Source of the DNA: an uncultured Chloroflexia bacterium
GTDB taxonomy: Bacteria > Chloroflexota > Limnocylindria > Limnocylindrales > CSP1-4
DNA: 64,000 bases
Direction of reading: 5' to 3'
Assembly: GCA_963707215.1 (NCBI GenBank)
Contig: CAVPPB010000003.1
Location: 640,001-704,000, forward strand
In this document: positions 1-64,000 of the stretch, in pieces
Numbering within the stretch: the first letter of the stretch is position 1
Layout: each line of letters starts with the position of its first letter
Translations under genes and position numbers: made by a program
The notes under the pieces: model-generated
The model's input: only the letters and a program-made list of their open reading frames with translations
Told to the model about the DNA's origin: nothing
Databases searched by the model: none

Positions 1-40
1 CGCGGTCCGCGGGCGCAGGCTGTCTGCGGCGGTCCGTCGT
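1..40 (-). promoter_or_regulatory. Possible start of L10 (rplJ) leader, truncated by window edge
   Basis: CCGCAGACAG on - strand just downstream of rplA resembles the start of L10 leaders; rplJ is expected beyond the window edge. Confidence 0.3.
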
Positions 41-86
41 CTTCTGTTGTCCGATGGCGCGCCCGCCGGCCGCCATCACGTCTGGT

Positions 87-797
87 CTAGGCCGCGGCGG
101 CGACCGCGAGGAGCGCGGGAACCTCGACCCGGACGCCCGGGCCCATGGTGCTGGAGATCGAGAGGCCCTTGAGGTACTGCCCCTTGGCACCCGAGGGACG
201 GGCGCGGTTCACCGCGTCCATCAGAGCGGCGAGGTTGGCGACGAGGGCCTCGCCCTCGAAGCTCGCCTTGCCGACCGGGACGTGGATGATGCCGGCCTTG
301 TCGACCTTGTACTCGACCCGGCCGGCCTTGACCTCACCGATCGCTCGCTCGAGGTCGAAGGTGATCGTCCCGGCCTTGGGATTCGGCATCAGGCCGCGGC
401 GGCCGAGGATCTTCCCCAGGCGACCGACCTGGCCCATCAGGTCCGGCGTCGCGAGGGCCACGTCGAAGTCCAGCCAGCCAGCCTCGATCTTCTTCACGAG
501 GTCGTCGCTGCCGACCTCGTCGGCTCCTGCCCGCAGCGCCTCCTGGGCCTTGTCGCCCTGGGCGAAGACGGCGACCCGGACGGACTTGCCGGTGCCGTGG
601 GGCAGGACGACCGTGCCGCGGACCATCTGGTCGGCGTGGCGCGGATCGACGCCGAGGCGGATGTGGGCCTCGACGGTAGGATCGAAGCCGAGGGTCGAGG
701 TCTGCTTGACGAGCTCGACGGCCTCGGTGGGCGGGTAGAGGTGCTCGCGATCGACGAGCTCAGCGGCGGCGCGATAGCGCTTCCCGTGCTTGGTCAT
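87..797 (-). CDS. rplA: 50S ribosomal protein L1
   Basis: MTKHGKRY..., [31 protein letters not shown] motifs; AGGAG SD. Confidence 0.98.
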
Positions 798-879
798 GTC
801 GTACTCCTGTCGGCCCAGGCGGGCCTCCCCCTTGTCGCGGGGTGATCGATCCGGCGAACGGTGCCGGCACCGGGTCTTC

Positions 880-1305
880 CTAGCCGACCACCTCGATGCC
901 CATGCTGCGGGCGGTCCCCTCGACCTGGCGCATCGCGGCCTCGATGTCGTTGGCGTTGAGATCGATCATCTTGGTCTCGGCGATCTCTCGCACCTGGTCT
1001 CGACTCACCCGCCCGACGATGGTCCGCTTGGCCGTCGCTGCACCCTTGTCCAGGCCGGCCGCCTTGCGGAGCAGGTCCGCGGCTGGCGGGGTCTTGAGGA
1101 CGAAGGTGAATGAACGGTCCTCGAAGATCGTGATCTGGGCCGGGATGATCTGGCCGACCTTGTCGGCGGTCTTCTCGTTGTAGGCCTTGGTGAACTCGAC
1201 GATGTTGATGCCGTGCGGGCCCAGGGCGGTGCCGACGGGCGGCGCAGGCGTCGCCTTGCCGGCGGGGAGCTGGAGCGTGAGGACGATGCGGATCTTCTTC
1301 GCCAC
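880..1305 (-). CDS. rplK: 50S ribosomal protein L11
   Basis: [27 protein letters not shown] motifs. Confidence 0.98.
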
Positions 1306-1338
1306 GGGCGCGGGGTCCCTTCTCTCTTGGTCGCTGTG

Positions 1339-1908
1339 CTAGAGCTTCTCGACCTGCAGGAAGTCGAGCTCGACGGGCGTCTCCCGGCCGAAGATGCTGA
1401 CCAGGACCTTGACCTTGTTGCGCTCGGGGTTGACCTCCTCGACCGTGCCGATGAACTCGGCGAACGGCCCGTCGGTCACCCGGACGCTCTGGCCCTTCTG
1501 GAAGGCCACCCGGTACTTCGGCGTCTCGACGCCCATGTGCCGCAGGATCTGCTTGACCTCGCTCTCATCGAGCGGGATGGGCTCGCTGCGGGTCCCCGGC
1601 ATGTTGCCGCCACCGACGAAGCTGGTGACGCCCGGCGTGTTGCGGACGACGTACCAGCTGTCGGGGTCGAGGATCATCTCGACCAGGACGTAGCCCGGGT
1701 AGACCTTCTTCTGGACGGTGTGCCGCTGGCCCTGGCGGATCTCGATCTCGTCCTCCATGGGCACGAGGACCTGGAAGATGCGGTCCTCCATCCCCATCGA
1801 CTCGATGCGGTGCTCCAGGTTGGTCTTGACCTTGTTCTCGTAGCCCGAGTAGGTGTGGATGACGTACCAGCGCTTCTCGCGCTTCTCCTGCATCGTCTCG
1901 ATGGTCAC
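1339..1908 (-). CDS. nusG: Transcription termination/antitermination factor NusG
   Basis: [25 protein letters not shown] motif, [12 protein letters not shown]; GTG start overlaps secE stop (alternative ATG at 1893). Confidence 0.97.
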
Positions 1909-2096
1909 CCCACCACCCCCTCGAGCAACGCGACCGCCTGGGTGAACACGATGTCGAGCACGGTGATGTAGACGCCGACGGCAAGGCTGATGATGAAGAC
2001 CAGGATGGTCAGCGTCCTCACCTGCTCGGGCGTCGGCCAGGTGACCTTCTTGAGCTCGGACCACGCCTCCTGGAGGAAGCGGCGGATTCGTGTCAC
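1905..2096 (-). CDS. secE: Preprotein translocase subunit SecE
   Basis: ELKKVTWPT motif plus one TM helix; between tRNA-Trp and nusG. Confidence 0.95.
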
Positions 2097-2126
2097 GTCA
2101 GGTGGTTCTCTCTCGACTATCTGTGG

Positions 2127-2203
2127 TGGCAGGGGCGATAGGACTCGAACCTACAACCGCCGGTTTTGGAGACCGGTGCTCTGCCAAATTGAGCTACGCC
2201 CCT
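2127..2203 (-). tRNA. tRNA-Trp(CCA)
   Basis: AGGGGCG/CGCCCCT acceptor stem, anticodon loop CT-CCA-AA, encoded CCA; canonical position before secE. Confidence 0.97.
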
Positions 2204-2224
2204 ACGATGCGGCCGGCCCGACCG

Positions 2225-2389
2225 CTACTTGGCCTCCCGGTGGAGGGTGTGCCGCCGCTCCCGCGGACAGTACTTCATGAACTCCAACCGGTTGGGATCG
2301 TTCCTCTTGTTCTTGCGGGTCGCGTAGTTGCGCTGCTTGCACTCCGTGCAGGCAAGCTGGATGACCGGCCGGTTCTCCGCCTTCGCCAT
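2225..2389 (-). CDS. rpmG: 50S ribosomal protein L33 (54 aa, absent from ORF track)
   Basis: Manual translation [54 protein letters not shown]; CxxC...CxxE, so three Cys of the zinc ribbon. Confidence 0.96.
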
Positions 2390-2395
2390 GGCGCC

Positions 2396-3592
2396 CTACT
2401 CGATGATGCTGGTGATCGCCCCGGCACCGACGGTCCGGCCGCCCTCGCGGATGGCGAAGCGCTGGCCGGTCTCGATGGCGATCGGGGTGATGAGCTCGAC
2501 GGTCATCTCGACGTTGTCGCCGGGCATGACCATCTCGGCGCCGTCGGGCAGGCCGATCGAGCCGGTCACGTCGGTCGTCCGCAGGTAGAACTGCGGCCGG
2601 TAGCCGTTGTAGAAGGGGGTGTGGCGGCCACCCTCGTCGCGGGTCAGGACGTAGACCTGGGCGGTGAACTTCGTGTGGGGGGTGATCGAGCCGGGCTTGG
2701 CGAGGACCTGGCCCCGCTCGATGTCGTCGCGCTCGATGCCCCGCAGGAGGCAGCCGACGTTGTCGCCGGCCTCGCCCGCGTCGAGGAGCTTCTTGAACAT
2801 CTCGACGCCGGTGACGACGACCTTGCGGGTGGCGTGGATGCCGACGATCTCGACCTCGTCGCCGACCTTGATCATGCCGCGCTCGACGCGACCGGTCGCC
2901 ACGGTCCCCCGGCCCTTGATGCCGAAGACGTCCTCGACCGGCATGAGGAAGGGCCGGTCGATCGCCCGCTCGGGGTTGGGGATGTACGTGTCGACCGCGT
3001 CCATGAGCTCCTGGATCGGGGCGTAGGCCGGGTCGGACGGGTCGTCGGGGGCCTCGAGGGCCTTGAGGGCGGAGCCGCGGATGACCGGGATGTCGTCACC
3101 CGGGAACTGGTACTTGGAGAGGAGCTCGCGGACCTCGAGCTCGACGAGGTCGAGGAGCTCGGGGTCGTCGACGGCGTCGACCTTGTTGAGGAAGACGACG
3201 ATGAAGGGCACCTCGACCTGGCGCGCCAGGAGGATGTGCTCGCGGGTCTGGGGCATCGGCCCGTCGGTCGCGGCGACGACGAGGATCGCCCCGTCCATCT
3301 GGGCGGCGCCGGTGATCATGTTCTTGATGTAGTCGGCGTGCCCGGGACAGTCGACGTGGGCGTAGTGGCGGGCGTCGGTCTCGTACTCGACGTGGGCGAT
3401 GGCGATGGTGATCCCGCGCTCGCGCTCCTCGGGAGCGTTGTCGATCGACTCGAAGGCGCGGTACTCGGCCTCGCCCTTGAGGGCCAGGTACTTGGTGATC
3501 GCCGCCGTCAGGCTCGTCTTGCCGTGGTCGATGTGGCCGATCGTCCCGACGTTGACGTGGGGCTTGGTGCGCTCGAACTTCTTCTTGGCCAC
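2396..3592 (-). CDS. tuf: Elongation factor Tu
   Basis: [37 protein letters not shown]. Confidence 0.99.
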
Positions 3593-3695
3593 GGGGGCTC
3601 GTTCTCCACTACTGCCCGGTCGTCCCACCCGCCCTGCCGGGCGCGCTGGCGCGACGCTGGATCGCTGTCGAACGCGAAGGGATCCGCCCGGATGA

Positions 3696-3771
3696 TGGAG
3701 CCCACAATCGGACTTGAACCGATGACCTCTTCCTTACCAAGGAAGTGCTCTGCCGGCTGAGCTATGTGGGC
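3696..3771 (-). tRNA. tRNA-Thr(GGT)
   Basis: GCCCACA/TGTGGGC acceptor, loop TT-GGT-AA, TTCAAGT T-loop, CCA. Confidence 0.97.
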
Positions 3772-3816
3772 CCGCTGGCCGACCGGTGAGATCGGGTCCG
3801 GAGGGCGATTCGCGAT

Positions 3817-3892
3817 TGGAGCCGACGCCGGGATCCGAACCCGGAACCTGCGGTTTACAAAACCGCCGCTCTGCCAGTTGAGCTACGTCGGC
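3817..3892 (-). tRNA. tRNA-Thr(TGT)
   Basis: GCCGACG/CGTCGGC acceptor, loop TT-TGT-AA, CCA; T-loop reads TTCGGAT. Confidence 0.93.
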
Positions 3893-3900
3893 GCGCACGG

Positions 3901-5620
3901 CTATCCCGCTCGGGACCCCGGAGCGCCCGCGAATGATAGGTCCGGGGGCCCCGGAGGGTCAAGCGAGCCGCTCGGGGGACGTTCCCGGCTGCTGCGCGGA
4001 TCAGGCTGGGTCTGGCCCGCCGGGGAGCAGGTCCTCCTCGCTCCCGCTCCCGCCTCCGGGCACATCATCGTCGGTGGATCCGTCGCGCCCGGTCCCGTCG
4101 TGCCCCCGTGACCGGCGATGGCCACGCTGCCCGGGTCGTCGCCGGGGGCGGCCGCGGCCACTTCAGCGCCGACACCGTCGGGATCTAGCTCGACCGCGTC
4201 GAGGTCGTCATCCACCTTGGGCTCGGTCGGTCCAGGGTCAGACGGAGCCTCGGCACCGCCGTCCGGATCCCGCTGGGCCACCGCCTCGAAGAGCAGGATC
4301 GATCCGGCCACCGCCGCGTTGAGCGAACCGACGGCCCCCCGCATCGGGATCCGGATGAAGAGATCGCAGCGCCGTCGCACGGCCGCACCGAGGCCCCGTC
4401 CCTCCGAGCCGACGACGACGACGAGCGGGCCCCGCAGGTCCGCCTGGCGGGCGGTCAGCGACGCCTGGGCCTCCGAGCCGACGACCCGGATCCCTCGGGC
4501 CCGAAGGTCGACGAGGGTCGCCGGCAGATCGACCGACCGGCGCCAGCAGGAGATGCTCGACCGCGCCAGCGGAGGCCTTCTCCGCCGCCGGCGTGATGGG
4601 AGCCTGCCGGTGGACCGGGTACACGACGCCATGCACGCCGGCCGCCTCGGCGCTGCGAAGGAGGGTCCCCACGTTCTGGGGGTCCTCGAGCGAATCGAGG
4701 ACAAGGACGAACGGCGGCTCGCCTCGAGCGACCGCCCGGGCGAGGATCTCGTCGATCGAGGCCGGCCGGCGACGCTCCACGACGAGGGCGACTCCCTGGT
4801 GCCCGTCGAATCCGGCCACCGCGGTCAGTGAGCCACCCTCGACCTCCAGGATCGGGATCCGCAGCCGGGTGGCGTGGAGGACGATCTGCTCGAGCGCATC
4901 GCGGCGGTGCGGGACGACGAGCAGACGGCGAGCGGGTCGCCGGGCGACGAACGCCTCCTCGACCGGGCGCCGGCCGGCCACGATCTCCTCGTCCTCGCCG
5001 AGCCGAGGCACGGGCGCCGCGCTCGGACGACGGACCGGCGGATACGCTGCCCCGGGGCCTGCGCCCGGCCAGCGGCCCGGCCGAGGATCCCGCTCGTGGC
5101 CGCCGGGGCCGGGCGGTCGACCGTAGGGTCCGGGCCGCCGCCCGCCCGGGCGCGGCGGCCCCTCGTGACGTCGGTCGGCAGGATAGGGCCTCGGACCGGG
5201 TCTGGCACCGGGCGAGCGGCCCTGGGGGTACGGAGGCCTTGGCCCGCGGGCGTCTCCCTCGCCACGCGGTCCGCGGTCCGGGCGAGGTCCCGCCTCACCC
5301 GGACGGCCGCGGCGATCCGGGCGGTCCGCTCCGCGCCAGCCGAAGCTATCGCGGCTCACAGGACGGCCGCCTCCCGGCGACCCACCGGAGCGGTCGCGAT
5401 CGTCGGGGCGGCCCGGCTTCGGGTCCTGATCCGAACGAGAGCGAGACCGGTCGTCACCGTCGGCCGCCGGTCGCGAGGGACCGCCCTCCGGCGGTCGAGT
5501 GGAGGATCGCTTCGGAGCCGGATCCTTCCCGTGTCCCCCTGGCGACCCCCCGGACTTCCCTCCGGGCTTCCCCCCGGACTTCCCTCGGCCCTTCGGTGGC
5601 GGGCGGCGTTCGTCAGGCAT
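3901..5620 (-). CDS. rlmB: 23S rRNA Gm2251 methyltransferase RlmB with long disordered N- and C-terminal extensions (frameshifted)
   Basis: HQGVAL, LDSLEDPQNVGTLLRSA, VGSEGRG, IPMRGAVGSLNAAVA SPOUT motifs; +1 insertion near 4534; true stop may be 4001 if a second indel lies in the tail. Confidence 0.9.
3933..3962 (-). promoter_or_regulatory. Sigma70-type promoter for tRNA-Thr-tuf operon
   Basis: TTGACC-18 bp-TATCAT on - strand, ~40 nt upstream of tRNA-Thr(TGT). Confidence 0.65.
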
Positions 5621-7026
5621 CGAGCGACGCCTCGGTTCGACGCCATCGCTGCCCGTCGCGGGTGTCCTCGACCACGACGCCCCGCTCCAGCAGTGCATCG
5701 CGGAGTCGATCGGAGGCCGCCCAGTCACGCTCTGCCCGCGCCCGGGCACGCTCGTCGAGCAGCGCCTGCAGCGCTGGCGACAGCTCAGCCTCGGGGTCGG
5801 GGCCGATCGCCAGGACCTGATCGAGCTCGGCCAGCATCCCGAGGGCCCGGGCGGCGTCGGCGACCGACAACTGGCGGGCGTCGATCCGTCGGTTCAGCTC
5901 ACGGACCAGGTCGAAGATGGCGGCCAGCGCGGCCGAGACGTTGAGGTCGTCATCGAGGGCGGCCTCGAAACGAGCCCGGGCGCCGGAGAGCACCGTCGCC
6001 ATCCCCGGCTCGTCGGGAGCGTCCGAGCGGTACGCACGGAGAGCGGCGACCAGGGTGTCGTAGCGCTCGATGGCGGCGGCGGCGGCGGCCAGCGACTCGT
6101 CGCTGAACTCGAGCGGCATCCGGTACTGCACGCTGATCAGCGCCAGGCGGAGCGCGCGGGGCGACGTGCCGAGCCTCGATGAGGTCGGCGACCTTCGCGA
6201 TGTTGCCCTCCGACTTGGCCATCTTGCGGCCGCCCATCCGCAGGTGGGCGCAGTGCAGCCAGGTCTGGACGAAGGGCTGGCCGGTGGCCGCCTCGCTCTG
6301 GGCGATCTCGTCCTCGTGGTGCGGGAAGACCAGGTCCTCCCCGCCCGTGTGGATGTCGAACGACGGGCCGAGGTGGGCCATGCTCATCGCCGAGCACTCG
6401 ATGTGCCAGCCGGGACGTCCCGGGCCGATCGTCGTCTGCCACGAGGGCTCGGCATCTCGGGGGCCCTTCCAGAGCGCGAAGTCGCGGACGTCGTCCTTGG
6501 CGTACTCGTCGGCCACCACCCGCTCCCCCACCCGTTGCTGGCCGGGTTCGAGCCGGGCGAGGCGGCCGTAGGTCGGCCAGGACGCGATCCGGAAGAAGAT
6601 CGAGCCGTCGTCGGTCCGGTAGGCATGGCCGCGCTCGAGCAGGATCGTGATCAGGTCCACGATGGCGCCGATGTGCTCGGTGGCCCTCGGCAGGACATCC
6701 GGGGTCGTCATCCGCAGGGCCGTGGCGTCGGCCAGGAAGCGCCGGGTCCAGCGCTCGGCAAGCTCGGCCGTCGGGATCCCCTCGGCCGCCGCCCCCCGGA
6801 TGATCTTGTCGTCGATGTCCGTGATGTTCATGACCCAGGTGACCCGGAGCCCGCGGAAGCGGAGGTAGCGGACCAGGAGGTCGGCGGCCAGGAACGAGCG
6901 GAAGTTGCCCACGTGGGCGGGGCCGTAGACCGTCGGGCCGCAGCTGTAGATCCGGACGCGGTCCGGTTCGAGCGGCTCGAGCGGGCGGACCGAGCCACTG
7001 AGGGTGTCGTGGAGGCTGATCGTCAT
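5613..7026 (-). CDS. cysS: Cysteine--tRNA ligase (frameshift near 6171)
   Basis: CGPTVY, HVGN, PGWHIECSAMS, FPHHE, KMAKS; anticodon-binding domain continues in a second frame. Confidence 0.95.
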
Positions 7027-8237
7027 CGGCCGGCCGCCTCGATCACCACGACGGCCCGGGCCGACATCGCGCGACCGGCCCCCTCGTCGCCGGCCAGGTT
7101 ACCGGTCGAAGCCTTGACGCTCACCCGCTCGGTCGCGAGTCCGAGTGCCGCGGCGATCGTCGCGGTCATCGGGTCGAGCCAGCCGGCCAGGCGCGGACGC
7201 GCCCCGATGATCGTCAGATCGACCGACGAGGGTCGATAGCCCGCAGCCTCGAGCCTCTCGACGACGGTGGACACGAGCAGGGTCGACGCGATGCCGCGGG
7301 GCGTCGATGGGCCGGCCGGGAAGAGCCTCCCCAGGTCGCCGAGCCCGGCGGCCCCCAGTAGCGCGTCGGCGACCGCGTGGAGGGCGACGTCCCCGTCGGA
7401 GTGTCCTGCCAGCCGGGGGGCTCCCGGGATCTCGATGCCGCCGAGGGCCAGCGGCGTGCCGGGCCCGAAGGGATGGCTATCGTGCCCGAAGCCGACCCGG
7501 ATCCCGGTCATGGCACCCAGCGCGATCTCGGCCCGCAGGAGATCCTCGGGCACCGTCACCTTGAGGTTGGAGGGTTCGCCGGGAACGACATGGACGGCGA
7601 TGCTACAGGATTCGAGGAGGGCGGCCTCGTCGGTCCACTCCTCGCGGCCCGTCGGGTCGCGCCGGGTATGGGCGAGCCTGAAGGCGGCCCGGGTGGCGCC
7701 CTGCGGCGTCTGGGCGGTGCCGAGCCCTGTCCGGTCCACGGTCTCGTGGACGCGATCGCCGTCGATCCGCTTGACGGTCTCCACGAGTGGCAGGATGGGG
7801 ACGGCCGCACCGCACCGCTGGACCGCTTCGACGACCCGCAGGACCAGCTCGGCCCTGACGAGCGGGCGAGCCCCATCGTGGACGAGCACGACCCTGTCGT
7901 CGGGGACGGCCGCATCGTCCATCGAGTCGAGCCGGTCGAGCTCGGCAAGACCCGACGCGACGGACTCCTGGCGGCGGCGGCCCCCGGCCACTACTGCGGC
8001 CACAGCCCCGGGCAGCCCCGGGCGCGAGCGGAGTGCCTCTACCCGATCGGCCGATACCACGAGGACGATGCGCTCGAGGCCCGGAACCTCGGCCAGCGCC
8101 GCCAGGGTCCGGTCGAGGACCGGACGGCCCGCGAGCAGCGCCTCGAGCTTGTCGACGCCCCCCATGCGACGGCTCGACCCGGCGGCCACGACGATGGCGT
8201 CGAAGGGGATGTGGCCCCCTTGACGGTCGGCGCTCAC
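7023..8237 (-). CDS. ispDF: Bifunctional IspD/IspF (MEP pathway)
   Basis: AAGSSRRMG, HDGARP, QTPQ, NLKVT (IspD) fused to GHDSH, HSDGDVALHA (IspF). Confidence 0.93.
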   Translation of the reverse strand: MSADRQGGHIPFDAIVVAAGSSRRMGGVDKLEALLAGRPVLDRTLAALAEVPGLERIVLVVSADRVEALRSRPGLPGAVAAVVAGGRRRQESVASGLAELDRLDSMDDAAVPDDRVVLVHDGARPLVRAELVLRVVEAVQRCGAAVPILPLVETVKRIDGDRVHETVDRTGLGTAQTPQGATRAAFRLAHTRRDPTGREEWTDEAALLESCSIAVHVVPGEPSNLKVTVPEDLLRAEIALGAMTGIRVGFGHDSHPFGPGTPLALGGIEIPGAPRLAGHSDGDVALHAVADALLGAAGLGDLGRLFPAGPSTPRGIASTLLVSTVVERLEAAGYRPSSVDLTIIGARPRLAGWLDPMTATIAAALGLATERVSVKASTGNLAGDEGAGRAMSARAVVVIEAAGR

Positions 8238-9292
8238 TCGGGCTTCGGCTGCGCGAAGACCATCCGCCCGGCCACCGTCTGGAGCACGCGGGTGACGGTC
8301 ACCTCGAGATCGCGGTCGAGGAAGCGGACCCCGCCCTCGACGACGATCATCGTTCCGTCGTCGAGGAAGCCGACGCCCTGCCCCGACTCCTTGCCCTCCT
8401 GGATCACCCGGACCTCGAGCTCCTCACCGGGCAGCACGGCCGGCTTCACGGCATTCGCCAGCGAGTTGACGTTCATGACCCGGACGCCCTGCAGCTCGGC
8501 GACCCGGTTGAGATTGAAGTCGTTGGTGAGGATGACCTTGCTGCGCGCCTTGGCCAAGGCGACGAGCTTGGCGTCGACCTCGTCCGCCTCGGGGACCTCG
8601 TCGTCGACGATCTCGACCGGGGTAGGCCCGTCCTTCTGCATCCGGCCGAGGATCTCGAGCCCGCGGCGTCCTCGGTTCCGACGCATCGTGTCGGGACTGT
8701 CGGCGATCCGCTGGAGCTCCTCGAGTACGAAGCGTGGGACGACCAGCGTCCCGTAGATGAAGCCCGAATCCACGACGTCGGCGATCCGACCATCGATGAT
8801 GACGCTCGTGTCCACCACGATCCGGGGTTCTCCGCTGCCCGCGTCGCCGGCCTCCGTCTTCTGGGGCCGGAAGATGCCGAAGGCCTCGGCGGCCGCGACG
8901 AGGTCCTCGCGCTTGGCGACGGTCAGCCCGACCATCCCGAAGCCGAGGATGATCGAGACGGCGAGGGGCAGGATGTCACCCAGCGGACCCTCGATCTGGG
9001 AGAGCGGGATCCCGAGGAGCAGCCCCATGAGCAGGCCTACCAGGAGGCCCGCGACCGCGGTCACGAACTCGGCCGTCGACAGCTCCTGGGTCCGCCGCAC
9101 CAGCCAGGCGGCGGGCACGACCGTCAGGTAGGGGAAAACGGCGAAGCCGACCACGACCCAGGCCACCACCCAGGTCGCCAGCAGCGCCCCGCCGTAGTCG
9201 CCTCCTCCGGCGATGTCCGGCAGCGACGCCGCGAGGCCCAGCCCGAAGATCCCTCCCAGGGCGGCTCCCAGCAGGCGGATGTTCCGGATCAC
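8234..9292 (-). CDS. PIN/TRAM-domain membrane protein (YacL family)
   Basis: 4 N-terminal TM helices, DTSVIIDGRI PIN, TNDFNLNRVA, QGVGFLDDGTMIVVE TRAM; radA-yacL-ispD synteny. Confidence 0.92.
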   Translation of the reverse strand: MIRNIRLLGAALGGIFGLGLAASLPDIAGGGDYGGALLATWVVAWVVVGFAVFPYLTVVPAAWLVRRTQELSTAEFVTAVAGLLVGLLMGLLLGIPLSQIEGPLGDILPLAVSIILGFGMVGLTVAKREDLVAAAEAFGIFRPQKTEAGDAGSGEPRIVVDTSVIIDGRIADVVDSGFIYGTLVVPRFVLEELQRIADSPDTMRRNRGRRGLEILGRMQKDGPTPVEIVDDEVPEADEVDAKLVALAKARSKVILTNDFNLNRVAELQGVRVMNVNSLANAVKPAVLPGEELEVRVIQEGKESGQGVGFLDDGTMIVVEGGVRFLDRDLEVTVTRVLQTVAGRMVFAQPKPE

Positions 9293-9416
9293 CTCGGTCT
9301 CGCTAGCTCGAGGGTGGGCCAGGCGGCGGTCCAAGCCGATCCCCCGGGTCGGTCGGGTCCCCGGGCGGCCGCCAGCCTAGCACCGTCGAGTGGCCGGCCG
9401 CCACGGCCGGCCAGCC

Positions 9417-10841
9417 TCACCGCTCCCTCCGGAGAGCGGTGCGAGCCGGTCCGGTGTCCTGCAGGGCAGTCCGGAGCGCCTCGGCCAGGGTCGCCACGGG
9501 AGCGACGGTCAGGCTCGATGGCGCCTCGGCCATCGGGCGGCCCGTCGTGGCGGGCACGATGGCCCGTACGAACCCGAGCCGGCTCGCCTCCCTCAGGCGG
9601 CGCTCCAGGCCAGGCACACCCCGAAGCTCGCCGAGCAGCCCCACTTCGCCGATGGCGATCGTGCCTGCGGGCACCGGGACATCCCGGAGCGACGAGGTGA
9701 GCGCCAGGCAAAGCGGCAGGTCGAGAGCCGGGTCGTCGAAGGCGAGCCCTCCCGCGAGGTTCGCGTAGACGTCGTGCCCCGACAGGCCGATGCCAGCCCG
9801 GCGTCCCAGGACGGCGATCAGCAGGGCCAGCCGGTTGGGATCAAGGCCGCTGGTCGTCCGCCGCGGCGAGCCGATCGCCCCGGACGCCGTCAGCGCCTGG
9901 ACCTCCACCAGGATCGGCCGGGTCCCTTCGAGCGTGGCGCCGACGACGCTGCCCGGGGCAGGCTCGAGGTGCTCGCCGAGGAAGGCACGAGCCGGATCGG
10001 GGACCTCCACGAGGCCCTCCTCGAGCATCTCGAAGACACCGATCTCCTCGGTCGAGCCGTAGCGGTTCTTGGGCGAACGCAGCAGCCGCAGTCCGCCGGA
10101 GCGATCGCCTTCGAGGCCGAGGACCACGTCGACGAGGTGCTCCAGCGTCTTGGGCCCGGCGAGCGTCCCATCCTTGGTGACGTGCCCGACGAGGACGACC
10201 GGGATGCCCGAGGACTTGGCCAGCTCGCCGAGCCGGGCGGCCGACTCGCGGACCTGGCCGACACTACCGGGGGGACCGTCGAGCTCCTCGACCACTGCCG
10301 TCTGGATCGAGTCCACGATCAGGAGCCCGGGCAGATCCGCCCGAGTGAGCTCGATGACCCGCCCGACGTCCCGCTCCGCGACCACCCGGATGGCGCTTCC
10401 CGCCGCGCCGTCGAGGATGCCGAGTCGGGCAGCTCGCAGGCGGAGCTGGCCGGCCGACTCCTCGCCCGACGCGTAGAGCACGTGGCCCTCGCGCGAACCG
10501 GACGCCACCGCGGCGGCGACCTGCAGCAGCAGGGTGGACTTGCCGATGCCGGGCTCGCCGCCCAGCAGGATCACCGACCCGTCGACGATCCCGCCCCCGA
10601 GGACCCGGTCAAGCTCGCCGATCCCGGTCGAGCGCCGCCCTGCAGCCTCGTCGGAGCCCGCGCCGGCGAGCGTCTCGGCGCCGCTCGAGGGCCCGGCGAC
10701 CGCTCGCGCCCGGGTCTCGGCGACCCGGACGACCGTCTCGACGAGGGTGTTCCAGGCACCACAGTCCCGGCACTGACCCTCCCAGCGAAGCTGGGCGGCA
10801 CCACATGCCTGGCAGATGTACCGGCTCTGGCTGCGCGCCAC
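9417..10841 (-). CDS. radA: DNA repair protein RadA/Sms
   Basis: C4 zinc finger, GEPGIGKST, KNRYG, Lon-like C-terminus. Confidence 0.96.
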   Translation of the reverse strand: MARSQSRYICQACGAAQLRWEGQCRDCGAWNTLVETVVRVAETRARAVAGPSSGAETLAGAGSDEAAGRRSTGIGELDRVLGGGIVDGSVILLGGEPGIGKSTLLLQVAAAVASGSREGHVLYASGEESAGQLRLRAARLGILDGAAGSAIRVVAERDVGRVIELTRADLPGLLIVDSIQTAVVEELDGPPGSVGQVRESAARLGELAKSSGIPVVLVGHVTKDGTLAGPKTLEHLVDVVLGLEGDRSGGLRLLRSPKNRYGSTEEIGVFEMLEEGLVEVPDPARAFLGEHLEPAPGSVVGATLEGTRPILVEVQALTASGAIGSPRRTTSGLDPNRLALLIAVLGRRAGIGLSGHDVYANLAGGLAFDDPALDLPLCLALTSSLRDVPVPAGTIAIGEVGLLGELRGVPGLERRLREASRLGFVRAIVPATTGRPMAEAPSSLTVAPVATLAEALRTALQDTGPARTALRRER

Positions 10842-10863
10842 GCCTCGGCCCTGCCGGCCGATG

Positions 10864-13338
10864 CTAGCGGGCTTCGACCGGGGTCTTCGACTCGGCCGCG
10901 CGGATGTCGAGCCCACCCTCCGGGTCGCGGTCGACGACGATCGTCGTCCCGGCCTCGTACCTCCCGAGCAGCAGGTGCTCGGCAAGGACGTCCTCGATCA
11001 GGTTCTGGATGACCCGGCGGAGCGGCCGGGCCCCGTAGCCCGGGTCGTAGCCGAGCTTGATCAGGTGGTCCTTGGCGTCGCCCGTGACCTCGAGCGCCAT
11101 GTCCTGGGCCTTGAGCTGGTCGCGAACGCGGGCCAGCATCAGGTCGACGATCTGGCGGATCTCGTCCTGGGTGAGGCTTCGGAAGACGACGGTCGCGTCG
11201 ATGCGGTTGAGGAACTCCGGACGGAAGCTCGACTTGAGCTCGGCCTGGACCTTTTCACGCATCAGCTCGTAGCTCGATTCCTGGCGGCCCGCGGCGGTGT
11301 CAGCCTGGGGTCGGAATCCGAGCGCGCTGTTGGTCTGGAGCTGTCGGGCCCCCAGGTTCGAGGTCATGATGATGATGGTGTTCCGGAAGTCGACCCGCCT
11401 CCCCTTGGCGTCGGTCAGCTGGCCATCCTCCAGGATCTGAAGGAGGATGTTGAACACCTCCGGGTGGGCCTTCTCGACCTCGTCGAGCAGGACCACCGCA
11501 TAGCTCTTGCGGCGGACCGCCTCGGTCAGCTGGCCGCCCTCGTCGAAGCCGACGTAGCCGGGTGGTGCGCCGACCAGGCGACTCACGTTGTGGCGCTCCA
11601 TGAACTCGCTCATGTCGATCTTGATGAGCGAGTCCTCGGATCCGAACATGTACTCGGCGAGCGCCTTGGCCAGCTCGGTCTTCCCTACCCCGGTCGGGCC
11701 CAGGAAGATGAACGAGCCGATCGGGCGCTTCGGATCCTTGAGACCGGCCCGGGCCCGGCGGACGGCCTTCGAGATCGTCTCGATCGCCTCCTGCTGACCG
11801 ATGACCCGGTTGTGGAGCTCGTCTTCCATGTGGAGCAGGCGCTCCGACTCCTCCTCGGCGATCCTGGTGACGGGGATCCCGGTCCACATGGCGACGACCT
11901 GGGCGATCTCCTCCCCATCGACGTCGGGGGTCTCTCCTGCCAGCGACGACTGCCATGTTTCGCGGAGGCCGTCGACCCGGTCCTTGGCGTCGGTCTCGCG
12001 CTCGCGGAGCGTGGCTGCCTGCTCGTACTCCTGGGCGTTGATCGCCTCGTCCTTCTCCTTGGTGACCCGGTCGAGCTCGCGCTGCGCCTCGCGTAGCTCA
12101 GGCGGGGCGGACGAGTGGCGGAGTCGGACACGGCTGGCGGCCTCGTCGATGAGGTCGATCGCCTTGTCCGGCAAGTGCCGATCGGTGATGTAGCGGATCG
12201 AGAGGTCAGCCGCGGACCGGACCGCATCGTCGGTGATCCGGACCTTGTGATGCTCCTCGTAGCGCTCGCGGATGCCCAGAAGGATCTCGATCGTCTGCTC
12301 GAGGGTCGGCTCCTCGACCATGACCGGCTGGAATCGCCGCTCGAGCGCAGCGTCACGCTCGATGTACTTGCGGAACTCGTCCAGGGTCGTGGCCCCGATG
12401 CACTGCAGCTCACCGCGCGAGAGCGGCGGCTTGAGGATGTTGGCTGCATCGATGGCCCCTTCGGCGGCACCCGCACCGACGAGCGTGTGGAGCTCGTCGA
12501 TGAAGAGGATGGCGTCGTTGGTGCTGCGGAGCTCCTCGATGATCTTCTTGAGGCGCTCCTCGAACTCGCCGCGGTACTTCGTGCCGGCCACAAGCGAGCC
12601 GATGTCGAGGGTCAGCACCCGCTTGTTGGCGATGATCTCCGGAACGTCGCCGGTCACGATCCGGTGGGCCAGGCCCTCGGCGATGGCGGTCTTGCCGACA
12701 CCGGGCTCACCGATCAGGGCGGGGTTGTTCTTGGTCTTCCGGCCGAGGATCTGGATGACCCGCTCGATCTCCTTCTCCCGGCCGATGACCGGGTCCAACT
12801 TGCCGGCCCGGGCGGCGTCCGTCAGGTTGATACCCAGTTGGTCGACCGTGGGGGTCTTGCTCGCCCGCTTCGACTCCTGGGCCGGGGCCGCGGAGGAACT
12901 CTGCGAGAGGACCCGGATGACCTCGTGACGGACCTTGTCGAGGTTGACGCCGAGCGACTCCAGCACGCCGGCGGCGATCCCCTCGCCCTCGCGCACGAGG
13001 CCCAGGAGGAGATGCTCCGTGCCGATGTAGTTGTGCCCGAGGCGCCGGGCCTCGTCGATCGCGAGCTCGATGACGCGCTTCGCCCGGGGGGTGAGGCCGA
13101 CCTCGCCGACGACGGGGCGATCGCCCCGGCCGATGATGAACTCGACGGCCGTCCGGACCTTGGGCAGCTCCACGTTCATGTTCTCGAGGACGCGCGCGGC
13201 GACGCCCTCCCCCTCGCGCACGAGCCCGAGGAGGAGATGCTCGGTACCGATGTAGTTGTGGTTGAACCGCTGCGCCTCGTCCTGAGCCAGGGTCAGGACC
13301 TTGCGCGCGCGATCCGTGAACTTGTCGAACCGATCCAT
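10864..13338 (-). CDS. clpC: ATP-dependent Clp protease ATPase ClpC
   Basis: Double Clp-N repeats, two Walker A motifs ([16 protein letters not shown]), UVR-type middle domain, LGF loop. Confidence 0.97.
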
Positions 13339-13486
13339 CGGGCCGATCGCTCTTCCTCTCTGTGGCCGGATGCCACCCGGACGGCCATGCTAGCACGACC
13401 TTCCTGCGTGAACGCTCGCCGGCTGGACCCTCGAGTCGGCTGCGTCCGCCACCCCTAGATACGCACCAGGAGGCGCCGGAGATGCA

Positions 13487-13518
13487 GAACGGCCCGCCGG
13501 GATCCCGGCGGGCCGTTC
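13487..13518. terminator. Perfect 32-bp palindrome downstream of rpsA (terminator hairpin)
   Basis: GAACGGCCCGCCGGGA|TCCCGGCGGGCCGTTC, 12 nt after rpsA stop. Confidence 0.75.
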
Positions 13519-13530
13519 CTGTCTGATGGG

Positions 13531-15669
13531 TCAGGCCTTGTCGGCTTCCTCGGCGGCAGCCTCGGTGACGACCTCCTCGGCGACCGCTGCCTCGACCGTC
13601 TCGGCGGCTTCCTCGGCGGCAGCCTCGGTGACGACCTCCTCGGCGACCGCTGCCTCGACCGTCTCGGCGGCTTCCTCGGCGGCAGCCTCGGTGACGACCT
13701 CCTCGGCGACCGCTGCCTCGACCGTCTCGGCGGCTTCCTCGGCGGCAGCCTCGGTGACGACCTCCTCGGCGACCGCTGCCTCGACCGTCTCGGCGGCTTC
13801 CTCGGCGGCAGCCTCGGTGACGACCTCCTCGGCGACCGCTGCCTCGACCGTCTCGGCGGCTTCCTCGGTGACGACCTCCTCGGCGACCGCTGCCTCGACC
13901 GTCTCGGCGGCTTCCTCGGCGGCAGCCTCGGTGCCTTCGGCAGCAGCCTCGCCCCCTTCGGCAGCAGCCTCGCCCCCTTCGGCAGCAGCCTCGAGCTGCT
14001 GTCGTACCTGGGCGAAGGCGGCTGCGAGCGTGTTGTCGATCCCGCCCTCTGGCTCCTGGACGGCGTCGGCCATCGAGTAGCTGCGGTCTCGCTCGCGTCG
14101 CTCGCGCCGCTCCGGGCGGGGTGCGCCCGGCTCGGCCGCCGGCCTGGCCGGCGGGGCCTCGGCCTGCTTGAGGCTCAGGCCCAGGCGATGTCGCTCGGAA
14201 TCGAGGCTGATGATCTTCAGATTGAGCTGCTGGCCCTCGTGGACCACGTCACCCGGATGGGCGACGCGCTGATGGCTCAGCTCGCTGATGTGGATGAGGC
14301 CCTCGAGCCCATCTCGTACGCGGACGAACGCTCCGAAGTTGACGAGCTTCGTCACGGTCCCGTCGATGACGTCGCCCACCTTGAAGTCGGCGACCGTGGA
14401 CTCCCACGGGTCGGGCATCAGGCGCCGGATCGACAGGCTGATCCGGCCTCGCTCGTGGTTGATGTCGATGACCTCGGCCTCGACCTCCTCGCCGACCTTG
14501 TAGCCGGCCTCGGGGTTGTTGACCTTGTTCCACGACAGCTCGCTCTTGTGGACGAGACCATCGATGCCGCCGAGGTCGATGAAGACACCGAAGGGCGCGA
14601 TGGACCGGACGGTACCCTTCACCTTCTGGCCGACCTGCAGACTGCTGAAGAGCTCGTCGCGCTTCTCGCGCCGCTCCTCGTAGAGCGCCACCTTCTCGGA
14701 CAGGATCAGGCGGTTGGCCTTCCGGTTGACCTCCAGGATCTTCAGGCGCAGCTTGCGGCCGACGTACGGCTGCAGCTTCTCGGCGATCTCCTGGGCCGCG
14801 TCACGAGGCTGATCGTTCTGGGGCCGGCGCGGGAAGTCGACGATCTGGCTGATCGGCACGAAGCCCCGGATGCCGCAGTCGACGATAAGGCCACCCTTGT
14901 TGTGGTCGATCACGGGCGCCTCGATGATGACGCCAGCGTCGAACTGCTCTTGCATCCCGCGCCACTTGCGCTCGAGGCCGGCGCGGCGCAGGGACAGGAC
15001 GGCGTGACCCTCGGGGGACTCAGGCTGCAGGACGTAGACCAGCACGGTGTCGCCGATGGCGAGGGTCGGCTGGGTCTCCGCATTACGGCCATAGAGCTCA
15101 CGATTCGAGACGACGCCCTCGCTCTTCGCGCCGATATCGACGAGGATCTCGTCCTTGTCGATGCGGACGACCTTGCCCTCGACGACGTCGCCGTGCTTGA
15201 AGCTCTTGATCTCGGTCGCTTCCTGGGCGAGCAGCTCCTCCATCGTCGTGGGCTCGGGGCCCTCGTAGCGCACGGGCGCAGGCGCCTCCTGGACCGATCC
15301 GCCCTCGACGGACTCGCCCTCGGCAGACTCGCCGGCTTCGCCGCCCGCCGGCGCTTCTGGCTGAGCCGCGGTCTCCGGCCCGGCCTCCGCCGCTACCTCA
15401 GGTTCGACCTCGGCCGCTGCCTCCGTGATCGCCTCCGCGGGCGGCTCGACGACCGCTTCCGGTTCGGCGTCGACCTCCGCTGCCTCGCCCTCTGCGGGCT
15501 TCGCCTCGTCAGTCTTCGCGGCTTCGGCCTCCGGGGCCTCCTGGATCGTCGTCTGGTCGGCGGGATCGTCGGCGACCGCGGTGGTCGCGACGCCATCCTC
15601 GGGTGCCGGGTCGGCGGCGGCGGTCGCCTCCGCCTGCGGCTCGGTCCCGCCCTGCTGCTCTTCCGTCAA
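13531..15669 (-). CDS. rpsA: 30S ribosomal protein S1 (4 S1 domains) with acidic N- and C-terminal extensions
   Basis: VDIGAKSEG, GFVPISQ, DGLVHKSELSW, EGLIHISELS; TTG start with AGGAG SD. Confidence 0.95.
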   Translation of the reverse strand: MTEEQQGGTEPQAEATAAADPAPEDGVATTAVADDPADQTTIQEAPEAEAAKTDEAKPAEGEAAEVDAEPEAVVEPPAEAITEAAAEVEPEVAAEAGPETAAQPEAPAGGEAGESAEGESVEGGSVQEAPAPVRYEGPEPTTMEELLAQEATEIKSFKHGDVVEGKVVRIDKDEILVDIGAKSEGVVSNRELYGRNAETQPTLAIGDTVLVYVLQPESPEGHAVLSLRRAGLERKWRGMQEQFDAGVIIEAPVIDHNKGGLIVDCGIRGFVPISQIVDFPRRPQNDQPRDAAQEIAEKLQPYVGRKLRLKILEVNRKANRLILSEKVALYEERREKRDELFSSLQVGQKVKGTVRSIAPFGVFIDLGGIDGLVHKSELSWNKVNNPEAGYKVGEEVEAEVIDINHERGRISLSIRRLMPDPWESTVADFKVGDVIDGTVTKLVNFGAFVRVRDGLEGLIHISELSHQRVAHPGDVVHEGQQLNLKIISLDSERHRLGLSLKQAEAPPARPAAEPGAPRPERRERRERDRSYSMADAVQEPEGGIDNTLAAAFAQVRQQLEAAAEGGEAAAEGGEAAAEGTEAAAEEAAETVEAAVAEEVVTEEAAETVEAAVAEEVVTEAAAEEAAETVEAAVAEEVVTEAAAEEAAETVEAAVAEEVVTEAAAEEAAETVEAAVAEEVVTEAAAEEAAETVEAAVAEEVVTEAAAEEADKA
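13543..13993. repeat. 63-bp tandem repeat (5 perfect copies, one copy lacking 12 nt, one partial) followed by 21-bp repeats in the rpsA 3' end
   Basis: Units start at 13543, 13606, 13669, 13732, 13795 and 13858; they encode EEAAETVEAAVAEEVVTEAAA, then EAAAEGG repeats. Confidence 0.95.
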
Positions 15670-15879
15670 GTCTTGTCTCCTGTTCCGATGGAGCTCCCCG
15701 AGACACGACGAACGGCCCGAGCGACGCTCGAGCCGTACCGGCTGCTTCGGCGTGGTCCGTGGTTGGTCGGGCCCTGGGCCGCACCTCCGTGTGCTGGACG
15801 TCGAGCTTGCTCTTCAGCTGTCGTGCCCGAAGGCCGGCCGAGTCTAGCACGGCACCCAGCGTGCGACAATCCGTCCGCC

Positions 15880-16755
15880 GTGCCAGAGTTGCCCGACCTC
15901 GCCGTCGTCGCGGAGGCCTTCCACGCGGCCCTGACCGGACGACCGGTCGTCGATGCGTCCGCGCTGGCGCCCCTGACGGTGCGCGCCACGCCCGATGAGA
16001 TCGCCGGACTGGCCGCTCGCCGACTGTCCGGCATCCGGCGACGGGGCAAGTTCCTCGTCTTCGATCTGGATGGGCACCTGGTGGTGGTGAGCCCGATGCT
16101 GACCGGCCGGTTCCAGCTCGCCCCGCCCGGAAGCCGCCTGCCAGCCAAGACCGCATTCGTGCTGCGGTTCGGCTCCCGGAGACGACCGGCGCCGGACACC
16201 GCCCCATGGACGGTGGGCGCCGACTGGATGCCTGCGCACGCTGACGAGACCGAGGTCCGTTTCCGCGACCCGACCCAGATGGGGAAGGTCTACCTGGTTC
16301 CCGCGGGATCGGCCCGCGCTGTACCAGGCCTGACGGACGAGGGGCTCGGTCCGGACGCTGATGATCCGGCCGTTACGCTGGACGTCTGGCGGCAGCGGAT
16401 CGGTCGCCATCGCGGCGAGCTGAAGAACCTCCTCCGCAACCAGGCATTCGTCGCCGGCATCGGCAACGCCTACTCGGACGAGATCCTCCATGCGGCAGGC
16501 ATCCTGCCATTCCGCCGTCGATCGACCCTCTCGGACGATGAGACGGCGGCGCTATTCGCTGCGACCGGCCGCATCCTCGAGGAGGCCAAGGAGACCCTCC
16601 GCCAGAGGGTCCCACCGACCTTCGAGCACCAGGTGCGCGACTTCCTTGCGGTCCACGGGCATCCGGGCGAACCGTGTCCGCGCTGCGGCACGCGAATCAG
16701 CGAGGTCGCCCCGGGGGGCGTCGCCACCGACTTCTGCCGGGGCTGCCAACGCTGA
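15880..16755 (+). CDS. Fpg/Nei family DNA glycosylase
   Basis: GTG-PELPD N-terminus, RRGKF, H2TH GIGNAYSDEIL, C-terminal CPRC..CRGC zinc finger. Confidence 0.9.
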   Translation: MPELPDLAVVAEAFHAALTGRPVVDASALAPLTVRATPDEIAGLAARRLSGIRRRGKFLVFDLDGHLVVVSPMLTGRFQLAPPGSRLPAKTAFVLRFGSRRRPAPDTAPWTVGADWMPAHADETEVRFRDPTQMGKVYLVPAGSARAVPGLTDEGLGPDADDPAVTLDVWRQRIGRHRGELKNLLRNQAFVAGIGNAYSDEILHAAGILPFRRRSTLSDDETAALFAATGRILEEAKETLRQRVPPTFEHQVRDFLAVHGHPGEPCPRCGTRISEVAPGGVATDFCRGCQR

Positions 16756-16819
16756 CGATCGAGCTTCGGGCCGTGGAGTCACTCGGGACCGATCGCCTGC
16801 TGACGGCGACCCGGGCCGG

Positions 16820-17335
16820 TCAGCCCGAGCGGGCGATGAGCAGGAGGACGAAGGCGACGGCCATGAGCGCCACGAGAGCGATCTGGCCGAGCGAGCGCAT
16901 CCGCGGGCTCCCGAGGATCGCCGGGCGGCCCCGCTCGATGAGGACCGGGGCCGTGCGCGGAAAGGGCCACCGGTGCCCGCTGCGGACCGCCCGGCCGCTG
17001 CGGCCATGGTCGTCCTCAAGGGCCGGCACGAGTGCGCGCCGGGCGGCCAGGTACGTCGAGCACTCGCGATGGCTGGCCACGAGGCAGAGCCGTCGCTGCT
17101 TCTCGGTCGAGAGCGGCGCCGGGGGATCGACGGCCGCACATCGGTGCTCCCGGGATGCGCCGATGGCCCGCCAGTCGCCCCCTCGACCGACCACGTACGG
17201 GCAGAGGCGCCTGGGCGCGGCGGCCTCCGGGGCCGCGGTACTCCCAGCCGACGATCCGGGCGGCGTGTGATCGGCGTCCCGTGGGGGGCCCGGGTCGACG
17301 CCCGACCCTCCAGGCACCGGCTCCTCGATCGTCAT
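16820..17335 (-). CDS. Hypothetical protein with Cys/His cluster and C-terminal TM helix
   Basis: CPY...HRC...C...H..C..Y pattern and hydrophobic C-terminus; -10 TATCCT 7 nt before ATG suggests a leaderless start. Confidence 0.65.
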   Translation of the reverse strand: MTIEEPVPGGSGVDPGPPRDADHTPPGSSAGSTAAPEAAAPRRLCPYVVGRGGDWRAIGASREHRCAAVDPPAPLSTEKQRRLCLVASHRECSTYLAARRALVPALEDDHGRSGRAVRSGHRWPFPRTAPVLIERGRPAILGSPRMRSLGQIALVALMAVAFVLLLIARSG

Positions 17336-17409
17336 GGCGTCGAGGATACCGGCCATGGCCCGCGGTCGCCGGGGCGTGGTCCTGGGCAGGACCCTAGGAA
17401 CGGAAAAGA

Positions 17410-17527
<118 letters not shown>

Positions 17528-17671
17528 TCTCCGTGTGGTGGTACGTGCACGCCGGCAGCGCGCCGGCGCCATGCGATGACGCCGGGGCCGCTCGAACGAT
17601 CTGTCTTCGATCTCGCTGTGGTTCCTGGGTCCGATCCGGACCAGCCGCTGAACCCTGGTCAGCTGCTGAAG

Positions 17672-20741
<3,070 letters not shown>

Positions 20742-20865
20742 CCTCCAGCATCTGACCAGGCGGTCAGCGGCTGATCGAGGTCCGGGATCGTTCTCCTTAG
20801 AACCACTCGGCGAAATCGAAGACAGATATATCGATCGTTTCGATTGCCGATTCACACGTATCCAC

Positions 20866-20878
20866 TTTGAAAGGTGCA
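20866..20878 (-). promoter_or_regulatory. Spacer boxA-like antitermination element
   Basis: TGCACCTTTCAAA in the ITS, matching leader copy TGCACCTTAACA. Confidence 0.6.
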
Positions 20879-21052
20879 GCGTCCCTCGACCGAGGTCGGG
20901 AGACGACTTCGTCCGATAGCGGACGACGGTCCCAGCGTTCTGCTGGCCCATGGCCTCGACATCGAAGGCGAGGACATGGGCCAGGGGATCGCCGGGCAGA
21001 AGATGAACGATTGATGTCTCTTCGTCCGTTCGGGCCGGGTCGCCCAGCAGGG

Positions 21053-21128
21053 TGGTGGAGACGAGGAGACTCGAACTCCTGACCCTCTCCTTGCAAAGGA
21101 GATGCTCTACCAGCTGAGCTACGTCCCC
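21053..21128 (-). tRNA. tRNA-Ala(TGC)
   Basis: GGGGACG acceptor with G3.U70, loop TT-TGC-AA, CCA. Confidence 0.98.
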
Positions 21129-21149
21129 GAGCGACGCGGACGAGGGCGA

Positions 21150-21226
21150 TGGTGGGCGTTTCTGGACTCGAACCAGAGACCTCTGCCTTATCAGGGCAGT
21201 GCTCTAACCAGCTGAGCTAAACGCCC
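21150..21226 (-). tRNA. tRNA-Ile(GAT)
   Basis: GGGCGTT/AACGCCC acceptor, loop CT-GAT-AA, CCA. Confidence 0.98.
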
Positions 21227-21481
21227 GCCGGGCTGCAGCGATGGCGATCGGCATGGCCGACGCCCCGGGGCTGCATCCTTAACCCTTGAAGAGTGGCAGG
21301 AACTCGCGGCAACGATCATTGCGAGCGGGTTACGGTGTCTCGCCAGGTCACCTTCCGGTCTCACCGAGCCCGAAGGCCCGCTGCATCGCTCACCTGGCGG
21401 GAGCGACGAACGACCGGGGTGATCAACCTGGGAGCCATCAACGCCGAGACCTCACCGTTATGGCCTCGACTCGGATCTCCC

Positions 21482-22984
<1,503 letters not shown>

Positions 22985-23050
22985 AACCACGACCTTGCGG
23001 TCGTGATCGTTTCGAGGGTCTGACCACTCGCTCCGATCCTTACCGGATTT

Positions 23051-23080
23051 CCTGCCACTCTTCAATTGTTAAGGTGCAGC
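23051..23080 (-). promoter_or_regulatory. rrn leader boxA / 16S processing stalk arm
   Basis: GCTGCACCTTAACAATTGAAGAGTGGCAGG, complementary to 21270-21300 downstream of 16S. Confidence 0.75.
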
Positions 23081-23116
23081 GTCAGGCACGCAGACACGCA
23101 CTGGCGCAGAGCCCTA

Positions 23117-23145
23117 ATGATGGACCGTTGGGGCACCCGTGTCAA
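23117..23145 (-). promoter_or_regulatory. rrn P2 promoter
   Basis: TTGACA-17 bp-CATCAT. Confidence 0.7.
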
Positions 23146-23214
23146 ACGACCTGGGGGCCTGGCCGGCCGGTGGGCCGGCCGCTCCGTCACCACGTGGCGA
23201 CGAGCCGACGCGGA

Positions 23215-23243
23215 ATGCTAGCGGCGACCTTGGAGGGTGTCAA
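23215..23243 (-). promoter_or_regulatory. rrn P1 promoter
   Basis: TTGACA-17 bp-TAGCAT. Confidence 0.75.
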
Positions 23244-23281
23244 ACCAGGTCATCAGACGCCGGGACCCAAGCCCTCGACCG

Positions 23282-23467
23282 TCAGATCGGGCTGGTCTCG
23301 ACGAGCAGGATGAAGGCGGCTCCGGAGACCCAGGAGAGGAGCGCCAGCTCGACGCTGGGATCCGCTCCCAGCAGCCCGACGGCGACCACGAAGACGAGCA
23401 GTCCCACCAGGGCGGCCGCCGCGGCCTTCACCAGCCTGAGGACGATCTCGAAGACGAGAGGGGTCAT
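23282..23467 (-). CDS. Small membrane protein (2 TM), coupled to recR
   Basis: ATGA overlap with recR stop; hydrophobic 61 aa; GC3-rich codons. Confidence 0.7.
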   Translation of the reverse strand: MTPLVFEIVLRLVKAAAAALVGLLVFVVAVGLLGADPSVELALLSWVSGAAFILLVETSPI

Positions 23468-24093
23468 CGATCGGTCCCCATCGCCCGGCGACCCTGGAGG
23501 GCGCGGATCAGGGTGACCTCGTCAGCGTACTCGAGGTCGCCGCCGACCGGGATGCCGCGGGCGATCCGGCTGATCGTCCCGACGCTCCCTTCGAGGCGTT
23601 CGGCGAGGTACATCGCGGTCGCCTCCCCTTCGAGGGTCGGATTGGTCGCCAGGATCACCTCGGCGACCTGGTGGCCGTCCCGCTGAGCCTCATCGACCCG
23701 GGCGAGCAACTCCCGGATGCGGAGCCGCTCGGGGCCGATACCGTCGAGCGGCGAGATCGCACCGTGGAGCACGTGGTAGCGACCCCGGAACTCGCCGGTC
23801 CGCTCGATCGCGAGGACATCGAGGGGCTCCTCGACGACGCAGAGGCGGGACTCGTCGCGGCCGGTATCGCGGCAGATCGGGCACGTCGGTGCGTCACTGA
23901 TGTTGAAGCAGATGTCGCAGAAGACGACCTCGTCTCGAACGGCCACCAGGGCAGCCGCGAGGGTCCGAGCCTCGGTATCGGGTGCTCGCAGCAGGTGATA
24001 GGTGAGCCGCTGGGCCGTCTTCGGGCCGATGCCAGGCAGGCGGGAGAAGGCCTCGATGAGCCGGGCGACCGGCTCGATCATCGGCGTCGCCAT
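23464..24093 (-). CDS. recR: Recombination mediator RecR
   Basis: LPGIGPKTAQR HhH, C4 zinc finger, Toprim domain, EGEATA. Confidence 0.97.
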   Translation of the reverse strand: MATPMIEPVARLIEAFSRLPGIGPKTAQRLTYHLLRAPDTEARTLAAALVAVRDEVVFCDICFNISDAPTCPICRDTGRDESRLCVVEEPLDVLAIERTGEFRGRYHVLHGAISPLDGIGPERLRIRELLARVDEAQRDGHQVAEVILATNPTLEGEATAMYLAERLEGSVGTISRIARGIPVGGDLEYADEVTLIRALQGRRAMGTDR

Positions 24094-24103
24094 GGTGGCC
24101 GGC

Positions 24104-24409
24104 TCAGATCCCGGGCAGGCGAAGCCCGCCGGTGACGGCCGACATCTTCGACTCGGCCAGCTCCCGGGAAGCCCGGAGCGCGTCGTTGACGGCGGCCACG
24201 ATCAGGTCCTGGAGCATCTCGGCGTCGTCGGGGTCGATCGCCGCGGGGTCGATCTCGACGGAGACCAGCTCCTGTTTGCCGGTCACCGTGGCCCGGACCA
24301 CCCCGCCCCCGGCGGAACCGTCGCAGGTCGCAGTCTCCAGCTCGGCCTGGATCCGCGCCATCTCCTGCTGCATCTGCTGGGCCATCCGCTGCAGGTTCGC
24401 CATGCTCAT
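24104..24409 (-). CDS. ybaB: YbaB/EbfC nucleoid-associated protein
   Basis: AQQMQ, SAGGGVV, DAEMLQDLIVAAVNDA; dnaX-ybaB-recR synteny. Confidence 0.94.
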   Translation of the reverse strand: MSMANLQRMAQQMQQEMARIQAELETATCDGSAGGGVVRATVTGKQELVSVEIDPAAIDPDDAEMLQDLIVAAVNDALRASRELAESKMSAVTGGLRLPGI

Positions 24410-24476
24410 GCTCGAGCGCTCCTTCGCTGGTGCTGGTCGGCCCAGTGTGCCGTAGGCCGCACGTCCCCGTCGTGAC

Positions 24477-26400
24477 TCACCCGATCTCCCCGACGTCGAC
24501 CAGGTCCTCGCCGAAGATCCGTCGCGCCTCCGACACGAGCGTCGAGCCGTCCTCGTCCACCGGGAGCTCGGCCCATCCGTCGACGTTCGTGGCGACGCAG
24601 CGGACCGTCACCGACCGCCCGAGGAAGTGGCCGATCCCCTCCTCCAGGTTGCCCCGCCGGCGCTCGGCCACGTCCTTCAGGAAGGCCTGCCCCTCCGGGA
24701 AGCCGAGTGTGATTACCGCTCCCTCCACCGCGACGGGCCGACAGGCGCTGATGAGCGGCTTGGTGGGCGGGTGCTGGCTGATGTAGGTGACGATCTCCGG
24801 CCACTGGTCGCGCAGGGCGTCCAGCGTGCCGGCGTCGCTGGACGCCTGCGGCGCGGCCGCCCGATGCGGCTCGGACGTCGGCTTCGGCACCTCCACGAGC
24901 AGGGCCTGGGCCGGCGGGCTGGACCCAGCCGCTCCGACCTCTGGTGGCGCCAGCAACGGCTCGGGCGCGGGCGCGGGCTCGGGCGCGGGCGCGGGCTCAG
25001 CGCGGGCGCGGGCTCTAGCGCGGGCTCTGGCTCTAGCGCGGGCTCTGGCTCTAGCGCGGGCTCTGGCTCTAGCGCGGGCTCTGGCTCTAGCGCGGGCTCT
25101 GGCTCTGGCGCGGTCGCGGGCTCTGGTTCGTGCTCGTGCTCGGGGCTCGGGGCGTCGGGGACGGCCCGCCGGGTAGCCGCCGACCTCGACGGCCTGCGCA
25201 CCGTCCCGCCCTCAGGCCGGCCGCCGAGGTCGGGCGCATCGGGCGTGTCGGGCGTTCCGGATGCGTCGGGCGTGCCGGACCCGAGGGTCGCCGCCGCGAC
25301 GGCCCGAGGATCGACGCGTCGCGACCCCACGGGGGCGGGCTCGAGCGTCACCTCAGAGCTGACCGAGGGGTCCCCGAGGAGGGTCAGTTCGAGCTGGAAG
25401 CGCAGACCGCCGGGACCGGCGCGCGTCGGGTCGACGGAAGCCAGCGCCGATGCCGCGACAGCGAGCCGGCCGAGCGCCGATGGATCGCCGCCGCTGGTGA
25501 GGCGCTCGACGATCGCCGAGCGCAGCTCGTCGACGACCTGATCCAGGAACGAGCGCAGGTCGCGCCCACGATCCTCCAGCTCGGCCAGGATGGCCAACCC
25601 GGCAGCGGCGTCGTGCTCCACGAGCGCCCGCACGAACCCGTCGACTTCGTCCGCCTCGGCGAGGCCCAGGAGCTCGCGGACCTGATCCGCGGTGAGCCGG
25701 CCGTCGCCCGAGGAGAGCAGCTGGTCGAGCATCGATTCCGCGTCGCGCATACCGCCGGAGGCGAGGCGAGCGACCAGCCCGATCGCCTCCTCGTCGGCGT
25801 CTCGGCCGTCGGCAGCGAGGATGGTCCGCAGCTTCCCCTCGATCTCGGCAACCGACAGGCGCCGGAAGTCGAACCTCTGCACGCGCGACAGGACAGCGGG
25901 TCGGATCTGGGAGCTGTCCGTCGTGCAGAACACGAAGACGACGTGGTCGGGTGGTTCCTCGAGCGTCTTGAGGAGCAGGTCCCAGCCTTCCTTGATCCGC
26001 TGGACCTCGTCGACGATGAAGACCTTCCGGACGAAGATCCGACGGGGCCGTGTAGATCCGCGGCAGGAGCTCGCGGATGTCATCGACCCGGTTGTTGGAT
26101 GCGGCATCGAGCTCGATCACGTCGAGCGCCCGACCCTCGCGGATGGCGACGCAGCTGGAGCAACGGTCGCAGGGCTCGCCGCCGTTCGGTTCGCAGGCAG
26201 TTGATGGCCTTGGCGACGATCCGTGCCAGTGACGTCTTGCCGGTCCCGCGGGGCCCGACGAAGAGGAGGGCGTGGGCCAGCCGGCCGGTACGGACGGCGT
26301 TCCGGAGCGTCTCGACGACCGGTGTCTGGCCGACGATCTGGCTGAACGTCTGGGCCCGCCAGCGTCGGTACAACGCCTGGTGCGGGCTGGTGGACGTCAT
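24477..26400 (-). CDS. dnaX: DNA polymerase III subunit gamma/tau (three frameshifts near 26193, 26030 and 24998)
   Basis: [17 protein letters not shown]4 zinc site, [22 protein letters not shown] across three frames; C-terminal domain in a further segment. Confidence 0.93.
25011..25100. repeat. 18-bp tandem repeat x5 (PEPALE) in the dnaX linker
   Basis: GGCTCTAGCGCGGGCTCT at 25011, 25029, 25047, 25065 and 25083; degenerate copies flank it. Confidence 0.93.
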
Positions 26401-26443
26401 CGGCCCTCCGGCTGCGACGACCCGCGGTTCGCGGGATGGCAGT

Positions 26444-26713
26444 ACGCCGTGCACCCACCGTCGATCCGAGCGCCCCCGTGCCCACCGTTCGGACCGGCTC
26501 GGACCAGGCCGATCCGCGGCACCCGACGATCATCGCTTAGTGCTGCTTCCTTCCGGATCTGACACGGTTCGCGAGTCGCCGCTGCGCGGGACCCGGCCCT
26601 CAGCACCGATCGCGAGGGCGGCCTTCGAGGACGGGGACCTCGGGTGGGAGTTCAGCCCTGCTGGAGCGGATTGCAGGTACAGGGCACCGCTAGTTCCCCG
26701 CCTAGCACGGCGT
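26444..26713 (-). ncRNA. ffs: Signal recognition particle RNA, large (Alu-containing) type
   Basis: 5' GCCGTGCTAGGCGGGGAACTAGCGGTGCCCTGTACCTGCAATCCGC (Bacillus scRNA-like), domain IV TCAGATCCGGAAGGAAGCAGCA; upstream of dnaX; extended -10 TGCTATCCT at 26718-26726. Confidence 0.95.
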
Positions 26714-26730
26714 CGACAGGATAGCAGGGG

Positions 26731-26818
26731 TGGCGGAGAGGGCGGGATTCGAACCCGCGATGGGTTGCCCCATACCGCATTTCCAGTGCGGCGCCCTAGG
26801 CCTCTAGGCGACCTCTCC
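26731..26818 (-). tRNA. tRNA-Ser(GGA)
   Basis: GGAGAGG acceptor, loop CT-GGA-AA, long variable arm, G73-CCA. Confidence 0.96.
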
Positions 26819-26865
26819 ACGGGCCGGGATCAGCCGGCCCGGCGGGCCGGCCAGAGGTGTCGTGG

Positions 26866-26952
<87 letters not shown>

Positions 26953-26988
26953 GCGGGGGATGGTACCAAGAGGCGACCGAGTGGGCGG

Positions 26989-27434
26989 TCAACCGCCCTG
27001 GACGAGTCCCGCGAGGAGCTCCTCGGCCTCGTCGCGCCGGATCCCGCTGATGACCTTCATCCGGCGAGGGAGACCGTCGTGCTGGGCCAGCTGGATCACG
27101 GTGCCGGCGGCGCCCTCGATCGGATCGGGCACAGCGAAGACCAGCGTCTCGATGTCGCACTCGAGGAGCGCGCCGACGCACATCGGACATGGCTCGTGGG
27201 TGGCGAAGATCGTCGCGCTCTCCCATCCGGTCCGGCCCGAGCTTGCGGGCGGCCTCGCGCAGGGCCATGACGACGGCATGCGCCGTCGGATCGCTCGTCT
27301 CGGCGACCCGCTCGTGCGAGCGGGCCACCATCGCCTCGTCGACGACCGCGACGGCAGCGCTCGGGCGCTCGCCGAGCGACCGGGCGCAACTGGGCCTCCG
27401 CGAGCGCTTCGCCCATGTACAGCTCGTAGTTCAT
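26989..27434 (-). CDS. tadA: TadA-like nucleoside deaminase lacking the catalytic Glu (HAV); two +1 indels near 27386 and 27223
   Basis: Frame-corrected MNYELYMGEALAEAQLARSLGERP...DPTAHAVVMALREAARKLG..ATHEPCPMCVGAL; at the tadA-ffs-dnaX locus; -10 TATCAT 7 nt before ATG. Confidence 0.82.
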
Positions 27435-27585
27435 CGGGCTGATGATACCGGCCCGGGGCGACCGGCCGCGCCACCTCGCCCCCTAGCCCGAGACACGGGA
27501 CCACCGGGCCGTCGTACGATCCAGGGCGGCCGGCATCATCCGGTCCCCGCGACCACGACCCGAGCCCCGGAGGGCCCCGACGACC

Positions 27586-28765
27586 ATGACGACCCAGCGC
27601 CGCATCGGCATCCTCACCGGCGGGGGCGACGTCCCCGGCCTCAACAGCGTCATCAAGAGCGTCGTCTACCGCGCCGGGGAGATGGGCGACGAGGTCGTCG
27701 GCATCCGGCGCGGCTGGAAGGGCCTCACCCACCTGCCGCCGGGCGAGGACCTGGACGGCGAGTGGGTCCGGCCCTTGGACCGGATCAACACCCGGACGAT
27801 CGACCGGACCGGTGGGACGATCCTCCACACCTCCCGGACCAACCCCCGCAAGATGAGCGGGAAGCGGCTGCCTCCACACCTGTCAGCAGAGCGCACCGCC
27901 TCGATGGCCGTGGCCGACGACCTCTACGACCTGACACCGGTCGTCCTCGACAACATCGAGCGCCTGGGGATCACCGACCTGATCGCGATCGGCGGTGATG
28001 ACACGCTCTCGTACTGCGCGAACCCTCGATGCCGCCGGGATCTCGCTCATGGCGGTCCCCAAGACGATGGACAACGATGTCCAGGGCACCGAGTACTGCA
28101 TCGGGTTCTCCTCGGCGATCACCCGGGCCAAGGAGCTCCTGAATCGGCAGCGGACCACTCTCGGCAGTCACGAGCGCATCGGCGTCTTCCGGATCTTCGG
28201 CCGCGATGCCGGCTTCACTGCTCTCTATACGGCATACGTCGCGTCTGCCCGATGCGTCATCCCGGAGGTCCGCTACGACCTGGACCGGCTGGCCGCCCTC
28301 CTGGCCGACGACCATCGGAGCAACCCGAGCCACTACGCCATCGTCATCACCGCCGAGGGCGCGATCTGGGAGGGGGCCAGGATGGTCGACGTCGGCGACG
28401 CGGATGCCTTCGGCCATCGCCACAAGGCGAACGTCGGCGACGCGCTTGCCGCCGAGATCAAGACCCGGACGGGGATCGAGACCCTGGCCTCGGAGCTGAC
28501 CTACGACCTGCGCAGCGGCGAGCCCGACTCGCTCGACTCCATGGTGGCGACGACGTTCGCCAACATCGCCATGGACCTCATCGCCGACGGCCACACCGGC
28601 CTCATGACAGCCGTCCGGGGCGGCCGCTATGCGACCGCTCCCCTGCCCCCCGAGGGCCTCGGACCGCGGACCGTGGACGTCGATGCGCTGTACAACGTGG
28701 AGCGCTTCCGACCCCGCTACGACGGCCGCCTCGGGGACCCGGTCCTGCTGGTCTCCGTGACCTGA
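27586..28765 (+). CDS. pfkA: 6-phosphofructokinase, likely PPi-dependent type (frameshift near 28015)
   Basis: TGGGDVPGLN, GGTILHTSR, GGDDT, PKTMDND. Confidence 0.9.
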
Positions 28766-28792
28766 GCCACGACCAGCCGCGGGCGGCGGCGC

Positions 28793-29668
28793 TCAATCGA
28801 GGCCGGCCAGCTCGCGGAGCGGCCGGGCCACCGCTGACACATCGTCGTCGGCGTGGCCTCGGGCGATGAGCCCCGTCTCGAGTTGCTCGCAGAGCGCCAC
28901 GACCGGCAGGGCGACGCCGACCTCCCGGGCGAGGTCGAGGGCGATGCCGAGGTCCTTGCGGTGGAGGGCGACCCGGAACCCAGGCGGGTACTCGCCGGCG
29001 ATCATCCGCCCCGAGCGGTTGGCCAGGACCCAGCCCTGCGCCGCCCCGCCCGACAGTGCGGTCACGACCTGGCCCGGATCGAGGCCGGCCTTGGTCGCCA
29101 GGACGATGCCCTCGGCGACGCCGAGGTAGACCCCGGCCAGGATGGCCTGGTTGACGGCCTTGGCGGCCTGGCCCGCTCCGACCGAGCCCAGATGGGTAAC
29201 CGTCCGTCCGAGCGTCTCGAGGAGCGGGCGGGCCCGGGCGACATCGGTCTCCAGCCCGCCGACCAGGATCGCCAGGGTCGCATCGCGGGCACCCTCGGGG
29301 CCACCGGTCACGGGGGCATCGACGAAGCCGACGCCGCGCTCCGCCAGCACCCCGGCGATGGCACGGCTGGCAGCTGGTGCGATCGTCGAGCAGTCGACGA
29401 CGAGCGAGCCGGGAGCGACCCCCTCTCCGATGCCTCCGGCGCCGAGGACGACCGCCTCGACGTCCGGGGTGTCGGACACGCAGATGAAGGTGACCTCGGC
29501 GGCGGCGGCGGCCTCGGCCGGGGACGACGCCTCCTTCGCCCCCATGGCGACGAGGGACGCTGCGCGCCCGGGCGTCCGGTTCCACACGGTGACATCGTGA
29601 CCCGCCTTCAGCAGGTTCGCGGCCATGGCCGAGCCCATCGAGCCGAGTCCCACGAATCCGAGTCGCAC
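28793..29668 (-). CDS. NAD(P)-dependent beta-hydroxyacid dehydrogenase (3-hydroxyisobutyrate DH / tartronate semialdehyde reductase family)
   Basis: GFVGLGSMG, DAPVTGG, catalytic KAVNQ, KDL; AAGGAGG SD. Confidence 0.92.
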   Translation of the reverse strand: MRLGFVGLGSMGSAMAANLLKAGHDVTVWNRTPGRAASLVAMGAKEASSPAEAAAAAEVTFICVSDTPDVEAVVLGAGGIGEGVAPGSLVVDCSTIAPAASRAIAGVLAERGVGFVDAPVTGGPEGARDATLAILVGGLETDVARARPLLETLGRTVTHLGSVGAGQAAKAVNQAILAGVYLGVAEGIVLATKAGLDPGQVVTALSGGAAQGWVLANRSGRMIAGEYPPGFRVALHRKDLGIALDLAREVGVALPVVALCEQLETGLIARGHADDDVSAVARPLRELAGLD

Positions 29669-29825
29669 GGCGTCACCTCCTTGGTAGGCCTGCCCCGGCC
29701 GGGCGGGCTGCCCGATGGTAGTGGACCGACGGCCTGTGGTCGCCGACCGGTGGCCGCGGCCGAACCGCTGCGCGGACCAGCGCATCGGGCCGGCTGAGCG
29801 AGCCCGGATCCCGAGGACCGGCCGC

Positions 29826-30956
29826 TCAGGCGGCGATCGTGAAGTCGGCGAAGAGGATGGAGGCCAGGACCAGCGCCAGCGCCAGGTTCAGCACGGTGGC
29901 GGAGGCGAAGACGATCACCGGCCGGACGCCCGTCTCACGCAATGACGTCAGGCGGAACTCGAGGCCGATGCAGACGAACGCCAGGGTGAAGAACCAGACC
30001 CGCAGCTCGTTGACGGCCTTGATCGCCGCTTTGGCCGCGTCCGGGTCGCTGGCGGTCTCCAGGAACCAGGTCGCGACCGCCGATGCCACCACGAACCCGA
30101 TGATGAACTTCGGGAAGCGATGCCACAGCGTGGAGAGCGGGACCGAGGCCCCGGGGGTCCGCTCGACGCGGTAGACGAACCAGACAGTGAGCAGGAACGC
30201 GACGACGCCCATCATGGCGTTCTGGACCTGCTTGACGATCGCTGCGATCGACAGGGCGTCCTCGCCGACGATCGAGCCAGCGGCCGTCACGGCGGCCGTG
30301 GTGTCGATGTTGCCACCGATCCAGGCGCCGGCCACGACCTGCGAAAGGCCGAGCTGCTCGGCGAGCCAGGGTTGGATGAAGATCGACGGCAGGGCGAACA
30401 GGATGACCAGGCTGGCCACGTAGGCGAGCTGCTCCTTCTTCGCCGCGACGGCCCCGGCAGCCGCGATCGCCGCAGACACCCCGCAGATGGAGACGCTCGC
30501 GGACAGCAGTGCGCGGAGCTTCTCCTCGACCCCCAGCAGCCCGGCCAGGAACCAGGTGAAGAGGAAGACGGTGGTGATGAGGATCACCGACTGGACGATG
30601 GCGGGACCGGCGGCCTGGGCGATGACCGTCAGGTTGATGGAGGCACCAAGCAGGACGAGGCCGGTCTTGATGAAGAACTCGGTCCGGAATGCGATCTTGA
30701 CGCGGTCCCGGATGCCGAGCGCCCCCAAGACCGCGCCGGCGAGCAGGCCGATCGCGATGGCATACACCGGGAACTCGACCGACTTGATCCAGTCGATGTC
30801 GGGGAAGAACAGCGGGAGGTTCTTCTCCAGGAGTCGGACGAGCCAGGCCAGAGAGAGGACGATCGCCAGCGAGAGCGCGGCTCGACCCCACCAGCGCGTG
30901 TCACGGACCTCGACCCGCTCGGCGGCCTCGGCGGCCTCGGCGGCCTCGGCGGTCAT
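29826..30956 (-). CDS. YeiH / putative sulfate exporter family membrane protein
   Basis: EFFIKTGLVLLG, SICGVSAAIA, GGNIDTT, FPKFIIGF. Confidence 0.88.
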   Translation of the reverse strand: MTAEAAEAAEAAERVEVRDTRWWGRAALSLAIVLSLAWLVRLLEKNLPLFFPDIDWIKSVEFPVYAIAIGLLAGAVLGALGIRDRVKIAFRTEFFIKTGLVLLGASINLTVIAQAAGPAIVQSVILITTVFLFTWFLAGLLGVEEKLRALLSASVSICGVSAAIAAAGAVAAKKEQLAYVASLVILFALPSIFIQPWLAEQLGLSQVVAGAWIGGNIDTTAAVTAAGSIVGEDALSIAAIVKQVQNAMMGVVAFLLTVWFVYRVERTPGASVPLSTLWHRFPKFIIGFVVASAVATWFLETASDPDAAKAAIKAVNELRVWFFTLAFVCIGLEFRLTSLRETGVRPVIVFASATVLNLALALVLASILFADFTIAA

Positions 30957-31132
30957 GTGGTTACCAGGGTCGGAACCAGGCCTCCGACGAGGGTGCCGGT
31001 GATCACGCCAGCGAGAGCCAGCGCCAGCAGTACCAGACCGAAGATGGTCGCGGCCCAGTCCTCGTTGATCGAGAAGCGACCCTGCGCCTCCGGTTCGGAC
31101 GGGGGATCGACCGGCTGATGGTCGCTGCTCAT
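30953..31132 (-). CDS. 59-aa single-TM protein with NEDW motif, coupled to YeiH (absent from ORF track)
   Basis: GAGGAG SD; MSSDHQPVDPPSEPEAQGRFSINEDWAATIFGLVLLALALAGVITG...; TGA overlaps the YeiH ATG. Confidence 0.75.
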   Translation of the reverse strand: MSSDHQPVDPPSEPEAQGRFSINEDWAATIFGLVLLALALAGVITGTLVGGLVPTLVTT

Positions 31133-31412
31133 CGCTCCTCCAGCGGGCCGCGGCCCCGACGGCCGGCATGCTCTACTAGACCGGTGGGACTACTTCCGAC
31201 GGACGACGACGATACACCTCAGCACGAGGGAGATCCGGTCGGATCCGCACGGCCGAACGACGGGACAGGCTGGCGTCGGACAGATACAACTGGAACCGAC
31301 ACCCAGGGTGGCGCACGAGGACCGGATGGCACGTCGTCGTGGGGCCCGACGGTAGACGGGTCCAGTCCGGTTCCGGCTCGCCGCCGACCGCCGACCGCCG
31401 GCGCGGACCGGG

Positions 31413-32627
31413 TCAGCCTGGCTCGGGCTCCGCGCCCTTCGGCGGACGCCCCAGGAACCCCCTGAACGCCCGCAGCGAGTCGCGCGGCCTGAGGGCCAGG
31501 ACCACGGCCGTGAGGACGAAGTAGACGATCGTGATCGTGCCCCGCGTCTCCGGCAGGAGCATCTGGACGATGAAGAGTCCGAACAGCGCCCCGGCGCCGA
31601 TGAGCGACAGGCGCAGGTTCAGGAGCAGCGCGACCGCGAACAGCGACTGGGCGGCGGTCAGCAGGATCTCGTCCTGCTGGCGGGCGTCGAGGGGCAGCGC
31701 CGAGGGCTCGCCTCGGCCGATCGAGTAGACCAGCGGGAGCATCGCCACCAGGAGCGTCCACTGGTTGATCTTCGAGCTGACCAGGGTGCCGAGGGCCGCG
31801 GTGGTCGCGCCGCGCCAGGCGAACAGGGCGACGACGACGAACTCGGGGGCCTCCGACGCCAGCGGCGCCAGCCACTGGACCAGGAGGAACTCGTCGATGC
31901 CGACCGCCACGCCGGTCTCCACCAGCGAGGTCGCGAACGGCTTGGCCACCAGGAGGATCGCAACGGCAGCGACGATCGCCAGGGCGGCCACGGCGGCCCG
32001 ACGAGGCCAGGGCGGCAGGCTGCCGATCAGGAGCGCCGGACCGACCAGGTGGGGCGGCTCGGCGGGAAGGCGGGCCACCCGCCAGATGTAGAAGACGAAG
32101 AAGCTCACCAGGACCGCCATGTCGACGAGGGCGATCCCCTCGCGGAACGGCAGGGTGAACGCGTAGACCGTGGCGGCCAGGAGGACGATCAGCTCCAGGC
32201 CGTGGCCATCCTGCAGGCTGATCGAGGTCTTGCGGAAGCGGATCCAGGCCAGGACGACGACCATCGGCCAGGCGATGCCGATGAGGAGACGGTTGGCCCC
32301 GGTCATGTTGGCGACCGCGTAGCCGGCGTAGGCCGGGTCCTCGGCGGCCAGATAGGCGAAGGTCGCGTCGACCACGTACTCGGGCAGGATCGCGATGAGA
32401 GCCAGCAGCGCGAGCGCGAGGCCCTGGCTGAAGTCGAGCTGGACGACCTCGGCCGCCCAGGAAAGCAGGAACGCCGCTCCGACGATGGCGATGCCATAGA
32501 CGAGCGCCTTGAGGGGATCGGCGAGACCGACCCCGCCCAGGACCAGGTAGGCGCCGGGGACCATGACGGCCGCCGCGATGGCCACCAGGAGCCAGCTGCG
32601 GGCGGAGGGTCGGGACGCGTCGCTCAT
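31413..32627 (-). CDS. Sodium:calcium antiporter (CaCA) family protein
   Basis: Alpha-repeat motifs ILPEY..D/ANMTGANR and PLASEAPE/SSKINQ; ~11 TM helices. Confidence 0.88.
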   Translation of the reverse strand: MSDASRPSARSWLLVAIAAAVMVPGAYLVLGGVGLADPLKALVYGIAIVGAAFLLSWAAEVVQLDFSQGLALALLALIAILPEYVVDATFAYLAAEDPAYAGYAVANMTGANRLLIGIAWPMVVVLAWIRFRKTSISLQDGHGLELIVLLAATVYAFTLPFREGIALVDMAVLVSFFVFYIWRVARLPAEPPHLVGPALLIGSLPPWPRRAAVAALAIVAAVAILLVAKPFATSLVETGVAVGIDEFLLVQWLAPLASEAPEFVVVALFAWRGATTAALGTLVSSKINQWTLLVAMLPLVYSIGRGEPSALPLDARQQDEILLTAAQSLFAVALLLNLRLSLIGAGALFGLFIVQMLLPETRGTITIVYFVLTAVVLALRPRDSLRAFRGFLGRPPKGAEPEPG

Positions 32628-32716
32628 ACAGCGGATGTTCGCATGTCGCGGGCCGGCGGATCAGCCCGCGCCATCCCGGGTCGGTCGGCACCCACTCGCG
32701 TGGCCCACGACGCCGA

Positions 32717-34420
32717 TCAGGCGTCCAGCGACCGCTCCGCCCGGTCGTCGGCTGTCGGGGTCCCGATGGAGCCGTAGAGGGCCCTGGCCGCACCCTCGGA
32801 CAGGCGACCCTCACGGACATCCCGGGTGATGAGATCCGGGTCGCGCTCGGCGGGCGGTCCGAACCCTCCGCCGCCCCCCGTCCGGACGACCAGGCGATCA
32901 CCCGGCCCGACACGGACCCGGCACTTGGTGATGACCTCGCTGGTCCCGTCGGTACGCTCCAGCACGACGAGCGCCGGTTGGCCCGAGGATCCGCCCTCGC
33001 TGCCCCAGGCGGCGTGGGACGGCCTGCTCTGCTCCGTGTAGGCGACCAGGTCGCAGGCACCGGTGAACACGTACTCCCGCAGGATCGCCTGGCCGCCCCG
33101 GAGGCGACCGACGCCAGCCGAGTCGATGGCCAGCTCCGTTCGGGCGATCCGCACGGGGTACTGCATCTCGCACACCTCGGCCGGAAGGATCCCGACGTTC
33201 CCAAGGTAGGTGTCGACGCCGTCGAGCCCGTCCCCGGCCGCCGTCCCCCCCATCCCGCCACCGAGGTCGTCCTGGATGACGGTCGGGTCGCCGGTCCGGG
33301 GATGGCGTCCCTCGGCCGCCAGGCTCGAAAAGCCGACGAAGGCCCCGGCGGCACCCGTCTCGGGATACAGCTGCTGGAACGCCCGGATGATCGTGTCGGT
33401 GATGCGCTGGGATGTCAGGTGACGCAGGCTCACCGCAGCCGGGTAGACGGGATCGACGAGGGACGCTCGGGGAAGGCGAACGCGGATGGCCCGGGCCGTG
33501 CCGCTGTTGGGGGGAGCCTCCGGATCGAAGATCGCCTTGACGGCGAACAAGACGGCCGCCATGACCGCCGAGCGTGGCGCGTTCATGCCACCGGCCATCT
33601 GGGATGCGGTCCCCTCGAAGTCGACCTCGACCTCGTCACCCTGGACGCGGACCGTCACCTCGATCCGGATGTCGTCGTTCCCGACTCCGTCGTTGTCGAG
33701 GTAACCCACGGCCGTCGAGCTGCCGTCGGGGCGCGATCGGATGGCGTGGCGCAGCCGTCGCTCCGTCTGGCCGATGACCTCCTGCATCACCCGGTCGACC
33801 GTGGCAAGCCCGTAGCGCTCGATCATGCCCACGATCCGCGTCCCCCCGAGCTTGACGGCAGCGGTCTGAGCCCGCAGATCGCCGAGCGTCGCCCGCGGCT
33901 CACGTACGTTCGCCTCGATGAAGCGGAGCAGCGGCGCGACCGGTCGACCGGCCTCGAAGAGCCGGAGCGGGGGGAACCGCAGCCCTTCCTCGAAGATGGA
34001 GCGGTTGGCGTACCCCTCGGTCCCTGGGTTCGTCCCGCCGATGTCGACATGGTGGGCCAGCGTCCCCGTCCAGGCGACGAGCCGTTCCCCGTGGAAGACG
34101 GGTGCGAACAGGTGGATGTCGGGCGTGTGGGTCCCGCCCCGATAGGGGTCGTTGGCGATGAAGATGTCGCCCGGCTCCAGGGACTCGGGCGGGTGGTCCT
34201 CGATGAGCGCCTGGAGGGCGAAGGCCATCGCACCGAGGAGCGCCGGGATCGTCTCCGACTGGGCCGCCATCTCGCCCCGCGGGGTGAAGACCGCGCAGGA
34301 GTAATCCAGCATCTCGCGGATGATCGGCGAGTACGAGCTGCGTCGGAGCGACTCGCTCATCTCGGTGGTCGTCGCCACGAGGGCGCTGCCGATGGTCGCG
34401 GCGGTGATCGGGTCGGTCAT
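32717..34420 (-). CDS. Hydantoinase B / oxoprolinase family protein (copy 1)
   Basis: SPIIRE..DYSC, NDPYRGGTHTPD, HHVDIGG, EEG, C-terminal TGGGGGFG. Confidence 0.92.
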   Translation of the reverse strand: MTDPITAATIGSALVATTTEMSESLRRSSYSPIIREMLDYSCAVFTPRGEMAAQSETIPALLGAMAFALQALIEDHPPESLEPGDIFIANDPYRGGTHTPDIHLFAPVFHGERLVAWTGTLAHHVDIGGTNPGTEGYANRSIFEEGLRFPPLRLFEAGRPVAPLLRFIEANVREPRATLGDLRAQTAAVKLGGTRIVGMIERYGLATVDRVMQEVIGQTERRLRHAIRSRPDGSSTAVGYLDNDGVGNDDIRIEVTVRVQGDEVEVDFEGTASQMAGGMNAPRSAVMAAVLFAVKAIFDPEAPPNSGTARAIRVRLPRASLVDPVYPAAVSLRHLTSQRITDTIIRAFQQLYPETGAAGAFVGFSSLAAEGRHPRTGDPTVIQDDLGGGMGGTAAGDGLDGVDTYLGNVGILPAEVCEMQYPVRIARTELAIDSAGVGRLRGGQAILREYVFTGACDLVAYTEQSRPSHAAWGSEGGSSGQPALVVLERTDGTSEVITKCRVRVGPGDRLVVRTGGGGGFGPPAERDPDLITRDVREGRLSEGAARALYGSIGTPTADDRAERSLDA

Positions 34421-36462
34421 GCCTCGCTCCGCTCGATGAGCAGGCAGTCGAGCGCCGCTACCCGCGCTGTGTGGCCGGGAGGCACGAGAACGGTCGTGTC
34501 GAGTTGCTCGACGATGGCGGGTCCGACGAACCGGTCCCCCGGACCGAGCGCGGCCCGGTCGATCACGCGGGTGTCCAGGAAGGCGGCTGCCTCCGCGAAC
34601 CAGACCCGACGCGAGCGCTCGCCTCCCCCGGATCGGATGAACGCGCCCTCATGATGCGTCGTCGGCCGCGGGAACCGGCCGGTCGCGACGACTCGAACGG
34701 CGACCGACTCGACGGGCTGGTCCGGGGCGGCGTGGCCGTAGACGCGTTCGTGCTGGACGTGAAATCGCTCGACGATCCGGGCCACCGGCTCGCCGGGTCC
34801 CACCGGGACGGTCAGCGTCCACTCCTGGCCGACGGCTCGCAGGTCGATGGCACGCTCGAAGCGACGATCGGGTGGCTTGACCCGGTCGGCCGTGAGACGG
34901 TCGGCGGCCGCCGCCTCCAGGTCGGCGAAGGCGCGCTCGAGCCGGGCCTCGTCGAGTTCGGCCGCGAAGGCCAGCAGCGGGCCGGAGAGGTCGTGTCGGA
35001 GGTCGGTCGCCAGCAGGCCGAGCGCCGAGAGCAGGCCCGGTGTCCGGGGGATGCAGACGGCGGGCATGCCGAGTTCGGCCGCCAGTTGCACGGCGTGGAG
35101 GGGGCCGGCCCCGCCGCCGGCGACCAGGACCGCATCTCGCAGGTCGTCGCCGTGCCGGGCGGCCGTCGCGCGGATGGCCCCGATCATGTTCGCGTCGGCC
35201 ACGGCCACCACTCCCCGAGCGGCCTCATCGATCCCGAGGTCGAGCGGGCGTGCGACCCCCCGCTCGATGGCCTCCCGGGCCAGCCGGACATCGAGTCGGA
35301 CCTCCCCGCCCAGGAACGCGTCGGGGTCGAGCCGCCCGAGGACGAGGTGGGCGTCGGTCAGCGTCGGCGCGGTCCCGCCCGTGCCGTAGCAGGCCGGCCC
35401 CGGGTCGGCCCCGGCGCTCTGGGGACCCACACGGAGGGCACCGCCCGCGTCGACGGAGGCGATGCTCCCACCCCCGGCTCCGATGGCCTCGACCTCGAGG
35501 GTCGGGATCTGGAGCGGGAGGCCCGTCGGGAGCGTCATGCCGATCCGCATCCGTGGTGCCCCGTCGACGACGACCCCGATGTCGGCGCTGGTGCCGCCGA
35601 TGTCGAGCGTGACCGACTCGGAGAAGCCGACCGCCGCCGCGACATAGCTGCCACCGATCACGCCGGCGGCCGGCCCGGAGAGGACGAGCCGGTGGGCGTG
35701 CTCGCCGGTCGACCTGCGGGCCGTCGCCAGCCCGCCGTTGCTCTGCATCACGTGGAGAGGAACGCGGTACCCGGCCCTCGAGAGGTCGCCAGCCAGGGTG
35801 CCGATGTAGCGGTCCAGGAGCGGCGCGAGCGACGCGTTGGCCGCGGTCGTCGCGGTCCTCGGATACTCCCGCAGCTCCGGGCTCACCGCGCTCGATCGGG
35901 CGACATAGAGGTCCGGCGCGACGGACCGGACGATCGCCTCGACCTGTTCCTCGTGCCGCGGATCGACGAACGAGAACAGCATCGCGATCGCGATCGAGTC
36001 GACCCCCATGCCCACCAGTCGGCGAACCTGGGCAGCGACCTCGTCGGCGTCGATCGTCTCGAGCTCCGTCCCGTCGAAGGCGATGCGCCCGGCGATCTCG
36101 AGCCGCCGGTCCCGTGGGATCGGGACATGTCGGTCAGGCTGATGGAGCCGGTAGAGCGACGGTCGCTGCTGGGTCCCGATCTCGAGGACGTCGCGGAACC
36201 CACGGTTGGTCAGCAGACCCGCGGCCGCCAGCTCACCGGTGATGACGGCGTTCGTGGCGATCGTGGTGCCGTGGGCGACGAAGTCGATGTCGCCCGCCTC
36301 CGACCCTGCCGCGTCGAGCAGCCGGTGTAGCCCTTCGCTCACGGCAAGGTGGGGCTCTCTCGGGCGCGACGGCACCTTGGCGGTCACCAGGTCGCCGATC
36401 GCCGGATCCCACAGCACGCAGTCGGTGAAGGTGCCCCCCGTGTCGATCCCGACCCGTCGCAC
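34417..36462 (-). CDS. Hydantoinase A / oxoprolinase family protein (copy 1)
   Basis: GIDTGGTFTD, HGTTIATN, SGPAAG, DIGGTS, IGAGGGS, GGAGPLH. Confidence 0.92.
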   Translation of the reverse strand: MRRVGIDTGGTFTDCVLWDPAIGDLVTAKVPSRPREPHLAVSEGLHRLLDAAGSEAGDIDFVAHGTTIATNAVITGELAAAGLLTNRGFRDVLEIGTQQRPSLYRLHQPDRHVPIPRDRRLEIAGRIAFDGTELETIDADEVAAQVRRLVGMGVDSIAIAMLFSFVDPRHEEQVEAIVRSVAPDLYVARSSAVSPELREYPRTATTAANASLAPLLDRYIGTLAGDLSRAGYRVPLHVMQSNGGLATARRSTGEHAHRLVLSGPAAGVIGGSYVAAAVGFSESVTLDIGGTSADIGVVVDGAPRMRIGMTLPTGLPLQIPTLEVEAIGAGGGSIASVDAGGALRVGPQSAGADPGPACYGTGGTAPTLTDAHLVLGRLDPDAFLGGEVRLDVRLAREAIERGVARPLDLGIDEAARGVVAVADANMIGAIRATAARHGDDLRDAVLVAGGGAGPLHAVQLAAELGMPAVCIPRTPGLLSALGLLATDLRHDLSGPLLAFAAELDEARLERAFADLEAAAADRLTADRVKPPDRRFERAIDLRAVGQEWTLTVPVGPGEPVARIVERFHVQHERVYGHAAPDQPVESVAVRVVATGRFPRPTTHHEGAFIRSGGGERSRRVWFAEAAAFLDTRVIDRAALGPGDRFVGPAIVEQLDTTVLVPPGHTARVAALDCLLIERSEA

Positions 36463-36585
36463 GGCTACGGGTCCTGGCGCGAGGGACCGGAGGCCGGGAC
36501 GACCGGCAGCACGAGCCGCATTGGTCCATTCTGAAGGCAGATGGGGTGGTCGTGGTCGGCCATCCTGCCAGGAGCGGGGAGGGAG

Positions 36586-38671
36586 ATCGACGGATCGACG
36601 CAGCGACGGCGCCGAGCCCGACCGCGGCTGGCTGGTCGGGATCGACGTCGGCGGGACATTCACCGACGGGGTGGCCATCGGACCCGCGGGCGAGATGGTC
36701 GTCGCCAAGGTCGCCAGCAGCGCCCAGGACCCGGCCCAGGGCCTGATCGAGGCAGTGGATCGGCTGATCGAGGAGGGCATGCCCGGGACCGCGGTCCGGC
36801 TCGCCTTCCACGGGACGACCATCGCCACGAACGCGGTGATCACGGGGTCCCTCGCCCCGGTCACGCTCCTCGCCACCTCCGGCGGCACCGACGTCCTTGC
36901 CTACCGCAGCGGCCGTCGCCCGCGTATGTACGATCTCCGCCAGCCCCGGCCCGACCAGCTGGTCCCTGCCGAGCGGCGCGTCGGGGTGGCCGAGCGGCTG
37001 CGGGACGACGGTTCGGTGCATCGGGCCCTCGCGCCGGCCGAGATCGAGCGGCTGCTGGTCGAGCTGGAGGAGCGGCGGCCCGAGGCCGTGGCGATCAGCC
37101 TCCTGTTCAGCTACCGCAACGGCGACCACGAGCACCGGCTGGCCGAGGCGATCCGGGCCCGCTGGCCGTCGCTGGCCGTCGCTGTCTCGTCGGAGGTCGC
37201 CCGCGAGATCCGCGAGTACCCTCGCACCGTAACCACGGTCATCAACGCCGGGCTGCGGCCCGTCCTCGATCGATACATGTCTCAGGCGGCCGAGGCGCTC
37301 CGGGAGCGTCTCCCGGAGGCCCGACTCCTGGTCATGCAATCGAGCGGCGGCAGCGTCCCCTCGGAGCAGGCAGCCCTGGAAGCCCATCGCCTGCTCGTCT
37401 CCGGGCCGGCCGGCGGCGTGGCGGCCGCGGTGGCCGCGGCCGAGGGCCAGGGCGCCGGCGACCTGATCGCCCTCGACATGGGCGGGACATCGGCCGACGT
37501 ATCGCTGATCCGGGGCGGGCGGGCGCAGGTCGTCAGCGAGCAGGACGTCGACGGGCATCCCGTGCTGGCACCGGCGATCGACATCCGGACGATCGGCGCG
37601 GGTGGGGGATCCATCGTGACCGTCGATGCCGGCGGCTCGCTCCGGGTCGGTCCCGCGAGCGCCGGGTCCGAGCCCGGCCCCGCGAGCTACGGTCGGGGCG
37701 GAACGTCGGCCACGGTGACCGACGCCCATGTCGTCTGTGGTGTGCTGGGCGGGGGGATCCGCCTCGCTGGGACGCTCGAACTCGACCGGCGGCGGGCCAT
37801 CGAGGCCTTCGAGCCCCTCGCGTCGTCGCTCGCCCTGTCGGTCGAGGCGGCGGCCGAAGCGGCGCTCGAGGTCGCCACGGCCGGCCTGATCCGGGCCATC
37901 CGCGGGGTGACGGTCGAACGGGGGATCGATCCGGCCGAGTGTCGCCTGGTCGCCTACGGCGGAGCCGGCCCGCTCCACGCCGGGCGGCTCGTCCGCGAAC
38001 TCGGCCTGTCGGAGGCGATCGTCCCGGTCACGCCGGGGCTCTTCTCGGCACGCGGGCTGCTGGCGGCCGACATCCGGTACGACCTCGCCCAGACGATCCT
38101 CACGCGCTTTGAGGCCGGGACCGAAGCGGCGCTCGCCGAGTGGTTCTCTCGCGCACGCACCGAGCTGTCCGCACGCCTCGAGGCCGACGGTATCCCGCCA
38201 GCGGCTCGCCGGTTCGAGGCCCGGGCGGATTGCCGGTACCTGGGCCAGGGCTACGAGCTCGTCGTGACAGCCGGCACGGGCGACCGATCCGATGCCGCCC
38301 TGATCGGGGAGCGGTTCCACGCCGTCCACGTGGCGACGTATGGGCACGCCGCTCCCGATGAGCCCGTCGAGGTGGTGACCGCCCGGCTGGCCGCCTTCGG
38401 CGGCTTGCCGCGGCTGGCCGCCGCGACGCTTCCTGCAGGCGGCGAGCTCCCGCCCGAGGAGGCGCTCATGGAGCACCGGCCCGTGCTGTTCCCCGGAGCG
38501 ACGGAGCCGCAACCGGTCCCGGCGATCGATCGGTCGGTCCTGCTCGCCGGCAACCGGGTACCAGGGCCGGCCATCGTCCATCAGCTCGACGCGACCACCG
38601 TCGTGCTCGAGGGCCAGACGGCGCTCGTCGACGAGCGCGGGGACCTCCGCCTTGCGGAGGACAGCCGGTGA
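36586..38671 (+). CDS. Hydantoinase A / oxoprolinase family protein (copy 2); start uncertain
   Basis: GIDVGGTFTD, HGTTIATN, SGPAGG, DMGGTS; after a strong SD the sequence reads ATCG, probably ATG plus an inserted C. Confidence 0.88.
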
Positions 38672-40272
38672 ACCGGACCACCCGCTTCGAGGTCCTCCAT
38701 GCCGCGCTCCTCTCGGCCACCGACGAGATGGGGATCGTCCTCAAGCGCTCGAGCCACAGCCCGATCATCCGCGAGATGGATGACTTCAGCTGCGCGATCT
38801 TCGATGCCGAGGGATCGCTCGTCGCCCAGGGCGACTTCATCCCGGCCCAGCTCGGGGCGATGAGCACCGTCGTCCGGTCGACCCTGGCGCGCCATCGAGA
38901 CTCCGTGGCCGAGGGCGATGTCTTCATCGCCAACGACCCGTACGACGGCGGCGCCCACACCCTCGACGTCAACGTGCTCGCGCCGATCTTCGTCGATGGT
39001 CGGCTCGTGGCCTGGTCCGGGACGGCGGCCCACCATGCCGACTTCGGCGGTCCCAACCCGGGCACCGAGGGTCCGGCCCTCGGCGATCTGTTCGCCGAGG
39101 GCCTGGTGCTGCCCCCGATCCACCTTCACCGGGCCGGCCGCCCCATCGACGACGTCTACGACCTGGTCGCGGCCAATGTCCGCGAGCCGGTGGCGACCCT
39201 CTCCGACCTCCGGGCCCAGGTCGCGGCCTGTGCGGCCGGAGGTCGAAGGGTGCTCGAGCTGGTCGACCGCTACGGGGTCGACGTCCTGACGGCGACGCTG
39301 GCGGAGGTGCTCGACTACGGCGAGCGCCGGGCTGCGGCGCGACTGGCCGAGCTGCCGGACGGCATGACCGAGGCCGAGGGCTTCCTCGACGACGACGGCC
39401 GGGATGGTCCCCCGACGAGGATCCACGCCCGCCTGGTCAAGCGCGGCGGGACCCTGACGGTAGACCTGAGTGGCTCGGCGCCGCAGATCGCCGGCGCGCT
39501 CAACAACCCCTGGGCCACCACGCGCGCCTGCGTCGTCTACCTGGTGAAGGCGCTCACGGACCCGGAGTTCCCGTTCAACGACGGGGCGATGCGGGTCATC
39601 GACATCGTCTGCCCGGAGGGGTCGGTCCTGCGCCCACGCCGGCCGGGGGCAGTGAGCGTCCGGCACCTCACGGCGCAGAGGACCGCGGACACCCTGGTCC
39701 GGGCAGCCGGGGCACTCTGGCCCCGACTCGACGTCGGGAGCGGCATGGTCGGCTTCTTCGGCTTCAACCTTGCCTGCACGTCGCGCCGGACAGGTCGCCG
39801 GACGACGATGCAGGACGTCCTGGGTGGCGGCACCGGGGGGCACCCGGGCGACGGCGGGCTGGACGGGGTCGACACGTACATGTCGAACGTCGGCCTGCTG
39901 CCCATCGAGGTCGCCGAGAGCGAGTACCCGGTCCTCGTGCTCGATACGTCGCTGCTGCCCGACAGCGGTGGCGCCGGGCAGCACCCCGGTGGCTCCGGGA
40001 TCCGCCGGGACTACCTCGTGTTGGAAGGACCGGACCACGCCACGGTCTACTGCGAGCAGAGCGACGACCGCTTCGTCCCCCGGGGTGTGGCCGGCGGGGA
40101 GGACGGCAGCCCGACCCGGTTCCGGATCCTCGACCCGGACGGGAACGTCATCCCGACCCGTTCCAAGACGACGGTCACGCTCCAGCCGGGTTCGCGCGTC
40201 ATCGTGGAGACGGGCGGCGGGGGCGGCTGGGGAGATCCCGGGGCCGTGTCGACCGACGCCTCGGCACCCTGA
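38668..40272 (+). CDS. Hydantoinase B / oxoprolinase family protein (copy 2)
   Basis: SPIIREMDDFSC, NDPYDGGAH..D, HHADFGG, TGGGGGWG; GTGA overlap with upstream gene. Confidence 0.92.
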   Translation: MNRTTRFEVLHAALLSATDEMGIVLKRSSHSPIIREMDDFSCAIFDAEGSLVAQGDFIPAQLGAMSTVVRSTLARHRDSVAEGDVFIANDPYDGGAHTLDVNVLAPIFVDGRLVAWSGTAAHHADFGGPNPGTEGPALGDLFAEGLVLPPIHLHRAGRPIDDVYDLVAANVREPVATLSDLRAQVAACAAGGRRVLELVDRYGVDVLTATLAEVLDYGERRAAARLAELPDGMTEAEGFLDDDGRDGPPTRIHARLVKRGGTLTVDLSGSAPQIAGALNNPWATTRACVVYLVKALTDPEFPFNDGAMRVIDIVCPEGSVLRPRRPGAVSVRHLTAQRTADTLVRAAGALWPRLDVGSGMVGFFGFNLACTSRRTGRRTTMQDVLGGGTGGHPGDGGLDGVDTYMSNVGLLPIEVAESEYPVLVLDTSLLPDSGGAGQHPGGSGIRRDYLVLEGPDHATVYCEQSDDRFVPRGVAGGEDGSPTRFRILDPDGNVIPTRSKTTVTLQPGSRVIVETGGGGGWGDPGAVSTDASAP

Positions 40273-40286
40273 AGGGCCCTCGGCCG

Positions 40287-40311
40287 GACGGCCTCCCGAA
40301 GGAGGTCCGTC
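40287..40311. terminator. Hairpin between convergent operons
   Basis: GACGGCCTCC-CGAA-GGAGG(T)CCGTC; no U-tract. Confidence 0.45.
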
Positions 40312-40326
40312 AGCGCAGGCGCGGGA

Positions 40327-40488
40327 TCAGTGGTGCTCTGCGATCCGGACGCACTCGAGGCCCCCGGCCCCCGCCAGGTCGAGAGCCGGGGCGAAGGGAT
40401 CGACCTGCGGGCGAGGGTCGCCGGGGTACCGCTGGCCGGTGACGAGCTCGGACCCGAACCGGACGGATCCGCCGGCCGAAGGGCTCAC
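40327..40488 (-). pseudogene. Truncated LLM-class (luciferase-like) flavin monooxygenase N-terminus
   Basis: GTG overlapping C45 stop; VRFG..VTGQRYPGDPR...GLECVRIAEHH then stop; resembles LLM 'xRFG...GfdxvWxaEHH'. Confidence 0.6.
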
Positions 40489-41657
40489 CGGGCCACGCCC
40501 GCCGGGGCCCCGTCGCGCAACGGCGACGGCTTGGCGAGGAACTCCCGGTAGTCGAGACGTCGGTAGCCGGCCGTGCAGGGATGGCCGTCGGCGACCCACA
40601 TCGTCCGCGCATCGAGGTCCATGAGGACCGAGGCGATGGTCGCACTCTGGTCCAGCCGATCCATCCGGGGGTCGGGGTGACAGCAGATGCCGGATGGGTA
40701 GTTGGCATGGTCGGCCAGGAGGCCCGCGAGGTCGTCCATCGAGAGCCCCCCGCCGGCCGCGCCGGCCGCGCCGACGGCCGTCCGGAGCCGCTCCAGGCGG
40801 AACGGGCTGTCGGCCATGGCCCAGAGGGACACGTCGCGCACCGGGAGCCGATCGGCGAGGAAGTGGTTCGTGTGCAGGAGGATCCCGTCGTCGGGGTACG
40901 ACAGGTAGAGCCGGCTGAAGTCACCGGGTGACGCCTCGACATCGACCGCCATGCCGTCCCGGTGGGCCACCAGGTAGTTGGCGCTCGAGGAGCGACGGCC
41001 AGCCTGGAGCGCCACCAGGGCGTCGGACAGGACCTCCGCGTCGAGGATCGACCGGAGGAGGACGTGGTAGGGCAGGCCCGGCTCGCCGCGGTCGTGGTCG
41101 GTGACCAGGGCGTTCGTGGCAAGCCCGATCCCGGAGGAGTTCATGCCGGTCTTGGCGAGCAGACCCGCCTCGACGACGGTGACGAAGTCGGGCCCGTCCT
41201 CCTGCTCGGCCTCGAGGACGACGACGGTATCGTCGCAGTGGAGCAGCCAGTCCCAGTTCTGGCCGATGAGGGTGTGGCCATCTTCCGACGCCTCGGGTAG
41301 GACCGCGATCGCGCTGCACTCGAGCGGCGGCGCCCCGGCAGCCTCGGCCTGGCGGGCCCTCGCGGCGAACATGACCTCGGTCCGAACGTTGATCGCCAGG
41401 ATGTCCGCGAGGTCGGTCCCGGCCCCGTCGGCGATCCCGCGCATCTCCTCCACGGCCTTCGGGACGTGGGCCGAGATGACCGGCAGGTAGGCCAGGGCCT
41501 GCTCGCGGACGTGCGACCAATCCCATGAGGCGTACGCCTGGAACACCTCCCGGTAGGCCGCGATCGACGTCGCCACCCGGTCGGCGACCGCACTCCCGTA
41601 CGCCTCACCGCGCTCGAGCGGGCCGCCGGCCACGCGGACGTGGGGAAAGGTCGTCAT
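40485..41657 (-). CDS. C45 family peptidase / acyltransferase (Ntn hydrolase)
   Basis: NVRTE, E|CSAI autoprocessing Cys, GQNWDW, GMNSSG, HTNHF. Confidence 0.9.
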   Translation of the reverse strand: MTTFPHVRVAGGPLERGEAYGSAVADRVATSIAAYREVFQAYASWDWSHVREQALAYLPVISAHVPKAVEEMRGIADGAGTDLADILAINVRTEVMFAARARQAEAAGAPPLECSAIAVLPEASEDGHTLIGQNWDWLLHCDDTVVVLEAEQEDGPDFVTVVEAGLLAKTGMNSSGIGLATNALVTDHDRGEPGLPYHVLLRSILDAEVLSDALVALQAGRRSSSANYLVAHRDGMAVDVEASPGDFSRLYLSYPDDGILLHTNHFLADRLPVRDVSLWAMADSPFRLERLRTAVGAAGAAGGGLSMDDLAGLLADHANYPSGICCHPDPRMDRLDQSATIASVLMDLDARTMWVADGHPCTAGYRRLDYREFLAKPSPLRDGAPAGVAR

Positions 41658-41677
41658 GGCACCCCCTCCGTCGTTCG

Positions 41678-42451
41678 TCACGTCGTCAAGGCGCCGCCAT
41701 CCACCGGCAGGACGGCGCCGGTGATGTAGGCGGCGGAGTCTGAGGCGAGGAAGGCGATCGCCGCGGCGACCTCCACGGCCTGCCCGACCCGACCGAGCGG
41801 GACCCGGCCCTCGAGATAGGCTCGCCCGTCCGGCGTCTCCGGGCGCATCAGGAGCATCGGCGTGTCGATGAGCCCCGGAGCTACGGCGTTGACCCGGATC
41901 CCGAGGTGCCCCCACTCGGCCGCAAGCTGACGTGTGAGAGCCACGATGCCGCTCTTGGCCGCCGAATATGCCGGAGCCGGCTCGCTCCGGTCGCCCTGGA
42001 AGGCCGCAATCGAGCTGACGTTGACGATCGCCCCTGGCAGCCCGGCATCGGCGAGGCGCCGGGCCACGGCGCCGGCCATGAGATAGGGGGCGCGGAGATT
42101 GGCCGAGAGCACGTCGTCCCAGGTCGCGGCGTCGACGTCCAGGGCCGGTCCGACCCGATAGATGCCGGCTGCGTTGACGAGGACGTCGGCGGGACCGTCC
42201 AGGATCGAGGTCGCGCGAGCCACGGCGTCGCCGGCGTCCGGGTCGAGCCCGACGTCGGCGGTGACCCACCGCACCCCGAGGTCGGCCGCCGCGGCCTCGG
42301 CCTCGACGCGGTCGACGATGACGACGGACGCGCCGCCGTCCCGGAGGAGCCGGGCGGTCGCCAGCCCGATGCCCGACGCCCCGCCCGTGACGATCGCACG
42401 CCGGCCGGTGAACCGCGGGGTAGCCGCACCCGGAGCGCCGTTCGTCGTCAT
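41678..42451 (-). CDS. SDR family oxidoreductase
   Basis: TGGASGIG, VNAAG, YSAAK, NAVAPG, VDGG. Confidence 0.93.
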   Translation of the reverse strand: MTTNGAPGAATPRFTGRRAIVTGGASGIGLATARLLRDGGASVVIVDRVEAEAAAADLGVRWVTADVGLDPDAGDAVARATSILDGPADVLVNAAGIYRVGPALDVDAATWDDVLSANLRAPYLMAGAVARRLADAGLPGAIVNVSSIAAFQGDRSEPAPAYSAAKSGIVALTRQLAAEWGHLGIRVNAVAPGLIDTPMLLMRPETPDGRAYLEGRVPLGRVGQAVEVAAAIAFLASDSAAYITGAVLPVDGGALTT

Positions 42452-43224
42452 GTCCGAAGGACGCCGCCGTTGACGCCGATCGTCTGCCCGGTCACGTAGG
42501 CTGCATCCTCGGAGGCCAGCCAGACCACGGCTCCCGCGATGTCGTCCCCGGTGCCGTGGCGTCCCAGCGGGATCGTCCGCCGCACCTCCTCGACGAGCGA
42601 CTCGAAGGAGGCGCCGGTCGCCGCCGCCCTCGCTCGGAGGTCGTCCCAGTGCATCTCGGTCGCCATGTTGCCGGGCGAGACCGTGTTGACGCGGATCCCG
42701 TGCGGGCCGAGCTCGGCCGCCAGGGCCTGGGTGGCGGTCGACACCCCACCCTTCGAGGCGCCATAGGCCACCCCACCGGCCACGCCGTGCTGACCGAAGA
42801 TCGAGCCGATGTTGACGATGGATCCGGCCCGTCCGCTCGCCACCCACCCGCGGGCGACCTCCCGGGCGGCGAGGATCGTCCCGAGGAGGTTGACGTCGAG
42901 GACCCGTCGGATCTCCTCGACCGAGGTGTCGACGAGATCGGTGACGCCGCCGCCGATGCCTGCGACGTTCACGAGCAGATCGAGCGGACCGAGGCGGTCG
43001 ATGGCCGCACGGACCGCCCGCTCGACGTCGGCCGGATCGGAGACGTCGGCGACGATGCCGATCGCGCGCCGGTCGCCGTGCTCCCCAGCCAGGGCAGACG
43101 CCGTCGTCCGGACCGTCGCCGCGATGTCGACGAGCGCGACCGCCCATCCGTCGTCCACGAGCCTGGCGGCCACTCCCTCGCCGAGCCCGCGAGCGGCTCC
43201 GGTGACGAGGGCGGTCCCGGTCAT
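42448..43224 (-). CDS. SDR family oxidoreductase
   Basis: TGAARGLG, YGASK, VNTVSPG, YVTGQ. Confidence 0.93.
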   Translation of the reverse strand: MTGTALVTGAARGLGEGVAARLVDDGWAVALVDIAATVRTTASALAGEHGDRRAIGIVADVSDPADVERAVRAAIDRLGPLDLLVNVAGIGGGVTDLVDTSVEEIRRVLDVNLLGTILAAREVARGWVASGRAGSIVNIGSIFGQHGVAGGVAYGASKGGVSTATQALAAELGPHGIRVNTVSPGNMATEMHWDDLRARAAATGASFESLVEEVRRTIPLGRHGTGDDIAGAVVWLASEDAAYVTGQTIGVNGGVLRT

Positions 43225-44006
43225 GGGACGCGCTCGGCCACCTCGCCGCAGGTGGCGAGCCAGACATCATCGAGCCCACGAGCGAAGTCGAGGATGGCGC
43301 CGAGGAGCGGCAGCCGGCCGGGTCGGCCGATGATCTGCGGATGCATCGTCAGGAGGGCAAGACCGCCCATCTCCCGGACGCCCAGGATCTCGGCCTCCCA
43401 GATCGCCCGGACCTCCGCCACCGTCGAGATCTTCTTCGTCCAGCTGGCCCCGTCGAACATGAAGTGGGGCGCGTCATCGAGGATCCACTGGATCGGTAGC
43501 TCGACGATCCCCGAGCCCTCGTGGCGGTACGGCCGGATGTCATCCATCAGATTCGAGGCATAGGCGAAGTCGTGCTGGCGGAGCAGGTCGAGCGTGTTCG
43601 GACTCAGGTCCCAGGACGGCGAGCGGTACCCGCGGACGCGCGCCCCGAGGCCCTCGAGCACTTCGCGCCCCCTGAGCAGCTCATCTTCCTCCTCGGCCCG
43701 GGACAGTCTGGTCGGCGATGTGTGGGTGTAGCCGTGGTGGGCGACCTCGTGTCCGGCGGCCAGGATCTCCTCCACCCGGCCGGGATGACGCTCGGCCACC
43801 CGGCCCGGCACGAAGAAGGTCGCCCGGATCCCGTGGCGACCGAGGAGCTCGAGGATGGCTGGCACGGCGACCTTGGCGCCGTAGGTCCCCTGCGACAGGA
43901 CGCCGGGCTTGTCCGCGTTGGCTGGGTCTTCGCCGATCCAGAGCTCCTCGGCGTCGAAGTCGAACGAGACGACGATGACGGCCCGCTTGCCGCCCGGCCA
44001 CCACAC
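43221..44006 (-). CDS. Polysaccharide deacetylase (CE4), PuuE/HP0310-like
   Basis: WPGGKR..SFDFDAE, YG..V.VP.IL, TFFVPG, HEVAHHGYTH, GYRSP, TMHPQIIGRP; no signal peptide. Confidence 0.88.
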   Translation of the reverse strand: MWWPGGKRAVIVVSFDFDAEELWIGEDPANADKPGVLSQGTYGAKVAVPAILELLGRHGIRATFFVPGRVAERHPGRVEEILAAGHEVAHHGYTHTSPTRLSRAEEEDELLRGREVLEGLGARVRGYRSPSWDLSPNTLDLLRQHDFAYASNLMDDIRPYRHEGSGIVELPIQWILDDAPHFMFDGASWTKKISTVAEVRAIWEAEILGVREMGGLALLTMHPQIIGRPGRLPLLGAILDFARGLDDVWLATCGEVAERVP

Positions 44007-44008
44007 GG

Positions 44009-45037
44009 TCAGGTTCCCTCGTCGCCGGGTCCGGGGGCTCCCTCGGCCTGGCCACGATCGGGGCGACGGACCCGACTCGAGATCGCCGCGACGACGCGGT
44101 CGACGATCTGCATGATGCCGCCGGGGAAGAACAGGACCGTCAGGACGATGAGTCCGCCGAGGACCCCGAGGCGCAGGCTGCCGGCGACCCGCAGGTACTC
44201 GCTCCCGAAGGTGACGACGACGGCCCCGAGGATCGGCCCGAGGAAGGTGCCGGCACCGCCGAGCAGCCACATCGCGACCACCATCAGGAACTGGTCGATC
44301 CCGAGCATGCCCGGCGAGATCTGACCGAGCGTATGGGCGAAGAACCCGCCGGCCAGCCCGGTCACGAATGCCGAGATGGCGAACACCTTGAGCCCCTGGC
44401 GGAACCTCGACACCCCGAGGGCGACGGCGAAGTCCTCCGAATCCCGAAGCGCGACGAAGACCATCCCGGTCGTGCCCTTGACGATCCTGTAGAGGATGGT
44501 CATGGCCACGACGCAGAAGACGAGCGTGATGTAGTAGGCCTGCCACTTCTGGAGGTCGGGCAGGAACTCGGGGATCCCGAGGAGGCCGATCCCGCCGCCC
44601 GTCCACTCCCGAAGGATCGAGATGATCGAGGGCAGGGCGTCGGCGAAGACGAGGGTGAGCAGGGCGATATAGATGCCACGGAGTCGCAGGACCGGGAACC
44701 CGAGCAGGACGGTGACGATCACCATCGTGGCGGTGGCCCCCACCCAGATCGTCAGCCAGGGCGAGACCCCGAGCTCCTTGGCCATCACCGCCGAGATATA
44801 GGCCCCGAGAGCGAAGAAGCCGAGGTTGCCCAGGGAGAGGATGCCCGCGTAGCCGTTGAGCAGGTTCCAGTACGAGGCCACCACGATCCAGATGAACGTG
44901 AGCCCGGCGACGTGGAGGAGGAAGCGGCTCGCACCGAGATAGGGCACTGCGGCCAGGACCGCGATGGTGACGATCGCCAGGAGCAGTGGGATCCGGTCCC
45001 GCCCGGCGAGGCGACGGACCGCGGGGGCTGCGTTCAC
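44009..45037 (-). CDS. Branched-chain amino acid-type ABC permease (LivM-like)
   Basis: GYAGILSLG, LRLRGIYIAL, GG.GT..GPILGA. Confidence 0.92.
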   Translation of the reverse strand: MNAAPAVRRLAGRDRIPLLLAIVTIAVLAAVPYLGASRFLLHVAGLTFIWIVVASYWNLLNGYAGILSLGNLGFFALGAYISAVMAKELGVSPWLTIWVGATATMVIVTVLLGFPVLRLRGIYIALLTLVFADALPSIISILREWTGGGIGLLGIPEFLPDLQKWQAYYITLVFCVVAMTILYRIVKGTTGMVFVALRDSEDFAVALGVSRFRQGLKVFAISAFVTGLAGGFFAHTLGQISPGMLGIDQFLMVVAMWLLGGAGTFLGPILGAVVVTFGSEYLRVAGSLRLGVLGGLIVLTVLFFPGGIMQIVDRVVAAISSRVRRPDRGQAEGAPGPGDEGT

Positions 45038-45903
45038 GTCGTCCGCCCGCCGAGGATCCCCTGCGGTCGCAACCAGAGCGCGATGATGAACGTGGCCAGC
45101 CAGGCCGGCCAGACCCAGAGGGTGCCCAGCTGGAGCGTCACGAACGTCTCGATCAGGCCGAGGACGAGCGCAGCCACGATCGCACCGGGCACGTTCCCGA
45201 GCCCGCCGAACGTGACGATGATGAAGCCTTTGATCATCCACTCCCACCCGATGTGGGGGGTCATGAACGACTTCGTGCCGAGGAGCACGCCGCTCATCGC
45301 CGTCACCCCGAAGGCCAGCGCAAAGGTGGCCCCGTGGATCCGGTCGATGTCGATGCCGACGATGCGCGCCCCGGAGACCGAAGTAGCGACCGCCCGCATG
45401 GCTCGGCCGAGCGAGCTCCGGTTGAGGAACGTCCACAGCGCCACGATGATCAGGACGGCCAGGAGGACGAGCGCGACGTCGTTCAGGCTCACCGTGACGG
45501 GCCCGATGTCGGCCTCGCCTTCGATGAAGACCGGGATGGACTTCACGCGCGGCCCGAACGCCTCGAGCATCCCCCACTCCAGGAGGATGGCCAGTCCGAG
45601 CGTGAACAGGAGCGTCGCGAACGCCCATTCGGCCCGCCGCAGCAGCGAGCGGATGGCCAGCTGGTACAGCACCCATCCGAAGACGGCCATCACCACGACC
45701 GCGACGGCGATCGCGATGCCCAGTGGCGCGTCGACCGAGGTGATGACGAGCCAGGCGACATAGGCGCCCAGGACGGCGATGTGCCCATGGGCGAAGTTGA
45801 AGACATGGCTGACGCCATAGATGACCGTCAGCCCGATAGCCATCGACGCGTAGAGGCCGCCGACGACGAGACCACTCCAGGCGGCGCTGAGGATGGCATC
45901 CAT
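45034..45903 (-). CDS. Branched-chain amino acid-type ABC permease (LivH-like)
   Basis: NFAHG, GRAMRA, GGLGNVPGA, RPQG. Confidence 0.92.
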   Translation of the reverse strand: MDAILSAAWSGLVVGGLYASMAIGLTVIYGVSHVFNFAHGHIAVLGAYVAWLVITSVDAPLGIAIAVAVVVMAVFGWVLYQLAIRSLLRRAEWAFATLLFTLGLAILLEWGMLEAFGPRVKSIPVFIEGEADIGPVTVSLNDVALVLLAVLIIVALWTFLNRSSLGRAMRAVATSVSGARIVGIDIDRIHGATFALAFGVTAMSGVLLGTKSFMTPHIGWEWMIKGFIIVTFGGLGNVPGAIVAALVLGLIETFVTLQLGTLWVWPAWLATFIIALWLRPQGILGGRTT

Positions 45904-46601
45904 CAGAAGTACGCCTCCTTCAGCTCCTCCACGCTGGCCTCCGCGGAAGGCCGTTCGAACTGGACCGCCCCGCGCTTCATCATGTAGATGCGGCTGGTCA
46001 GGCGCAGCGCGTAGTCGATCTCCTGCTCGACGAGCAGGACGGTGATCCCGGCGTCCTGGTTGATGCGAAGGATCGCGCCATAGACGGCCTTCTTCATGCC
46101 CGGGGCGAGCCCGATCGACGGCTCGTCGATGAGCAGCATGCGGGCGCCGCTCATCAGGCCCCTGGCGATCGCCACCATCCGGCTCTCACCGCCGGACATC
46201 GTCATGCAGACCTGGCGCTGGCGCTCCTTGAGCCGGGGGAAGACATCGAAGACGAACTCGAGGTTCCGGCGGTACTCGGGACGGGCGGTCCGGGAGTAGG
46301 CCCCGAGCTGGAGGTTCTCGAGCACGGTCATGTCGCTGAAGAGGTGCCGCTCCTCCGGTATGTAGGCGATACCAGCCTCGACGATGCGGTGCGGAGGTGT
46401 CCTGACGATCTCCTCGTCCATGAACCGGATCGAACCGCCGGTCGCCGGGTGGACGCCCGAGATCGCCTTGAGGAGCGTCGACTTGCCGTGGCCGTTGGGC
46501 CCCAGCAGGCCGATGATCTCGCCGCCCCGGACGTCGAGCGAGACGCCTCGGAGGACCTGGATGTCCTCGTAGCCGCCGACGACCTGGCGAACCTCGAGCA
46601 T
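45903..46601 (-). CDS. ABC ATP-binding protein (LivF-like)
   Basis: GPNGHGKST, MSGGE, IDEPSIGLAP. Confidence 0.92.
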   Translation of the reverse strand: MLEVRQVVGGYEDIQVLRGVSLDVRGGEIIGLLGPNGHGKSTLLKAISGVHPATGGSIRFMDEEIVRTPPHRIVEAGIAYIPEERHLFSDMTVLENLQLGAYSRTARPEYRRNLEFVFDVFPRLKERQRQVCMTMSGGESRMVAIARGLMSGARMLLIDEPSIGLAPGMKKAVYGAILRINQDAGITVLLVEQEIDYALRLTSRIYMMKRGAVQFERPSAEASVEELKEAYF

Positions 46602-46603
46602 GG

Positions 46604-47398
46604 CTACACCTCGTCCTCTGCCACGTCGTCGTCGTCGTCGAGGCCGCCGCCGAGGTAGACGCTCACCACCTCCGGGTGACCCTTGACGTCGTCCGGGTCG
46701 CCTTCGAAGAGGACCGAACCGTAGTGGAGGACGAGCATCCGGTCGGACAGGCCGATCAGCTCGTCGAGAAGGTGCTCGATGATGACGATCGTGGTGCCCC
46801 ACTCCGCCCGGATGCGGGTGACGAGGTCGCGGTAGCGGTCCACCTCGACGTGGGAGAACCCGGCCATGGGCTCGTCGAGGAGGAGCAGGCGCGGCGACGT
46901 CGCCAGGGCCGCCCCCAGGACGACCTTCTTCGTCGTGAAGAGGTCGAGGTTCGTGGCCCGGGCGTCGGCGACACCGCCGAGCTCCAGGAAGTCGATGATC
47001 CGGGGGACGTCCCCCTCGCTCTTGGCTCGCCCGAAGAGCGCCCCGATCCGGAGATTGTCCTTCACGGTGAGCGAGTGGAAGAGCGTCGGGGTCTGGAACG
47101 TGCGCGTCAGCCCGATCTGGCACACGTCGCTCGGACCCATGCCGACGATGTCACGCCCGTCGAAGGAGATCGATCCCGACGTCGGCCGGTAGAACCCCGA
47201 GATCGTGGCGAACAGGACCGACTTGCCGGCTCCGTTCGGACCAGCGATCCCGAAGATGGATCCTTCGGGCACGTCGAACGAGACGTCGTTGACCGCGATC
47301 AGGTTGCCGAACCGGCGGGTGACCGATCGGACCTGGAGGATGGCCGCCCCTCCGCCCGGAGGAGCGGCCGTCCCAGCGCTGCCGACTAGGGCAGCCAC
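46604..47398 (-). CDS. ABC ATP-binding protein (LivG-like)
   Basis: GPNGAGKS, RTFQ, LLDEPMAG, IEH, VYLG. Confidence 0.92.
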   Translation of the reverse strand: MAALVGSAGTAAPPGGGAAILQVRSVTRRFGNLIAVNDVSFDVPEGSIFGIAGPNGAGKSVLFATISGFYRPTSGSISFDGRDIVGMGPSDVCQIGLTRTFQTPTLFHSLTVKDNLRIGALFGRAKSEGDVPRIIDFLELGGVADARATNLDLFTTKKVVLGAALATSPRLLLLDEPMAGFSHVEVDRYRDLVTRIRAEWGTTIVIIEHLLDELIGLSDRMLVLHYGSVLFEGDPDDVKGHPEVVSVYLGGGLDDDDDVAEDEV

Positions 47399-48678
47399 GG
47401 TGGCGACTGGATCTCACCCTCGGCGGCGTTCTCGGGCAGGACCACCACGTTCGCGCCGTCCTGGACCTGCGACCAGAGGGTCGGCAGGAGATCGTCGCCC
47501 GCCTGCGCGTACTGACCATCCTCCAGCGAAGTGAAGTCGTAGGTCCCGGCGAAGCCCTGGTAGACGGTCTCCCGGATCGCGTCGTTGACCTGGTCGAAGC
47601 ATTCGACGCAGCCGACTTCCTCGACCGCGTTGGCCCAGATGTCGAAAGCGTCCCGGACGACGTAGCCGTGGATCGACTTCGGCTCACCGCCGTACAGCTC
47701 GACCCAGCGAGCCGTGTAGTCGACCTTGTCGAGTCCGATCTTGTCGGACACGCCGATGACCGTGGACCAGAGCATCCCTTCCGCCGAGTCGCCGCTCAGC
47801 TCAAGGAACTCGGGGATGCTCGGGGTGTACTGCATGTAGACGAGGCTGTTCAGCCCTGAGTCGCCGAACTGGGCATCCCACTGGTTCATGAACCGCGCCG
47901 CGTCCGAGGGGTCCAGGTTCCAGAAGGTCACGAAGGCCGGCTCGGCCGCCTCGATCCGCGAGAGGATGGGGCCCCACTCCTCGACGCCGAAGGGCGTGAC
48001 CTCGTCGACCGCGATCTCGTAGCCCTGCTCCTGGATGAACTCCTTGAACGCCTCGGCGCCGACGACGTTGTAAGCGTAGTCCGTGGTGATCACCGCAGCC
48101 GACTTGTTGGTCGGGGTGAAGCCGATCTGCTCAGCGATCTGCGGGAGGAGCTCTGCCGAGTTCACACCGTAGTCGTAGTCGCTCGGGTCGTACTGGAAGA
48201 CGTTGCCGTACTTGTCAGGGTCCTCACGGACCGGGTCGACCGCGGCGGTCATCGTCACGGCGTGGAGGTATGGCATGTCACCCTCGCCGAAGGCCAGCGT
48301 GTTGATGCCGCTGTCGTCGTAGCCGGTGATGACCGCGTCGGGATCCTCGCCGAGGATCCGCTCGCCACAGGCCTGGATCGTGTCGACCTCCAGGGCCGCG
48401 ACGTCGCAGGTCACGAGCGTCAGCTGGCGCCCGAGGACGCCGCCGTCGGCGTTGTACTCGTCGATCGCCATCTCCAGGGCCTGGAGCATCTCCTCGCCGT
48501 CGCTCGCATACGGACCGGTCAGCGGCATCGCCGAACCGATCACGATCGGCTCGGTGCTGTCGCCGCCGCCTTCGCTGGGCGCCGGCGTCTCATCATCCGC
48601 CCCGGGGGGCGCGCAGGCCGACAGCGCAAGCACGAAGGCGAGGCTGATGGCCGGGAACGTGAATTGGCGTGTCGACAT
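47386..48678 (-). CDS. Liv-type ABC substrate-binding lipoprotein
   Basis: LSAC lipobox, PLTGPYA, N..GGVLGR; GGGAGG SD. Confidence 0.9.
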   Translation of the reverse strand: MSTRQFTFPAISLAFVLALSACAPPGADDETPAPSEGGGDSTEPIVIGSAMPLTGPYASDGEEMLQALEMAIDEYNADGGVLGRQLTLVTCDVAALEVDTIQACGERILGEDPDAVITGYDDSGINTLAFGEGDMPYLHAVTMTAAVDPVREDPDKYGNVFQYDPSDYDYGVNSAELLPQIAEQIGFTPTNKSAAVITTDYAYNVVGAEAFKEFIQEQGYEIAVDEVTPFGVEEWGPILSRIEAAEPAFVTFWNLDPSDAARFMNQWDAQFGDSGLNSLVYMQYTPSIPEFLELSGDSAEGMLWSTVIGVSDKIGLDKVDYTARWVELYGGEPKSIHGYVVRDAFDIWANAVEEVGCVECFDQVNDAIRETVYQGFAGTYDFTSLEDGQYAQAGDDLLPTLWSQVQDGANVVVLPENAAEGEIQSPPWLP

Positions 48679-48815
48679 GACGACCCTCCCATGGACGGGC
48701 CCCGGTACGCTCCCCTCCGGCGGCGGTCCCGTCCTACCGCGATCCATGGCACTGGCAGGATACACAACTGCATGCACTCCCTATCCGGCCATCCGGCAGC
48801 ACGACGACGATCGCC

Positions 48816-49760
48816 ATGACGAAGCCGCGCGGGTGGATGGCGGTCGCCCTCGGCGGGCTGTTGGTCGCGGGCGCGGTCGCGCTCGCCCTGATCGCCTGGA
48901 TCGCGGGTGTCGGGCCCGACGCCCCGGGACCGATCGGCACCAGCGCCAACGGGCCCATCGCCTTCGTTCGCTCTGCGGGCCGGGAGGCGGACCTCCTGGA
49001 GGTCGAAGCGATCTCCGGTGAGGAACGGGTCTGGTTCGCCGGACGGGGCACTGTGAGCACGCCCGCCTGGTCGGCCGACGGGAGATCGCTCGCCTACGCC
49101 TGGCGGGACCCGACCGCCGGCGGCTACCGGATCCGGGTCGCGGACGCGGACGGCTCGAACGACCGGCCGGTCACGCCGGGCGACGCGATCGATGCGAGCC
49201 CCGCCTGGTCGCCAGAGGGCGACCGCATCGCCTTCTCGAGCAACCGCGACGGACCGCGCTTCGGGGTCTTCGTAATGGCAGCCGACGGCTCGGCGCCCGT
49301 TCGCCTGGTCGACGGTCAGGACCCAGCCTGGTCACCGACCGGCGAGTGGATCGCCTTCGTGCGGCTCGTCGACGGAGCCCGCGACGTCTTCCTGATACGG
49401 CCCGACGGACGTGACCTGAGGAACATCACGGCCGGCCGGGCCGATGACACGGATCCGGCCTGGACGCCGGACGGGACAGGGATCATCTTCGCGAGCGACC
49501 GCGGCGGCGACTTCGATCTCTACAGGACGCGGCCCGAGGGCGGCACCGTCACCCGACTGACCGAGGGATCGGAGGACGACCGCAGCCCGGCCGTCTCTCC
49601 CGATGGCGCCCTGGTCGCCTTCTCCCGCCAGACCTCGAGCTCGGCCGACCTGTGGGTGGTCGGCGAGGACGGGGTCGAGCGACGCCTGACCGACGATCCC
49701 CTCTTCGACGTGGACCCGGCCTGGCAGCCTCACTCCGGAGCCGGGCAAGGTGCCGGCTGA
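48816..49760 (+). CDS. TolB-like beta-propeller (PD40 repeats), membrane anchored
   Basis: N-terminal TM; repeated PAWSPxG..IAF motifs. Confidence 0.85.
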   Translation: MTKPRGWMAVALGGLLVAGAVALALIAWIAGVGPDAPGPIGTSANGPIAFVRSAGREADLLEVEAISGEERVWFAGRGTVSTPAWSADGRSLAYAWRDPTAGGYRIRVADADGSNDRPVTPGDAIDASPAWSPEGDRIAFSSNRDGPRFGVFVMAADGSAPVRLVDGQDPAWSPTGEWIAFVRLVDGARDVFLIRPDGRDLRNITAGRADDTDPAWTPDGTGIIFASDRGGDFDLYRTRPEGGTVTRLTEGSEDDRSPAVSPDGALVAFSRQTSSSADLWVVGEDGVERRLTDDPLFDVDPAWQPHSGAGQGAG

Positions 49761-49816
49761 CCGAGAGCGAGCAGCGCACGTGCGTCCGGACAGGCTCCGG
49801 TGGCGAGGGGAGGGGG

Positions 49817-49892
49817 TGGCGCGCCCGGCGAGACTCGAACTCACGGCCTTCTGGTCCGCAACCAGATGCTCTATCCACTGAGCTACGGGCGC
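49817..49892 (-). tRNA. tRNA-Arg(GCG)
   Basis: GCGCCCG/CGGGCGC acceptor, anticodon stem TCTGG/CCAGA, loop TT-GCG-GA, A20 in D-loop, G73-CCA. Confidence 0.93.
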
Positions 49893-49899
49893 CCGAGGG

Positions 49900-49991
<92 letters not shown>

Positions 49992-50089
49992 GTCGCGGGC
50001 GCCATTCTAGCATCGGGTCCCGGACGGCCCGGACGGCCCACGGGGCCTGGCCGACGCTCGCCGCAGCAGCCGGCTGCGCATCCATCGCA

Positions 50090-50119
50090 TTGACGCCGCC
50101 GAACGGCGTCGGCTATCGT
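50090..50119 (+). promoter_or_regulatory. Promoter of aro operon leader
   Basis: TTGACG-18 bp-TATCGT, 12 nt before the leader ATG. Confidence 0.6.
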
Positions 50120-50131
50120 CCGGGACCAGAC

Positions 50132-50167
50132 ATGGCGTACTGCTTCTACTTTCCAAGCCCGGCATGA
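50132..50167 (+). CDS. Putative Tyr/Phe leader peptide MAYCFYFPSPA
   Basis: 4 of 5 consecutive codons are Tyr/Phe (TAC TGC TTC TAC TTT); lies between promoter and terminator upstream of aroF. Confidence 0.75.
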   Translation: MAYCFYFPSPA

Positions 50168-50213
50168 CCGTTCCCGGACCATAAGACCCGGGAGCGCGGG
50201 TCGTGCCGGGCAG

Positions 50214-50240
50214 AGCAGAGGCGAGGCCTCTGCTTTTTTG
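50214..50240 (+). terminator. Intrinsic terminator (attenuator) in aroF leader
   Basis: AGCAGAGGC-GAG-GCCTCTGCT followed by TTTTTG, ~40 nt before aroF ATG. Confidence 0.85.
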
Positions 50241-50278
50241 TTGGCCCGAGACGCAGCGCCCAAGAAGGACGACCACCG

Positions 50279-51352
50279 ATGTTCGTGGTGATGTCACCGA
50301 CCGCCGGGGAGGCCGAGATCCTCGCGGTCAAGAGTCAGATCCTGGCCGAGGGGATGACGCCGTTCGACCACGTCGGCATCGAGCGCACCGTGATCGCCGT
50401 CGTCGGAGAGATCGGGGTCCGCAAAGAGCCGCTGATGCGGCGCCTGGAGGCGATGGCGGGGGTCGATCGCGTCACGCCGATCAGCCGACCCTACAAGCTG
50501 ACCTCCCGCGAGTTCCAGGCCGAGGACACGATCATCCGGGTCGGTGAGACGACGATCGGGGATGGGTCGCTGACGGTGATGGCTGGCCCCTGCTCCATCG
50601 AGAGCCGCGAGCAGCTCATGGAGACCGCTGCGGCGGTCAAGGCCGCCGGCGCGACGATCCTGCGCGGCGGGGCGTTCAAGCCGCGGACCAGCCCCTACTC
50701 CTTCCAGGGACTCGGCGTCGAGGGACTGCGGTACCTCGCCGAGGCCCGCGAGGAGATCGGCCTGCCGGTCATCACCGAGGTCATGGAGCCGAACCAGGTC
50801 GACATCGTGGCCGAGTACGCCGACATCCTCCAGATCGGGACCCGGAACATGCAGAACTACTCGCTCCTGACGGCCGTCGGGCGGGTCGCTCGCCCGGTGA
50901 TGCTGAAGCGGGGCTACGGGGCGACCATCGAGGAGTGGCTGATGGCCGCCGAGTACATCGTCAGCTCTGGCAACCCCGGCGTCATCCTCTGTGAGCGCGG
51001 CATCCGGACGTTCGAGACCTACACGCGCAACACGATGGACCTTTCGGCGGTCCCGCTCCTCCACCACCTCACCCACCTTCCGGTCGTCGTCGACCCGTCC
51101 CATGCCACCGGCAAGCGCTGGCTGGTCAAGCCCCTGGCCATCGGGGGGGTCGCGGTCGGGGCGGACGGGGTCATGGTCGAGGTCCACCCCCGGCCCGACG
51201 AGGCGTTGTCCGATGCCGAGCAGCAGCTCGACCTGGCTCAGTTCGCTGATCTGATGGCCTCGCTCATCCCGATCCATGCCCACATCAGGTCGACAGGCCC
51301 GGCCCCGCTGGTGGCCCAGCTTCCGGACGCCGACGGGGTGCAGAAGCATTGA
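50279..51352 (+). CDS. aroF: DAHP synthase class I-beta with N-terminal ACT-like domain
   Basis: [40 protein letters not shown]. Confidence 0.96.
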
Positions 51353-52713
51353 GTGGGCGTGCAGGGGCCGGGATCGAGGTCGCCGCGATCCGCTCGGCCC
51401 GCAGGCTGCGCGGGGAGGTCGTGCTCCCGGGCGACAAGTCCATCAGTCACCGGGCCCTCATCCTGGCCGCGATGGCCACGGGGGAGAGCCGCATCCTCGG
51501 GGCGGGCGACGGCGCGGACGTCCGCTCGACGGCGGTGATCGTGGCCGAGCTGGGGTCGACGGTCGAGCGGACCGCTACCGGGCCCGGCACGGCCGACTAC
51601 CGGATCGGATCGCCGGGCTTCGACGGGCTCATCGAGCCATCGGGCGTGCTGGATTGCGGCAACTCCGGGACGAGCCTGCGCCTGGCCGCCGGACTGCTCG
51701 CGGCCCGGGCCGGCTACGCGGTCCTCGACGGCGACGCCTCGTTGCGACGGCGTCCCGTGGCCCGTATCATCGGACCACTTCGGGCCATGGGGGCCGAGCT
51801 CCATGCCCGCCGGGACGACACTCTCCCTCCACTCACCGTGGTCGGGCGCACCCCGCTCCGGGCAGTGGAGCTGACGACGCCCGTGCCCAGCGCCCAGGTC
51901 AAGTCGGCGATCCTCCTGGCGGCCCTCGGGGCCGAGGGGCGGACCATCGTCCGTGAGATCGTGCCGACGCGGGATCACACCGAGCGGATGCTCAGGGCCC
52001 GCGGCGTCGCAGTCGAACGGCGAGCGGCCGGTGACGGAGACGCCCCGAACGCTGTGGCGTTGAGTGTGGAAGGAGGCGCGAGGGTGCGAGCCGTCGACGA
52101 GCGGGTCCCCGGAGACGTGTCCGGCGCCGCCTTCTGGCTTGTCGCGGGCTCGATCCACCCGGACGCCGAGCTGACCATCCGCGACGTCGGCGTCAACCCG
52201 ACGCGTCGGGCGGTGATCGACATCCTCCGGGCCATGGGCGCCGTCATCGAGGAGCGCGTGACGAGCGGCCCCGACGACGGCGTCGGCGAGCCCCGTGCCG
52301 ACCTGGTGGTCCGGTCGAGCGAGCTGACGTCGATCGAGCTCGGGCCGACGGACGTGGCCGCCGCGATCGACGAGATCCCGGTCCTCTGCCTGGCGGCCAC
52401 CCAGGCCCGGGGGCGGACCGTGATCCGGGGTGCCGGCGAGCTCCGTCACAAGGAATTGGACCGTCTGGCCGGTGTCGCCGCCGGGCTCGGCGCCCTGGGC
52501 GCTGCCATCGAGATCGATGGCGACGACCTCGTCATCGACGGCGTCCGGCCACTGCATGGCGCCGCGACCGACAGCCTCGACGACCACCGACTGGCGATGA
52601 CCTTCGCGGTCGCCGGTCTCATCGCCAGGGGGACGACCGCCGTGGCCCGACCGGCCAGCGTCGCGATCAGCTACCCGGGCTTCTTCTCCGAGCTGGAAAG
52701 GGTGGGAGCATGA
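51349..52713 (+). CDS. aroA: EPSP synthase (class II)
   Basis: [36 protein letters not shown]. Confidence 0.96.
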
Positions 52714-53621
52714 CGAAGCGCGTCGTCCTGATCGGACATCCGGTGGCCCACTCGCTGTCGGGCGCGATGCACCAGGCGGCGTTCGACGCCCTCGGCATCG
52801 CCGCCCGCTACGAGCTGTGGGACCGCCCGCCGATCCAGCTCACGCCCTCGATCGAGGAGCTCCGGTCGAGCCACTTCCTGGGCGCCAACCTGACGATCCC
52901 TCACAAGGAGCGGGCCGTGCCGCTCATGGACCGGCTGACCGAGGAAGCGGAGGCGACCGGGGCCGTCAACACGATCACACGGGAGGGCAAGCGGCTCGTC
53001 GGCCACAACACCGACGTGGCCGGCTTCAAGTTCGCCCTGGACCAGCTCGTCGGTCGCCAGAAGATGCCCCGCTTCGCCGTCGTGCTCGGGGCGGGTGGCG
53101 GAGCCAGGGCGATCGTCTACTCGCTGATCACCGAGGGGTTCCAGCGGGTCGTGATCTTCAATCGCCACCTCCATCGCGCCGAGGGTCTCGTCCGCCACTT
53201 CGGCCGAAGTGCCTCGCACATGGAGCTGCGGGCCATGCCCTGGCACGAGTCGATCATCGAGGCCGAGCTGGCCAAGACGAAGCTGCTGGTGAACGCGACC
53301 TCGATCGGGTTGGCTGACGAGGAGGCGAGTCCCGTGCCGGCCGAGGCCATCCCCGGCGATCTGCTGGTGCTCGACCTCATCTATAGCCGGACCCGGCTCC
53401 TGCGCGACGCCGAGGCGGCCGGCTGCCAGGTCGCCGATGGCGAGCAGATGCTGCTCCACCAGGGGGCCGCGGCGTTCACGCTGTGGACCGGCAAGGACGC
53501 TCCGCTCGACGTCATGCAGGCGGCTTTGACGCAGGCCCGAGCGGGCGGCGTCCGCTCCGCCGAGGGCGAGCCGACCGGGCGACCCGAAGACGCGGAGGGG
53601 GAGCCGGCCGCGGCCGGCTGA
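52710..53621 (+). CDS. aroE: Shikimate dehydrogenase
   Basis: HSLS, NLTIPHK, GAVNT, NTD, GAGG, NATS. Confidence 0.95.
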   Translation: MTKRVVLIGHPVAHSLSGAMHQAAFDALGIAARYELWDRPPIQLTPSIEELRSSHFLGANLTIPHKERAVPLMDRLTEEAEATGAVNTITREGKRLVGHNTDVAGFKFALDQLVGRQKMPRFAVVLGAGGGARAIVYSLITEGFQRVVIFNRHLHRAEGLVRHFGRSASHMELRAMPWHESIIEAELAKTKLLVNATSIGLADEEASPVPAEAIPGDLLVLDLIYSRTRLLRDAEAAGCQVADGEQMLLHQGAAAFTLWTGKDAPLDVMQAALTQARAGGVRSAEGEPTGRPEDAEGEPAAAG

Positions 53622-53630
53622 GCGCGAGCG

Positions 53631-54911
53631 ATGGGTCGACTCCGCTTCCTGACCGCCGGCGAATCCCACGGTCGGGGCCTGGGGGTCATCCTCGAGGGGA
53701 TGCCCGCCGGTCTCGGGATCTCGGCAGACGCGATCGCGGACGACCTGGCCCGTCGCCAGCGCGGCTATGGCCGCGGTGCCCGCCAGACCATCGAGCGGGA
53801 CCGAGCGGAGATCGTCTCCGGGGTCCGCCACGGGCGGACCATCGGCTCGCCGATCCTGCTGACGATCCCCAACCGGGACTGGGAGAACTGGACCCGGGTG
53901 ATGCAGGTCGAATCACTCTCCGACGACGAGGCGGCCGAGCTGACGGCCCTCGCCGAGGGCGGCAACAAGCGAGCACGACCGGTGACGCGGATCCGACCGG
54001 GTCACGCCGACCTGGCCGGCTCGGTCAAGTACGGGTTCGCAGACGTCCGAGACGTCCTCGAACGGGCCTCGGCCCGCGAGACGACCGCCAGGGTCGCCGC
54101 TGGCGCCATCGCCCGAGCGTTCCTCGCTCGGTTCGGCATGGACGTGTGGTCGTTCAGCGCGGAGGTCGGCGGCATCGCGGTCGACCGCGACCGATGCAGC
54201 CGGACCCGGGAAGAGGCGGAAGCCTCGCCCCTGCGCTGCCCGGACCCGGAGGCCGAGGCCCGGATGATCGCCCGGATCGACGAGGCGCGAGGGGCCGGCG
54301 ACACGGTCGGCGGCGTCTTCGAGGTCGTCGCGACCGGGGCCCCGATGGGGCTGGGCAGCTACGTCCAGTGGGACCGTCGGCTCGACGCAGCCCTGGCCTC
54401 CGCGGTCATGAGCATCAACATCGTCAAGGGAGTCGAGCTGGGCCTCGGCTTCGAGCAGACGCGCCGCCTTGGCTCCGCCGTCCATGACGTCATCGAGGGC
54501 CGCGACGAGGCCGGACGCTGGGTCCACCGGACGAACAACGCCGGTGGACTGACCGGAGGCATCTCGAATGGGGAGCCGATCGTGGTCCGCGGGGCGGTCA
54601 AGCCCATCTCGACCCTCGCCCGGCCGCTGCCATCCGCGGATCTCCTGACCGGCCAGCCCGTGGAGCAGGCCCACTACGAGCGCTCGGACATCAGCGTCGT
54701 GCCGGCGGCCGGTGTCGTGGCCGAGGCGATGGTCTCGCTCACGCTCGCTGATTTCATCCTGGAGAAGTTCGGCGGGGACTCGGTGGACGAGACCCTCGAC
54801 AACCTGGGGCGCTTCCGGGATCGAGCCGCGCGACCGCCGATCGAGCCGACGGAGGACCCGGGACGGGCCGGTGCGCCGGAGACCGAGATCGGGTCCGGCG
54901 GCGACGACTGA
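53631..54911 (+). CDS. aroC: Chorismate synthase
   Basis: TAGESHG, RPGHAD, ERASARET, NNAGG..GG.SNG, ERSD. Confidence 0.97.
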   Translation: MGRLRFLTAGESHGRGLGVILEGMPAGLGISADAIADDLARRQRGYGRGARQTIERDRAEIVSGVRHGRTIGSPILLTIPNRDWENWTRVMQVESLSDDEAAELTALAEGGNKRARPVTRIRPGHADLAGSVKYGFADVRDVLERASARETTARVAAGAIARAFLARFGMDVWSFSAEVGGIAVDRDRCSRTREEAEASPLRCPDPEAEARMIARIDEARGAGDTVGGVFEVVATGAPMGLGSYVQWDRRLDAALASAVMSINIVKGVELGLGFEQTRRLGSAVHDVIEGRDEAGRWVHRTNNAGGLTGGISNGEPIVVRGAVKPISTLARPLPSADLLTGQPVEQAHYERSDISVVPAAGVVAEAMVSLTLADFILEKFGGDSVDETLDNLGRFRDRAARPPIEPTEDPGRAGAPETEIGSGGDD

Positions 54912-54919
54912 GGCGAACC

Positions 54920-56584
54920 GTGGACGTCGTCCTCGTCGGGCTGTCAGGCAGTGGCAAGAGCGTCATCGGCAAGCGCCTGGCCCGCCGCGAGGGCGCCGAG
55001 TTCATCGACACGGATGAACGGATCGAGGCCCTGGCAGGGCTAGCGGTGCCGGACATCTTCGCCCGGGACGGCGAAGCCGCGTTCCGTGAGCTGGAGCGGC
55101 GGGTCGTCTCGGAGCTCGGACCCGCGTCCGCCGGACCGGACCTCGACCGCGTCATCGCCACCGGAGGAGGTGCGGTCGTCGACCCGCGCAACCGTTGGGG
55201 CCTGTACCGCCACCGCCTGGCGACCTGGATCGACACGCCGCCGGAGCGCCTCGCCAGCCGGTTGACCCGCAGCCGCCACGTCCGGCCCCTCGTCACCTCG
55301 AGCCCCGATCCGGCGGCCACGCTCGAGCGTCTCGGGCGCGATCGGGAGCGCTTCTATGCCGCGGCGATCCGGATCGACGGCGACCGCGAGCCCGGAGCCA
55401 TCGCGGACGACCTGCGCAGACGCGCACGCGCTCGCCCCGACCGCCCGGAGGTGGGCACGAGGCTGCTCGACGCTGAGACCTCGATCGGCCGGATCATCCT
55501 CGGTGACGGGATCGCCGCCGAGGCGCTGGGGACGATCCTCGACCAGCTCAGGGCCCGGCGGGCCGTCCTGGTCAGCGAGCCCGGCGCCTGGGATTCGGTC
55601 GGGACCGGGATCGCGGAGGCACTCGCCACGGGTGGCTGGGCCATCGATCGGATCATGCTGCCGCAGGGCGAGGCAGCCAAGCGTCTCGAGGTCGTCGAAG
55701 CCGCCGCCCGGGAGCTCGCCGGGCTGCGGGTCGAGCGGGGCGAGCCGCTCGTCGCGATCGGCGGCGGAGCCCTCGGCGACACGGCCGGCTTCCTGGCCGC
55801 GGTCTGGCTGCGGGGCGTCCCGATCGTCCATGTCCCGACGACGCTGGTGGCCCAGCTGGACAGCTCGATCGGAGGCAAGACAGCGGTCGACCTGCCGGCG
55901 GGAAAGAATCTCGTCGGTGCCTTCCACCAGCCGGCTGCCATCGTCATCGACGTCACGACCCTGCGATCGCTGCCCGCGCGCCAGCTCCGGGCGGCCCTCG
56001 CCGAAGCCGTCAAGATGGGCCTCCTGGGGGACGACCGGCTCCTGGAGCTCCTCGAGGTCCAGGGGCCGGCGATCGCGGCGGGCGACCCGGGCACCTTCGA
56101 TGACGGATCGGTCGCGGAGCTGGTCGAACGAGCCGCCTGGGCCAAGGTCGGGGTGGTTTCGGCCGACGAGCGCGAGGCGGCCGGACGGATCCACCTGAAC
56201 CTTGGCCATTCGATCGGCCACGGTCTGGAGGCTGCCGCCGGGTACCGCGACCTGCTCCACGGCGAGGCGGTCGCGATCGGCCTGCGGGGCGCGGCCCGTA
56301 TCGGGCTCCGGCTCGGGGTGACTCCCCCGGGCCGTCTCCATCGAGCGGAGCGGCTGCTCGATGCACTCGGCCTGGGGCTGGCGCCGCTTCCCTACCCTTC
56401 CGATGCCGTCCTCGAGGCCATGGCCAGCGACAAGAAGCACACTGGCGGGCGACTCCGCTGGGTGCTGCCGACCTCGACCGGCGTCGAAGTGCGGGCCGAC
56501 GTCCCGGACACGCTGGTCCGCGAGATCGTCGGCGACCTGCTGGCTGGTCGACCGGTCCTCGAAGCTGCCGGAGGTGGACGATGA
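54920..56584 (+). CDS. aroKB: Shikimate kinase / 3-dehydroquinate synthase fusion (AroK-AroB)
   Basis: GLSGSGKS, GEAAFR, ATGGG followed by GGG..GD, PTTLVAQLDSSIGGK, LNLGHSIGH. Confidence 0.93.
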   Translation: MDVVLVGLSGSGKSVIGKRLARREGAEFIDTDERIEALAGLAVPDIFARDGEAAFRELERRVVSELGPASAGPDLDRVIATGGGAVVDPRNRWGLYRHRLATWIDTPPERLASRLTRSRHVRPLVTSSPDPAATLERLGRDRERFYAAAIRIDGDREPGAIADDLRRRARARPDRPEVGTRLLDAETSIGRIILGDGIAAEALGTILDQLRARRAVLVSEPGAWDSVGTGIAEALATGGWAIDRIMLPQGEAAKRLEVVEAAARELAGLRVERGEPLVAIGGGALGDTAGFLAAVWLRGVPIVHVPTTLVAQLDSSIGGKTAVDLPAGKNLVGAFHQPAAIVIDVTTLRSLPARQLRAALAEAVKMGLLGDDRLLELLEVQGPAIAAGDPGTFDDGSVAELVERAAWAKVGVVSADEREAAGRIHLNLGHSIGHGLEAAAGYRDLLHGEAVAIGLRGAARIGLRLGVTPPGRLHRAERLLDALGLGLAPLPYPSDAVLEAMASDKKHTGGRLRWVLPTSTGVEVRADVPDTLVREIVGDLLAGRPVLEAAGGGR

Positions 56585-57021
56585 CCCGGGTCCTCGTCGT
56601 CGAGGGACCGAACCTCGACCTTCTCGGAACGCGCGAGCCCGAGATCTATGGGCTCCAGACGCTCGAGGAGCTCCACGCGGGGATCGCCGCCAGGGGCGGA
56701 GAGCTCGGTCTCGAGATCGACTTCTACCAGTCGAACCATGAGGGCGCGATCATCGACAGGCTCCACCGACGCGACTTCGACGTGGCGATCGTCAATGCCG
56801 GCGGGCTGACCCACACCTCGGTCTCGCTCCGGGACGCGCTGGTCGGCATCGCCATCCCGTTCTACGAGGTCCACCTGTCCGACCCGGACGCCCGCGAGGC
56901 CTTCCGGCAGGTCAACTTCCTGCGCGACGTGGCCGTGGAGACGATCACCGGACGCGGGCCGGCCGGCTACCACCTGGCCCTGGAGCGGATCGCCGAGCGG
57001 TACGGTGGCCGCGATGCCTGA
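56581..57021 (+). CDS. aroQ: Type II 3-dehydroquinate dehydratase
   Basis: GPNL.LLG.REP..YG, QSNHEG, THTS..LRDA, EVHLS. Confidence 0.95.
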   Translation: MTRVLVVEGPNLDLLGTREPEIYGLQTLEELHAGIAARGGELGLEIDFYQSNHEGAIIDRLHRRDFDVAIVNAGGLTHTSVSLRDALVGIAIPFYEVHLSDPDAREAFRQVNFLRDVAVETITGRGPAGYHLALERIAERYGGRDA

Positions 57022-57397
57022 CCGATCGAACGAGCCGAGCCCGAGATCCGCGCCACCGACCCCGGCCGAGCTCCGCCGGCTGCGCGAGCGGATCGACGAG
57101 ATCGACGCGGCGATCGTCGCCCTGCTCGACGAGCGAGCCCGGATCGCCCTGGAAGTCGGCCAGGTCAAGCAAGCCAGCGGCCGGCGAGCGGTCCGCGACG
57201 CCGCTCGAGAGACCGAGGTCATCGAGCGCGTGACCGGCGCCTCTGCCGGTCTGTTCCCCGAGCCCGAGCTGGTCGCCCTCTACCGCAAGCTCATCGCGGC
57301 GACGCGGCGGGTCCAGCACGCCCAGCGGCGGGCGGCCCGCGACTCGACCGAGCCCGGCGAGGCCGGCGAGGCCGGCGAGGCCGCGGGCCGGCCGTGA
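57014..57397 (+). CDS. Chorismate mutase (AroQ class, CM_2)
   Basis: LRERIDEID..IV.LL..R..IA..VG..K, RD..RE, terminal Q. Confidence 0.88.
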   Translation: MPDRSNEPSPRSAPPTPAELRRLRERIDEIDAAIVALLDERARIALEVGQVKQASGRRAVRDAARETEVIERVTGASAGLFPEPELVALYRKLIAATRRVQHAQRRAARDSTEPGEAGEAGEAAGRP

Positions 57398-58341
57398 GCG
57401 ACCGGCGCGACCGAGGGCCGCTCCTGCCCGATCCCGGTCGCCTGCCCGGGGCTCCGACCACCCGCTTCGCCCCGGCGCCGACCGGCCACCTGCACCTTGG
57501 GCACGTGGTCAACGCCGTCTGCACCTGGGGGATCGCGAGGGCCGCCGGTGGGTCGGTCATCCTCCGGATCGAGGACCACGATCGCCAGCGCTGCCGACCG
57601 GGGTACGAGGCGGCCCTGCTCGAGGACCTCGAGTGGCTCGGCTTCGTCGCCGACCGGCCGTCGCTCGCGGAGCTCCGCAGCGGACCCTCGGCCTACCGCC
57701 AATCCGACGACGGGGCGGTCTACGAGACCGCGGTCGAGCGGCTCCGCGCCGCCAGCCTCGTCTACGGATGTGACTGCACCCGCTCGACCTTCGCGGCCTG
57801 GGCCGCCGAGCGGGGCCACCGCTGGTCCGGGGCCGGCTGCCCGGGCGGGTGCGCCGACCGCGGCCTGGCGGAGGGTCCCGATCTCGCCCTGCGGGTCCGG
57901 CTGGGCGACGGCGCGGAGTGGTTCGACGACCTGCGGCTGGGACCGCGCGAGGACCCCGCTGCGGCGGAGGGCGATCTCGTCGTCCGCGACCGCCACGGCA
58001 ACTGGACCTACCACCTCTGCGTCGTCGTCGACGACGAGCGTCAGGGCGTCGACCTGGTCGTCCGGGGCGAGGACCTCCTCGAGGCCACCGCTCGCCAGCT
58101 CCGTCTCGGAAGACTGCTGGGTCGAGTCACCCCGCCGGCGTACCTCCACCACCCGTTGGTCCGAAAGGCGGGCGGGGCCAAGCTCTCGAAAGCCGACGGC
58201 GATACCGGCGTCCGCGAGCTGCGGGCGGCGGGCTGGAGCCCGGAGCGGGTCATCGGCGAGGCGGCAGCCGCGATCGGGCTGGTGCGGCCGGGGGTGTCGC
58301 TCCAGGCGAGCGACGCGGCCGGCCTCGTCAGCGAACGGTGA
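57394..58341 (+). CDS. gluQ: Glutamyl-Q tRNA(Asp) synthetase-like (GluRS catalytic domain only)
   Basis: RFAPAPTG.LHLGH, LRIED.D, CxC..R, YHL.VVVDD, RGEDL, KLSK; no anticodon-binding domain. Confidence 0.85.
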   Translation: MSDRRDRGPLLPDPGRLPGAPTTRFAPAPTGHLHLGHVVNAVCTWGIARAAGGSVILRIEDHDRQRCRPGYEAALLEDLEWLGFVADRPSLAELRSGPSAYRQSDDGAVYETAVERLRAASLVYGCDCTRSTFAAWAAERGHRWSGAGCPGGCADRGLAEGPDLALRVRLGDGAEWFDDLRLGPREDPAAAEGDLVVRDRHGNWTYHLCVVVDDERQGVDLVVRGEDLLEATARQLRLGRLLGRVTPPAYLHHPLVRKAGGAKLSKADGDTGVRELRAAGWSPERVIGEAAAAIGLVRPGVSLQASDAAGLVSER

Positions 58342-58365
58342 CTCGCGAGGCGGATGGGGACCGCG

Positions 58366-59184
58366 TCAGCCGGCGGTCGCCTGCCGAAGCTCCGCGGCGA
58401 GACGCCCGAACGCGGCGACATCGGTGCCCTCCGGACCCAGCGCGTCGACGAGCGCCGACGCGACGATGACCCCGTCGGCGCCGGCCCGGGCGATCGCCCG
58501 GACGTGGGCCGGCCGGCTCACCCCGAAGCCGACCCCGACCGGGACCGGCGAGACCGCCCGGACCTCGCGGACCAGCCGCCCGACCGACGGAGGAAGGCTC
58601 GACCGGGCGCCGGTCACGCCGACGAGCGAGACGCAGTACAGGAAGCCACCCGACCGGGCAGCGATCGCGTCGCGGCGGGCAGGCGGCGTGGTGGGCGCCA
58701 CGAGGTAGACCACGGCCAGTCCGGCCCGCTCGACGGCTGCCTCGAACGGACCGCCCTCGTCGGGCGTCAGGTCGGCGACGATGACCCCGCTGGCACCGGC
58801 CGCAGCCAGGTCGGCCGCCCGCGCCGCCCCGTCCCCTCCCCCGATGAGCTGGTTGGCATAACCCATCGGCACCAGCGGCACATCGGGTCGAGCGGCCGCG
58901 ATCCGGCTGAGCAGCGCCAGCGATCGCTCGAGCGTCGCCCCGGCCCGCAGGGCCCCGGCCGAGGCTCGCTGGAGGGTCGCGCCGTCGGCCAGCGGGTCCG
59001 AGTACGGCAGGCCGACCTCGAGGAGGTCCGCACCGGCGTCGATGGCGGCCAGGGCCGCCGCGTACGACGTCTCGGCGTCGGGGTAGCCGGCCACGACGTA
59101 CGGGATGAAGGCGACTCGGCCCTCCCCGCGAGCCCGTTGGAAGGCAGCCCGGATCCGGCCCGCACCGGCGGTCGCGTCCGTCAC
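58366..59184 (-). CDS. trpA: Tryptophan synthase alpha subunit
   Basis: [26 protein letters not shown]. Confidence 0.96.
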
Positions 59185-62071
59185 CCGGGGTCACCGACGA
59201 TCGGGCCTCGAGCCGCTTCCCACCGGGCGATGGCCGCGAGGTCCTTGTCGCCGCGACCGGACAGCCCGACGAGCACGATCGCCTCGTCCGGCCAGTCGGT
59301 GATGAATGGCGCCCACCCGGTCCGGGGTGGTCGGCCGACCCCGGCCAGCAGCCGCGGCAGGACCGCGAAGGCGTGGGCCGTCTCGAGGGCCGGCAGGATC
59401 CCCTCGGTCCGGGTCACCCAGTGGACGGCCTCCACCGCCTCGGCGTCCGTGGCCGAGGCGACCTCCAGCCGGTCGGCCGCGAAGAGGGCCGCGATCTGCG
59501 GGCCCACGCCCGGGTAGTCGAGCCCGGCCGAGAGCGAATGGGCCTCGACGACCTGGCCATCGCCATCCTGGAGCATCATCGAGCGGGCCCCATGGAGGAT
59601 GCCCGGTGACCCGCCGATGAGCGCCGCGGCGTGGCGACCGGTCGCGACGCCATCGCCGGCCGCCTCGGCGACCGACAGCCGGACCGTCGGCTCGCCGATG
59701 AACCGGCTCAACAGCCCGATGGCATTGGAACCGCCACCGACGCAGGCCAGCACGAGATCCGGCAGCCGGCCCTCGACCTCGGCCAGCTGGGCGGCCGCCT
59801 CGTCGCCGATGACCCGCTGGAGGTCGCGGACGATCGTCGGGTACGGATGCGGCCCCATCGCCGACCCGAGGACGTAGTGGGTCGTCGCGACATTGGTCAC
59901 CCAATCGCGCATGGCCTCGTTGATGGCGTCCTTGAGGGTCGCCGAGCCGCTGGTGACCGGGACGACCTCGGCGCCGAGCGAGCGCATCCGCGAGACGTTC
60001 GGTGCCTGTCGCTCGACGTCTTCCGCACCCATGTACACCACGCAGGGCAGCCCCAGGAGCGCGCAGGCGGTCGCGGTGGCGACGCCGTGCTGGCCGGCAC
60101 CGGTCTCGGCGATGACCCGCGATTTGCCGAGGCGACGGGTCAGCAGCGCCTGGCCGAGCGCGTTGTTGATCTTGTGGGCCCCGGTGTGGGCGAGATCCTC
60201 GCGCTTGAGGTAGACGCGGAGACGCCCGGGCAGCGGTCGCTCCGGCGACGCGATCCCCCGGGCCCGATCGAGCGCCTCCCCGGCCCAGCGATCGGCCCGG
60301 TAGAGCGGGGTCGGCCGGCCTGCGAAGCCGGCCAGCAGCGAGCGGAGCTCGGCCCAGAACCGCGGGTCGTGACGTACCGCCGTGTAGGCCCTCTCGAGCT
60401 GCTCGACGGCGGCGATGAGCGTCTCGGGCACGTAGCGGCCACCGAACTCGCGCTCGGCGCCCCAGCGGCCGGCCGCATCGGCCTCGAGGAGCCCTGCCGG
60501 CGTCGGCGACGGCCGAGCAGGCGCGTGGGGTCGATCCCAGCGGGCCGCCCGAGCCCGCTTGACGAAGAGCGCGACCCGGAGCGGGTCCTTGGTCGGACGG
60601 ACACCGGGCTGGCGCGGTCGCTCGACGCCGCCCGCGACGTCCACCCCGACCGCCGGCACGGCCAGCAGCGCATCGCCGACGGAGGCCGGGCCGAGGCCGC
60701 CGGCGAGGAGCAGCGGGACCCCGCGGGCGATGGCCGCCGCGACGGCCGGGTGGACGCGCCGGCCGGTACCGCCGGGGTGCGGGCCGCCCGACGCGTCGAG
60801 GAGGATCCGCTCGGCCCCGGCGGCCAGCCAGACGGAGGCCTCGTCCAGGATCGGCCCGACGTCCTCGGGTGTCGTTGCGACCGGCACGCGGATCGCCCGC
60901 CAGACCGGCCGGTCGATCTCGCCGACCCCCCCGGCGATTCGTCGCCGTGGAGCTGGATGGCGTCCGGATCCACGGCGACGATGATCCGCCGCAGGGTCGC
61001 GGTGTCGGCGTCGACCGTGACGGCCACGATCGCCGGCCGGCGACCCGGCGCCGCCGCGGCCCGGACGGTGGCAGCCAGCTCGGCGGCCTCGCTAACCTCC
61101 AGGCAGCGTGGCGTCCCGGGGGCGAAGTTCAGCCCGATGGCGTCTGCACCGGCTCGGACGGCAGCGAGGGCACCGACCTCGTCGGTGACCGCGCAGATCT
61201 TGACGAACGGCGTGCGGTCGGCGGCTGCCGGGTCGGGTGGGACACGGCCGGCCGCGACGAAGGTGGCGGCGGCGGCCCGCGGGTCGGGTGCCCGCATGAG
61301 GGCCTCGCCGACGAGCGCCGCGTCGTACCCGACGGCCCGCCAGCCGGCGATCGTGGCCGCATCGCGCACACCCGACTCGGCGATGGCGAGCCGGTCACCC
61401 GGGATCGCCTCGCGCAGGCGGACGGCCCGCTCCGGGTCCACGTCGAGCGTCCGCAGGTCGCGGGAGTTGATCCCGATGAGCCGCGCCCCGGTCGCCAGCG
61501 CCCGATCCAGCTCGCGGGCGTCGTGCGCCTCGACGAGCGGCTCGAGCCCGAGGTCCAGGGCGGCCTGGACCAGGCCGGCGAGGCGACGGGCCGGGTGCAG
61601 GACGGCGAGGAGCAGCACGAGATCCGCCCCGGCGGCCCGGAGCAGTGGCAGCTGGCGCGGGTCGACCACGAACTCCTTCGCCAGGACCGGGATCGAGACC
61701 GCCGCGCGAACGGCAGCCAGGTCCTCGACCGAGCCACCGAACCAGTGCGGCTCGCAGAGCACCGAGATGGCCGCGGCGCCGCCGGCCTGGTAGGCGCGGG
61801 CACGGGCGATCGGGTCGTCCGTCGCGGCGATCGCACCGGCGCTCGGCGAGGCGCGCTTGATCTCGGCGATGAGATGGAGACCGGGTTCCGCCAGCCGCTG
61901 GGCGACGGGCCGCGGCGCCGGGGCCTGCGCCGCCAGCTGCCCGAGCTCGCGGCTCGACCTCCCGGCGATCAGGGTGTCGAGATCGGCGGCCCGCCGCGCG
62001 GCGATCTCGTGGACGACGCCGGCCCGCCGACCGTCGACCCGGCCAGGACGACGACCGGGCCCGGCCGTCAT
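59181..62071 (-). CDS. trpB: Probable TrpC-TrpF-TrpB fusion (frameshift in G7 run at 60926-60932)
   Basis: [10 protein letters not shown] (TrpC) in frame with VKIC...QLHG (TrpF N-half); LLD..GGTG, LAGGL, GVDV (TrpF C-half) in frame with [17 protein letters not shown] (TrpB). Confidence 0.85.
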
Positions 62072-63129
62072 GACGTTCCTCCGGCCGCCGTATCGGTCTC
62101 CGCAGCCCGCCGATCCGCGTCCCGGCGCTCCTCGCGCAGGCGCGCCAGGAGCCGGACAGGAGCGCCGGCATCGATGGCATCCACACCACGCGCGACGCCG
62201 CCGGCCAGGTCGTCGGCGACCCCGGCCGCGACGAATGCAGCCGCCGCGTTGAGCAGGACGGCATCGCGGTGCGGCCCCGTCGACCCGGTCAGGACGGCCT
62301 CCAGGCGGTCCGCGTTCTCCTCCGGACCGCCCCCGGCCAGGTCGGCGACCGACGACCGGCCCAGCCTGAGGGTCGAGGGGTCCACCGGGTACGTCTCGAT
62401 GCCGCCCGGGCGGACGTCGTGGACCATGCCGGACCCGTCGAGCGGCAGCTCGTCGACCCTGTCGCCGTGGACGACGAGCGTACGCTCGGTGCCGAGCCGT
62501 GCGGCGACCTCGGCCAGGCTGCCGGCGACCCGCGCGTCCCCCACTCCGAGCACCTGCCGGCGGACCCCGGCCGGGTTCGTCAGCGGCCCCAGCAGGTTGA
62601 AGGCGGTCCGGATCCCGAGCTCACGGCGGGTGGGGCCGGCGTGGCGCATCGCCGGGTGGAAGGCCGGCGCGAAGAGGAAGGCGAAGCCCGTATCGGCGAG
62701 CGCGGCCGCTGCCGAGTCGGGATCGTGATCGATCCGGACCCCCAGCGCATCCAGCACGTCCGCCGACCCCGAACGCGAGGTGATCGCCCGGTTGCCGTGC
62801 TTGGCGACGGGGATGCCGGCGGACGCCACCACCAGCGCCGCGGCCGTCGAGATGTTGATCGTGCCCGAGCGATCGCCGCCCGTCCCGACGACGTCGATGG
62901 CACCATCCGGGGCGATCACCCGCAGGACCCGGTCCCGCATCGCCCCGGCGAACCCGGCCAGCTCGTCGACCGTCTCGCCCCGCATCCGTAGCGCCACCAG
63001 CAGGGCAGCCAGCTGGGCCGGCGTGGCCTCGCCGTCCATGACCGCGCCCATCGCCGCGCGGGCCTCGTCCTGGGTCAGGCTGGTGCCGTCGACGACGATC
63101 GCCAGCGCCTCGCGGACGACGTCGCTCAT
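62068..63129 (-). CDS. trpD: Anthranilate phosphoribosyltransferase
   Basis: GTGGD, NIST, KHGN, GSADVL, FNLLGPL.NP. Confidence 0.96.
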   Translation of the reverse strand: MSDVVREALAIVVDGTSLTQDEARAAMGAVMDGEATPAQLAALLVALRMRGETVDELAGFAGAMRDRVLRVIAPDGAIDVVGTGGDRSGTINISTAAALVVASAGIPVAKHGNRAITSRSGSADVLDALGVRIDHDPDSAAAALADTGFAFLFAPAFHPAMRHAGPTRRELGIRTAFNLLGPLTNPAGVRRQVLGVGDARVAGSLAEVAARLGTERTLVVHGDRVDELPLDGSGMVHDVRPGGIETYPVDPSTLRLGRSSVADLAGGGPEENADRLEAVLTGSTGPHRDAVLLNAAAAFVAAGVADDLAGGVARGVDAIDAGAPVRLLARLREERRDADRRAAETDTAAGGTS

Positions 63130-63797
63130 CGGCCGGCCTCCGCTGCCTCGAGCCCGCGGGTCGCGAACGAACCGCTGGCCGCGTCCAGCGTCGCGGCCTC
63201 GCCGTCGCCGGCCTGGCGGAGGAAGTTGGCCAGCAGGTGGGGCCCATCCGGGGTGAGGACCGACTCCGGGTGGAACTGGACGCCCTCGAGCGGCAGGTCG
63301 ACGTGGCGGATACCCATGACGACGCGGTCCTCCTCGCTCATCGCGGTGACCCGGAACTCTTCGGGGAGGGTCGCCGGGTCCACGCAGAGGGAGTGGTAGC
63401 GGGCGGCCTGGAAGGCCGGGGGCATCCCGGCCAGCAGACCGGCCCCATCGTGGGTGACCTCCGAGGCCTCGCCGTGGACGAGGGTCGGGGCCCGCTCGAT
63501 CGTGGCCCCGTAGGCGGCCGCCATCGCCTGCATGCCCAGGCAGACCCCCAGGACCGGGATCCGCCGCTCGGCGGCGACGCGGACGGCCTCGATCGAGACG
63601 CCAGCTCCCCGGGGATCGCCGGGGCCTGGCGAGATGACGATCCCCCGGAGGCCGGCCTGCGGATCGTCGGCCAGCGCCTCGACGCCGGCCCGGTCGATCG
63701 CGTCGTTGCGGACGACCCGAACCTCTGCCCCGGCCGCCTCGAGCGCCTGGACCAGGTTGAAGGTGAAGCTGTCGTAGTTGTCGACGACGAGGATCAC
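63126..63797 (-). CDS. trpG: Anthranilate synthase component II (glutamine amidotransferase)
   Basis: DNYDSFT, SPGPG, GVCLG, RYHSL, QFHPES. Confidence 0.96.
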   Translation of the reverse strand: MILVVDNYDSFTFNLVQALEAAGAEVRVVRNDAIDRAGVEALADDPQAGLRGIVISPGPGDPRGAGVSIEAVRVAAERRIPVLGVCLGMQAMAAAYGATIERAPTLVHGEASEVTHDGAGLLAGMPPAFQAARYHSLCVDPATLPEEFRVTAMSEEDRVVMGIRHVDLPLEGVQFHPESVLTPDGPHLLANFLRQAGDGEAATLDAASGSFATRGLEAAEAGR

Positions 63798-64000
63798 GTC
63801 GCGTCACCTTCGGCCGACGGCGGGGACTCCTGCTCGTCGGCGGTCGTGCCCCCTCGAGGGCGGACGGCGCCGACCTCGGCAGCCAGCTCGATGGCCCGGC
63901 GCAGCGCGGCGGCCTTGTGCTCGGTCTCCTCGAACTCGAGCTCGGGCACGCTGCCCTTGACGATGCCCGCGCCGGTGTGGACGTGGACCCGGTCGCCGCG
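63794..64000 (-). CDS. trpE: Anthranilate synthase component I, C-terminal part (truncated by window)
   Basis: Manual translation ...HTGAGIVKGSVPELEFEETEHKAAAL...; TGA overlaps trpG GTG. Confidence 0.85.
   Translation of the reverse strand, partial: RGDRVHVHTGAGIVKGSVPELEFEETEHKAAALRRAIELAAEVGAVRPRGGTTADEQESPPSAEGDAT

What the first reader, a model, noticed from the sequence alone, without database searches (positions are those of the whole stretch)
26989..27447. TadA homolog with the catalytic Glu replaced by Val (HAV), like eukaryotic ADAT3/Tad3, kept at the tadA locus
Seen: codons CAT GCC GTC (+ strand 27272-27280) give DPTAHAV where TadA has DPTAHAE. GAG/GAA to GTC needs two substitutions, so it differs from the single-base indel errors seen elsewhere here. 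The Zn ligands (His, PCPMC) and full length (~147 aa after removing two inserted bases) are kept. A -10 box TATCAT sits 7 nt before the ATG, the leaderless geometry. Residues typical of TadA tRNA contacts have also drifted: GxN to SHE, DPKxG to DPIEG, NH to PR, and no FF..RR tail. Known: the HxE Glu is the essential proton shuttle; ADAT3/Tad3 carries Val there and is the non-catalytic partner of ADAT2; tadA-scr-dnaX-yaaK-recR is the Bacillus gene order. Inference: this is a bacterial pseudo-deaminase, either retained for a non-catalytic role (RNA/nucleoside binding, or partner of an active deaminase) or caught in decay after A34 editing became unnecessary.
Basis: partly seen in the sequence, partly recalled or inferred. 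Interest (0 to 1): 0.8.

Follow-up and report, generated by a model that had tools for sequence, protein, structure and literature searches.

The report
Dead TadA kept beside tRNA-Arg(GCG)
This bacterium carries a conserved but catalytically dead copy of the tRNA-editing enzyme TadA, and its arginine tRNA has changed so that it no longer needs editing.

Summary
It lies on the minus strand: the gene runs 27434..26989, and codons CAT GCC GTC (27280..27272) read DPTAHAV. The Zn ligands (His52, PCPMC) are kept.

The two frameshifts are extra single bases. The same-genus genome G001 and contigs of four public runs lack them, and dnaX nearby is broken the same way. They are most likely assembly noise, not decay.

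The genome (Chloroflexota, class Limnocylindria by record titles) has no tRNA-Arg(ACG) and no A34 tRNA. It has tRNA-Arg GCG, UCG and CCG. In a sample of 151 genomes of the class:
- Families f1 and f4 carry tRNA-Arg(GCG) and Val/Ile/Leu at the catalytic site.
- Family f3 carries tRNA-Arg(ACG) and HAE.
- The 1-Mb family f2 has tRNA-Arg(GCG) and no homolog was found.

The Val-type gene is an intact ~147-aa ORF in relatives. Its dN/dS is about that of true TadA in f3. It has a conserved -10 box next to the start codon, and it has also lost the TadA hallmark residues.

A second, independent Glu-less TadA clade in metagenome contigs sits directly beside tRNA-Arg(GCG) in 6 of 6 loci, against 0 of 73 Glu-bearing loci.

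Verdict: a selected bacterial pseudo-deaminase. Its function is unknown.

The parts
26989..27434 (-). TadA-derived gene with HAV in place of HAE. It encodes ~147 aa once two extra single bases (near 27386 and 27217) are discounted. It reads in three frames: 27434-27387, 27385-27218 and 27216-26992, with the stop at 26991-26989.
   Evidence: The TadA HMM NF008113 is the best family and hits only this locus in the genome.
27272..27280 (-). Codons CAT GCC GTC, which encode His52 (Zn ligand), Ala53 and Val54. Val54 stands at the place of the catalytic Glu.
   Evidence: GTC is kept in contigs of 4 of 4 public runs. The position is Val, Ile or Leu in 32 of 32 aligned orthologs.
27178..27192 (-). PCPMC, which carries the two Cys Zn ligands. 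The preceding Glu of the EPC motif is also kept.
   Evidence: E80, P81, C82, M84 and C85 are invariant in alignment A1.
27442..27447 (-). -10-like hexamer TATCAT, 7 nt before the ATG. This is the geometry of a leaderless transcript.
   Evidence: It is conserved in 17 of 22 f1 and 4 of 10 f4 orthologs, against a background of 0.56%.
27217..27217 (.). Extra single base that causes the second frameshift. Most likely an assembly error.
   Evidence: It is absent in G001 and in contigs of 4 of 4 runs.
27386..27386 (.). Extra single base that causes the first frameshift. Its position is approximate (27378-27387). Most likely an assembly error.
   Evidence: It is absent in G001 and in contigs of runs X1 and X3.
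26867..26952 (-). tRNA-Ser(CGA), 37 nt downstream of the gene.
   Evidence: The same neighbour is found in 32 of 32 f1 and f4 loci examined.
26731..26818 (-). tRNA-Ser(GGA).
26447..26710 (-). Large bacterial SRP RNA (ffs).
   Evidence: RF01854, 178 bits.
24713..26454 (-). dnaX, read in three frames because of extra single bases near 26034 and 26194. It serves as an internal control showing that the assembly carries indel errors in an essential gene.
49817..49892 (-). tRNA-Arg(GCG), with anticodon loop UUGCGGA. It stands in place of the usual TadA substrate tRNA-Arg(ACG) and lies next to tRNA-Ser(GCU) at 49900-49991.
   Evidence: No tRNA-Arg(ACG) is found in the whole genome.

Best explanation
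**What it is.** This is the lineage's own tadA gene turned into a pseudo-enzyme. In an ancestor of Limnocylindria families f1, f2 and f4, CGN decoding switched from tRNA-Arg(ACG, edited to ICG) to a G34 tRNA-Arg(GCG) plus tRNA-Arg(UCG) and tRNA-Arg(CCG). A34-to-I editing then had no substrate.

**What changed in the protein.** TadA lost its proton-shuttle Glu (to Val, Ile or Leu). It also lost the residues that are invariant in working TadAs:
- the Asn of the HN motif
- the Lys of DPKxG
- the NH pair
- the FF..R tail of the C-terminal helix

**What was kept.**
- The fold and all three Zn ligands.
- A ~147-aa open frame.
- Its own promoter abutting the start codon.
- Its place in a tRNA gene cluster.
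- Purifying selection across two families.

**How it most likely works.** It most likely acts as a Zn-containing, non-catalytic binding or scaffold protein, not as a deaminase.

**Shown versus inferred.**
- Shown: the substitution, its conservation, the tRNA switch, the selective constraint, the absence of a second deaminase in this genome, and an independent second lineage with the same pairing.
- Inferred: catalytic death (by analogy to Glu mutants and to ADAT3), and that the kept function is non-catalytic.
- Unknown: the partner or ligand. My best guess is a side-function of TadA on RNA of the tRNA cluster. I hold that guess at about 0.25.
For: **1. The motif is real and old.**
- 22 of 24 f1 genomes have HA[V/I] and one has HPV.
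- 51 of the best 80 loci found in species-representative genomes have HAV (47), HAI (3) or HAL (1). 48 of the 51 titles name Limnocylindria or Chloroflexi. 3 name other phyla (L082, L106, L114).

**2. No substrate in this genome.** aragorn finds 52 tRNA genes, none with A34. tRNA-Arg is GCG, UCG, CCG, CCU and UCU.

**3. Clade-level covariation in 151 genomes of the class.**

| Family | tRNA-Arg pattern | Motif at the catalytic site |
|---|---|---|
| f1 | GCG in 40 of 45, ACG in 0 | GT (Val) in 37 of 38 genomes with a motif match |
| f4 | GCG in 46 of 50 | GT in 46 of 46 |
| f3 | ACG in 38 of 39 matched | GA (Glu) in 38 of 38 |
| f2 | GCG in 6 of 6 (13 of 16) | no match in 0 of 6; no TadA HMM match in 0 of 16 |

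**4. Selection.**
- 32 orthologs align without stops. 24 columns are invariant, including H52, C82 and C85.
- NG86 dN/dS has a median of 0.37 over 481 pairs. True TadA of f3 gives 0.39.
- The clade is monophyletic, with a stem of 1.1 changes per site and SH-aLRT 99.

**5. Loss of TadA hallmarks.** Residues conserved at 95-100% in 39 canonical TadAs are replaced (N41, E54, R93, K105, N122/H123, F143/F144, R147). Median net charge is -5 to -6, against 0 in canonical TadAs.

**6. Still of TadA descent.** The best solved relatives are bacterial TadAs at E 1e-38 to 1e-33. ADAT3 scores 1e-18.

**7. Independent replicate.**
- A second Glu-less clade (V, A, C, P, T or I at the site) is nested among Glu-bearing TadAs. 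The tree needs 2 changes of state.
- 6 of 6 such loci have tRNA-Arg(GCG) directly upstream.
- Of 73 Glu-bearing loci, 56 have ACG, 2 have UCG, 15 have no tRNA-Arg in the stretch, and 0 have GCG.
- dN/dS in this clade is 0.09-0.24.
- The GCG tRNA shares its anticodon stem with ACG tRNAs of related loci.
Against:
- Catalytic death is inferred, not measured.
- In this particular assembly the gene is frameshifted twice. The contigs that lack the extra bases come from a ~92%-identical relative, not from this strain. A strain-specific pseudogene cannot be strictly excluded.
- NG86 dS is compressed by extreme GC3, so absolute dN/dS values are rough.
- The covariation inside the class may be a single event, because kin are not independent. 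With the second lineage there are two events, not many.
- Family f2 has lost the gene, so its function is dispensable at least in streamlined cells.
- G000 is only 84.8% complete by marker count.
- The motif pattern gives some chance hits. 3 of the 36 stretches I fetched and inspected were not deaminases (L056, L065, L068).
- Exceptions seen in MAGs:
  - G086 (f3) has GCG only.
  - G134 has both tRNAs.
  - G085 (f4) has an extra canonical TadA on a 7.6-kb contig.
Confidence: 0.8

Rival explanations
1. Ordinary pseudogene. After tRNA-Arg became GCG the gene is simply decaying, and the two frameshifts in the window are real.
For: - The window has two frameshifts.
- Family f2 has lost the gene altogether.
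- One ortholog (L020, genome G013) lacks the expected start and N-terminus.
Against: - G001 (same genus) and contigs of four runs lack both extra bases.
- dnaX, an essential gene 1 kb away, has the same kind of extra bases.
- 32 orthologs from two families are open, with invariant Zn ligands.
- dN/dS equals that of true TadA.
- The promoter box is conserved.
Confidence: 0.04
2. It is still an enzyme. The Val-type protein catalyses deamination or another Zn-dependent reaction on a new substrate, with some other residue acting as the general base.
For: - The Zn site and the DPTAHA loop are invariant.
- The TadA Asn at position 41 is an acidic residue in 28 of 32 sequences.
- New clade-specific conserved residues exist: MNYELFM, AMVAR and QLA.
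Against: - The Glu is 100% conserved in 39 canonical TadAs and is described as the proton shuttle of the family (PMC8216470, passages read).
- Position 41 is not invariant. It is also Q, A or R in 4 of 32 sequences.
- In the second lineage the former catalytic site is free to vary (V, A, C, P, T, I). That is not what a re-tooled active site looks like.
Confidence: 0.08
3. ADAT3-like partner. The dead subunit forms a heterodimer with an active deaminase and presents the substrate to it.
For: - It has the same Glu-to-Val change as ADAT3 (PMC8216470).
- 6 of 45 f1 genomes and 7 of 50 f4 genomes hold a second DPTAHAE gene.
Against: - In G000 the TadA HMM, the Pfam CDA HMM and tblastn with 15 deaminase queries hit only this locus.
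- Most f1 and f4 genomes show no second copy.
- The second copies I read are guanine-deaminase-like or other paralogs, not TadA. The exception is L070 in G085.
- There is no A34 tRNA to edit.
- There is no ADAT3-type N-terminal domain. The protein is 147 aa.
Confidence: 0.04
4. Sequencing or assembly error at the Val codon.
For: The assembly is noisy.
Against: - The errors seen are single-base indels, not double substitutions.
- GTC is present in contigs of 4 of 4 runs.
- Val, Ile or Leu stands at the site in all 32 aligned orthologs.
Confidence: 0.01

Closest known systems
Bacterial TadA (tRNA adenosine-34 deaminase; NCBIfam NF008113; solved structures 7cph, 1z3a, 2b3j)
   Same: - It is the best-matching family and the best solved relatives (E 1e-38 to 1e-33).
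- Same size and single domain.
- Same DPTAH and EPCxMC motifs and Zn ligands.
- Same kind of locus: next to tRNA-Ser genes and, in several relatives, next to tRNA-Arg.
   Different: - Glu is replaced by Val, Ile or Leu.
- The Asn of HN, the Lys of DPKxG, the NH pair and the FF..R tail are lost.
- Scores are 102-107 bits against a cut-off of 150.
- The protein is more acidic.
- The substrate tRNA-Arg(ACG) is not in the genome.
Eukaryotic ADAT3/Tad3, the inactive subunit of the ADAT2/ADAT3 tRNA deaminase
   Same: - The proton-shuttle Glu is replaced by Val while the Zn triad is kept.
- tRNA recognition determinants are lost.
- The C-terminal helix is shortened or degenerate.
- The surface is negative.

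These properties of ADAT3 come from PMC8216470 (passages and section 19 read).
   Different: - It is not a close relative: E 1e-18 against 1e-38 for TadA.
- It has no N-terminal ferredoxin-like domain.
- No active partner is found in the genome.
- It arose by loss in a single-copy gene, not after a duplication.
- Capping of the Zn pocket could not be tested.
Mollicutes that live without TadA (Yokobori et al. 2013, PMC3711424; abstract and passages read)
   Same: The end state of decoding is the same: tRNA-Arg(ACG) replaced by tRNA-Arg(GCG), together with a tRNA-Arg(UCG).
   Different: - There the tadA gene was lost. Here the ORF is kept and constrained in two families, and lost only in the streamlined f2.
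- Here tRNA-Arg(CCG) is kept too.
- The genomes are 2-4 Mb and 70% G+C, not reduced AT-rich parasites.
Guanine and guanosine deaminases of the CDA fold (1tiy, 7dbf)
   Same: Same fold and Zn motifs. Such paralogs are present in a few relatives.
   Different: - A weaker match, E 1e-24.
- They keep HAE and have a different C-terminus.
- None is found in G000.

Membership tests
TadA (tRNA adenosine-34 deaminase) | HxE motif with the catalytic Glu. | tested here: not met
   The motif is HAV in the window. The position is V, I or L in 32 of 32 orthologs and E in 39 of 39 canonical TadAs.
TadA (tRNA adenosine-34 deaminase) | Zn ligands: His of HxE and the two Cys of the (E)PCxMC motif. | tested here: met
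   H52, E80, P81, C82, M84 and C85 are invariant. PCPMC is encoded at 27192-27178.
TadA (tRNA adenosine-34 deaminase) | Score over the curated equivalog cut-off of NF008113 (150 bits). | tested here: not met
   The window pieces score 49.5 and 27.7 bits. The intact G001 ortholog scores 102.1 and an f4 ortholog 107.3. 0 of 41 genomes are over the cut-off. Note that a true f3 TadA scores 147.8, also just under the cut-off.
TadA (tRNA adenosine-34 deaminase) | Family signature of Iyer et al. 2011 (PMC3239186, table passage read): N in strand 2, a basic residue after strand 4, and E and F in the first C-terminal helix. | tested here: not met
   N41 is replaced by D, E, Q or A. K105 is replaced by variable residues. 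F143 and F144 are replaced by A, S, L or P. The E of the C-terminal helix is kept (DEAEEL).
TadA (tRNA adenosine-34 deaminase) | A substrate tRNA with A34, tRNA-Arg(ACG), encoded in the genome. | tested here: not met
   None of 52 tRNA genes has A34. The ACG pattern is found in 0 of 41 genomes and the GCG pattern in 38 of 41.
TadA (tRNA adenosine-34 deaminase) | A-to-I activity on the anticodon stem-loop. | not testable with these tools
   This needs an enzyme assay.
Cytidine/deoxycytidylate deaminase superfamily (Pfam PF00383, PF14437) | Domain match over the gathering score. | tested here: met
   The C-terminal piece of the window gene scores 38.3 bits for PF14437 (cut-off 27) and 28 bits for PF00383 (cut-off 25).
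ADAT3/Tad3 | Glu of HxE replaced by Val, with the Zn triad kept. | tested here: met
   The ADAT3 property comes from PMC8216470.
ADAT3/Tad3 | An N-terminal tRNA-binding domain in front of the deaminase domain. | tested here: not met
   The protein is 147 aa. The alignment to TadA starts at residue 3-5.
ADAT3/Tad3 | An active ADAT2/TadA-type partner encoded in the same genome. | tested here: not met
   This locus is the only one that matches in G000. The genome is 84.8% complete, so absence is not proven.
ADAT3/Tad3 | The C-terminus caps the Zn pocket. | not testable with these tools

The most novel reading that the evidence does not exclude
TadA has a second, editing-independent function that is worth keeping after editing is abolished. 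On this reading, whenever a bacterial lineage converts tRNA-Arg(ACG) to tRNA-Arg(GCG), the enzyme is disarmed by loss of its Glu. This may be because an idle RNA adenosine deaminase is harmful. The protein is then retained for hundreds of millions of years next to its former substrate gene, as a tRNA-Arg or pre-tRNA binding factor or chaperone. The evidence shows this pairing twice independently: in Limnocylindria, and in a clade nested among metagenome TadAs whose nearest named relatives are Planctomycetota and one of whose members a source names Candidatus Omnitrophica. In the second lineage the dead catalytic site varies freely while the rest of the protein has dN/dS of 0.09-0.24.
Probability: 0.3. 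Interest if true: 0.85.

Novelty: new variant of a known kind. Interest (0 to 1): 0.78.

Why it matters
**Decoding.** I34 in tRNA-Arg is treated as near-universal in bacteria. TadA loss has been described for reduced Mollicutes (PMC3711424) and a few other groups (PMC6063277, passages read). Here a free-living, high-GC soil and water class decodes CGN the archaeal way, with G34, U34 and C34.

**A bacterial parallel to ADAT3.** Most of the class keeps a disarmed TadA under selection. ADAT3 arose after a gene duplication. This protein arose in a single-copy gene, without one.

**Recurrence.** The same pairing in a second lineage makes it a testable rule rather than an oddity.

**Annotation.** Databases name these proteins 'tRNA(adenine34) deaminase'. 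Modification-enzyme surveys would therefore score these lineages as I34-positive.

**Engineering.** TadA is the scaffold of adenine base editors. Natural Glu-less variants that still fold may be informative for that work.

**Prior print.** Five full-text searches found no description of a bacterial Glu-less TadA, and none of tRNA-Arg(GCG) outside Mollicutes and archaea. The library holds open-access papers and preprints only, and supplements were not seen.

Tried and rejected
- **Structure and complex prediction.** Structure prediction and complex prediction for a homodimer were closed. There is no model, no view of the Zn pocket and no test of the dimer.
- **Expression.** The look-up of sequencing runs listed RNA runs holding 0.11-0.14 of the sampled words. 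The small shares probably reflect the tRNA and SRP RNA parts.
- **Uncovered stretch.** The laid contigs do not cover 27500-27600. I draw no conclusion from that.
- **Partner deaminase in G000.** None was found. RibD and Cdd were not queried by tblastn, and the Pfam CDA model found neither.
- **Orthology by synteny with f3.** Only 1 of the f3 loci (L053), plus L070, has a tRNA-Ser within 3 kb. Synteny therefore does not tie the Val-type gene to the f3 TadA.
- **Orthology by tree.** The position of the Val clade among TadAs is unresolved. Descent from the lineage's own tadA rests on three points: the single copy, the locus type, and TadA being the best family.
- **Acidic residue at position 41 as a substitute general base.** Rejected, because the position is not invariant.
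- **G089 as an f3 genome with both forms.** Rejected. Its GT match is a chance hit in an unrelated ORF.
- **Metagenome scan with A2.** It did not return close relatives of P0049 or P0157; the best hit was 59% identical. It did return six other Glu-less loci.
- **P0029.** This is a divergent HAV protein with a TadA-like tail.
- **Rows dropped.**
  - L020 was left out of A1 and of the dN/dS pairs (no start at the expected place).
  - L025, L026 and L056 carry no usable ortholog.
  - In one search only 12 of the 32 Limnocylindria rows and 10 of the 27 outgroup rows were used, to keep the tree small. Loci with under 120 residues were left out.
Full report
**The observation**

The gene lies on the minus strand of the window, with ATG at 27434-27432 and TGA at 26991-26989. 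Codons CAT GCC GTC occupy 27280..27272 and read His-Ala-Val inside DPTAHAV. Canonical TadA reads DPTAHAE at this place. PCPMC is encoded at 27192..27178. The strand label is wrong.

The frame changes twice. Residues 1-16, 17-72 and 72-147 of the same-genus ortholog align to three frames of the window at 100, 94.6 and 92.1% identity, without stops.

**The frameshifts are most likely assembly errors**

- blastn against G001 (locus L013) places one extra base in the window near 27217 and one near 27386.
- Contigs of four public runs come from a ~92%-identical relative. They lack a base at 27217 in 4 of 4 runs, and at 27386, 27387 or 27378 in 2 of 4 runs.
- Those contigs keep the GTC codon. The only change in the nine bases is a synonymous CAT>CAC.
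- The same alignment to G001 shows extra single bases in dnaX near 26034 and 26194. The ORF listing shows dnaX split over three frames at those places.
- An essential gene broken the same way points to a noisy assembly, not to gene decay.
- The contigs are not from this strain, so a strain-specific lesion is not formally excluded.

**What family it belongs to**

- The TadA model NF008113 is the best NCBIfam match for the pieces and for intact orthologs. They score 102-107 bits against a cut-off of 150.
- A profile of 32 orthologs finds bacterial TadA structures at E 1e-38 to 1e-33. Guanine deaminases score 1e-24, ADAT2 1e-20 and ADAT3 1e-18.
- In the whole 3.26-Mb genome, only this locus is hit by the TadA HMM, by the Pfam CDA HMM, and by tblastn with 15 deaminase queries of several types.

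**The substrate is gone**

- aragorn finds 52 tRNA genes in the genome. None has A at position 34.
- tRNA-Arg genes carry GCG, UCG, CCG, CCU and UCU. The GCG gene lies in the window at 49817-49892. A second GCG call is an odd 90-nt prediction.
- A D-arm plus anticodon pattern finds the GCG form in 38 of 41 genomes: G000, f1 24 of 24 and f2 13 of 16. It finds the ACG form in 0 of 41.

**Relatives**

Record titles place the clade in Chloroflexota, Candidatus Limnocylindria.

- Among the 24 f1 genomes, one per genus, 22 have HA[V/I] (21 HAV, 1 HAI). G007 has HPV. In G020 the ortholog was not recovered. None has Glu.
- Of the best 80 loci from species-representative genomes, 51 are HAV (47), HAI (3) or HAL (1). 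Of the other 29, 27 are HAE proteins of other phyla at 49% identity or less, and 2 were not resolved by my pattern.
- In a sample of 151 genomes of the class:

| Family | tRNA-Arg | Catalytic-site codon |
|---|---|---|
| f1 | GCG in 40 of 45, ACG in 0 | GT (Val) in 37 of 38 motif-matched genomes |
| f4 | GCG in 46 of 50 | GT in 46 of 46 |
| f3 | ACG in 38 of 39 matched | GA (Glu) in 38 of 38 |
| f2 (1.0-1.4 Mb genomes) | GCG in 6 of 6 | no motif match; no TadA HMM match in 0 of 16 |
| f5 (one genome) | no tRNA match | GA |

- The tallies include six genomes flagged as unpublished: G099, G142, G136, G122, G118 and G153.
- I fetched 36 of these matches and read them. The 10 f4 picks are true Val-type orthologs. 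9 of 10 f3 picks are canonical TadAs. Three matches (L056, L065, L068) are chance hits in unrelated ORFs, among them the only 'GT' match in f3.
- The extra 'GA' copies in f1 and f4 are guanine-deaminase-like or other paralogs. The exception is a canonical TadA on a 7.6-kb contig of G085.

**It is under selection**

- The orthologs are ~146-173 aa ORFs that start at MNYELFM. 32 of them align with 24 invariant columns, including D48, P49, T50, H52, A53, E80, P81, C82, M84 and C85.
- They form one clade with a long stem (1.1 changes per site, SH-aLRT 99). The clade splits into f1 and f4, as the genomes do.
- NG86 dN/dS has a median of 0.37 over 481 pairs and about 0.27 for the closest pairs. True TadAs of f3 give 0.39.
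- dS is compressed by GC3, so these are rough and probably overestimates.
- A TAnnnT hexamer lies 6-9 nt before the start codon in 17 of 22 f1 and 4 of 10 f4 genes. The background is 54 of 9600 random positions. This fits a conserved promoter for a leaderless mRNA.
- The gene is followed by tRNA-Ser(CGA) and tRNA-Ser(GGA) in 32 of 32 loci.
- In five relatives tRNA-Ser(GCU)-tRNA-Arg(GCG) lies 0.06-1.2 kb upstream. In the window that pair is 22 kb away.

**More than the Glu has changed**

Residues conserved at 95-100% in 39 canonical TadAs are replaced in the Val clade:

| Canonical TadA | Val clade |
|---|---|
| Asn of HN | D, E, Q or A |
| catalytic Glu | V, I or L |
| Arg after PCxMCAGA | D, Q or N |
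| Lys of DPKxG | variable |
| Asn-His | Pro-Arg or Pro-His |
| Phe-Phe and the following Arg of the C-terminal helix | small residues or gaps |

- The proteins are also more acidic. Median net charge is -5 to -6 and pI 5.2. Canonical TadAs have 0 and pI 7.0.
- The mouse ADAT2/ADAT3 paper (PMC8216470; passages and section 19 read) gives the same triad for ADAT3. Glu is replaced by Val with the Zn triad kept, the C-terminal helix needed for ASL binding is shortened, and the surface is negative. ADAT3 in addition has a capped Zn pocket.

**A second, independent case**

- The search of 1.84 billion representatives with the profile gave these motifs among the best 150: 101 HAE, 35 HAV, 10 fragments without the motif, and single HAP, HPI, HGE and HAR.
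- The HPI protein (P0049) led to P0157 (HAV), P0158 (HAI) and P0238 (HAT) among 120 relatives that are otherwise HAE. One source names P0157 a nucleoside deaminase of Candidatus Omnitrophica.
- A metagenome scan with these four proteins returned 80 loci:
  - 73 have Glu.
  - 6 do not: V, V, A, A, C and P.
  - 1 has no motif.
- All six Glu-less genes have tRNA-Arg(GCG) directly upstream and tRNA-Ser(GCU) downstream.
- Of the 73 Glu-bearing loci, 56 have tRNA-Arg(ACG), 2 have UCG, 15 have no tRNA-Arg in the stretch, and none has GCG.
- On a tree of 119 rows the Glu state needs two changes. The second Glu-less clade (10 rows, SH-aLRT 91) is nested among Glu-bearing metagenome TadAs, far from the Limnocylindria clade.
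- Its dN/dS is 0.09-0.24, while the former catalytic position varies freely.
- Its GCG tRNA has the same anticodon stem as the ACG tRNA of related Glu-bearing loci. That fits an in-place A34-to-G34 change.

**How it most likely works**

The steps that are shown:
- The lineage decodes CGN with G34, U34 and C34 tRNAs.
- Its single TadA-family gene lacks the catalytic Glu and the hallmark residues of working TadAs.
- The gene is nonetheless kept open, constrained and promoter-bearing across two families.
- The same pairing arose twice.

The steps that are inferred:
- The protein cannot deaminate. The Glu is described as the proton shuttle, and ADAT3 with Val is inactive (PMC8216470).
- It therefore serves a non-catalytic role as a Zn-containing binding or scaffold protein.

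The partner is unknown. TadA-style binding of the anticodon loop looks unlikely in Limnocylindria, because the conserved residues for it are gone. It is less unlikely in the second lineage, which keeps DPKxGACGS.

Loss in the streamlined f2 shows that the role is dispensable there.

Why the Glu is lost rather than merely unconstrained is open. One idea is selection against an idle RNA adenosine deaminase. TadA does edit mRNAs at UACG sites in E. coli (PMC5630033, abstract seen in the listing).

**Comparison with what is known**

- tadA loss with ACG-to-GCG replacement and gain of tRNA-Arg(UCG) is described for Mollicutes (PMC3711424; abstract and passages).
- TadA losses in a few other groups are noted by Diwan and Agashe (PMC6063277; passages).
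- Iyer et al. list Tad3 as the Glu-less eukaryotic paralog and give the family signature that I used (PMC3239186; passages).
- Five full-text searches turned up no bacterial Glu-less TadA. They turned up no tRNA-Arg(GCG) in bacteria outside Mollicutes.
- Databases name these proteins tRNA(adenine34) deaminase.

**Limits**

- There is no structure, no binding data and no expression data.
- Nearly all genomes are MAGs, and a few exceptions may be contamination (G085, G086, G134).
- Kin are not independent, so the evidence amounts to two evolutionary events, not hundreds of genomes.

Noticed in passing
L165, L167, L175, L179, L187, L218 (metagenome contigs); proteins P0049, P0157, P0158, P0238: There is a second, independent clade of Glu-less TadA homologs, with V, A, C, P, T or I at the catalytic site. 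Each of the six loci lies between tRNA-Arg(GCG) and tRNA-Ser(GCU). Related Glu-bearing loci have tRNA-Arg(ACG) at the same place.
   Followed up: yes
G025-G040 (family f2, genomes of 1.0-1.4 Mb): The streamlined sister family has tRNA-Arg(GCG) in 13 of 16 genomes. No TadA-family match was found in any of the 16. The dead gene seems to have been lost there.
   Followed up: partly
G000 contig C3:1515117-1515192 (outside the window): aragorn calls a tRNA-Ile with anticodon UAU, which is unusual for bacteria. I did not check whether tilS or a tRNA-Ile(CAU) is present.
   Followed up: no
window 24713-26454 (dnaX) and 27586-28869 (phosphofructokinase-like ORF): Both genes are split over several frames. 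For dnaX the breaks coincide with extra single bases relative to G001. The assembly carries frequent indel errors, which also fits its 84.8% marker completeness on only 5 contigs.
   Followed up: partly
window about 24900-25150, minus strand, in the frame of the 24713..26107 ORF: In the frame listed, a run of EPEPAL / PALEPE repeats lies downstream of the dnaX domains.
   Followed up: no
window 17410-22984, minus strand: A complete rRNA operon (16S, tRNA-Ile(GAU), tRNA-Ala(UGC), 23S, 5S) follows recR directly.
   Followed up: no
L070 (G085:C60): One f4 genome holds a canonical HAE TadA (184 bits, over the cut-off) on a 7.6-kb contig, in addition to its Val-type gene. No tRNA-Arg pattern match was found in that genome. 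This may be contamination or a real exception.
   Followed up: no
P0029 (154 aa, known from one 6-kb contig): This is a divergent HAV protein that keeps a TadA-like N-terminus and tail and scores 146 bits on the TadA model. It attaches weakly to the base of the Limnocylindria clade. It may be an early-stage or third case.
   Followed up: partly
L026 (G007:C73): The f1 ortholog of genus g7 reads DPTAHPV and keeps the Asn of the HN motif. The rest of the gene is masked (it reads X).
   Followed up: no
proteins P0001, P0003, P0049 and others: Source annotations call the Glu-less proteins 'tRNA(adenine34) deaminase'. This is probably a systematic misannotation.
   Followed up: partly
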